Made by a program: the position numbers and the translations under genes | Shown here: piece by piece, positions 1-21,170 of the stretch | Layout: every line of letters begins with the position of its first letter | Numbering within the stretch: position 1 is the first letter of the stretch | NCBI GenBank assembly: GCA_903833595.1 | Contig: CAILFU010000159.1 | Span: 1 to 21,170, forward strand | Direction of reading: 5' to 3' | DNA length: 21,170 bases | Origin: an uncultured Pseudomonadota bacterium | GTDB lineage: Bacteria; Pseudomonadota; Gammaproteobacteria; Burkholderiales; Methylophilaceae | The notes under the pieces: model-generated | Databases searched by the model: none | Told to the model about the DNA's origin: nothing | The model's input: the letters and a program-made list of their open reading frames with translations, nothing else

Positions 1-1632
1 AGTGTAACAAACACGGCTACAAGTGCACCTGTGACATGGGCAGGTGACCATGTAACTAAGACCATTACTTACACCTTTGCTGACGCCACTACTAACCCAG
101 TGGTATCAACAGTGCCTGGCGTTGCTGGCACTCCAAGTTACACAACAAATACTCAAACTATCGTAACTACGTATGGTGATGCAACAACCTCAACCGCAAC
201 AAACACGGCTACAAGTGCACCTGTGACATGGGCAGGTGACCATGTAACTAAGACCATTACTTACACCTTTGCTGACGCCACTACTAACCCAGTGGTATCA
301 ACAGTTACCCCTTCAGTCTCTACACCAACATTAACAGCGGCGGTTTATCCAGGCAATTGGACTACCATTGGGACAGTTACCGCACCAAGCGTTAGTTCTT
401 TAGCCTCCACCTATGGTGACGGATATGTTTCAACTAGTGAAAATGGAACGCTAAGCAAACCATTTAACCAAACAACATTATCAGCACAATCAATAACTGA
501 TAGTAGTGGCTACGTCACTTCCCCGACAACAACCTACAATTTAACCTGGGGTACCCCTGATAAAGATGGGCCTTCATATGCAGCGCTATTTCCTTCAGTT
601 AATTCATCTATAACACTATCAGGTGCAATAACATTATGGGGCCAAACAGTAAGCGGCCAAGGTTGCGGCGGTACATGTGGCGCAACTATTTGGGCACCTC
701 ACCAAGATGTGCTTGATGCATGGAATAATGGCTGGACTGGTAAGGGTGTAACTATACTGATGGAAGATTATTTGGATGGGACTTATGCATCTCATGGTAT
801 GACAACAACTATTCTGGCTAACAGATATGCCATTGGGTCATCTATCTATGGATTCAATGTGCGAACAGATCTTGGTATGTACAATTGGGATGGCACTGTA
901 GCATCACCATCTGGGATGGTTAATGTTGGCGTAATTAATGCTAGTTGGGGCGGTAACTTAGCCGCTATTATTGGTCATGCAGGCCCTTGGACGGTTAGCG
1001 AGTTAGCTTCAGCCGCAACCTCATTCACAGCAAATAGCAATATAGCAATTAACCGCTATACAGGAGTCACCAATTACACTAATTTCAATTTAACGGATGC
1101 CGTTATTACCAAGGCTGCAGGCAATGATGGTGCGTTTGGATTAAGCGCTGACAAAGACCCCCTAGTCAAAGCACTTGCTGAAAATGCATCTATAAATAGC
1201 AGATTGCTTGTTGTAGGGGCGTTAAATTATGCTGGCTCTGTTGGAATGCCGGCAACAATCTCTTCTTACAGCAATACGGCTGGAGCAGTGAGTGGAGTTC
1301 AATCTCGCTTTTTAGTTGCTAGTGGAACTACGCCATTCCAAACAGGCGATATCGCTTTGAATGGGGTGGCTGTTAGTGGAAGTACATTAGGTCCAGATGG
1401 ACAAACATTGGGTAATGTAGGGACATCTTATGCGGCTCCAAGGGTTGCAGGCTATGTTGCAATTGTTAGAAGTAAATTTCCTAACCTAGATGCCATTAAG
1501 ACCAGCTCCATCATGTTAGATACCGCAAGGTACGACACGTTAACTTGCTACCCTAGTTGCTCTGTTAACATCTATGGTGCTGGGGAAGCAAGCCTTTCTC
1601 GTGCTTTGGCTCCTGTTGGAAGACTTAGATAA
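1..1632 (+). CDS. Secreted subtilisin-like (peptidase S8) serine protease with N-terminal 64-aa tandem repeat modules; the 5' end lies outside the window
   Basis: Frame 1 is open from base 1. Codons before the GTG at 31 read SVTNTATSAP and continue the repeat, so the real start is upstream. The C-terminal half has the subtilase motif series in the right order: VTILMEDY (Asp region, non-canonical), SHGMTTT (His), INASWGG (oxyanion Asn), GTSYAAPRVAGY (Ser). Confidence 0.8.
   Translation, partial: SVTNTATSAPVTWAGDHVTKTITYTFADATTNPVVSTVPGVAGTPSYTTNTQTIVTTYGDATTSTATNTATSAPVTWAGDHVTKTITYTFADATTNPVVSTVTPSVSTPTLTAAVYPGNWTTIGTVTAPSVSSLASTYGDGYVSTSENGTLSKPFNQTTLSAQSITDSSGYVTSPTTTYNLTWGTPDKDGPSYAALFPSVNSSITLSGAITLWGQTVSGQGCGGTCGATIWAPHQDVLDAWNNGWTGKGVTILMEDYLDGTYASHGMTTTILANRYAIGSSIYGFNVRTDLGMYNWDGTVASPSGMVNVGVINASWGGNLAAIIGHAGPWTVSELASAATSFTANSNIAINRYTGVTNYTNFNLTDAVITKAAGNDGAFGLSADKDPLVKALAENASINSRLLVVGALNYAGSVGMPATISSYSNTAGAVSGVQSRFLVASGTTPFQTGDIALNGVAVSGSTLGPDGQTLGNVGTSYAAPRVAGYVAIVRSKFPNLDAIKTSSIMLDTARYDTLTCYPSCSVNIYGAGEASLSRALAPVGRLR
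6..305 (+). repeat. Perfect 108-bp direct repeat (6-113 and 198-305), period 192 bp, inside the protease gene
   Basis: Base-by-base comparison shows 6-113 and 198-305 are identical. The flanks diverge (agtgt vs accgc on the left; gcct vs tacc on the right). The unit encodes the 64-aa module TSAPVTWAGDHVTKTITYTFADATTNPVVSTV... Confidence 0.95.
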
Positions 1633-1644
1633 CGGCCAGTCATC

Positions 1645-2313
1645 ATGGCTTACTTCATAAAACTTAGTTTGTTTTTTATAACCATACTGGCTACGGTTAT
1701 ATGCAATGCTGCTGAAGTAAACTTATTAAATGGACTAAACCCACAAAACTCTCTCACATCAACCAGTGTTAAGAATTATTTTATAATGGAGGCGTCTGTT
1801 CCTCAAAAGTGGCGATTTCAATTTAATCCAGATGAACCATACTTCGCAATTACTGGGGCTTATTTAAGCAGTTGGGTTGCGACGGTAAATGACAAGCCTC
1901 TTATGGCTAGGCCTAATAATGCTTGCTCAGCTTACGACGCTTCTGTTTGTCAAAATGTAAATGAATTTTATAAGCCAGACTCCCCAGAATTGATTGTGAC
2001 TGGTCTTTACAAGATTAACTCAGATAACATTTTATCGTTTGGTTTAAATACTGGTTATAGCTCGTCTAAACTCAAAGTTTCACCATCATTTCTTATTGGT
2101 GGTGCAAAACGTTTCTACACTTCAGATAAAAAAGACAGTCATTTTGTGGTTGAAGGTAATTATTGGCTCGGTAGCAATGTTGCTCATCGCCCCTGTCTAG
2201 ATTCGTATGACCGAGAATATTTCTGTGGAAACTTAACTGCTTGGAGTGATTTTTATTACGATCAGCATCCAAAATCTTACAATGTAAAAATTTGGTACGA
2301 AAAGATATTTTGA
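1645..2313 (+). CDS. Secreted protein, probably a small outer-membrane beta-barrel, likely co-transcribed with the protease
   Basis: There is an N-terminal signal peptide (MAYFIKLSLFFITILATVICNAAE). Aromatic and polar residues alternate in places. The C-terminus is WYEKIF, ending in Phe as is typical of BAM substrates. Only 12 nt separate it from the protease stop codon. Confidence 0.6.
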   Translation: MAYFIKLSLFFITILATVICNAAEVNLLNGLNPQNSLTSTSVKNYFIMEASVPQKWRFQFNPDEPYFAITGAYLSSWVATVNDKPLMARPNNACSAYDASVCQNVNEFYKPDSPELIVTGLYKINSDNILSFGLNTGYSSSKLKVSPSFLIGGAKRFYTSDKKDSHFVVEGNYWLGSNVAHRPCLDSYDREYFCGNLTAWSDFYYDQHPKSYNVKIWYEKIF

Positions 2314-2316
2314 TTT

Positions 2317-2350
2317 AGACATGCGAATGTCTGCATCTGGCCCTTAGTAC
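2317..2350. repeat. Left half of a short REP/MITE-like repeat (hairpin AGACAT-gcga-ATGTCT, then TGGCCC)
   Basis: The AATGTCTGC core and the TGGCCC arm match the repeat family seen at 11455, 15476, 16279 and 18834. This half ends at the direct repeat TCAGTCGAC (2351-2359). Confidence 0.5.
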
Positions 2351-2410
2351 TCAGTCGACCTATTAATCGGCTTGCTTCTAAGCCGCCGCTTAATCATAGA
2401 TTAAATTTAC

Positions 2411-2578
2411 TTAGAAAGCAGCTGCTAACTGCTGCTGCCCAGCTTTTATCTTCTGCCTTGCGCGTTCACCCTTAACGGCCTGCTGACTACGCTTAACCTG
2501 CGCTTGCATGCCCTTAATTCTAGATTGATCTGGGGTAAGTGGTTTTTGGGGTTTGACTGCAAATTCATAGAAACGCAT
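2411..2578 (-). CDS. Small basic hypothetical protein, 55 aa (MRFYEFAVKPQKPLTPDQSRIKGMQAQVKRSQQAVKGERARQKIKAGQQQLAAAF); not in the supplied ORF track
   Basis: Hand translation gives ATG at 2578 and TAA at 2411-2413. A strong Shine-Dalgarno AAGGAG lies 8 nt upstream of the ATG. It is the last gene of a minus-strand run beginning at 3241. Confidence 0.5.
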   Translation of the reverse strand: MRFYEFAVKPQKPLTPDQSRIKGMQAQVKRSQQAVKGERARQKIKAGQQQLAAAF

Positions 2579-2627
2579 GGCGTTAGCTCCTTTTAGTTAT
2601 TTAGCTAACAGCCATGCGCTGATTTTG

Positions 2628-2789
2628 TTACTGTACCTGTGTTGGTAAGCTCATCACATTAGCCACGCCAAACATAGCGTTAAATTGACCCCTTGCCGCT
2701 AGTGCGTTCATTGCTTGTAGACGCACACGTGTAGCTTGCATCATGTTCCCGCCAATAGGTACTTTTACCCAACATTCATAATTTTGCAT
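2628..2789 (-). CDS. Small hypothetical protein, 53 aa (MQNYECWVKVPIGGNMMQATRVRLQAMNALAARGQFNAMFGVANVMSLPTQVQ); not in the supplied ORF track
   Basis: Hand translation gives ATG at 2789 and TAA at 2628-2630. It starts 11 nt after the stop of the 146-aa gene, preceded by GGGGAA. The RBS is weak, so this is less certain than the 55-aa ORF. Confidence 0.4.
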   Translation of the reverse strand: MQNYECWVKVPIGGNMMQATRVRLQAMNALAARGQFNAMFGVANVMSLPTQVQ

Positions 2790-2800
2790 TTTGCATTCCC

Positions 2801-3241
2801 CTATGATTTAAAGTTACTACGCAGAGCGCCACTGACTTGTTCAATCTGTTGATCCAACTCGCCAGCTTCCACTGCTTTTTTAATGATCTCTAATGTACTT
2901 ATCAAATCTGTCATAGCGGCCAGCTCAACACTGGGTTTGCCTTTTGCAAGCTCAATCACCTTAGCGCCATAACGCACCGACACACATACCGTGCCGTTCT
3001 CTGCATTAAACCACCAAGGCCGAACATGCTTAACTAAGCTAATGGTTCTTGTTTCACCCGTTTCAGCGTTCTTCACCGTTTTCTGTTTAGTGAGATTAAG
3101 TGGCTCACCTGTGATCTGCGATTTAGCCAAAGCAATCTGTTCCCATAACTTCTCAGTGAGTTTATGGCGACGTTTCACAATTTCAGGTAAATGCTGCGGT
3201 TTGACTGTAGCAACTAGTTTTAAACTTTGTAATGTGCTCAT
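2801..3241 (-). CDS. Hypothetical protein, 146 aa, of a type I associate with integrative elements (RPWWF ... VRYGAK.IELAKGK ... AGELD)
   Basis: The ORF is intact and has a strong RBS (AAAAGGAGAATTAC-ATG). I cannot name a domain with confidence. Confidence 0.8.
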   Translation of the reverse strand: MSTLQSLKLVATVKPQHLPEIVKRRHKLTEKLWEQIALAKSQITGEPLNLTKQKTVKNAETGETRTISLVKHVRPWWFNAENGTVCVSVRYGAKVIELAKGKPSVELAAMTDLISTLEIIKKAVEAGELDQQIEQVSGALRSNFKS

Positions 3242-3296
3242 GTAATTCTCCTTTTGATTGAATGAAGCAGCACTACATTAGTGTCGAGACCGCCAG

Positions 3297-3332
3297 ATGG
3301 ACAACCTGAATCTGCCTGATCAGTCATTTTGG
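3297..3332 (-). promoter_or_regulatory. Conserved promoter-proximal box, copy 1 (ATGGACAACC...GCCT...AGTCAT.TTGG on the plus strand)
   Basis: About 30 of 38 aligned positions match 8194-8231. The box lies 55 nt upstream of the start codon at 3241; the other copy lies 52 nt upstream of the start at 8141. Read on the minus strand, TTGTCC followed 17 nt later by CTAATG is a possible -35/-10 pair. Confidence 0.45.
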
Positions 3333-3353
3333 TAAAATTGATTTCACCAAAAT
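3326..3353. promoter_or_regulatory. 28-bp near-perfect palindrome ATTTTGGTAAAAT-tg-ATTTCACCAAAAT; candidate operator
   Basis: The 13-bp arms match at 12 of 13 positions with a 2-bp spacer. It overlaps the distal end of box copy 1, upstream of the minus-strand operon. Confidence 0.5.
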
Positions 3354-3421
3354 CCCACAAAAACCGTGTTTTTCCCCTAAAAAAATATATCCGTTCATTT
3401 CTCTTTGATAAATATTTGTAC

Positions 3422-3669
3422 GAGTTGCTTAAGTTACTAGTGGTTTGTAGTTGCTGGTGATTTGGAGTGACAGAAGAGAAAAATGAGTGTTTGTAGTTGC
3501 TTGTTAGTTGCTACTTGAAATAGTTACTTGCACTAGCAACTTGCAACACGTGAGACAAATGAGAAGCCAAGAACAGCAACTACGACAGGCAACTTTAATT
3601 CACAGCAACTCCTTTTCTTCTTCTGCAACTTCTACACCAAGCAACAGGCTACAAGGCGACTAAGCAACG
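3422..3669. repeat. Iteron array: AGTTGC-core repeats facing right (3423-3511), then GCAACT-core repeats facing left (3536-3669)
   Basis: The exact 12-mer TTTGTAGTTGCT occurs at 3444-3455 and 3490-3501, and its core GTAGTTGCT occurs inverted at 3575-3583. AGTTGC also occurs at 3423 and 3506. GCAACT occurs at 3536, 3576, 3589, 3605 and 3625. GCAAC(A/G) occurs at 3543, 3641 and 3664. About 0.1 hexamer hits would be expected by chance in 250 bp. Confidence 0.7.
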
Positions 3670-3696
3670 CGCTACTTGATAACGGAGAACGAGAAC

Positions 3697-4158
3697 ATGA
3701 AGGACAGAGAAATTGCAGTACGGGGTTTTATTAATGAGAAATTTGGCAGCACTTACGGCAAAGGGTTATTTCACCGCGCCATCTATAACGGATCAATAGA
3801 ACTACGCGATCCATATACTAAATACCTAATCGATTTATTTGAATACCAGCGTTGGGATAATACGGCTAGATCAGAAGACCAACTTAAATGGTCAAAACAA
3901 CTGGCTGAAGCTGACATTAAAAGTGCACCAGAGGCTTTGGTGTCATGGATACAACACTACGATCCCATAAGTAAGTCAAAAATAATGGTTGATGGGGTTT
4001 GCGTCTATCTACCTAATAGCCAAGAGCTTTACCTCAACATCAATGATTCAGCGCATGACGTCGTTAACGAATGGACATTAAAGACTAAGCACTGCACGAA
4101 GACCGGCCCAAACAAACCGATCTTTATTGCCAGCAATGCAGATCTTGGCGTTTTTTAG
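3697..4158 (+). CDS. Hypothetical protein (153 aa from the ATG at 3697; the ORF track starts at the TTG at 3676)
   Basis: The ORF is intact. GGAGAA lies 7 nt upstream of the ATG at 3697, which favours that start over the TTG at 3676. I recognise no motif. Confidence 0.7.
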   Translation: MKDREIAVRGFINEKFGSTYGKGLFHRAIYNGSIELRDPYTKYLIDLFEYQRWDNTARSEDQLKWSKQLAEADIKSAPEALVSWIQHYDPISKSKIMVDGVCVYLPNSQELYLNINDSAHDVVNEWTLKTKHCTKTGPNKPIFIASNADLGVF

Positions 4159-4187
4159 TTTAAGCACTAGCAACATAAGAAAAACAT

Positions 4188-4209
4188 GACCGTTACTTAA
4201 GTAACGGTC
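4188..4209. other. 22-bp perfect palindrome GACCGTTACTTAAGTAACGGTC (8-bp arms around CTTAAG); a terminator stem or a recombinase/operator site
   Basis: It is perfectly self-complementary. It lies 30 nt after the stop at 4158 and 190 nt before the recombinase gene. No U-tract follows it. Confidence 0.6.
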
Positions 4210-4399
4210 GTGAGTAGGGTGGTTGGTTAGATTGGAGATAAATAATACAAACAGTCAGGTTAAGAAAAGTAACATTTCCTATACCAAAACTGTATGTCAT
4301 TGAATCTTGGAAGGTCTACCAAACAATCTTTTCGGTCGCTCTTTTGAGATAAAGAAAACACAATAGCTGTGTATTTTTATTTGTCAAAAGGAGTAAAAA

Positions 4400-4966
4400 A
4401 TGGCACAAGCCAAAACATTCACACAAGCAGAACTAGATCAAGTGCTGCGCTTCGTTAGTACTAAAAAATACGCAACGAGGGATCGCGTCATGATCCTCAC
4501 CAGTTTTTGGTCAGGAATGCGCGTGAAGGAGATATCGCAGCTTAAGATGGGCGACGTCATTAATGAAGATGACACCATAAAATCCGAAATACGCCTAAGT
4601 GCCGCCCAAACTAAAGGGGAGCAGGGGCGCATAGTTTTCATCCCAAACAAACTACGCGATGAATTAGCGGCTTATCTTAAAACACGCAAAATAAAAAATG
4701 CCGACATCCCGTTCTTTCATACTGATAGACGGCTTGGGTTTAGTGCTAGCGGTTTATGCCAGTGGTTCTTTTGGACCTACCGCAGGGCAGGCATTAATGG
4801 CGCCAGCAGCCATTCTGGCCGTCGTACGATGATTACGCAGTTGGCTAACAAGGGGATTGGCGTGCGCGTTCTTGCAAGTCTTGCAGGTCATAAATCCATT
4901 ATGGTCACGCAACGATACATAGATGTTAACGATGACATGAAAAGACAGGCCATAGAATTATTATAA
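4400..4966 (+). CDS. Tyrosine recombinase/integrase, minimal catalytic-domain-only form (188 aa, FimB/FimE-sized)
   Basis: The catalytic signature is present in order: SGMRVKE (Arg I), KGEQGR (Lys), HSGRR (His-x-x-Arg), AGHKS (His), TQRYI (Tyr nucleophile). The RBS is strong (AAAGGAG). Confidence 0.9.
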   Translation: MAQAKTFTQAELDQVLRFVSTKKYATRDRVMILTSFWSGMRVKEISQLKMGDVINEDDTIKSEIRLSAAQTKGEQGRIVFIPNKLRDELAAYLKTRKIKNADIPFFHTDRRLGFSASGLCQWFFWTYRRAGINGASSHSGRRTMITQLANKGIGVRVLASLAGHKSIMVTQRYIDVNDDMKRQAIELL

Positions 4967-5031
4967 TTGCCGCTATTATCAATACGATTAAACATAGGTA
5001 TTATTGATAAATTATTAAGATCAAGGCTAAT

Positions 5032-5313
5032 ATGACTAAATCTGAGTTAATTGCACTAATTGCTAACCGATTTCCTCAATTAGTCGCTAAAGACACTGAC
5101 TTATCAGTAAAAGTGATTATTGATGCCATATCTGACAATCTTGCTATTGGTGAACGCATTGAGATCCGAGGCTTTGGAAGTTTTAGTTTAAATTATAGGC
5201 CACCACGTTTGGGTCGCAATCCTAAAACTGGTGCTAAAGTCCAAGTGCCTAAGAAATATGTCCCGCACTTTAAGGCAGGTAAAGAGTTACGTGAACTAGT
5301 GGATCTTAGCTAA
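5032..5313 (+). CDS. ihfB: Integration host factor beta-subunit family protein (HU/IHF fold), element-borne paralog
   Basis: [48 protein letters not shown] aligns almost residue for residue with the E. coli IhfB arm region as I recall it. The 93-aa length is typical. The context (next to the recombinase, not next to rpsA) suggests an accessory copy. Confidence 0.88.
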
Positions 5314-5335
5314 GCACCAAATATCTGTCGGCGAG

Positions 5336-6292
5336 TCACTTCCCGACTTCCTTGAAGGCATTAATCTCAGCAATTATCTTTTCATAACCGTTCTGGTCAT
5401 TCATATCAAGTGGCAGTTGGCTCGTTAGAAATGTATATTCGCGCGCCACGGCGCTTTGGTTAAACCAATCACCATTAGCAATAGCCGCATTCATTTCTTT
5501 GCTCTGCGCTACACTCCAACGAACATGAGGCTTAACTTCGGCGCATGACAGGTAACGCCCAACTTCAACGTTGGCAATAATCTTTTCTGCTTTCTTTTTC
5601 TTTTGACTCACCAGCGCCCTTGTTCTGTTTTGCTTATCAAGTCTAGTGTCTAAGCTGTCATGGTTTTGCAACACTGCAGACGGGCTAATATGAATAGCAC
5701 TGCCAATTTCATAAGACTTCATTTTAGCCAGCCGCTGAGTGCTTGATGGGTCAATTTGATTAATACAATCCACTACACGTGCAAGCAAGGCTATCTGATA
5801 AATGATAGGAATTTGTTTGCGTTCGTTGGTTTTAGTTTTAAGTAGTATGTGTTTGGCGCTAGATTGAAACTGACGTGCAATGGTAGGGTAGAGGTGAATC
5901 AAAGTAAGAACTTGATCCAAGATGTCTTGGTCTGACATATACAACGGAATTTCTAAGAGTGCGTGCTGATCACGTTCAATCATTAGTAATTGCGATTGAA
6001 TAGTGATGTCAGTGACTTTAGGTGGCTTTGTGGTTTCTGCAAACACTAGCTCAGCCTTATTCTGCCACCACTCATTAAAGGTATCGTATTCGAATACATT
6101 GCCGAAGGTATGCCATACCGTACACATGCGTAAATCTAAGCAATGACCTTCTTCATGACATAGCCACCAATAATCCTGACTTAAACGTAAAAATGCGAGC
6201 CACCAAAGGTATTCACTTTTACCTGCAAAACTTAGTTCAGCTTTTTTACTTGGAAAGGGCAAGCTTGGAAGTCCCGTAAACCAACTCGTCAT
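5336..6292 (-). CDS. Hypothetical protein with a Trp-rich N-terminal motif (EYLWWLAFLRLSQDYWWLC ... FNEWW); possibly a regulator of island functions
   Basis: The ORF is intact. The track start at 6298 is a TTG. The ATG at 6292 has AAGAG 6 nt upstream and is preferred. The N-terminus resembles WxWEFLRR-type regulator-associated domains seen next to integrases; that resemblance is from memory only. Confidence 0.75.
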   Translation of the reverse strand: MTSWFTGLPSLPFPSKKAELSFAGKSEYLWWLAFLRLSQDYWWLCHEEGHCLDLRMCTVWHTFGNVFEYDTFNEWWQNKAELVFAETTKPPKVTDITIQSQLLMIERDQHALLEIPLYMSDQDILDQVLTLIHLYPTIARQFQSSAKHILLKTKTNERKQIPIIYQIALLARVVDCINQIDPSSTQRLAKMKSYEIGSAIHISPSAVLQNHDSLDTRLDKQNRTRALVSQKKKKAEKIIANVEVGRYLSCAEVKPHVRWSVAQSKEMNAAIANGDWFNQSAVAREYTFLTSQLPLDMNDQNGYEKIIAEINAFKEVGK

Positions 6293-6553
6293 GATCAACT
6301 CTTTATTATTTTTAAGTTATCGATGTGGCGTTATTTTTAAGACATGTATTTCTAATGAGCATTGTCGCCAATGAAGTTAGTCGTCGACAGGTCAATTCAA
6401 ACTAGCAGACTAAAAATTCATATTTAACCGTAAAAATCAACCTTTCATAGGCATTTGTTTTTACACGCATTTTAAATTTCATCTTTTTTACTTAGATAGG
6501 GTGGCTTGAAAGCCACGTATATCAACGATTTACATGCAAATCATAATATTCTA

Positions 6554-6583
6554 TTAATTTGTCGCTTACCCCCGACAAATTAA
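6554..6583. promoter_or_regulatory. Inverted repeat TTAATTTGTCG-(8 nt)-CGACAAATTAA in the divergent intergenic region
   Basis: The 11-bp arms are perfect (6554-6564 and 6573-6583) and are followed by T-rich sequence. It sits 75 nt upstream of the 6658 start. Further hairpins lie at 6503-6518 (GTGGCTT/AAGCCAC) and 6609-6630 (ATGGCAT/ATGCCAT). Confidence 0.5.
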
Positions 6584-6657
6584 TACTTTATTTTCGTAAG
6601 CTAGTTATATGGCATTAATAAGTGATGCCATTTAATGACTAATTTAGGAGAATAATC

Positions 6658-7722
6658 ATGGAAACGCAAACTTCAGTGCAAACTAAACCTACCGCTAAAA
6701 TCACTATTCCACCAAACGGCAATGTGATTGTTGATGAAGATCAAGATGAATTTGATCTAGATGATTTTGAACTGAACATATTTACGCCACAAACCAATAT
6801 GGCAAAACGCCCCAGTGACGTTGATGAGATTTTAGAACAAGTAGATAAGGTGCTGGCTAAAGGTAAGACCTTAGGCGCCTTGAATGACAAGTTTGTTGAT
6901 ACGTATGTGATCAAAGGCAATAAAGAGCTTTATGAGTTATTGGCGGCTATCTATGGCTTTATGCTACAAGTGAATGAGTCGGCCTATAAAGAGCATATTT
7001 TAAAACGTATGCGCGAACAGTTGAAAGATAGTTTTGACATTGCTTTACAAGAAAGCAGCACTGTTGAATCGATTGTTGTGCGATATGTGGTGCCCAAAGA
7101 TCGTCAAACAGCATTTAACTATGCGCGTGTTTTAAAGGTAGCTTTTATTGAAAACATCGCAGCAAAAGACTTGTCTGGCTACATTAGCGGGCGCGGTGGC
7201 ATTTCTAAAATACAAGATACGCTTGAGAATGTACAAAATGCAGTAGAGGAGAAAAAATCGATTAAGAGAAAACTGTCGTTATACAAAAAAATCATTTTAG
7301 CTAGAACTAAGGTTGCAAGTAAGCCTATTAAAATTAACAAAGGCAAAAAGCTAAGTCTTGTTCCTTATGGTACTAAACCTGCTATGTTTGACTTTGCTGT
7401 ATTGAGCAACATCGGCGGAGAAGACTACCGAATTCATCAAGTCGTGCAATTGCCTTTAGCTGTCGGGGATCAGTGGTTGAATTATATTAGCCAGAATGTC
7501 ATTGTGGATGATCTTGAATTGGTTCAAGATAAACTCGATGAGTTAAGGGCTAGACTAGGCATTGCTGAAGGCTATGGCATGCAGCCTGGTGATAAAGGGT
7601 ACAAGCCTTTGGTGATGAATCCACAAGCTGACGCTAGTGCAGAAGAAGTAGACGTTGATGATTCCAATGACTTGGAAACACCTGAAGAAGCCGTTGAACG
7701 GGTTGCACTTGAACATCCTTAA
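6658..7722 (+). CDS. Hypothetical protein, 354 aa, with acidic N- and C-termini
   Basis: The ORF is intact with a strong RBS (TAGGAGAATAATC-ATG) and is followed by a clean terminator. I saw no Walker, HUH or other catalytic motif. Confidence 0.8.
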   Translation: METQTSVQTKPTAKITIPPNGNVIVDEDQDEFDLDDFELNIFTPQTNMAKRPSDVDEILEQVDKVLAKGKTLGALNDKFVDTYVIKGNKELYELLAAIYGFMLQVNESAYKEHILKRMREQLKDSFDIALQESSTVESIVVRYVVPKDRQTAFNYARVLKVAFIENIAAKDLSGYISGRGGISKIQDTLENVQNAVEEKKSIKRKLSLYKKIILARTKVASKPIKINKGKKLSLVPYGTKPAMFDFAVLSNIGGEDYRIHQVVQLPLAVGDQWLNYISQNVIVDDLELVQDKLDELRARLGIAEGYGMQPGDKGYKPLVMNPQADASAEEVDVDDSNDLETPEEAVERVALEHP

Positions 7723-7747
7723 ATAGCAGGTTGGGTAAGCCGCCATA

Positions 7748-7768
7748 ACCGCCTTCGGGCGGTTTTTT
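7748..7768 (+). terminator. Rho-independent terminator between convergent genes
   Basis: The stem is AACCGCC-ttcg-GGCGGTT, followed by a T-run. It overlaps the stop codon of the minus-strand gene 7767-8141. Confidence 0.8.
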
Positions 7769-8141
7769 AATATTCACTGGTTAGCATTACTACCCAAAAT
7801 TCGCCTGACCACACCCCATACAGCCTAATGCTATCTAGCGGAAAATCCGTATATTCGACATATTGCTTAGCTAGCTGATTGCCATTGCCATCATCAATAA
7901 TAATGTTAGCGCCGAAGTTATTTTTGGTTAAGATTAGGCAGGTGAAGTATTCTTTGGCTAGATCAACCTCAATTAGATGCGATGCATATAAATCCATTAG
8001 CCAATAACAACTTGCCGTCTCAGCGAGATAATGAGCACCTTCAGTTAATACAGTTTTTGGGGAAATGCGCACATACTTAGTCGTGCCAGTGAAGTAGGAG
8101 AGGGCGTTTTTTAGTTCACGTGCTAGTGCTAGATCTGTCAT
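7767..8141 (-). CDS. Hypothetical protein, 124 aa, resembling the conjugative-element family I recall as DUF6876 (F.GT..Y.R ... LAE....YWL.D ... DGNG ... YTDFPL ... MLTSEY)
   Basis: The ORF is intact. The motif pattern is matched from memory, so the family name is not certain. It is preceded by box copy 2. Confidence 0.7.
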   Translation of the reverse strand: MTDLALARELKNALSYFTGTTKYVRISPKTVLTEGAHYLAETASCYWLMDLYASHLIEVDLAKEYFTCLILTKNNFGANIIIDDGNGNQLAKQYVEYTDFPLDSIRLYGVWSGEFWVVMLTSEY

Positions 8142-8193
8142 TTTCTGTGCTCAACGTTGTTATGTTGATACAAGTATTTGATCTTTTGACGCA

Positions 8194-8231
8194 ATGGACA
8201 ACCGAAATATGCCTCATTAAAGTCATCTTGG
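8194..8231 (-). promoter_or_regulatory. Conserved promoter-proximal box, copy 2
   Basis: ATGGACAACCGAAATATGCCTCATTAAAGTCATCTTGG matches 3297-3332 at about 30 of 38 aligned positions. It lies 52 nt upstream of the start at 8141. On the minus strand, TTGTCC followed 17 nt later by AATACT is a possible -35/-10 pair. Confidence 0.45.
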
Positions 8232-8290
8232 CATAAGTTATTTTTGACAGACGGCTTACTGGAAGGGCGATTCAGAGGCTATCAGTCGAC

Positions 8291-8315
8291 AACGGGCCAT
8301 AAGCGGAAGTTCGCT
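8291..8315. repeat. Right half of a short REP/MITE-like repeat (GGGCCATAAGCGGAAGTTC)
   Basis: It matches the 3' ends of the family (compare GGGCCAAAAGCGGAAGTTC at 11565-11583). It is immediately preceded by the direct repeat TCAGTCGAC (8282-8290). Confidence 0.5.
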
Positions 8316-8368
8316 CGGCAAATATTTTTTATAAAGACAACCTTTTACTGAGGAATTTTCACTGTCAC

Positions 8369-8761
8369 CTAATTTTTAAGTGATGTTTTGGCTGTGTTTG
8401 TTGTGCTTGAAGTGGTTCCATCCCCATATTTGGTAAAGACAGTTTCTGAGTTCACTGAGTAGAATACCGAACTAATACCAGGCACTACTGACACTACTGG
8501 ATTAGTAGTACCATCGGCAAAAGTATAGGTGATGGTTTTAGTAATATGGTCATCAGCCCATGTCACAGGTGCACTAGTAGCAACGTTAGTTACACTAGTG
8601 CCATTGGAGTAGTTAACAACCTCTACATTCGCAACGTATGTTTTTGATGTTACTAATGCACTTGGAGTGACTGCAACAGTATTGCCTACGTCCAACCCAG
8701 CACAAGCAGTTAAAACGGCAGAAATTATAAAAGTTATTAAAACTATAGATAGTTTAGACAC
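8369..8761 (-). CDS. Lipoprotein carrying one copy of the 64-aa module found in the S8 protease
   Basis: It has a signal peptide with a lipobox (VLTAC-AG) and a GTG start 16 nt after the upstream stop. TSAPVTWADDHITKTITYTFADGTTNPVVSVVPG parallels the protease repeat. Confidence 0.8.
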   Translation of the reverse strand: MSKLSIVLITFIISAVLTACAGLDVGNTVAVTPSALVTSKTYVANVEVVNYSNGTSVTNVATSAPVTWADDHITKTITYTFADGTTNPVVSVVPGISSVFYSVNSETVFTKYGDGTTSSTTNTAKTSLKN

Positions 8762-8777
8762 TGGCAGACATCCGTTC

Positions 8778-10097
8778 TTAATTAATAATTACTTTAGTGA
8801 GCATTTGCTTAGTCGTGAGTAGTGAATAACTAAGCACATAAATTGAGCATGATGCGAGACATAGCGCCATTAGCATGATGGTTGAATGCATAAATATCAC
8901 TGCTAAACCTGCATTGATAATTGTGGCGCCCCATATATAAGGGGCTACCCGATTGTTCCTGATACGCATTTTTTTAGGACACGTATTCATGAATTGACAG
9001 GCGGTTCCATCGTGATTGATTTGTATAGCTTGATGCACGCACGGCTTAAATTGATTTCTATTGAGCAATGATTTAAAAATAATCTGATGCAGATGACTGG
9101 CATCTGGCGCTGTGTTAGCAGTTTTATGAATAAATGTTCGTCGGAACATCGTAAAAAGCGTCTCAAACACTGGATAGATGAAGATGGCTAATGGAAACCA
9201 TGGGGAAACTGTTGGATTATGGTGCAATAACAGCAAGCAAAGTTCTGCTGAAATAAACCCGATAAAGTACGACCCGCCGTCCCCCAAGAAGATTTTTCCG
9301 CGCGGCCAATTCCATACTAAAAATCCAAGAATAGCGCCAATCATAATGATGCTGATGAAAACAATCATTGCATCATTCACCAGAAAAGCAGCTATTGTGA
9401 TGGCGGCGAGTGCGACAACCATCACACCACCGACTAAGCCATTGTAACCATCGATCAAATTGATGGCGTTGGTGAATCCCCCGACGGCAAACAATGTAAA
9501 TAGCAACGAGATTACTTCAATTGAAAGCAGCTTATCCATCCAGACTACATCTACATGATAAAGAATGAGTCCTTTATCAATAAGGCAAGCTGCGATTGCC
9601 GCCGAAACCATGGTAAGCAACAGGCGCTGTGCAACCCCTACATTCTTAAAGATGTCTTCAGCTAATCCACCAAAAAATACAGGAATGGAGGCCATGATTA
9701 ATGGCATGAAGTAGAAATTTTTATATAGCCGCGTCTCTTCAAATAAGCCCGATAAGACACATCCTGATAATGCGGCTATAAAAATGGCTACGCCAGCAAT
9801 TCTAGGTGTAGGCTCTAAATGAAATGCTTGTACCTTTCCAGTAAAAGGATCGGCAGTTAAATGCTGATGAAGATGTGCATAGCGCACAATAAAATCACAG
9901 ATGAGAAAGCTGACTATAGCTGCTAGCATAAAAACCAAGATGATATTGCCTATCATCGAAGCATTCACTGACATCAGATTATCAGGATGGCTATTTGTAT
10001 CCTTAATAAGCGGGTCGCAGAATAAGAATAGTGATATCACAACCACGAGAGTTGCAATTAAAAGAGGTTTAGATAATTTATTGTAGTGCTTATTCAT
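8778..10097 (-). CDS. Polyprenyl-phosphate sugar-1-phosphate transferase (glycosyltransferase family 4, WecA/MraY/WbpL-like)
   Basis: It is a polytopic membrane protein with NAINLIDGYNGL (the NxxNxxDGxDGL motif), FLGDGGSYFIGF (the GDxGS motif), LEPTPRIAG and PDASHLHQ. It carries ED where WecA has DD (LAEDIF). Confidence 0.88.
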   Translation of the reverse strand: MNKHYNKLSKPLLIATLVVVISLFLFCDPLIKDTNSHPDNLMSVNASMIGNIILVFMLAAIVSFLICDFIVRYAHLHQHLTADPFTGKVQAFHLEPTPRIAGVAIFIAALSGCVLSGLFEETRLYKNFYFMPLIMASIPVFFGGLAEDIFKNVGVAQRLLLTMVSAAIAACLIDKGLILYHVDVVWMDKLLSIEVISLLFTLFAVGGFTNAINLIDGYNGLVGGVMVVALAAITIAAFLVNDAMIVFISIIMIGAILGFLVWNWPRGKIFLGDGGSYFIGFISAELCLLLLHHNPTVSPWFPLAIFIYPVFETLFTMFRRTFIHKTANTAPDASHLHQIIFKSLLNRNQFKPCVHQAIQINHDGTACQFMNTCPKKMRIRNNRVAPYIWGATIINAGLAVIFMHSTIMLMALCLASCSIYVLSYSLLTTKQMLTKVIIN

Positions 10098-10182
10098 ACA
10101 TCACAAACCCGCATAGCGTATTAATTAAATGTCGATTTACATCGTTTCCTTAATTAATTATATATGAATATGAATATGAATA
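10094..10182 (-). promoter_or_regulatory. Promoter/leader cassette, copy R1 (includes the start codon of the transferase gene); (TGAATA)x3
   Basis: It fills the whole 88-nt gap between genes. Blocks of 16, 26 and 26 bp are identical to copy R2. The minus strand reads ...TTCATATTCATATATAATTAATTAAGG..., which contains a TATAAT. Confidence 0.85.
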
Positions 10183-10185
10183 AAT

Positions 10186-10764
10186 TTATAGGATAGAGGG
10201 GGTAATTTTTTTATGTAAGAGTGAAATTAGCCGCAGTATTTGGGCGATGAGATAGAAAATAATGAGGGTGCCGAGCATGTCCCCAACAAACATTGGGAAG
10301 AATCCCTTTAAACTATTCGCCCTATCAGTGAAATAAAAATAGAGGTTGCTTAATAAAGCGTTCGATAACGCACCAGTTATAGCAAAGGCTAACAGCTGCT
10401 TACTCGATAATCCTTGCAGTGTATCAGGGATGTTAAACCACCACTTGCAAGCACGTTTAGCTACCATCGGTGACATTGCTGAAATCACAGCTAAGTAAAT
10501 TACATAACCACTGAGTTCTGCTTCGTTAGTAATAACAGAGCCAATAAAAAGCCCTAGCACTCCAGCCCAACCAAAGATAAAGACAGAAATCATACGAATA
10601 CCAGCGGGTAGAAATACCCAGTACACACGTGGATTATATTCAAAATAAGCAAATAGCCATAAGCTCATTCGATAGAAAACTATCCAAGTAAGGACAACGA
10701 CAAAGACATCAATAATTGTAGATTTAATAATTTTCATTACTGCGGTTGTAGTGAGGTTACTCAT
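10186..10764 (-). CDS. Polytopic inner-membrane protein, 192 aa, about 5-6 TM; weak resemblance to MASE1-type sensor modules
   Basis: The protein is hydrophobic throughout. FLPAGIR and FVGDMLG recall MASE1 signatures. That assignment is tentative. Confidence 0.75.
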   Translation of the reverse strand: MSNLTTTAVMKIIKSTIIDVFVVVLTWIVFYRMSLWLFAYFEYNPRVYWVFLPAGIRMISVFIFGWAGVLGLFIGSVITNEAELSGYVIYLAVISAMSPMVAKRACKWWFNIPDTLQGLSSKQLLAFAITGALSNALLSNLYFYFTDRANSLKGFFPMFVGDMLGTLIIFYLIAQILRLISLLHKKITPSIL

Positions 10765-10842
10765 ACATCACAAACCTTATAGAGTATTAATTAAATGTCG
10801 ATTTACATCGCCTTTCTAATTAATTATATATGAATATGAATA
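10761..10842 (-). promoter_or_regulatory. Promoter/leader cassette, copy R2 (includes the start codon of the membrane-protein gene); (TGAATA)x2
   Basis: See R1. The two copies are about 90 percent identical by hand count over 82-83 bp. Confidence 0.85.
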
Positions 10843-10871
10843 GTTTTTATTATTGCGGTTATAGATTGCCC

Positions 10872-11222
10872 TTAAGGGTTCGCTGAATCAGTAAGACATT
10901 GACCTAATAATGAAAAGTAATGAATACTTAAAGGCGTGTGGCTGATGTATTTAATACGATTATCTTGCTCATCCATATCTAGGCTGATAAAACCTTTTGA
11001 TCGCAGCGCCTTTAAATGCCGATGTACGGTACTGGGCGACATTTCAGATGATGAACGCATAGTCTTAGATACGCTAAGTTTTGTATTTGCCTGCCATGCT
11101 AATGCAAAATAATTCAACAGGTGTTCTTCCATTGGATTTAATGCAGGGAATTGAGTGAGCTCACGAATGGCTTTGGCTAAGTTCAAAAACTTAATGTAAG
11201 TCAATGATGATTGTGTATTCAT
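10872..11222 (-). CDS. Small winged-helix (MarR/ArsR-like) transcriptional regulator
   Basis: SPSTVHRHLKALRSKGFISL is a typical recognition-helix-plus-wing segment. The 116-aa protein sits at the head of the minus-strand cluster and is divergent from the RTX gene. Confidence 0.7.
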   Translation of the reverse strand: MNTQSSLTYIKFLNLAKAIRELTQFPALNPMEEHLLNYFALAWQANTKLSVSKTMRSSSEMSPSTVHRHLKALRSKGFISLDMDEQDNRIKYISHTPLSIHYFSLLGQCLTDSANP

Positions 11223-11454
11223 GGTTGAGAAGACGTCTCAGAATAGTTGTTGAAGCGATATTATCATTAATCTACTACTTTGGTGGTAATTTGCAACCAC
11301 GTTGGTTATATACAACCAAATATATTATTTAATTATCCAGCTAAATTATTTTAACTAATTGATTTTATTAATTTTATATACATTTAGTTAATCTGGCGCA
11401 TAGTTTGCATATATCTCCCTAGATTGTAAAAAGTTTCTCCCTTATTGAACGGCC

Positions 11455-11590
11455 GCTAAGGGTCGGTAGCCACTAAATTCAACGTCTGCTTTAGGGCAGT
11501 TTCACTTCACTTAATACCATAGACCGCTTATAGATAGGCACTTTCAGATGGCGTATGGGTGCTTGGGCCAAAAGCGGAAGTTCAACATTC
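11455..11590 (+). repeat. REP/MITE-like structured repeat, diverged copy A
   Basis: GGGTCGGTAGCCACTAAATTCAACGTCTGCTTTAGGGCAG at the 5' end and GGGCCAAAAGCGGAAGTTCAACATTC at the 3' end match copies B and C. The centre differs. Confidence 0.7.
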
Positions 11591-11790
11591 AGTTAATCTC
11601 ATTCAATTAATCTTTAATTGAGACATTCCATTGTGGCAATCACATAAAGCGATTTGGTGCAACAATCAGTTGGGCGTGATTTGGCGCAAGAGCGCTATCA
11701 ACTCATTTTCAATAAAATAATCTGCAGGGGTCTTAACTGTAGCGGATATCCAAGAAGTTAGCACAATACTTTCTTTCGTATTTTAATTTT

Positions 11791-11838
11791 AGGCGTTTGC
11801 AATTTATCTATACGATAGATTGAGCAGCGCCTTTTTTT
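11791..11838 (+). terminator. Terminator-like extended hairpin plus T7 with no annotated upstream gene
   Basis: AGGCG...CGCCT forms a basal stem around an inner stem ATCTAT-acg-ATAGAT, followed by TTTTTTT. There is no ORF of 60 aa or more on the plus strand between 11223 and 11790. Confidence 0.4.
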
Positions 11839-12104
11839 AAATTAAATCTTATTTTTTCATATTCAATATCATATTAATTGTCATATTTATATTTATTTAA
11901 TTATTATTTGATTTATATCAAATTAATAAAAAATAAATGTAGTAAAGTGCATAAACCATGTCAGGCATTGCATCACACCGATGCCATACGAAGCGGTTCA
12001 TATTATTAATTGCGCGGCATTAATGATTAAATTTTTACGATAAGAAGTTTATTTTTATAAAAATATTGATGGGTATTTTGCGTTGCGTTTAAAGGAGTCT
12101 TTCT

Positions 12105-15100
12105 ATGACTATTGTAGGTGTCGATCTTAACGGAGTTTCCGATAAAAACCCGTTTAATGCAAATGGCATTGGACCTAATTCTAATTTTTATATTTGCCCG
12201 TTTTGGGATGCCGAAATAGGCCTTCCCTCTGGAATTATTCATCGATTAAGAATTAGCACGCCTTTCGATGTTGCTTCATTGCCTAGTGGTGTGGCACTCA
12301 ATTGGAATATTCAGGATACTTTAGTCGGGTTTGGTGGCGCGGCATACTCACATGTCATTTCCCTTTATGGAATCAATTTTACAATTACAACTGCCACTAG
12401 AACCGTCAACAACCAAACACTACACGATTTAAACATAAGCACGAGTAACGGCAACGTTACTGATGCAATATTTCAAGACATTTTACAAGGAATCTATCTT
12501 AGTTACGCTGGCGATACTATTTCATCCCATGTAGCAGAATTTGCCCTGACTGTTGAAGTTTCAAATGATGGCAATACTTGGCAAGGTGCGACTGCTGGGC
12601 AAGCTGGCGAAGTTATTATTGACCTAATAGGCAACCACCCTGTAATTGTGGGTGCAACCTTTAATAATAATCAAGTTGAAATTCAATTTAATCAAGCATT
12701 ACCTACCCCTGCACTTGGGCATGCCGGTGAATTCCCACAAGGCACACAGTTAGGTGATCGGACCGATCTTAATAGTTGGTGGACTTATGGTCAGCCAAAT
12801 ACCAGCCTTTTTACGGTGTTAGTCAATGGTGTAGTACAAACAGTTGTGAGTGCACTGATAGATGGCAATGTCATTTTAACCTTAGCACAAGCGATACCAA
12901 CGAATGCAACAGTCATAGTTAGTTATGACGCGCCATCGGGAGGAAATCAAATTACTGATGTGGTGCAAGATTGGCTGGGTAATGACGCGTTATCAGGTAG
13001 TGCTACTGCAAACTACTTGCCTAGAGGCGATACTCTCACTGTGTTATCTGGCGCAGAGCTAGGTTTAGATAGGTTTGTTTTAACTACAGATGCTTATGCT
13101 GATCAGGCGATTGAAGATATAGAAAATCCTGTTGTGACTGCAATCAACGGCACACAAATTACTTTCTTATTAAAAGACTCAACTTACTATGTAAACCCTG
13201 CTTATGATGCCAATGTTAATTCAGGTTTTATATCGTACGCTTATAGTAAGTGTCAGTATATGGTTGTTATGGATTATGCCAATCAAGATAATACCTACAC
13301 AGTGGGCACCGTCATTTCAAAAGCTCAGTTAGTCAATGATAATCCAATCATTGTTAGCCTAAAAACATCGGTTGTTGTATCTCAAGATGGCATTACCGAT
13401 TTAAGAACTTTTGATTTAGCTCAGGAAACACACAATCAACCTATTCATTTCAAAGATGCACTAGATAGTGAAACTGCCCAACTTTGGGGTAATGACACTA
13501 TTATTGGGGGTAGTTACGATGACGTGATTGAAGGGCACGCGGGCAACGATACCATAAGAGGTGGCTTAGGCGCTGATGTCGCCGTCTATACGGGTAATTA
13601 TGCTCAATATACTGTTGCTTATAATTCCGCAACAGGCATTTATACCATTACAGACAGTGTGGCGCTTCGTGATGGTATAGATACCTTAACTGGTATAGAA
13701 ACACTTCAGTTTTCTGATCAAAATATAAGTATTCCCCCAGACACCACCTCCCCTACTATCGCTATCAGCACTAACGGCAGCTCTTTAACAGTAGGTGAAA
13801 CAACCGACCTAACCTTTACATTAAGTGAATCATCTACAGACTTTGAGGTAGGGGATGTAACTGTTTCAGGCGGTACACTTTCAAACTTCATTGGCACTTT
13901 GAACAGTTACACAGCAAGATTCACCCCAACCCCAAACAGCACTACGAATGGTGTGGTCAGTGTTAGCAGCACTAAATTCACCGATGCAGCAGGTAATGCC
14001 AATGCAGATGGGTCAGATGCTAATAATACGGTGACGATGACCGTGGATACCTTACCCAATAAAAGCCCAACAGGCAAAGTCACTATCACTGGCACCGCCA
14101 CACAGAATAAAATACTGACGGCGGCTAATACCCTCGCCGATCTTGATGGCATCCCAACGAGTGGCGACAACGCCATTCACTACCAATGGCTAGCTAATGA
14201 TGTGGCGATTATTGGTGCCAACGCTTCAACCTATACATTGACACAAACAGAAGTTGGTAAAATCATCAAAGTCACCGCTAGCTATGTTGATAATAGAGGC
14301 CATGCCGAGAGCATGACTTCTGCGACCCCAACAAAAGCCGTGGTCAATGTTAATGACGCCCCTGTGTTAGCGCATACGCTTGGCGATCAATCTGCCACTG
14401 AAGGCATTGCCTTTAATTACACTGTGCCAAGCAACACCTTCAGTGATATTGATACTAGTGACACCTTAACCATGTCGGCTAAACTTGCCAGTGGGGCGGC
14501 ACTCCCTAAGTGGCTCAAGTTTAGTGCAGGTGTTTTTAGTGGCACGCCACTGGACGCAGACAGTGCAACCAGTATCACGGTAAGAGTCACTGGTACAGAT
14601 AAAGCTAAAGCGTTTGCCTATGATGACTTTATCTTGGATATCACTGGCGTGAATGTGGCCCCCACCGCAAAAGCCATAAGTGCGGCAGCCACCGCAACTG
14701 AAGGAAAAGCTTTTAGCTACAGCCTACCTAAAGGCACCTTTATTGATGGTGACAAGAATGATGCGCTGACCTACAGCGCCAGTAGCAAACCTGACTGGCT
14801 TAGTGTTGATAGTGCTACAGGTAAGCTTACTGGTACCCCTAGCTATACCGCAGCAGACAGCACCCCTACAACGGTAACTTTTGTGGCAACAGACAGGTCA
14901 GGGCTTACAGCTAACACGACACTCACCATTAAGCTTACCAACACTGCGACCATTAAAGGCACTGCCAATGCGGACACAATAGTCGCTGGGACAGGCGCTG
15001 ACAAGATTACGGGTTTAGCCGGCAATGACACTATCACCGGTGGGGCAGGTAACGACACCTTGATAGGGGGTGCTGGGAATGATACGTTAACGGGTGGAGC

Positions 15101-15440
15101 GGATAGCGATTACTTCTTGTTTGACGCTGCTGTGAATGCAAGCAGCAATCTTGATACCATCACAGACTTTATCTCTGGCACAGACAAGCTGCAATTTAGT
15201 AAATCTATCTTTAAGGGTTTAGGGACAAAGGCTGGCAATTTAACCACTGACCAGTTCTGGTCAGGTGATGGACAAACGACTGCACAAGACGGAACAGACC
15301 GTATTATTTATGACAGCACATCGGGTGCACTTTACTATGATGCGGATGGCAGTGGGAGTGTATCATCACCAGTGCAAGTGGCGCTGATAGGCACTTCATC
15401 ACACCCAGCTTTAGCATATACGGATATAGCCATTATTTAG
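12105..15440 (+). CDS. Large RTX-type calcium-binding surface protein/adhesin (putative type I secretion substrate) with Ig-like and cadherin-like domains
   Basis: The RBS is strong (AAAGGAG, 7 nt) and there is no signal peptide. GGxGxD nonapeptide runs occur at aa 470-500 and 960-1000 ([45 protein letters not shown]). A Big-like domain is present (TSPTIAIS...VSGGTL). There are two dystroglycan/cadherin-like repeats (NDAPV...LPKWLKF..G.FSGTP and NVAPT...[15 protein letters not shown]). The C-terminus is RTX-like (...YYDADGSGS...YTDIAII). Confidence 0.9.
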   Translation: [1111 protein letters not shown]

Positions 15441-15475
15441 GCTTACACGCTATTTCATCGCTAGGATGTCAATGG

Positions 15476-15613
15476 CTGCTTTGGGTCGGTAGCCACTAAA
15501 CTCAATGTCTGCTTTGAGGTAGATCTAATTCACTTATCCTTTACCTAAAAAATAGTTTGCTATAAAGCAGACGGATATAAATCGGACTTGGGGCACAGAA
15601 AGAGACATTCATT
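15476..15613 (+). repeat. REP/MITE-like structured repeat, full-length copy B
   Basis: It is about 93 percent identical by hand count to 18834-18970. It has an internal 9-bp inverted repeat GTCTGCTTT...AAAGCAGAC and terminal AATGTCT...AGACATT symmetry. Confidence 0.9.
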
Positions 15614-15720
15614 AGTAGATTAACTTAGTAATTTAAGATAAATTGTGCATGTCAATGGAAGTAATTTACTACTAGTAATACAATGAAATTTTTGTAGGCA
15701 ATCTACTAAAGAGGAACATC

Positions 15721-16173
15721 ATGAACAGAAGAGAAGTTTTGCTAAGAGGTGTTGCGCTAGCTGGTGCAGCATTCGTTGGGCGTGCTCAGGCAACAGAGAT
15801 GAAAATGGATCATACACATCATCATGATATGGCTGCAATGTCTGCCAATGCTGGATTAGTCTCTGCAGCGGCCGATTGCATACAAAAGGGCCAAGTCTGC
15901 CTGAATCACTGTTTATTTCTATTGGGACAGGGCGATAAAGATATGGCAGCATGTGCCAAAAGCGTCAACCAAATGCTCGCTCTATGTGGTGCGTTGCAGC
16001 AACTGGCTAATCAAGAATCTACTTATCTGCCTAAATTAGCCAGTTTGGCGATGGACGCATGCAAAAAATGCGAAGACGAATGCAAAAAACATGCAAAAAA
16101 ACACGAGGCCTGTAAAGCCTGCGGTGAAAGCTGCGCGGCGTGTGCCAAAGAATGTAAAAAAATAGCAGCTTAA
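15721..16173 (+). CDS. Tat-exported Cys-rich four-helix-bundle copper storage protein (Csp1-like, DUF326 family)
   Basis: It has a twin-arginine signal (MNRREVLLRGVALAGAAFVGRAQA). A His/Met-rich stretch follows (MKMDHTHHHDMAAM). I count 13 Cys in the mature part, spaced helically, ending ACKACGESCAACAKECKKIAA. This closely parallels the Csp1 C-terminus as I recall it. Confidence 0.85.
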   Translation: MNRREVLLRGVALAGAAFVGRAQATEMKMDHTHHHDMAAMSANAGLVSAAADCIQKGQVCLNHCLFLLGQGDKDMAACAKSVNQMLALCGALQQLANQESTYLPKLASLAMDACKKCEDECKKHAKKHEACKACGESCAACAKECKKIAA

Positions 16174-16250
16174 AACTAGTCTAATTACCATAAATTATGG
16201 CTGTTAGACTCGCTGTAATAATTTAGAGGTTTAGTCGCATATAAACAATT

Positions 16251-16276
16251 AGGCACCTTAGGGTGTCTTTTGTTTG
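16251..16276 (+). terminator. Rho-independent terminator after the csp-like gene
   Basis: The stem is AGGCACC-ttag-GGTGTCT (7 bp including one G-U pair), followed by TTTGTTT. Confidence 0.6.
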
Positions 16277-16278
16277 GT

Positions 16279-16400
16279 GCGACTATCACTTATAGGTCGG
16301 TAGTGACGATTCTCGGTATAGGCTTTGAAGAAAGCTGATTATTAGGCCAAATAGCAGACGATCAAAAACTTCACTCAAGGCCATAAGCAGACTATTAATG
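16279..16400 (+). repeat. REP/MITE-like repeat, diverged copy D
   Basis: GTGCGACT..TATAGGTCGGTAGTGAC parallels GTGCGACT..TATGGGTCGGAAGCCAC at 18824-18853. The 3' end GGCCATAAGCAGAC matches the family. Confidence 0.5.
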
Positions 16401-16500
16401 AAGGAATAGCTTAATCAACATTAAGGAGATTGATATGGGTAAATTTAGCCTATACAGCGCTCAGGAAAAGCTAATTTAGCTAAATCGTACCCAGCGAACC

Positions 16501-18708
16501 TTAAAGCTTCAGCGTTAGCCCCACATTTACTGAGCGACCCATTCCTGGAACCGCAGTACCCCAACCTATAGGTGAGTTTTGCATACCCATGGTTGCACCT
16601 TGGCCTACGTAAGCACCACCTAGCGGTAAGTAATAATGCTTATCAAACAAGTTTTCAACGCCAAAATCTAAACGGGCTTGCTTCCAGTTATAGCTAGAAC
16701 GCAAGTTAATTAAACTATAACCGGCCGTCTTAATTTCGTTACGCGCATCTGAGGTGTGGTCTTTGGCTTTCACCATCTGCAGTTCCAACGCACTATCCCA
16801 AGCTTGGTAATTATGCGTCAAAGTCAATTTACCATTGAGCGGCATGATGTTATACAAATCATCGCCAGTAGCGCGGTTTTCGCCATTGGTATAGTTAAGT
16901 AGGCCTTTTAATGCAAATAGACCAGCGCCAGTTTGTGCCAACGGCATATGACCAGTTACATCTAAACCATATAGGCGCGCCGACTGGTTGGTGTAACGCA
17001 AGCTTGTGAATGCATTTGTAGTTGGCGTTAATTGAACCGCATCAATGTAATCAGTCACATGAGTATAATATGGCGTGGCTTTCAACTCCCAGTCACGGTT
17101 GGCAGCGTGCCAATCTAACGTGGTAGAAACGGTATAAGCTTTTTCAGACTTAAGATTAACATCCCCCAAATAACCATTACCGTCACCCACAGTGTTATTC
17201 ATAATCGTCATCATATCGGCCGTAGACCAAGTATAACGCTCATATAAATTGGGTGATCGTACCTTACGCGCCACACCAAATTCAAGGTCAGTGTTAGGAT
17301 TAGCGACATAACGACCCATAGCCGTCACATCCCAATTATTATCTGTTTTATTACGGTCAGAGTTATTAAATGCAACAGCATCACGCTTTTGATTCATCAT
17401 ATCCATACCACTAATAACTATAGGTGCTGTAGATGAGTTGTAGCCATGCACCATACCGGCACTAGTTTTAACTTGTTCATAACGCAGTCCAGCCAACGTA
17501 GTAAAATCTGCTGTTATGCGTTTTTCCCACTCTGCGAAGACTGCGCTGCGTTCACGTTCACCATCGTTAATATTGATGAAATCATTCGGCCCCATTCCCA
17601 TACTGCCAACCACAGCAGGCCACCAATCTTGCAAAGCATAGTGTTGGTATTCTGTACCTAGACGCAATACATCTTGTTCAGACAACTTAACGTCTCCTTT
17701 AACTGAAACCCCAGTCGTCTTACCTTTAGTGTTCATCGGCATACCCTGAGTAGTATTACCAACGGTATAAAGGAATTTTTTATCAGGCCCAAAATCCATG
17801 TAATGGTCAACAGTTTCGTTATAAGCCCTGGCCTCTAAGGCGCCCCAATCATACTCACCTAGATAACGAAGGTTAATGCGTTTTTGCTCATTGTCTAGCA
17901 AGTCCATACGTTGATTAGGATACAGTTGCTCAGGCATGTTTTGGTAACCAAACTTCGCTTCAACCAAATGATTGCCACTCTTAAACGCTAAGCCCAGCGT
18001 TTGATTTCTGGTTTCATACGCGGTAGATCCAACTTCATCCAACGCTAAGGTATGGCCTGTGCGCCCAGTGACGTTTGTAGTTTTAAAGTTTTTACCGGCC
18101 TCATAGTTGTCTGCTTTACTAGTTGAACCACTGTAGTTAGCGCTGAATGTCTCGGTGGCAAAGGTGGCAGATATATTGGCGCCTTGTGCGTTATTATTAC
18201 TGCGATAAAAACTACCAATTTGACCTTTCACCAAATTGCCTGCACCGGCAGCGGCAAATTCAGGCTTAGCCGAATTAACAATAATCGTACCGCCCAAACT
18301 ATCGCCACCTACACTCACCGGCGTGATGCCAGCATAGACTTTAATGTTATCGATATTGGTAGGATCAATATAAGACAAAGGTGGATTCATGTGGTTAGGG
18401 CAAGAGGCGATTAAATCCATACCATCCAACTTAACGCGCACTCTATCATCAGCCAAACCATGAATAGCCGGTAGGCTTGAGACCCCTCCAGCACGATACA
18501 AACTCACACCAGGTTCATCAGCTAACAACGAAGCGCTGTCACTAGTGTTCAATGCAGACGGGTTGATATCAGCGATTTTCTCCGCTGTCACCTCAATACT
18601 AGGTAAGACTAATTCTTCTGCATATGCCGTATAGGTTAATCCGCCTAAAATGCATGGCGTTAGAATGCTGGAAATAATTAAGTGTTTTTTTGAATAAATG
18701 AACTGCAT
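16501..18708 (-). CDS. oprC: TonB-dependent outer-membrane copper receptor (OprC/NosA family)
   Basis: It has a signal peptide (..TYTAYA-EE) and a plug plus 22-strand-type architecture. CPNHM (C103/M107, codons at 18400-18402 and 18388-18390) and HYM (H302/M304, codons at 17803-17805 and 17797-17799) reproduce the CxxxM plus HxM copper site described for OprC. Confidence 0.85.
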   Translation of the reverse strand: MQFIYSKKHLIISSILTPCILGGLTYTAYAEELVLPSIEVTAEKIADINPSALNTSDSASLLADEPGVSLYRAGGVSSLPAIHGLADDRVRVKLDGMDLIASCPNHMNPPLSYIDPTNIDNIKVYAGITPVSVGGDSLGGTIIVNSAKPEFAAAGAGNLVKGQIGSFYRSNNNAQGANISATFATETFSANYSGSTSKADNYEAGKNFKTTNVTGRTGHTLALDEVGSTAYETRNQTLGLAFKSGNHLVEAKFGYQNMPEQLYPNQRMDLLDNEQKRINLRYLGEYDWGALEARAYNETVDHYMDFGPDKKFLYTVGNTTQGMPMNTKGKTTGVSVKGDVKLSEQDVLRLGTEYQHYALQDWWPAVVGSMGMGPNDFININDGERERSAVFAEWEKRITADFTTLAGLRYEQVKTSAGMVHGYNSSTAPIVISGMDMMNQKRDAVAFNNSDRNKTDNNWDVTAMGRYVANPNTDLEFGVARKVRSPNLYERYTWSTADMMTIMNNTVGDGNGYLGDVNLKSEKAYTVSTTLDWHAANRDWELKATPYYTHVTDYIDAVQLTPTTNAFTSLRYTNQSARLYGLDVTGHMPLAQTGAGLFALKGLLNYTNGENRATGDDLYNIMPLNGKLTLTHNYQAWDSALELQMVKAKDHTSDARNEIKTAGYSLINLRSSYNWKQARLDFGVENLFDKHYYLPLGGAYVGQGATMGMQNSPIGWGTAVPGMGRSVNVGLTLKL

Positions 18709-18833
18709 GGCCTTACCTTTAATAATAGAATTACTTAAAGATACATTTTATAGGCACTATTGCAGCTTGAGAATGTGGCATATTGTCGCACTTGAATCCA
18801 GTTAAACGACGTCCATAGTTTTTGTGCGACTGT

Positions 18834-18970
18834 CTGCTATGGGTCGGAAGCCACTGAATTCAATGTCTGCTTTGAGGCAGATCTAATTCACTTATCCTTT
18901 ACCTAAAAAATAGTTTGCTATAAAGCAGACGGATATAAATCGGACTTAGGGCCAATAAGAGACATTCGTT
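18834..18970 (+). repeat. REP/MITE-like structured repeat, full-length copy C
   Basis: See copy B. It lies between the divergent receptor and kinase genes. Confidence 0.9.
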
Positions 18971-19148
18971 CAAAGGTCAAATTAAACTGCACAATAAAGA
19001 AAATTGATACTAATAATTTCGTGATTAATTGGACCGAAAATAACTGAATTAAAAATTCGGCTTCATCTATATGTGGAATACTTAAGGTATCATTAAAGTA
19101 TTAGAGAATTGTCCGACAGCTGGATGAATGAAATGAAAGACTTTGTAA

Positions 19149-21170
19149 ATGGGCAACTTACTACATATATTGATGAAACCCCGTCTGGGAATACAACTAC
19201 CAGGCTTTTTTTTGTTATTATTTCTCTCATTATTTGCGAGCAATTCAGCGTATGCGCTCACCCCTGATAGCCAAACCAATCTCCAAGTAGCGAGCCCACC
19301 ACCAGTCGTAAAAACACAAAAATCCATACTCATCGTGGGGAGTGAGCAAAATTTCCCGCCTTTCGCCACAGGATTGACCGACGAGACCGCCGGCGGCTTT
19401 ACCGTTGAGTTGTGGAAAGCAGTAGCGGCAGAGGCTGATTTAAATTACAGCATCCGCGTACGGCCTTTTCATGAACTTCTGCAAGATTTCAAAGCAGGAA
19501 AAATTGATGTTTTGATTAATCTTGCAGCATCAGAACAGCGACATGAGTTCGCTGATTTTACTGTACCGCACGTGGTTGTACATGGTGCGATTTTTGTGCG
19601 TAAAGGTGAAACCAGTATACGTTCTGAAAATGACTTTGCTGGCAAATCTATTATCGTCTTGAGTGCGGACTTAGCACATGATTATGCGCTATCCAAGGGA
19701 TGGAAAAAGCAGTTGGTGTTAGTCAACAATGCAGAAGAGGGCTTACGACTGCTGGCGTCAGGTCAGCACGACGCCATGCTATTAAGCAAGCTGGCTGGGA
19801 TGCAGACCATTCAAACAACGGGATTAAATAATATAGAGGCACTCAAAACCAAGGCGGGGTTCTCACAGAAGTTCTCGTTTGCCGTGCAAAAGGGGCAAGC
19901 TGACTTATTACATAAAATCAATGAAGGCTTAGCGGTTACTAAAGCTAATGGCGTTTATAACACTATTTATGAAAAATGGTTTGGGATCTATGACGTAAAA
20001 GAAATTACGTTTCTTGATTTTATAAAATACCTTATTCCTATTCTTATAATATTTATTAGCATTCTGGTTTATTCTTTAAATTTAACTAAACGTGAAAATG
20101 AAGACAAAAAAGCCCTATTTCATATGAACCCTAACGCCATTGTTGTCATTGATAATAATGGTAAGGTCTCTGACATCAATCCGGCTTTTGGTAAGTTGTT
20201 TAATGCCAACGAATCTACGCTCATTGGGCTGACTGAGCTAGAATTTGACCGTTATATTCAAGCAAAATGCACCGGTGAAGACCCTTACCTGGCCACATCC
20301 AATTTGCCGATTATTTCTGATTTGAAAGCCAAGCAAACTGTTGCATCAATTAACAACCATGAATTAACGTTTACCATTCAATCCGAGGGCATTAAGGTTA
20401 TTGCGCGTAGCTATATTGATTGCAATATTACGCGCATCAGCCGCATCATACATTTTCAAGATATTACCGAAAGATCCCATCTTGATAGAATGAAATCAGA
20501 ATTTATTGCGACTGCCGCCCATGAGCTTAGAACGCCGATGACCACGATATTTGGCTACGCAGAATTATTAAAAGACATGCCGCTTGATGCAGAAATGCAA
20601 AAAGAGATGATTACCACGATTTATGGACAATCAGAAGCCATGATTACGCTCTTAAATGATATTCTGGATATGGCAAAAATGGAGGCGCAAGCGGCTAATC
20701 TTTATCAGATGACGCTTCAGCCCATCGGACCGATATTAAAGGCGCTGACCGATACATTGATTACCCCAGATAACCACAATAAAGTCGTGCTTGAAATGAG
20801 CCCGAGCCTGCCAGAGATTAATATCGACAAAATTAAAATTGAACAAGCCATTAAGAACTGTTTAAGTAATGCCTATAAATTCTCGCCGAATAATGGTGAG
20901 ATCAATATGCAGGTGACCGAAGTTATGCGTGAGGGAATGCCTCATGTACTCATTGCCATTCAAGACCATGGCATTGGTATGACCCCTGAACAGTTGAAGC
21001 GTGTTTATGAGCGGTTTTACCGTGCTGATCAATCAGGCAGCGTGCCTGGTACTGGCTTAGGCATGGCGATAATGAAAGACATTGTCACTCATCATAGTGG
21101 CACGGTAGAGGTGACAAGTAAGTATGGCGTGGGCACTAAGGTCACGTTGTATCTACCAGTAGCTTCATAG
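19149..21170 (+). CDS. Sensor histidine kinase with a periplasmic solute-binding (family 3, Venus-flytrap) domain, one TM, a PAS-like domain, and HisKA and HATPase domains
   Basis: The SBP_bac_3-like region runs from SILIVGSEQNFPPF to YEKWFG. The TM segment is FIKYLIPILIIFISILVYSL. The H-box is FIATAAHELRTPMTTI and the G-box is GTGLGMAIMKDIV. The stop codon is at 21168-21170. The Met at 19173 (MKPRLG...) is an alternative start. Confidence 0.9.
   Translation: MGNLLHILMKPRLGIQLPGFFLLLFLSLFASNSAYALTPDSQTNLQVASPPPVVKTQKSILIVGSEQNFPPFATGLTDETAGGFTVELWKAVAAEADLNYSIRVRPFHELLQDFKAGKIDVLINLAASEQRHEFADFTVPHVVVHGAIFVRKGETSIRSENDFAGKSIIVLSADLAHDYALSKGWKKQLVLVNNAEEGLRLLASGQHDAMLLSKLAGMQTIQTTGLNNIEALKTKAGFSQKFSFAVQKGQADLLHKINEGLAVTKANGVYNTIYEKWFGIYDVKEITFLDFIKYLIPILIIFISILVYSLNLTKRENEDKKALFHMNPNAIVVIDNNGKVSDINPAFGKLFNANESTLIGLTELEFDRYIQAKCTGEDPYLATSNLPIISDLKAKQTVASINNHELTFTIQSEGIKVIARSYIDCNITRISRIIHFQDITERSHLDRMKSEFIATAAHELRTPMTTIFGYAELLKDMPLDAEMQKEMITTIYGQSEAMITLLNDILDMAKMEAQAANLYQMTLQPIGPILKALTDTLITPDNHNKVVLEMSPSLPEINIDKIKIEQAIKNCLSNAYKFSPNNGEINMQVTEVMREGMPHVLIAIQDHGIGMTPEQLKRVYERFYRADQSGSVPGTGLGMAIMKDIVTHHSGTVEVTSKYGVGTKVTLYLPVAS

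Follow-up and report, generated by a model that had tools for sequence, protein, structure and literature searches.

A probable integrative element of about 6 kb in Methylotenera, with a minimal tyrosine recombinase and GGCC boundaries, usually in REP-like sites

Specific insertion at the center of repeated extragenic palindromes (REPs), with REP halves flanking each copy, is known from REP-targeting insertion sequences such as IS1397 and ISKpn1 (IS3 family), the IS110-family IS621, and ISPpu9/10, which are 1 to 2 kb long and carry DDE or DEDD transposases. IMEX such as the CTX phage and the gonococcal genetic island instead borrow the host XerCD recombinases and a single chromosomal dif site. 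FimB and FimE, invertases of about 190 to 200 amino acids (aa) with little beyond the catalytic domain, act with the help of IHF on inverted repeats to flip a 314-bp promoter segment that is not mobile; GGCC also occurs in the fim repeat, TTGGGGCCA. Integron integrases (IntI; about 320 to 340 aa, with a specific extra domain) recombine imperfect palindromes, attI and attC, and their variable gene cargo adjoins a site immediately upstream of the recombinase gene. Tycheposons are cargo-carrying tyrosine recombinase elements of streamlined aquatic bacteria that integrate beside tRNA genes. In Methylophilaceae, "xerC-bordered insertion clusters" have been reported, unnamed and without further analysis there (PMC10872708).

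Here, we examined a window of 21,170 nucleotides (nt; the whole stretch of DNA that was analyzed), in which positions 2339 to 8298 probably represent a single copy of an integrative mobile element of about 6 kb from Methylotenera, a freshwater methylotroph. The 5.9-kb block is genuine and still mobile. Copies that are 97.5 to 99.95% identical occupy at least eight distinct chromosomal contexts in lake metagenomes, and the exact Int (the recombinase), DUF6876, p55, and p354 proteins are encoded on contigs that carry the same block beside differing neighbor genes. These neighbors include OMP/lipoprotein genes, a phosphorylase gene, czcCBA, and genes for an RND-MFP, a molybdopterin oxidoreductase, ZnuA, a TonB receptor, and ACPS, as well as a P4-like island. 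A sequence-only reading of this DNA had proposed a discrete integrated element and suggested a search for the block at other loci, and the proposal was borne out; nor is the block a constant part of its surroundings in relatives, as orthologous OMP contexts lack it.

The element resembles the REP-targeting insertion sequences in where it inserts, but it is at least 6 kb long, has modular cargo, and encodes a sole recombinase of the tyrosine type. It recalls Xer/dif systems in that Int best matches XerA, XerC, and XerD and in that its target would span about 30 bp, with two inverted arms around a short center; unlike the IMEX, it has its own recombinase and many dispersed REP-like sites. It shares with integrons a tyrosine recombinase that would act on imperfect palindromes and cargo that adjoins an upstream site close to the recombinase gene, whereas it moves as a whole platform, and no R''/R' boxes of the attC type were established. 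Like Tycheposons and the xerC-bordered clusters, it is a cargo-carrying tyrosine recombinase element, but its junctions are GGCC/REP-like sites, and the 21,170-nt window contains no tRNA genes.

Int (positions 4400 to 4966, plus strand; PF00589, 78 bits) is a minimal tyrosine recombinase of 188 aa that comprises the catalytic domain only. It aligns to XerD from about residue 106 with an intact RKHRHY set (R41, K72, H138, R141, H163, and Y172) and is identical to MCX7189836.1 from a Methylotenera sp. metagenome-assembled genome; relatives occur in "Ca. Methylopumilus" genomes. Its best sequence matches are the catalytic domains of XerA, XerC, and XerD, yet its N-terminal domain is missing and its scores fall well below the Xer cutoffs; against the integron integrase model, it reaches 40 bits (cutoff, 265). 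No other recombinase or transposase family was detected in the element.

The gene content agrees with the sequence-only reading, which had listed a minimal tyrosine recombinase, an IHF-beta paralog, iterons, a DUF6876-like gene, and five proteins that it could not place. At the left end, on the minus strand, lie p55 (2411 to 2578), a basic 55-aa protein whose gene is called in every copy and which is found in exact form in 572 blocks of the index, p53 (2628 to 2789; 53 aa), which is conserved in relatives, and a DUF6641 protein of 146 aa (2801 to 3241; PF20346, 41 bits; phrog_31551, 93 bits) that accompanies int at most of 80 loci fetched from relatives. An iteron-like cluster (3423 to 3630) of four AGTTGC followed by five GCAACT separates the divergently oriented genes for DUF6641 and p153; half of all GCAACT sites in the window (9 of 18) fall within these 208 bp, where tandem and inverted repeats occur. 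The called gene p153 (3697 to 4158, plus strand; 153 aa) is conserved beside DUF6641 in relatives. An IHF-beta-like DNA-bending protein of 93 aa (5032 to 5313, plus strand; NF001222, 144 bits against an equivalog cutoff of 115) is accessory cargo: its gene is replaced by a zeta-like kinase gene and a 68-aa open reading frame (ORF) at loci L012 to L014 and is missing at L125. Other modules that vary among copies encode an HATPase/DUF4325 protein, a type I restriction-modification (R-M) system, and E1/E2/JAB proteins. Farther right are p318 (5336 to 6292, minus strand; 318 aa), p354 (6658 to 7722, plus strand; 354 aa), and the DUF6876 protein (7767 to 8141, minus strand; 124 aa; PF21781, 105 bits). 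The homologs of p318 and all 46 homologs of p354 are hypothetical; the AF2 model of p318 (pLDDT, 43) is unusable, and that of p354 (pLDDT, 71) has no Foldseek match in PDB or BFVD. Family profile searches left five element ORFs (p55, p53, p153, p318, and p354) unmatched and, as anticipated, found no relaxase, replicase, or capsid family in the block. The lipoprotein and the S8 protease that flank the block share a domain (64% identity over 50 aa), in keeping with the surface protein theme read earlier in the neighbors.

Comparison of junctions indicates that the element is bounded by one GGCC on each side, at 2339 to 2342 (TGGCCC, the putative crossover core of attL) and at 8295 to 8298 (GGGCCA, that of attR). 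Similarity between copies at different sites ends at GGCC on both sides; GGCCC is constant at eight left junctions despite differing preceding bases and arms, and GGGCC is constant at eight right junctions. The left sequence running inward, GGCCC-TTAGTAC, and its right counterpart, AAC-GGGCC, are invariant, and the arms outside are site specific. The left end (CTTAGTAC plus TCAGTCGAC; 2343 to 2359, plus strand) is the same at unrelated sites. The right-end region (8182 to 8294, plus strand), which ends in TCAGTCGAC-AAC-G, is conserved, and homology over its outer 55 nt or so (about 8240 to 8294) extends to other lineages and to a relative that carries Rep_3. At two loci, L130 and L031, an identical flank meets either the right end (AAC-GGGCC) or the inverted left end (GTACTAA-GGGCC), with the switch exactly at GGGCC; the element thus appears in both orientations at one nucleotide position.

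These comparisons show that the 12 to 13 nt outside each GGCC are part of the target and not of the element. At most sites they make up a pair of inverted REP-like arms with the consensus AATGTCYGCTTCT-GGCC-AGAAGCRGACATT, although sites L028 and L033 have no REP-like arm. In the window, the left arm is AATGTCTGCATCT (2326 to 2338, plus strand; AATGTCTGCATCTGGCCC at 2326 to 2343) and the right arm is ATAAGCGGAAGTT (8299 to 8311, plus strand; GGGCCATAAGCGGAAGTT at 8294 to 8311), so the block does lie between inverted REP-like arms, as had been read. The arm varies by site while the element stays 99% identical: different element lineages share flanks and arms (L124 and L012), and similar lineages have very different arms (L014 and L012). 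The arms are members of a local REP/MITE-like family; when up to 3 mismatches are allowed, the window contains 5 instances of its pattern AATGTCYGCNNNTGGCCC, where 0.70 would be expected, and the other copies lie at about 11565, 16378, and 18949. In orthologous OMP contexts, the left arm is retained without the block: what follows TGGCCC is the block in the window, a MITE-like repeat at L113, L115, and L116, and a right-end-like terminus of a Rep_3-carrying element at L131. The right arm and lipoprotein flank occur without the block at L024 and L026, which are the only, weak, candidates for an empty site; no clean arm-TGGCCA-arm site was present in 1.64 Mb of fetched loci. No circular junction was recovered: a gapped pattern that covers both attP models considered here matched neither JGI metagenome contigs nor IMG/VR. 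Because the contigs are short-read metagenome assemblies, left and right flanks on either side of a 6-kb repeat may have been joined chimerically; each single junction is nonetheless read directly.

Under the reading that we favor, Int would exchange strands within the palindromic GGCC core, between attP (AAC-GGGCCC-TTAG) and a REP-like arm-TGGCCA-arm target. Int would excise the element as a circle with joined ends (TCAGTCGAC-AAC-GGGCCC-TTAGTAC-TCAGTCGAC; predicted junction, GTCGACAACGGGCCCTTAGTAC), and the circle would reinsert by exchange inside the GGCC of a target, giving attL (arm-TGGCC|C-left end) and attR (right end-G|GGCCA-arm). Because a palindromic core would leave the reaction without polarity, insertion or in situ inversion could produce both orientations. 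The IHF-beta-like protein, where present, may aid DNA bending, and the GCAACT array together with p55, p53, DUF6641, p153, p318, p354, and DUF6876 may have a role in maintaining or transferring the free form. We assign the exchange to Int by inference only, because neither an attP nor a clean empty site was seen. Tyrosine recombinases usually use an overlap of 6 to 8 bp, and a 4-bp identity is short, which counts against this reading, as do the element-side arms beside GGCC, which are poorly symmetric and on the right differ between lineages.

An unlikely but better-supported alternative than those below is that the element does target GGCC/REP-like sites but that a host REP-associated activity, or p318 or p354, handles the ends, with Int acting at its own upstream repeat, where it might, for instance, capture cargo, resolve dimers, or invert a module. 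An 11-6-11 inverted repeat (GGTWAAGAAAA-N6-TTTTCTTWACC) with covarying arms is found throughout the sampled family at 115 to 145 nt upstream of int; in the window, it is GGTTAAGAAAA-GTAACA-TTTCCTATACC (4258 to 4285). Similarity between elements starts at this repeat, with variable cargo on its int-distal side, and the repeat is duplicated around a 1.1-kb unit at L047 and beside R-M cargo at L017. Int may act there and not at the ends, since this is the sole strongly conserved, covarying int-proximal repeat and the ends share no motif with it. The atypical 4-bp core and the inversion of the p55-to-p153 module relative to int in many relatives point the same way. Several points argue against this: searches detected no second family of recombinases or transposases in the element, no known structure matched p354, and int stays associated with DUF6641 and p153 throughout the family. 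In addition, the right arm of the repeat is degenerate (8/11) in the window lineage, the very one that is present at many sites.

We consider it quite improbable that the block is mainly an invertible segment, rarely spread, in which Int flips 5.9 kb between inverted GGCC ends, much as FimB/FimE do with IHF, and thereby switches read-out into surface protein genes. The two orientations at one site (L130/L031), the inverted ends (TGGCCC and GGGCCA), the Fim-like size and architecture of Int, the IHF-like gene on board, and the shared domain of the neighboring surface proteins would all fit. However, at least eight distinct sites amount to real transposition-like spread, Int scores 35 and 26 bits against NCBIfam invertase models with cutoffs of 221 and 222, and other lineages do without the IHF-like gene.

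The sequence-only reading had bracketed the block by the 9-mer TCAGTCGAC, present on the plus strand at 2351 to 2359 and 8282 to 8290, as the core of a split REP-like hairpin (TGGCCC-TTAGTAC-TCAGTCGAC-AAC-GGGCCA); the sequence between GGCC and the 9-mers would therefore be host DNA. This model is now very improbable and largely refuted. In its favor are the perfect repeat itself and REP/MITE copies at orthologous sites (TGGCCC-TAAGCAC-TCAGTGAC at L115 and TGGCCC-TTAGT at L047) that resemble the left junction for 5 to 22 nt. By our own arithmetic, flanks of about 100 and 230 bp share a 9-mer with a chance of about 0.09, close to the earlier estimate of 0.1, so the repeat alone is weak. The arms are indeed target halves, but the split falls at GGCC, 9 nt (left) and 5 nt (right) outward of the 9-mers. 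The two 9-mers differ within single copies (TCAGTCGAG and TCAGTCGGC at L124; TCGGTCGAC and TCAGTCAGC at L125), the right 9-mer also occurs as TCAGGCAGA, the right end of L130 is more diverged still, and the left variants TCGGTCGAC and TCAGTCGAG track element lineage across sites. The repeat itself is unchanged at insertion sites that are unrelated to one another. The inner 17 to 22 nt are constant even at the armless sites L028 and L033, and the L130/L031 flank meets either end at GGGCC. JGI metagenome contigs gave no exact match to the empty site predicted by this model (CCCTTAGTACTCAGTCGACAACGGGCC), even though JGI sources are among those listed for Int. We therefore rejected the 9-bp repeat as target duplication or crossover core; the 9-mer is instead a lineage-specific feature of the element ends. 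The circular junction expected under that model would read GAGGCTA-TCAGTCGAC-CTATTAAT.

It is just as hard to credit that no site-specific mechanism operates, with copies spread by transformation or transduction and homologous recombination via REP-like repeats or produced by chimeric metagenome assembly: the host has many REP-like arms, the left flank common to L014 and L125 is paired with different right flanks, and the lipoprotein flank has three different partners, but every copy is nucleotide precise at GGCC, the armless L028 and L033 included, arms of 12 to 13 nt that differ by site offer no usable homology, and each junction falls within one read length and recurs in independent assemblies.

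As far as could be found, this element family has not been characterized in the literature. It is widespread in freshwater Betaproteobacteria, with 134 relatives among GTDB species genomes and several copies per genome common.

The repeat TCAGTCGAC lies in direct orientation at 2351-2359 and 8282-8290 of the window, as the sequence-only reading had noted. Outside the two copies lie the REP-like arms with their cores, AATGTCTGCATC-TGGCCC on the left (2326-2343) and GGGCCA-TAAGCGGAAGTT on the right (8294-8311). Nine genes lie between the repeats, with the content first described (Pfam, NCBIfam, and PHROGs). The left part of the block encodes p55, p53 (proteins without a family are named here by length), and DUF6641 on the minus strand. 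p153 lies between DUF6641 and int, the gene for a 188-aa tyrosine recombinase (Int) with a Phage_integrase domain only. An IHF-beta equivalog follows int, and p354 lies between p318 and DUF6876, both minus strand, the latter in the right part of the block. Since repeats, arms, and gene content are all present, the original observation is confirmed, including its caution that the 9-mer alone is weak: by our own arithmetic, a shared 9-mer has a chance probability of about 0.09.

Int has the same sequence as MCX7189836.1, a protein of a Methylotenera sp. metagenome-assembled genome. No relaxase, Rep, or capsid family was detected in the element proteins (Pfam and PHROGs), the backbone proteins had no PADLOC match, and the block had no megablast match among PLSDB plasmids and INPHARED phages. 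A tRNA scan found no tRNA in the window, no Rfam family was found in the block, and its GC content is not distinguishable from that of its surroundings. The AF2 model of p354, a confident one (pLDDT, 71), had no Foldseek match in PDB or BFVD, and p354 had no PDB sequence match; the p318 model was unusable (pLDDT, 43), and p318 had no PDB match. The intergenic region between DUF6641 and p153 holds an iteron-like array, with 9 of the window's 18 GCAACT sites falling within 208 bp (3423-3630), four on the minus strand followed by five on the plus strand. Possible roles for the region are replication origin, partition site, and operator array.

The proposal of an integrated mini-element between the halves of a REP-like repeat was borne out. 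We looked for the same block at other loci by exact-protein look-ups and found it in metagenome contigs, 97.5 to 99.95% identical, beside many unrelated genes. The window copy itself is present in samples such as ERZ27313264 and BUCK21 (SAMEA6872849). Its neighbors include the OMP and lipoprotein genes, as in the window, glycogen phosphorylase, czcCBA, an RND-MFP operon, a molybdopterin oxidoreductase, ZnuA, a TonB receptor by a P4-like island, and an ACPS/fatty-acid cluster; flagellar and other chromosomal genes also occur among the flanks. The dispersed junction sites number at least eight, each with its own arms. The block is absent at orthologous OMP loci: in L113 to L116 (L-numbers denote fetched comparison loci), the OMP is 86% identical and is followed by a MITE-like repeat, and in L131 a different element takes the place of the block behind an OMP that belongs to the window protein's own 90%-identity cluster. 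The block is almost certainly a mobile element.

The L131 locus (6667-7438) runs from the orthologous OMP gene through arm-TGGCCC into about 55 nt homologous to the right end of the element, inverted, and then a gene for a Rep_3 (WH1+WH2) replication initiator. It looks like a plasmid-like relative at the same site, and its Rep_3 gene hints that free forms may replicate like plasmids. On the host side, the S8 protease (31-1632, with N-terminal repeats) and the 130-aa lipoprotein (8369-8761) have in common a domain of about 50 aa at 64% identity (VTWAxDHxTKTITYTFADxTTNPVV), bearing out the suggestion that the neighbors belong to one surface-protein theme; the two genes may have been adjacent before insertion. 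About 6 kb before the window begins, by the TonB-receptor/S8/OMP genes, there is another small Phage_integrase-only gene (207 aa; L001:3565-4188). We considered it as an arm-recognizing paralogue and dropped it; it is only distantly related to Int.

In the aligned junctions the element has one invariant sequence at its left end (GGCCC-TTAGTAC-TCAGTCGAC-CTATTAAT) and another at its right (GAGGCTA-TCAGTCGAC-AAC-GGGCC), while the outer 12 to 13 nt beyond each GGCC vary among sites. Copies of different lineage, cargo, and 9-mers (L012 and L124) have arms and flanks in common; copies that are 99.4% alike (L012 and L014) have very different arms; and the window's right arm and lipoprotein flank occur without the block in L024 and L026. 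Because the arms vary by site and stay with the flank and not the element, they are target sequence. The left junctions in L028 and L033 are without a REP-like arm and still keep GGCCC-TTAGTAC. Most direct as evidence is a flank (AGAAGCAGACATTCTGGACTTCACC...), identical over more than 300 nt, that joins the right end in L130 (...AAC-GGGCC/A) and the inverted left end in L031 (...GTACTAA-GGGCC/A). Since this flank meets either end at GGGCC, the nucleotides between GGCC and the 9-mer belong to the element and the junction is GGCC, which we regard as very probably its boundary on both sides. The element thus occurs in both orientations at one nucleotide position, compatible with either inversion or independent insertion. 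The phosphorylase locus was rejected as a second such site; its two junctions lie in different intervening sequence.

Int is the one recognizable recombinase in the element. It matches PF00589 with 78.1 bits (cutoff, 27.1), and alignment with XerD (1a0p) places R41, K72, H138, R141, H163, and Y172, an intact catalytic set. The alignment runs from XerD residue ~106 to the end, with no N-terminal DNA-binding domain in Int. We infer a circular intermediate, with Int as the enzyme and a 4-bp crossover. Int would exchange strands within GGCC, the partners being a circular attP (AAC-GGGCCC-TTAG, predicted as GGCTATCAGTCGACAACGGGCCCTTAGTACTCAGTCGACCTATTAATCGG) and arm-TGGCCA-arm sites, with the IHF-like protein as a dispensable helper. 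The predicted empty site would be GACATGCGAATGTCTGCATCTGGCCATAAGCGGAAGTTCGCTCGGC, and AATGTCCGCTTCTGGCCAGAAGCGGACATT a synthetic target site. Because the GGCC core is palindromic and has no polarity, insertion in both orientations or inversion in situ would be explained. Several points count against this model. A 4-bp identity region is atypical; the circular or tandem junction, searched as a gapped pattern for both attP models (this one and one based on the 9-mer), had 0 matches in JGI metagenome contigs of uncalibrated attL/attR content; and a clean attB, that is, a naked arm-TGGCCA-arm, was not found in the fetched loci. The attP and attL patterns of the GGCC model also had 0 matches in IMG/VR. 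On balance, Int probably acts at GGCC.

The main rival places Int's activity upstream of its own gene, at GGTTAAGAAAA-N6-TTTTCTTAACC, and not at the element ends. An inverted repeat, GGTWAAGAAAA-N6-TTTTCTTWACC, lies 115 to 145 nt before the int start (L034 to L061). It is present in sampled relatives from Methylophilaceae to Polynucleobacter and more diverged in Limnohabitans; its arms co-vary from lineage to lineage, and the window copy (4258-4285) has a degenerate right arm. Similarity between elements begins exactly at this repeat, with variable cargo on its far side. Two copies surround a 1.1-kb unit directly upstream of int in L047 (8706-9875), which encodes a second, full-length tyrosine recombinase of 344 aa, and two copies 85 nt apart adjoin type I restriction-modification (R-M) cargo in L017. 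Its role could be that of Int's true site, of an operator, or of a place where cargo is captured. Its much better conservation counts against the GGCC model and keeps the rival alive, although we consider the rival unlikely.

The sequence-only reading had instead bracketed the element by the 9-bp repeat, for which the corresponding attP would be GGCTATCAGTCGACCTATTAATCGG. The 9-mer is constant over unrelated sites, and its variants track element lineage (TCGGTCGAC in L010 and L029; TCAGTCGAG in L031, L033, and L124). The right end of L130 carries TCAGGCAGA, and the two ends disagree within L124 (TCAGTCGAG versus TCAGTCGGC) and L125 (TCGGTCGAC versus TCAGTCAGC). Since the end 9-mers differ in full copies of other lineages and follow lineage, the 9-mer is not a target-site duplication, and it is not a conserved crossover core either; the direct repeat proved wrong as the junction, as did the empty site built on it. 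That the two copies match perfectly in the window is a lineage-specific feature. The empty site rebuilt in that reading had 0 exact 29-mer matches in the JGI metagenome contigs, a set in which Int is present and for which the scan was uncalibrated for attL/attR content.

Returning to the GGCC junctions, the arms of most copies (eight left and eight right junctions compared) fit the palindrome AATGTCYGCTTCT-GGCC-AGAAGCRGACATT, the exceptions being L028 and L033. In L014 the contig ends after 8 nt of arm, over which the two arms are perfectly complementary. Within the window the arm family is overrepresented (5 matches versus 0.7 expected), with other members at ~11.5, 15.5, 16.3, and 18.9 kb. 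The four intergenic gaps examined right of the block contain composite REP/MITE-like repeats of 105 to 150 nt (11440-11585, 15471-15640, 16340-16395, and 18829-18970) made up of three AATGTCTGCTTT-type arm units, after each of which comes TGGCCC, GAGGCAG, or GGGTCGG. The REP/MITE-like repeats are arms around short inserts, and the insert start after TGGCCC (TAAGCAC-TCAGTGAC in L115; TTAGT... in L047) resembles the left end of the element, so that they may be miniature derivatives in the same kind of site. No intact arm-GGCC-arm palindrome with ≤4 mismatches per arm was found in all fetched loci, and no TGGCCC-N5-30-GGGCCA in the window and early loci; in L024 and L026, GGGCCA has the lipoprotein arm on one side and a weak arm on the other. 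A GTCnRC half-site common to the arms and the right end was not relied on because the right-end arm varies between lineages.

By behavior, the nearest known systems are REP-targeting insertion sequences, Xer/IMEX, Fim-type invertases, and integrons, each of which has a defining feature that the element lacks. Like the first, it inserts within repeated extragenic palindromes (with the exceptions L028 and L033), but those sequences use a DDE/DEDD transposase, whereas its nine proteins include no transposase family (Pfam, NCBIfam, and PHROGs). XerC and XerD are full two-domain proteins that act at dif, a single site close to the terminus of replication; Int is without the N-terminal domain, scores below the Xer equivalog cutoffs (TIGR02224, 62.7 versus 335; TIGR02225, 60.8 versus 330), and belongs to an element with at least eight dispersed junction sites. 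Int is likewise below the FimB/FimE cutoffs (NF007370, 35.1 versus 221; NF007371, 26.1 versus 222), and where Fim-type systems invert a fixed segment, the two orientations of the element at one site are indistinguishable from independent insertion. IntI has about 320 aa or more and an additional domain, compared with 188 aa in Int (TIGR02249, 39.7 versus 265; NF011946, 15 versus 435); integron cassettes lie between attC sites and enter at an attI by the integrase gene, and here variable cargo adjoins the conserved inverted repeat before int, which is duplicated in L047 and L017, with no attC-like sites defined. Other classes were compared as well. Neither the relaxase nor the type IV secretion genes of ICEs and IMEs were found in the element proteins (Pfam, NCBIfam, and PHROGs), although an oriT may be present. 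Integrative plasmids combine a recognizable Rep with iterons; the element has the iteron-like GCAACT array and no recognizable Rep family, and the L131 relative, with its homologous right end, has Rep_3. Against a PICI- or P4-like phage satellite, the element has no primase-helicase, capsid-redirecting, or packaging families and no megablast match to phage records, and the left-junction pattern and predicted circular junction are absent from IMG/VR. Tycheposons integrate at tRNA 3' ends, while here the window has no tRNA and the junctions are GGCC/REP-like.

Scanning one genome per GTDB species identified 134 relatives, several genomes having more than one copy. Identity is 74 to 97% in Methylophilaceae, ~70% in Polynucleobacter, ~60% in Limnohabitans/Comamonadaceae, and ~58% in Burkholderia and Paraburkholderia. 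DUF6641 occurs together with int in most of the 80 loci that were fetched; p153, p55, and p318 do so in many. Many Methylophilaceae (L034 to L048 were compared with the window) have the p55-p53-DUF6641-p153 module in the opposite orientation to int, with 0 to 8 kb of cargo between p55 and int. Mapping of the ends in distant relatives (L035, L042, and L047) was hampered by differing architecture and an interfering tRNA-Phe island. A tRNA gene (read as tRNA-Phe) is intact in L042 (5640-5820) and broken at the anticodon loop in L037 (14000-14180), where the interrupting island is larger and also holds a family member. In a subgroup of the Methylophilaceae relatives (L035, L040, L042, and L045), the similarity limits carry the hairpin AAGCGTCG-N6-CGACGCTT.

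The cargo is modular. The IHF-like gene is swapped for a zeta-toxin-like kinase and a 68-aa ORF in L012 to L014 and is missing in L125, and a HATPase_c_2/DUF4325 protein lies between p153 and int in L028, L031, and L124; PADLOC made no confident call on the kinase, its 68-aa neighbor, or the HATPase protein. ThiF/E1-UQ_con/E2-JAB genes, which resemble ubiquitin-like (Bil-type) defense genes, lie right of DUF6876 in L017, L127, and L128; type I R-M genes are sited either past p55 or next to int in L030, L032, and L127; and an HNH/HIT protein is also among the cargo. One and the same czcCBA cassette, with an identical arm (TATAACTGCTTTT-GGCC) downstream, is found beyond the left end in L010 (304-6900) and, in the complete genome from which L047 comes (2037-8620), between p55 and int of a relative. 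The lipoprotein-GT4-MASE1 segment (window 8291-11948), whose right arm is identical in L024 and L026, has three left partners across contigs: the block, a flagellar fliR operon, and a UbiE-type methyltransferase. These changing partners suggest rearrangement or cassette-like movement at a REP-like site.

A literature search on DUF6876 and DUF6641 found no papers naming either domain, and one paper mentions "xerC-bordered clusters" only in passing (PMC10872708). We conclude that these small integrative elements form a real, active, and abundant family, as yet undescribed as far as we found. A broader idea, which we think quite improbable, is that the many REP-like arm-GGCC repeats between Methylotenera genes are more than passive targets and are working recombination sites of this minimal-recombinase family, giving chromosome-wide, integron-like cassette shuffling from a self-mobile platform in very abundant freshwater bacteria. 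If so, DNA between two arm-GGCC sites could be excised, inverted, moved, or captured beside the element, with the czcCBA operon, the lipoprotein-GT4-MASE1 unit, and the defense genes as candidate shuffled units. Independently of this idea, a catalytic-domain-only recombinase that acts on a palindromic 4-bp core in REP-like palindromes and favors neither orientation would be a compact system of an unusual sort, one that could double as a tool, and it would make REP-like repeats both landing pads and sources of genome rearrangement. Methylophilaceae, Polynucleobacter, and Limnohabitans rank with the most abundant bacteria of fresh water, and the movement of their flexible genes is poorly understood. 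Small, very common, and carrying defense and resistance cargo, this family is a testable vehicle for such genes.

Follow-up and report, generated by a model that had tools for sequence, protein, structure and literature searches.

A TAAATA box, an imperfect palindrome and an orphan gene as a conserved three-part cassette, possibly with a structured 5' leader, in small integrative elements of freshwater Burkholderiales

Structured 5' leaders of mRNAs take several forms, including 5'-terminal stem-loops that stabilise the message, hairpins that are processed by RNase III, and the leader of P4, which contains the complementary sequences seqA, seqB and seqC. Among DNA signals, the replication origin of SaPIs consists of two sets of iterons that flank an AT-rich region. 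A further class of folded signal is represented by Frpo or ssi, the single-stranded DNA promoters found in the leading regions of conjugative plasmids (Masai and Arai 1997; PMC11541004), whose defining feature is a set of -35, -10 and UP elements re-formed within a stem (PMC11541004). Here we describe a locus that invites comparison with all of these systems. In small integrative elements of freshwater Burkholderiales, a TAAATA box, a palindrome and the gene for an orphan protein, p153, constitute a single three-part cassette, and we tentatively interpret the palindrome, with a confidence a little short of even, as a structured 5' leader RNA of p153.

The window (the whole 21,170-nt contig analysed here) contains 18 matches to the hexamer AGTTGC, 9 of which are concentrated within 208 nt (3423-3630) and are partitioned by orientation. 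Four exact copies lie on the + strand (3423, 3449, 3495 and 3506), and are followed by five on the - strand, which read GCAACT on the + strand (3536, 3576, 3589, 3605 and 3625), with the switch in orientation falling between 3511 and 3536. Variants with one mismatch obey the same split, with AGTTAC at 3432 and 3522 on the + side, and GCAACA (3543 and 3641), GCGACT (3656) and GCAACG (3664) on the - side. No other hexamer in the contig forms so dense a cluster (9 copies in 210 nt), and in 200 simulations under a first-order Markov model the best hexamer cluster held 4-7 copies and never 8 or more, in agreement with the claim of a preliminary description of this DNA that the array is far above chance. 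The irregular spacing of 11-46 bp given in that description is also borne out by the measured distances between AGTTGC copies (26, 46 and 11 nt on the left; 40, 13, 16 and 20 nt on the right). The two exact copies of a 12-mer that it listed do exist, but the repeated unit is actually a 13-mer, GTTTGTAGTTGCT, present in the left set at 3443 and 3489. Over-representation of AGTTGC was not found in the contig beyond the array, and we consequently dropped the possibility of a chi or KOPS-like polar motif. A 51-aa ORF at 3508-3663 has a TTG start and lies wholly within the array, and is probably spurious.

The two repeat sets are not independent iterons, and instead form the arms of one conserved imperfect palindrome, 170-290 nt in length (about 250 nt), in which the left arm and the reverse-complemented right arm are approximately 80% identical. 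On the + strand of the window, the left (5') arm occupies 3421-3517 and includes, besides its four AGTTGC copies and the AGTTAC at 3432, a purine/A-rich tract at 3471-3482, while the right (3') arm (3575-3671) includes the GCAACT copies at 3576, 3589, 3605 and 3625, the GCAACA at 3641, the GCGACT and GCAACG variants, and a T/C-rich tract at 3613-3625. In the predicted fold the arms pair as helices 3424-3431:3661-3668, 3440-3448:3644-3652, 3471-3482:3613-3625 and 3495-3512:3575-3594. The apex between them (3518-3574) holds the GCAACT at 3536 and the GCAACA at 3543, and is predicted to form local hairpins (3528-3531:3536-3539 and 3540-3544:3550-3554), followed by an asymmetric, family-invariant block at 3554-3574, GACAAATGAG.., which is mostly unpaired in the predicted fold.

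Folding of the + strand of the window yields -92.2 kcal/mol (z -5.6), and the family mean z-score is -4.7, with plain shuffles as the background. When spacers were shuffled and motifs retained, the mean minimum free energy rose from -72.9 to -57.7 kcal/mol (mean z -3.5, with z < -2 in 25 of 28 loci), which indicates that the spacers take part in pairing. Moreover, each arm pairs better with its own partner than with arms swapped in from other loci (27/27 loci, mean advantage -8.6 kcal/mol after double centring, permutation z -8.7), and the first and last repeats covary, with 26 T:A, 10 T:G, 9 C:G and 2 G:C combinations and no mismatch, while the other repeats of the covarying loci remain AGTTGC. 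These alignment-free tests were used in place of RNAalifold, which detected zero pairs in the family alignment and, in an alignment of a 16-sequence subfamily, short local helices without a full-length consensus helix, because indels and repeat slippage defeat alignment by MAFFT. The two strands fold about equally well, with the + strand better in 27 of 52 cases across the family. Mismatches between the arms are mostly transversions; transitions compatible with G-U pairing on the + strand are weakly in excess (85 vs 63), and isolated G-U-compatible mismatches number 8 vs 4 (p 0.39). A search of Rfam 15 with positions 3200-4500 of the window, at E-values up to 1, gave only a chance match elsewhere, and eight homologous loci searched at the gathering threshold returned tRNAs only; the idea of a known Polynucleobacter RNA motif likewise met with no Rfam match.

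The same architecture, with + repeats followed by - repeats, is present at approximately 60 homologous loci, over which p153 identity falls to 30%, in Methylophilaceae, Polynucleobacter, Limnohabitans and other freshwater Burkholderiales, and the cultured carriers include Polynucleobacter yangtzensis MWH-JaK3, P. sphagniphilus MWH-Weng1-1, P. sinensis MWH-HuW1 and P. meluiroseus AP-Melu-1000-B4. Lack of conservation in homologous elements, which had been put forward as grounds for rejecting the array, is thus not what we observe. Among 28 non-redundant homologous loci the distal arm contains 145 copies of GTYRC and 14 in the opposite sense, and the proximal arm 201 copies of GYRAC and 3 in the opposite sense, giving an orientation purity over both arms of 346 to 17. 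Family-wide, these pentamers average 5.2 per locus in the left arm and 7.2 in the right, at a density roughly 17 times chance, and about half of the right-arm motifs lack a left-arm motif as pairing partner. The repeat core is 5-6 nt in length; among the family loci the spacings peak at 7-8 and 12-13 nt, and a helical (10-11-nt) periodicity is not seen.

Two blocks are invariant while the remaining palindrome diverges, one at the base (GCGAGTYGC) and one at the apex. The former includes the first repeat, which is invariant as GCGAGTTGC in alignment A3 and overlaps +1 to +10 of the inferred promoter described below, and the latter, CAAATGAG-TARC-TCTGAC, is near-invariant in the same family alignment and occurs as one copy per locus, always in the + sense. 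An invertible fimS-like switch was dropped in view of this identical sense at all loci, as was a sigma-54 promoter at the apex, for want of a -12 element. Motif and centre are unchanged even between highly divergent elements resident in the same genome, and the array is intact in every integrated copy of the element. Across 401 genomes the array pattern is confined to p153 loci, save for a single match in genome G175, which bears no resemblance to the array and is apparently due to chance.

Downstream of the array lies the gene for p153 (3697-4158, + strand), the sole gene that co-occurs strictly with it. Of the four proteins proposed earlier as candidate binders (146, 153, 318 and 354 aa), only the 153-aa protein follows the array in this manner, whereas the other three do not. 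The array accompanies p153 even where the usual divergent neighbour, a DUF6641 gene (2801-3241, - strand), or rec188 is not adjacent. The DUF6641 gene is also common to array-less sister elements, and those sister elements that possess DUF6641 and rec188 with another gene in the p153 slot are without the array. Homologues of p153 fall into 419 clusters, all hypothetical, and its AlphaFold2 model is confident (pLDDT 91) and mostly beta, yet the protein has no match in Pfam, NCBIfam, PHROGs or PADLOC, and its model has no likeness to known RNA-binding or DNA-binding folds. Fold searches returned nothing significant, either in the PDB (best E 0.045) or in BFVD, where an uncharacterised phage protein scored highest (TM 0.55), and faint similarities to OB-type ssDNA binders, namely an Oxytricha telomere protein (E 0.21) and a phage SSB (TM 0.38), were regarded as noise. 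The fold search of p354 against the PDB was similarly without a significant match, as were comparisons with PDB sequences by profiles built for p153, p354, DUF6641 and the HUH-like set, and nothing usable was obtained for p320, p354, p53 and p55 from Pfam, NCBIfam, PHROGs or PADLOC.

The candidate ends of the element are 9-nt direct repeats at 2351 and 8282, with the palindrome internal. A folded ssDNA recombination site of the integron attC or CTX attP type is not supported, as the palindrome lies inside the integrated element and is intact in every copy, and an attP or dif-like site was dropped in view of the internal position and of a centre that is not dyad-symmetric. We found no relative of p153 among the 2.9 million viral contigs of IMG/VR, no match for the DNA of 2400-8200 in plasmid and phage collections, and no tblastn match for DUF6641 in phages or p153 in plasmids. 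Literature searches found no mention of DUF6641 or DUF6876, and a paper on Methylophilaceae genomic islands describes insertions bordered by xerC/xerD and does not mention the present element. Pfam, NCBIfam and PHROGs concur with the earlier statement that no recognisable Rep or Par protein is encoded nearby: they identify no Rep-family protein, helicase, primase, ParA/ParB or ParM/R-type family, or HTH protein in the element, and neither do the PDB profile and fold searches of p153 and p354 (for Rep, helicase, primase, ParA/B or HTH). No relaxase, transfer or HUH gene is recognised in p153-type elements. In sister elements, the slot is often occupied by Rep-like genes, and small proteins found there carry IEG..HUH..W..Y..K motifs and match PF23343 (REP_ORF2-G2P) below threshold. 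Judging from these motifs they would be rolling-circle-type initiators, which would generate ssDNA.

The left boundary of the cassette is a TAAATA box (3409-3414, + strand; TGaTAAATA in the window), the putative -10 element of a rightward promoter, P_X. Exactly one copy is present 185-305 nt upstream of p153 in 39/39 non-redundant loci, and the box is invariant in alignment A3. In 11 of approximately 18 sister loci that lack p153, TAAATA stands 5 nt (once 4 nt) ahead of the start codon (ATG) of the variable gene, a gene devoid of a Shine-Dalgarno sequence, suggesting that it acts as the -10 element of leaderless mRNAs, often as TGnTAAATA. As a sigma-70 -10 element it scores poorly, since position 6 is not T and a -35 partner is missing. 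In 26/28 loci, however, the stretch from the box to p153 contains no other sigma-70-like promoter. Back to back with the box stands a promoter-like site, recognised by consensus match, that would serve the leftward DUF6641 operon (TTATCA-16-TATATT, 3384-3411, - strand). The palindrome always begins 5-7 nt past TAAATA and ends before the Shine-Dalgarno sequence of p153, such that a p153 mRNA starting at the predicted site would carry a leader of approximately 277 nt (3420-3696, + strand) with the whole array inside. In minimum-free-energy folds of this predicted leader, nt 1-3 pair with bases at a median of 25 nt before the ATG in 28/28 loci, and the closing pair encloses 88% of the leader. The GGAG Shine-Dalgarno sequence of p153 (3685-3688, + strand) has 0 of 4 nt paired in the predicted fold, and in most loci 0-1 nt are paired.

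The pairing of the spacers, the co-evolution of the arms and the exact fit of the palindrome between a -10-like box and a ribosome-binding site together point to action in single-stranded form, which would be the likeliest working state of the palindrome. The explanation that we favour, at a little less than even confidence, is that transcription from the TAAATA promoter starts 5-7 nt downstream, at the first repeat, and that the entire array consequently becomes the 5' leader of p153 mRNA, with RNA rather than DNA as the active form. The leader would form one long panhandle hairpin, extending from nt 1-3 to approximately 25 nt before the start codon and leaving the ribosome-binding site of p153 free. 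The hairpin, its invariant loop (ACAAATGAG..) and the surplus GCAAC copies of the 3' arm may then set the expression of p153, by affecting how stable the mRNA is, by directing the long duplex to processing, or by binding a protein, the most plausible candidate for which would be p153 itself, acting in feedback. The absence of origin hallmarks counts in favour of a leader. Conversely, an RNA under selection would usually give a clearer G-U bias between strands than 85 vs 63, and the similar folding of both strands, together with the failure of RNAalifold to recover a full-length consensus helix, also counts against RNA. The poor match of TAAATA to a sigma-70 -10 element and the dissimilarity of the p153 model to known RNA-binding and DNA-binding folds weigh on the same side, and a plain hairpin accounts neither for the 5-7 pentamer copies per arm nor for the invariance of the pentamer despite wide divergence of p153.

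The weak wobble bias fits better with DNA, and a single-stranded state could also arise if the palindrome folded in a DNA strand during rolling-circle replication, mobilisation or packaging. By analogy with ssoA or Frpo/ssi, it might there provide a single-strand origin, a priming site, or an ssDNA promoter from which p153 and rec188 are expressed early. We regard this as rather unlikely. The location of a 170-290-nt palindrome in a non-coding stretch just before an ORF, the constancy of its apical motif and the co-evolution of its arms are consistent with such a role, Frpo elements being folded regulatory regions of 50-350 nt upstream of ORFs (PMC11541004), and the HUH/G2P-like initiators that sister elements hold in the same slot are suggestive. 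However, p153-type elements themselves are without a HUH protein, relaxase or recognisable oriT, and the sigma-70 -35/-10 pair that defines Frpo (criterion: at least 8 of 12 matches) is absent from the stem on the + strand in 26/28 loci. Furthermore, the CS-6 motif (TAGCGT/A) is not conserved at the apex, viral contigs yield no relative of p153, and neither strand is consistently favoured, whereas sso and Frpo act on one strand.

The number and purity of the pentamers, with 5 + 7 copies per locus at some 17 times chance, and the surplus of right-arm copies beyond pairing needs are easier to reconcile with a protein that recognises the motif again and again than with folding alone. Under a rival hypothesis, a serious one although we likewise consider it rather unlikely, a sequence-specific protein, whether p153, a different protein of the element or one from the host, binds the GTTGC pentamers in double-stranded DNA as opposed sets around a conserved centre, either as a bidirectional replication origin or as a large repression complex over the p153 transcript start. 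Consistent with this, the invariant first repeat overlaps the inferred +1 to +10, the slot often contains Rep-like genes in sister elements, and the core origins of SV40/polyomavirus, like SaPI origins, also have short repeats in two facing sets about a centre. Yet complementary spacers, covariation at specific positions and co-evolving arms would not be expected from binding to duplex DNA, the repeat spacing lacks a 10-11-nt periodicity, and motif and centre are invariant among divergent elements, whereas iteron-Rep pairs diversify.

Of the more specific proposals of this kind raised by the preliminary description, neither an iteron origin of the classical type nor a par site is supported, and a multi-site operator looks doubtful. 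There are no 17-22-bp direct repeats in one orientation, only a short core in two inverted sets, and no DnaA box (at most one mismatch) in the gap of the window or conserved in the family, nor an IHF consensus. By comparison with SaPI/PICI-type origins, two sets of short repeats are present (4 + 5 exact hexamers), but the centre is a conserved block of mixed composition, at approximately 55-65% AT like its surroundings, instead of an AT-rich unwinding core; an AT content of 0.70-0.73 is reached only in the promoter stretch 3332-3421. An initiator helicase, a partition protein and an HTH protein all go unrecognised in the element. As regards an operator, the first repeat alone overlaps the inferred P_X start and the other copies lie 30-250 nt downstream, with no repeat near the DUF6641 promoter-like site and no HTH or repressor fold recognised.

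It is conceivable, if doubtful, that p153 and the palindrome together make up a new kind of module, with one protein and one nucleic-acid component, that acts in trans for the element, rather than through mere control in cis. In it, p153 would represent a new beta-barrel fold that reads the GCAAC/GUUGC pentamers of leader RNA or ssDNA, whether single-stranded or folded into a hairpin. Such a module might provide a protein-primed or hairpin-primed start of replication that replaces the HUH initiators of sister elements, or it might be an addiction pair of RNA antidote and protein. Finally, a functionless inverted-duplication or MITE-like remnant homogenised by gene conversion, to which the arm identity, the unselected appearance of the transversion-rich mismatches and the lack of strand bias could be attributed, is very improbable, given an identical site in approximately 60 loci across several bacterial families, base and apex blocks that stay invariant as the rest diverges, fixed boundaries at TAAATA+5-7 and before the Shine-Dalgarno sequence, absence from elsewhere in the genomes searched, and 100-nt arms that at 80% identity are poor substrates for conversion.

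These elements are multi-copy and widespread in dominant bacteria of lake plankton (Polynucleobacter, Ca. Methylopumilus and Limnohabitans), and nearly all of their proteins are orphans, such that the cassette offers a testable handle on their workings. It is a candidate for a structured RNA, or an ssDNA signal, of a new kind that Rfam does not contain, tied to a protein family that is confidently folded and without known relatives. Since putative rolling-circle-type initiators with leaderless mRNAs fill this slot in sister elements, the family also represents a natural experiment in module exchange, and experimental study is made feasible by several carriers being cultured type strains.

With respect to known systems, the SV40/polyomavirus (GAGGC pentamers) and SaPI origins share with our locus cores of 5-6 nt in two facing sets round a centre, but differ in that the present element has neither an initiator helicase gene nor an AT-rich centre, and in that its arms are much longer, complementary also in the spacers, and situated in an apparent transcribed leader. 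ToxIN, a type III toxin-antitoxin system, similarly combines a promoter, a repeat-bearing non-coding stretch and a gene for 150-170 aa on a mobile element. However, ToxI comprises tandem direct units of approximately 36 nt followed by a terminator, whereas the repeats here are 5-6-nt inverted repeats that form a hairpin, and the p153 model shows no ToxN likeness, with no significant PDB fold match and no PADLOC match. Frpo/ssi resembles the palindrome in being a folded region, some hundreds of nt long, that immediately precedes an ORF of a mobile element, but the stem here contains no -35/-10 pair (26/28 loci) and has no oriT or relaxase context. The ssoA-type single-strand origins found on rolling-circle plasmids, and in filamentous phages the hairpins of the minus-strand origin and of packaging, are also non-coding imperfect palindromes of 150-300 nt with a conserved tip motif, and the palindrome adjoins a slot for replication or propagation genes that holds HUH/G2P-like genes in sister elements, but here a HUH Rep, CS-6, strand preference and virus association are all lacking. 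Compared with the structured 5' leaders of mobile elements and phages, the stem is far longer (approximately 100 bp), with arms built of pentamers and an invariant apical block, the partner protein is an orphan and there is no Rfam match. The putative leader nevertheless shares with these a position between a predicted promoter and the ribosome-binding site, a long imperfect duplex, internally complementary repeats, and a stem that starts at nt 1-3 of the predicted transcript.

The 455-nt intergenic gap between the DUF6641 gene (2801-3241, leftward) and the orphan gene p153 (3697-4158, rightward, encoding 153 aa) holds the window's top hexamer cluster, with 9 copies of AGTTGC in 210 nt. The exact hexamer lies on the + strand at 3423, 3449, 3495 and 3506, and its complement GCAACT, read on the same strand, at 3536, 3576, 3589, 3605 and 3625; together these represent 9 of the 18 AGTTGC/GCAACT matches in the contig, and one exact 13-mer, GTTTGTAGTTGCT, occurs twice in the array. 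One-mismatch variants divide by orientation in like manner (AGTTAC at 3432 and 3522, GCAACA at 3543 and 3641, GCGACT at 3656, GCAACG at 3664), and 8 copies of any hexamer per 210 nt were never reached in 200 Markov-simulated windows. The oriented array of the preliminary description is borne out as stated. Its two facing repeat sets are the arms of one long imperfect hairpin, and the array is one palindrome rather than two independent site sets.

Positions 3410-3696 fold as this single hairpin at -92.2 kcal/mol on the + strand with RNA parameters, versus -68.5 +/- 4.3 for shuffles (z -3.7 with DNA parameters; z -3.6 for the - strand with RNA parameters). Predicted helices pair 3424-3431 with 3661-3668, 3440-3448 with 3644-3652, 3471-3482 with 3613-3625, and 3495-3512 with 3575-3594, and over 52 homologous loci the mean folding z is -4.7 (+) and -4.2 (-). 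Three alignment-free tests (spacer shuffle, arm swap and basal covariation) show that pairing exceeds motif complementarity alone. When all motifs were held in place and only spacers randomised, mean MFE rose from -72.9 to -57.7 kcal/mol (full shuffle -47.8), with a mean z of -3.5 and values below -2 in 25 of 28 loci. When every left arm was set against every right arm and row and column effects were removed, the own-partner residual was negative in 27/27 loci (mean -8.6 kcal/mol, permutation z -8.7). At the base, AGT[N]GC (the first repeat) pairs with GC[N']ACT (the last, immediately ahead of the RBS); the N:N' combinations are T:A in 26 cases, T:G in 10, C:G in 9 and G:C in 2, with no mismatches, given a duplex search that admits G-U pairs and hence favours T:G over C:A. 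The G:C loci keep AGTTGC in their remaining repeats, so what changes is pairing at a specific position, not motif specificity. Left and reverse-complemented right arms are about 80% identical; in MFE folds, which for repeat-rich sequence have many near-equivalent registers, 72% of the left-arm motifs have a pairing partner among those on the right, where roughly half of the copies are surplus.

DUF6641 was found in 15 of 401 genomes of the order, often in multiple copies, and a p153 profile search yielded 64 loci from Ca. Methylopumilus and other Methylophilaceae, many Polynucleobacter strains, Limnohabitans, Rhodoferax, Comamonadaceae and Alcaligenaceae. Gene order is kept, with DUF6641 and the small p55 leftward, and p153 and rec188 (a tyrosine recombinase gene) rightward, often followed by p320 and p354. 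In essentially every locus AGTYGC is confined to the half of the gap far from p153 and GCRACT to the p153-proximal half; in 28 non-redundant loci the left arm has 145 GTYRC against 14 wrong-sense copies, and the right arm 201 GYRAC against 3, although the loci are phylogenetically related and such counts overstate independence. TAAATA directly left of the first repeat (3409-3414 in the window), the first repeat itself (GCGAGTYGC) and a central asymmetric block at the orientation switch, GACAAATGAGTARCTCTGAC, are invariant or nearly so, and the left arm has an A-rich tract that lies opposite a T-rich one in the right. The possibility that the repeats are not conserved in homologous elements, allowed for in the preliminary description, therefore fails decisively.

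This set of TAAATA, palindrome and centre remains with p153 where rec188 is elsewhere (L038-L041) and where the upstream neighbour is not DUF6641 (L062, L079, L080, L082, L086), and is absent from sister elements that carry DUF6641 and rec188 homologues with another gene in the p153 slot. A pattern search of the 401 genomes gave matches only at p153 loci, save one apparent chance match. As the set follows p153 and not rec188 or DUF6641, the sequence evidence points to promoter box, palindrome and p153 as the functional unit. In a Polynucleobacter MAG (L045), an IS-like transposase-coding insert, judged by eye, lies in the array some 45-450 nt upstream of the p153 homologue, apparently replacing all but its last ~45 nt while p153 and rec188 are intact; if this reading is true, the locus is a natural knock-out of the palindrome.

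The window spans an entire 21-kb contig within a 2.06-Mb metagenome-assembled genome, and the element's nearest relatives are in the Methylophilaceae. The array sits inside a 5.9-kb block flanked by a 9-nt direct repeat (TCAGTCGAC at 2351 and 8282), which encodes the small proteins p55 and p53, DUF6641, p153, rec188 (188 aa, catalytic domain only), an IHF-beta paralogue, p320, p354 and DUF6876. Only two of these products, the recombinase and IHF paralogue, can be given a function; the block's proteins include no recognisable Rep, Par, helicase, primase, relaxase or HTH repressor, in agreement with the earlier remark that recognisable Rep and Par proteins are missing nearby. AF2 models of p153 (pLDDT 91, beta-rich) and p354 (pLDDT 75) matched no solved fold; among viral structures p153 comes closest to an uncharacterised phage protein (TM 0.55), and of the 419 homologous clusters of p153 none is named or has a Pfam domain. 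A subtilase-like ORF at the contig start (1-500) has two tandem N-terminal modules, to which the product of a 130-aa gene (8369-8761) is 87-88% identical at protein level.

Several element copies have tRNA genes within a few kb (L038 9909-9981, L050 4244-4316, L055 2861-2933, L087 975-1047), suggestive of integration beside tRNA genes there; the copy in the window, unlike these, lies between 9-nt direct repeats. In one genome (L034, 4515-5792 and 10570-11703) a DUF6641-HUH-rec188 module belongs to a larger island, in which a C5 cytosine methyltransferase adjoins DUF6641; a P4-type integrase of full length, with arm-binding, SAM-like and catalytic domains, is encoded there too, and therefore the minimal recombinase may not be the integrase of these elements. 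Three further sites were observed. The exact 18-mer GTCATTGAWTCTTGGAAG (4296-4313) precedes the rec188 start codon by ~85 nt and is letter-identical in ~30 fetched loci (e.g. L029, L030, L044-L061, L084-L099), of which some overlap, among elements whose proteins are just 64-80% identical; it could serve the minimal recombinase as a regulatory or recombination site. A 22-nt perfect palindrome follows p153 (4184-4209), and palindromes of other sequence, e.g. CGTCGTCTAAAGACGACA, occupy the same place in L029 and L030; a transcript-end hairpin without a U-tract fits better here than a conserved recombination core. Finally, the TGGACAACC box (3299-3308), which precedes the DUF6641 start by about 55-60 nt, is kept in many homologous gaps (L036, L043, L047, L083, L098), including those of sister elements without p153, and may act in the leftward operon as an operator or leader element.

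In 11 loci of sister elements that carry DUF6641 but no p153, exactly 5 nt (in one case 4) separate TAAATA from the variable gene's ATG, and a Shine-Dalgarno sequence is missing; the box lies upstream of DUF6641 homologues (L005, L006, L007, L009, L011, L012, L019, L021 and L028 among them). The box often reads TGnTAAATA, and looks like a conserved extended -10 promoter making leaderless mRNAs for an exchangeable gene slot. Slot genes are of two kinds: small basic helical proteins of 94-127 aa, and ~170-190-aa proteins in which the motifs IEG, H-U-H/N (as H-U-H or H-F-N) and W..Y..K are invariant (L009/L034, L011/L035, L021/L032, L007, L019 and L013). The latter match PF23343 (REP_ORF2-G2P) below threshold, resemble HUH endonucleases and are probably rolling-circle initiators or nickases of a minimal HUH type. 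In p153 elements the palindrome starts 5-7 nt after TAAATA, and no further sigma-70-like promoter was found between TAAATA and p153 in 26/28 loci. Folding the predicted transcript (TAAATA+5 to ATG, 174-294 nt, 28 loci) placed the first paired base at nt 1-3 in 28/28, with its partner ahead of the ATG by a median of 25 nt, a closing pair spanning 88% of the leader and the SD mostly unpaired; the array therefore fills the predicted leader exactly.

Every functional statement here is drawn from sequence, the transcription start included, and on the balance of points for and against RNA, single-stranded and double-stranded DNA we tentatively prefer, at a little under an even chance, that the array acts as a hairpin in the p153 leader RNA. 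Placement after the promoter box supports this form, as does a predicted hairpin that opens at +1-3 and finishes ahead of a free RBS, and p153-type elements give no sign of a single-stranded DNA stage. Against RNA, folding energy has no strand preference (+ better in 27/52), G-U-compatible mismatches on the + strand are in only weak excess (85 vs 63; isolated 8 vs 4, p 0.39), arm mismatches are mostly transversions, and RNAalifold gave no consensus structure. A hairpin acting in single-stranded DNA is unlikely: sister elements encode rolling-circle-type initiators and the palindrome resembles ssoA and Frpo elements in size and shape, yet p153 elements have no HUH protein, no CS-6 motif, no promoter within the stem and no viral association. 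Equally doubtful is a double-stranded binding-site array, for which the heavy repetition, orientation purity and surplus copies of the pentamer speak, but against which spacer pairing, arm co-variation and basal covariation all count, so that the replication-origin or operator reading first proposed is not favoured, origin hallmarks and helical phasing also being absent.

The leader-RNA hairpin that we prefer matches no Rfam family, and we found no mention of the flanking DUFs in the literature. Structured leaders, single-strand origins with palindromes and origins with opposed repeats are general kinds already known. The architecture itself, in which orientation-partitioned pentamers form the arms of a 170-290-nt hairpin with an invariant asymmetric loop block, coupled to an orphan beta-rich protein, appears to be undescribed.

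Follow-up and report, generated by a model that had tools for sequence, protein, structure and literature searches.

The locus raises the question whether a gene for a copper storage protein (csp1) and a neighbouring gene for an OprC-like TonB-dependent receptor form a two-gene unit for copper uptake and buffering, as proposed in an initial annotation, or whether the two genes merely stand side by side. The window, i.e. the whole stretch of 21,170 nucleotides that was analysed, comes from a freshwater (lake) methylotroph, Methylotenera. According to the ORF analysis of the window, the two genes are convergent and are separated by 327 bp. Both genes are real and their families were correctly assigned. 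The other ORFs of the window were examined by Pfam scans and by means of the precomputed gene annotation, and methane monooxygenase, multicopper oxidase and cop/cus genes were not found among them, as the initial annotation had stated. A PepSY_TM gene, a DUF2946 uORF, and RegA-like or RegB-like genes were also absent from the window. The coordinates of all features are given in Table 1.

Table 1. Features assigned at the csp1-receptor locus, with positions in the window and the evidence used.
Feature	Position	Strand	Evidence
csp1, Tat-signal Csp1-family four-helix-bundle Cu(I) storage protein (predicted), 150 aa, 13 Cys	15721..16173	+	TIGR04401, 5FJD alignment, AF2/Foldseek, RNA contig
Terminator-like hairpin followed by T-run, 3' of csp1	16251..16268	+	Pattern scan; RNA contig end
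OprC-like TonB-dependent receptor, 735 aa: signal peptide, TonB box, plug CPNHM, barrel DHYMD, GMPM	16501..18708	-	Pfam, PDB match, Foldseek, homologue invariance, RNA contigs
Sigma-70-like promoter of receptor gene (putative), TTCTCA-17-TAAAAT	18745..18773	-	Pattern scan; same hexamers kept in orthologous upstream regions
RegA/PrrA-type operator (putative), TGCGACA-ATA-TGCCACA (TGCGACAATATGCCACA), abutting receptor -35	18774..18790	.	Consensus scan
3.4-kb cassette of csp1 and receptor gene, common to other Methylotenera strains with different flanks	15468..18871	.	blastn
122-nt repeat copy A, left cassette boundary	15473..15594	+	Direct repeat family D1; strain homology breakpoints at its left edge
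122-nt repeat copy C, right cassette boundary	18831..18952	+	Direct repeat of 15473-15594; L003 homology stops inside, at 18871
Partial repeat copy, 34 nt, 71%, between both genes	16295..16328	+	Family D2; L004/L006 breakpoint just before, at 16227

The csp1 product was assigned by sequence comparison and structure prediction as a Tat-signal protein of the Csp1 family and a predicted copper storage protein. In a profile search, TIGR04401 was matched over the full length (residues 1-148) with 164 bits at a cut-off of 100. Direct scanning against Pfam gave no match at E<=0.01; PF03860 is the precomputed assignment for the protein cluster. In a HMMER alignment with 5FJD (E 9e-22), all 13 cysteines (positions 53, 60, 64, 78, 89, 114, 117, 121, 131, 134, 138, 141, and 145) were placed in the same columns, and exactly 13 cysteines were present in 116 of 120 homologues. 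The leader consists of MNRREVLL, a hydrophobic stretch, and AQA. An RR pair was located near the N-terminus in 117 of the 120 homologues, with R3 invariant and R4 at least 90% conserved among 50 diverse homologues, and the Tat assignment is thus made at the level of the motif. Such a twin-arginine export signal separates Csp1 from the cytosolic Csp3. The AF2 model reached a pLDDT of 93-98 across residues 41-150 and contained four helices (44-69, 75-97, 103-122, and 129-148), and superposition on 5FJD, 5FJE and 8R4L with Foldseek resulted in TM scores of 0.94-0.96 and an rmsd of 0.8-1.0 Å. The profile score, the cysteine alignment and this superposition bear out the initial description of the 150-aa protein as an exported copper store of the Csp1 type. 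The His/Met-rich N-terminal tag, described there as an extra, is a family-wide feature: residues 27-40 (MKMDHTHHHDMAAM) form a His-rich segment, which corresponds to the family consensus HxHHH in homologue alignments.

Transcription of the two genes in situ is separate. RNA contigs from a lake metatranscriptome spanned 15664-16237 for csp1, ending in adapter sequence, and 16459-18668 for the receptor gene, and no RNA over 16238-16371 was present in metatranscriptome run X1. The two genes were recovered as separate RNA contigs within one lake metatranscriptome run, which shows only that they are expressed in lake water.

The control regions were compared using the RegA/PrrA-type consensus TGCGRCA-N3-TGYCGCA and the palindrome type GCGNC-N5-GNCGC. 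The box upstream of the receptor gene deviates from the consensus by 1 mismatch and is the sole match in the window, with 0.17 expected by chance. Upstream of the start codon, at a distance of 73-100 nt, the same box recurs in 13 additional OprC-like loci, and it was present in 41 of the 76 receptor loci from metagenomes; over all loci, 59 matches were obtained vs 1.15 in shuffled sequences. No operator shared by the upstream regions of csp1 and the receptor gene was detected, the RegA-type box occurring at the receptor gene only. The alignment of csp1 upstream regions revealed only a promoter-like element (TCAATGG...TACAAT) and the palindrome TACTAGTA, the latter in common with the closest genome. 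Genes for a RegA-like protein (NF033791, 194 bits at a cut-off of 250) and a RegB-like protein (NF033792, 250 bits at a cut-off of 350) adjoin csp1 in other Methylotenera species, and such genes adjoin the receptor gene in 7 of 80 metagenome loci. Since a conserved operator of the RegA/PrrA type lies against the -35 region, expression of the receptor is probably set by a redox system resembling RegB/RegA. Co-regulation of csp1 and the receptor gene is not indicated here, because the two are convergent, a terminator-like hairpin is located between them, and the RegA-type box precedes only one of them. Copper represses oprC in Pseudomonas, whereas it induces Csp1 in methanotrophs (PMC7558416); this would place the two proteins at opposite ends of the copper range.

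Comparison with other strains by blastn showed that csp1 and the receptor gene lie in a cassette that matches L003 with 98.6% identity exactly across 15468-18871, and that the flanks differ: a MoxR/VWA operon is found in L003 where the window has an RTX adhesin. The two complete 122-nt repeat copies are 94% identical to each other. In L004 and L006, the match with the window is restricted to 15467-16227. A sensor kinase gene (19149 onward) was considered as a further member of the cassette and was rejected, because the flanks differ in other strains. In total, the same csp1 was found in three genomic contexts. The neighbourhood of csp1 and the receptor gene is a recent local juxtaposition within a repeat-bounded cassette, and not a conserved two-gene unit.

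The co-occurrence check suggested in the initial annotation was carried out in the form of neighbourhood counts, with the loci of Csp1 relatives retrieved by means of an 11-sequence alignment. Pairing proved to be rare from either side. Of 80 species, 7 encoded an OprC-like receptor at a distance of up to 10 kb from csp1, and in 3 the two genes were direct neighbours; conversely, among 80 metagenome loci of the receptor, 3 encoded Csp1 at no more than 4 kb from it, two of them from the lineage of the window and one from an independent lineage. The adjacent arrangements were convergent (window, L072), tandem (L035, L043, L169), or interrupted by Sel1 (L089). Four orthologous receptors (66-88% identity) are encoded between coaX and birA, i.e. 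in a housekeeping context, without csp, and a distance of 212 kb separates csp1 from the receptor gene in the nearest complete genome. The idea of a co-conserved pair was consequently abandoned.

These data also bear on a first alternative, according to which the adjacency is functionally meaningless: gene modules of this strain complex would be shuffled by the 122-nt repeats, a copper-buffering or detoxifying Csp1 would have come by accident to lie beside an importer under independent regulation, and Csp1 would guard the envelope from excess copper and receive none that is imported. This explanation agrees with the cassette edges that coincide with repeats, the changing contexts of csp1, the usual coaX-birA position of the receptor gene, and the separate transcripts and control regions. 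The copper sensitivity of a gonococcal csp mutant also fits a protective Csp1 (PMC12510493). However, wherever this csp1 has a different neighbour, that neighbour also encodes a TonB-dependent receptor. In one strain variant with an identical Csp1, the neighbouring operon encodes another receptor together with a 'copper uptake system-associated protein' (NF033672, 118 bits at a cut-off of 50). Moreover, receptor genes reach a density of 0.92 per 10 kb at distances of up to 1 kb from csp1, as compared to 0.04-0.3 beyond 3 kb, an approximately ten-fold excess across the 80 species, and Csp1 is also encoded inside islands containing TonB and PepSY_TM genes. The order of such an island in Gallionella is OprC-like receptor, second receptor, PepSY_TM or Fer4 membrane protein, TonB-ExbB-ExbD, Csp1, and TonB. 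Of the 80 species loci, 30 had a receptor gene within 3 kb of csp1, or tonB, exbB or exbD within 1.5 kb. The original idea is thereby substantiated in a weaker form, as the location of csp1 near TonB-dependent copper uptake, and the counts support the conclusion that csp1 frequently forms part of TonB-dependent uptake loci with a copper annotation. A purely protective Csp1 is also at odds with the lower copper accumulation of the gonococcal mutant at basal levels (PMC12510493), which fits a role in storage or supply. Adjacency devoid of functional meaning was therefore regarded as rather unlikely.

The second alternative concerns the substrate of the receptor, and depends on its family assignment. 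A Pfam scan identified a plug (PF07715) and a beta-barrel (PF00593) domain, and the TonB box LPSIEVTA follows the signal peptide. The best PDB match was OprC, with E-values of 6e-17 for the single sequence and 4e-28 for the profile. In a Foldseek search with the receptor model, the top 28 matches were all OprC (E ~1e-27, TM 0.72-0.74), followed by Cir, FrpB, PhuR and ZnuD (E ~1e-22). The AF2 model had a mean pLDDT of 60.7, with a well-predicted barrel and a pLDDT below 50 for residues 1-142 (plug). Overall identity to OprC was approximately 18%. The protein is termed OprC-like and not OprC because it scored 139.5 bits with TIGR01778, the TonB-copper equivalog, and failed the cut-off of 472.45. 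Of the initial assignment as an OprC-type receptor, the general kind of TonB-dependent receptor and the alignment of the plug half with OprC were retained and membership in the equivalog family was not; judged from its sequence, the protein is a distant relative of OprC and not an orthologue.

The claim that both halves of the copper-binding site of OprC are preserved was likewise upheld in part. The receptor contains a single CxxxM motif (C103-PNH-M107), a single HxM motif (H302-Y-M304), and two cysteines in the whole protein. In the plug, positions 103 and 107 correspond to Cys143 and Met147 of OprC in an ungapped HMMER alignment (asCPNhMnpPlSYI / gaCPNrMdaPtSYI), and CxxxM was present in 113 of 113 full-length homologues. 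In the barrel, H302 and M304 are located at the top of a confident strand (289-305) of the AF2 model, and yet HMMER gave no alignment of the HxM region to OprC with the whole profile, a sub-profile (215-420), or the OprC fragment from the supplement. A Smith-Waterman alignment with the OprC sequence of S7 Fig (PMC8610252) was collinear and ended in DHYMD/DHIMD, with z=0.7 vs shuffles for the barrel part alone. Residues C103, N105, H106, M107, M268, H302, M304 and G322-M325 were invariant in 21 homologues with identities down to 51%. This invariance of C103, M107, H302 and M304, together with the Csp1 score above the TIGR04401 cut-off, argues that the features of the locus are not due to chance. 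The 24 methionines of the receptor include those of GMPM (322-325) and of a Met-rich loop at 366-373 (GSMGMGPN), the counterpart of which reads MMPMMNMM in Gallionella homologues.

Import of a ligand other than ionic copper, such as zinc (as by ZnuD), haem or a metallophore complex, with the Cys, Met and His residues serving that ligand, was judged improbable: the TonB-hemin (147 bits) and haemoglobin/transferrin (145 bits) models of NCBIfam scored no lower than TonB-copper, all three below their own cut-offs, and the low identity to OprC, the unaligned HxM region and the structural proximity of ZnuD, FrpB and PhuR point in the same direction, but the E-values of OprC surpass those of all remaining solved receptors by 5 orders of magnitude in the fold search and by 18 in the profile search, CPNxM aligns residue for residue with copper ligands of OprC, the single conserved Cys with thioether and imidazole partners, the invariant GMPM and the Met-rich loops are soft-metal features, and homologues of the receptor are encoded beside PepSY_TM, Csp1 and an sMMO-like operon.

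The preferred reading, which was adopted with moderate confidence, is that of two separately transcribed copper-handling genes that belong to the same supply route and are loosely coupled, their adjacency being a recent juxtaposition. The OprC-like receptor would most likely capture ionic copper at a site composed of C103/M107 (plug) and H302/M304 (barrel), to which the Met-rich loops may feed the metal, and would free it into the periplasm, energised by a TonB-ExbBD system encoded elsewhere. Csp1, presumably exported in the folded state via Tat, would form a Cys-lined four-helix bundle and buffer or store periplasmic Cu(I), with approximately 13 Cu per monomer by analogy to Csp1 of Methylosinus. 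The copper held in this way could later supply envelope cuproenzymes. Receptor and storage protein would thus probably act in series, i.e. import followed by periplasmic capture, and not as an obligate pair.

A broader hypothesis can be put forward tentatively, and we regard it as doubtful at present. The Tat-exported Csp1 might be the protein, so far missing, that accepts copper in the periplasm after TonB-dependent import, and a standard part of copper-acquisition islands in Nitrosomonadales (Methylophilaceae, Gallionellaceae) and some other Proteobacteria. Such islands would comprise OprC-like or other receptors, TonB-ExbBD, PepSY_TM or Fer4 reductases, and a switch of the RegB/RegA type, and the window would contain the minimal two-gene form. 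If this were true, imported copper would pass straight into a high-capacity Cu(I) store before it reaches respiratory and denitrification enzymes. According to the structure paper (PMC8610252), the partner of OprC in the periplasm is unidentified. The locus and its relatives offer a testable candidate pairing in easily grown methylotrophs; since the case for a specific two-gene unit is weak, their value lies in a hypothesis for experiments and not in a new system. To our knowledge, studies of Csp1 have dealt almost exclusively with methanotrophs and, recently, gonococci.

Among known systems, OprC of P. aeruginosa and NosA of P. stutzeri (6FOK; TIGR01778; PMC8610252) share the TonB-dependent receptor fold with the protein studied here, OprC being its best match in both structure and sequence. 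The plug motif CPNxM is common to OprC and the receptor, and DHxMD is placed at the top of a barrel strand. The methionines are comparably spaced, with M268 approximately 34 residues before DHxMD and M323/M325 21-23 residues after it, as compared to M286, H323/M325 and M339-343 in OprC. The loci differ in that the window lacks a PepSY_TM partner gene similar to PA3789, and in that the receptor control region carries a RegA-type box and no known copper regulator site.

The CruR-CrtA(BfrG)-CrpH operons, composed of a DUF2946 uORF, a TonB-dependent transporter and PepSY_TM, are widespread in Beta- and Gammaproteobacteria (PMC9426467, PMC13038864). They resemble the present locus as copper-related loci of TonB-dependent transporters, the receptor being set beside CrtA by description. 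They differ from it by their DUF2946 uORF and PepSY_TM gene; a CruR-like uORF 5' of the receptor gene was ruled out, as no such ORF is present in the 440-bp upstream region. The published synteny list of these operons names Sco, PCuAC, YcnI, CopC, MbnPH and AhpC and does not include Csp (PMC9426467, PMC13038864), and Csp1 in TonB-dependent copper-uptake loci is not mentioned in the synteny surveys PMC9426467 and PMC6769254. PepSY_TM genes are shared with the Gallionella islands that hold Csp1 and an OprC-like receptor.

Csp (NGO1701) of Neisseria gonorrhoeae is, by description, a further periplasmic protein of the Csp1 type from a non-methanotrophic betaproteobacterium. A part in the buffering of periplasmic copper, and possibly in cuproenzyme supply, has been ascribed to it, and it differs from the present case in that no tie to an outer-membrane importer is given (PMC12510493). 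The closest parallel to the storage protein is MtCsp1 of Methylosinus trichosporium OB3b (5FJD/5FJE; TIGR04401, PF03860), with which it shares approximately 40% identity, the Tat leader, a His-rich unstructured N-terminus, and a predicted four-helix bundle with all 13 cysteines matched by column and a superposition of about 1 Å. In contrast to that methanotroph, the host of the window is a non-methanotrophic methylotroph, without pMMO in the window. Of the three methionines at the bundle mouth of MtCsp1 (hCfeMlaMndasM), two are replaced by Leu and Gln in the protein of the window (hClfLlgQgdkdM), whereas His63 and Met75 are retained as in MtCsp1.

Two convergent ORFs separated by 327 bp, csp1 and the gene of an OprC-like TonB-dependent receptor, were confirmed in the window by ORF and residue checks, together with the Cys, His and Met motifs described for them in the initial annotation. 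The other window ORFs were assigned to a subtilase, a small tyrosine recombinase, a glycosyltransferase, an RTX adhesin and a sensor kinase using Pfam scans and precomputed annotations. As stated before, none of them codes for a methane monooxygenase or a multicopper oxidase, and cop/cus genes were not detected among them either. Going by the names of its homologues, the window is assigned to a lake Methylotenera.

Features of the csp1-receptor locus and arrangements of the two genes (window coordinates unless a locus is named)
Feature	Position	Strand	Remark
csp1 ORF	15721-16173	+	150 aa
Receptor ORF	16501-18708	-	735 aa
Lake metatranscriptome contig over csp1	15664-16237		adapter at end
Terminator-like hairpin after csp1	16251-16268		just past contig end 16237
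Lake metatranscriptome contigs over receptor gene	16459-18668		separate from csp1 contig
csp1-receptor block	15468-18871		3.4 kb
122-nt direct repeat, left edge	15473-15594
122-nt direct repeat, right edge	18831-18952
Partial copy of 122-nt repeat	16295-16328
RegA-type box	18774-18790		one mismatch
TACTAGTA palindrome, then TACAAT	15672-15688		upstream of csp1
Inverted repeat GTCGCAC...GTGCGAC	18791-18830	-	7-bp arms, 32 nt between
Convergent OprC-like/Csp1 arrangement			window, L072
Tandem OprC-like/Csp1 arrangement			L035, L043, L169
OprC-like/Csp1 arrangement with Sel1 gene in between			L089

The small protein contains 13 Cys, the leader MNRREVLL...AQA and the stretch MKMDHTHHHDMAAM. Along its entire length it matched NCBIfam TIGR04401 (titled 'Csp1 family four helix bundle copper storage protein') with 164 bits (cut-off 100), and its top solved relative was Csp1 of Methylosinus trichosporium (MtCsp1, 5FJD; E 9e-22), with 13 of 13 Cys in the same alignment columns. 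An AlphaFold model based on 38 homologues comprised four helices (pLDDT 93-98), and its superposition reached TM 0.94-0.96 and an rmsd of about 1 Å against both the apo and the Cu(I) form of Csp1; the next structural neighbours were cytosolic Csp3 proteins. On sequence and predicted structure, the protein is classified as Csp1, as had been proposed, and adds a new member to a family already known. Among 120 close homologues, 116 contained exactly 13 Cys, 117 kept the RR motif and 113 carried a His cluster behind the signal peptide, where HxHHH was the consensus of 50 diverse family members. The His/Met-rich N-terminal stretch, formerly regarded as an extra tag, is therefore a family trait.

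The proposed co-conservation of copper store and importer was not borne out by neighbourhood counts. In a Csp1-side survey with one genome per species (80 loci, Csp1 identity 48-89%), a window-type receptor was located within 10 kb of csp1 in 7 loci and was adjacent in 3. In a receptor-side survey of 80 metagenome loci (receptor identity 52-100%), Csp1 was found within 4 kb in 3 loci, two of which represent the window's own lineage. A distance of 212 kb separates csp1 from the receptor gene in KH-45, the complete genome closest to the window (Csp1 89%, receptor 88% identity), and four receptor orthologues (66-88% identity) lie between coaX and birA without csp. The pair is not a conserved unit; it is a local, recent arrangement.

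The edges of the csp1-receptor block match the 122-nt direct repeats. Other strains carry this block with flanks of another kind, and a variant (loci L004 and L006) shares only repeat and csp1 up to 16227, followed by another receptor operon. From these observations, the adjacency is recent and probably repeat-mediated. Homology between strains breaks exactly at the repeats, which thus look like recombination joints shuffling gene modules among Methylotenera strains. The main rival explanation builds on this: adjacency would be a by-product of the shuffling, and Csp1 would serve copper tolerance only. It is considered possible but rather unlikely.

A looser association of csp1 with TonB-dependent uptake loci is real. 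After clustering, the commonest csp1 neighbours in the 80 species loci were TonB (22), ExbB (20), ExbD (17) and a second receptor family (16). In 30 of the 80, csp1 had a receptor no more than 3 kb away or a TonB/ExbBD gene no more than 1.5 kb away. Receptor density reached 0.92 per 10 kb at distances of up to 1 kb from csp1, versus 0.04-0.3 past 3 kb. At least four different arrangements bring OprC-like receptors and Csp1 close together, and they come from different lineages.

Several other gene neighbourhoods were recorded. Islands of about 11 kb on one strand in Gallionella MAGs (L009:114-12505, L011:1846-11219) contain, in order, an OprC-like receptor, a second receptor, a DUF4198-like/Fer4 membrane protein or PepSY_TM, TonB-ExbB-ExbD, Csp1 and TonB-(ExbB)-ExbD. 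In other Methylotenera (L016:7935-12793, L032:7872-12925, also L015 and L022), csp1 is divergent from a RegB-like/RegA-like two-component pair and is followed, past a RegA-type box, by a receptor of another family (about 760 aa) and tonB-exbBD. In L004 (875-3376) and L006, Csp1 is identical to that of the window, and a convergent operon starts 50 bp on, preceded by a one-mismatch RegA-type box. Its products are a 648-aa receptor, for which a PDB relative was not found, and a protein of 157 aa that matches NF033672 ('copper uptake system-associated protein'; 118 bits, cut-off 50). In Rhodocyclales (Dechloromonas/Azonexus; L062:8265-9881, L066:1942-3198 and similar), csp1 adjoins the genes of NirS (cd1 nitrite reductase) and NirJ (haem d1 synthesis), which suggests a denitrification-linked role there. 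In L091 (1-7247), an sMMO-like operon (MeMO_Hyd_G, MmoD, reductase, Cpn60/MmoG) is directly followed downstream by the gene of an OprC-like receptor (67% identical) with a perfect RegA-type box; a copper-type importer thus adjoins copper-repressed methane monooxygenase genes.

The receptor comprises Plug and barrel domains (Pfam scan) and contains two Cys in all, one CxxxM (C103-M107) and one HxM (H302-M304). OprC was the sole family matched in a single-sequence PDB search (E 6e-17) and the first with a 21-sequence profile (E 4e-28; FrpB second, 8e-10). The receptor model is mediocre (mean pLDDT 60.7, plug <50); its first 28 Foldseek matches were OprC only (E about 1e-27, TM 0.72-0.74), followed by Cir, FrpB, PhuR and ZnuD at about 1e-22. 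The earlier OprC-type assignment holds as to family, but overall identity with OprC is about 18%, and the TonB-copper equivalog gave 139.5 bits versus a cut-off of 472, with haem-receptor families scoring no lower. Judged by these searches and the model, the receptor is filed as OprC-like, not OprC, and it too extends a known family by a new member.

Both halves of the OprC site had been reported as preserved. The plug aligned without gaps around asCPNhMnpPlSYI (OprC: gaCPNrMdaPtSYI), which places C103 and M107 on the plug copper ligands Cys143 and Met147 (PMC8610252). For the barrel half, HMMER gave no alignment to the H302/M304 region. A collinear pairwise alignment with the sequence from S7 Fig of the OprC paper extended from the plug to DHYMD/DHIMD, the barrel part alone being non-significant (z=0.7). 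Equivalence of H302/M304 to the OprC HxM is favoured by this collinearity, by invariance of both residues (and of M268 and G322-M323-P324-M325) among homologues down to 51% identity, and by their location at the upper end of a barrel strand that is predicted with confidence. Copper specificity is probable, and another substrate appears improbable.

Scanning for the 17-bp palindrome TGCGRCA-N3-TGYCGCA yielded a single window match, directly abutting the -35 of the promoter-like site of the receptor gene. In 13 further OprC-like loci the box precedes the start codon by 73-100 nt, and 41 of the 76 metagenome receptor loci carry it; allowing at most one mismatch, the loci fetched to that point gave 59 matches versus 1.15 in shuffles. 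RegB/RegA-like genes occur in several box-bearing loci. The box conforms to the GCGNC-N5-GNCGC form known for RegA/PrrA and is a putative operator of this type. The inverted repeat lies just upstream and overlaps part of the box; since its right arm belongs to the box, its left arm may represent a half-site that has degenerated. No RegA-type box was found upstream of csp1 in the window or other Methylotenera. A different palindrome, followed by TACAAT, lies upstream of csp1 in the window and is conserved in the closest complete genome (L005 9943-9965). It may act as an operator that overlaps the -10, and no known site matching it was identified.

Among lake metatranscriptome contigs, whose depth is no gauge of expression level, separate ones covered csp1 and the receptor gene, and in run X1 neither 16238-16371 nor the flanks were covered by RNA. 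The two genes are thus expressed in situ as separate transcripts.

We lean slightly towards receptor import and Csp1 capture as one route whose parts are coupled loosely and controlled separately. The receptor would be energised by a TonB system encoded elsewhere, and ionic copper would enter through the Cys/Met/His/Met site, fed by the Met-rich loops. Csp1, exported by Tat, would capture Cu(I) in the periplasm and buffer it for envelope cuproenzymes. Of the initial interpretation, both family identities stand, with the receptor as OprC-like; the conserved two-gene unit does not.

No paper linking Csp1 to TonB-dependent loci was found in the literature, and the synteny list published for copper transporter operons lacks Csp1; as a lead, the broader link is useful, if modest. 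In the alignment with MtCsp1, the loop behind the conserved His-Cys differs at two of its three Met positions, which hold Leu67 and Gln70 in the window protein; His63 and Met75 are retained. The Met-rich extracellular loops (GSMGMGPN in the window receptor, MMPMMNMM in Gallionella homologues) resemble the 'methionine track' of OprC.
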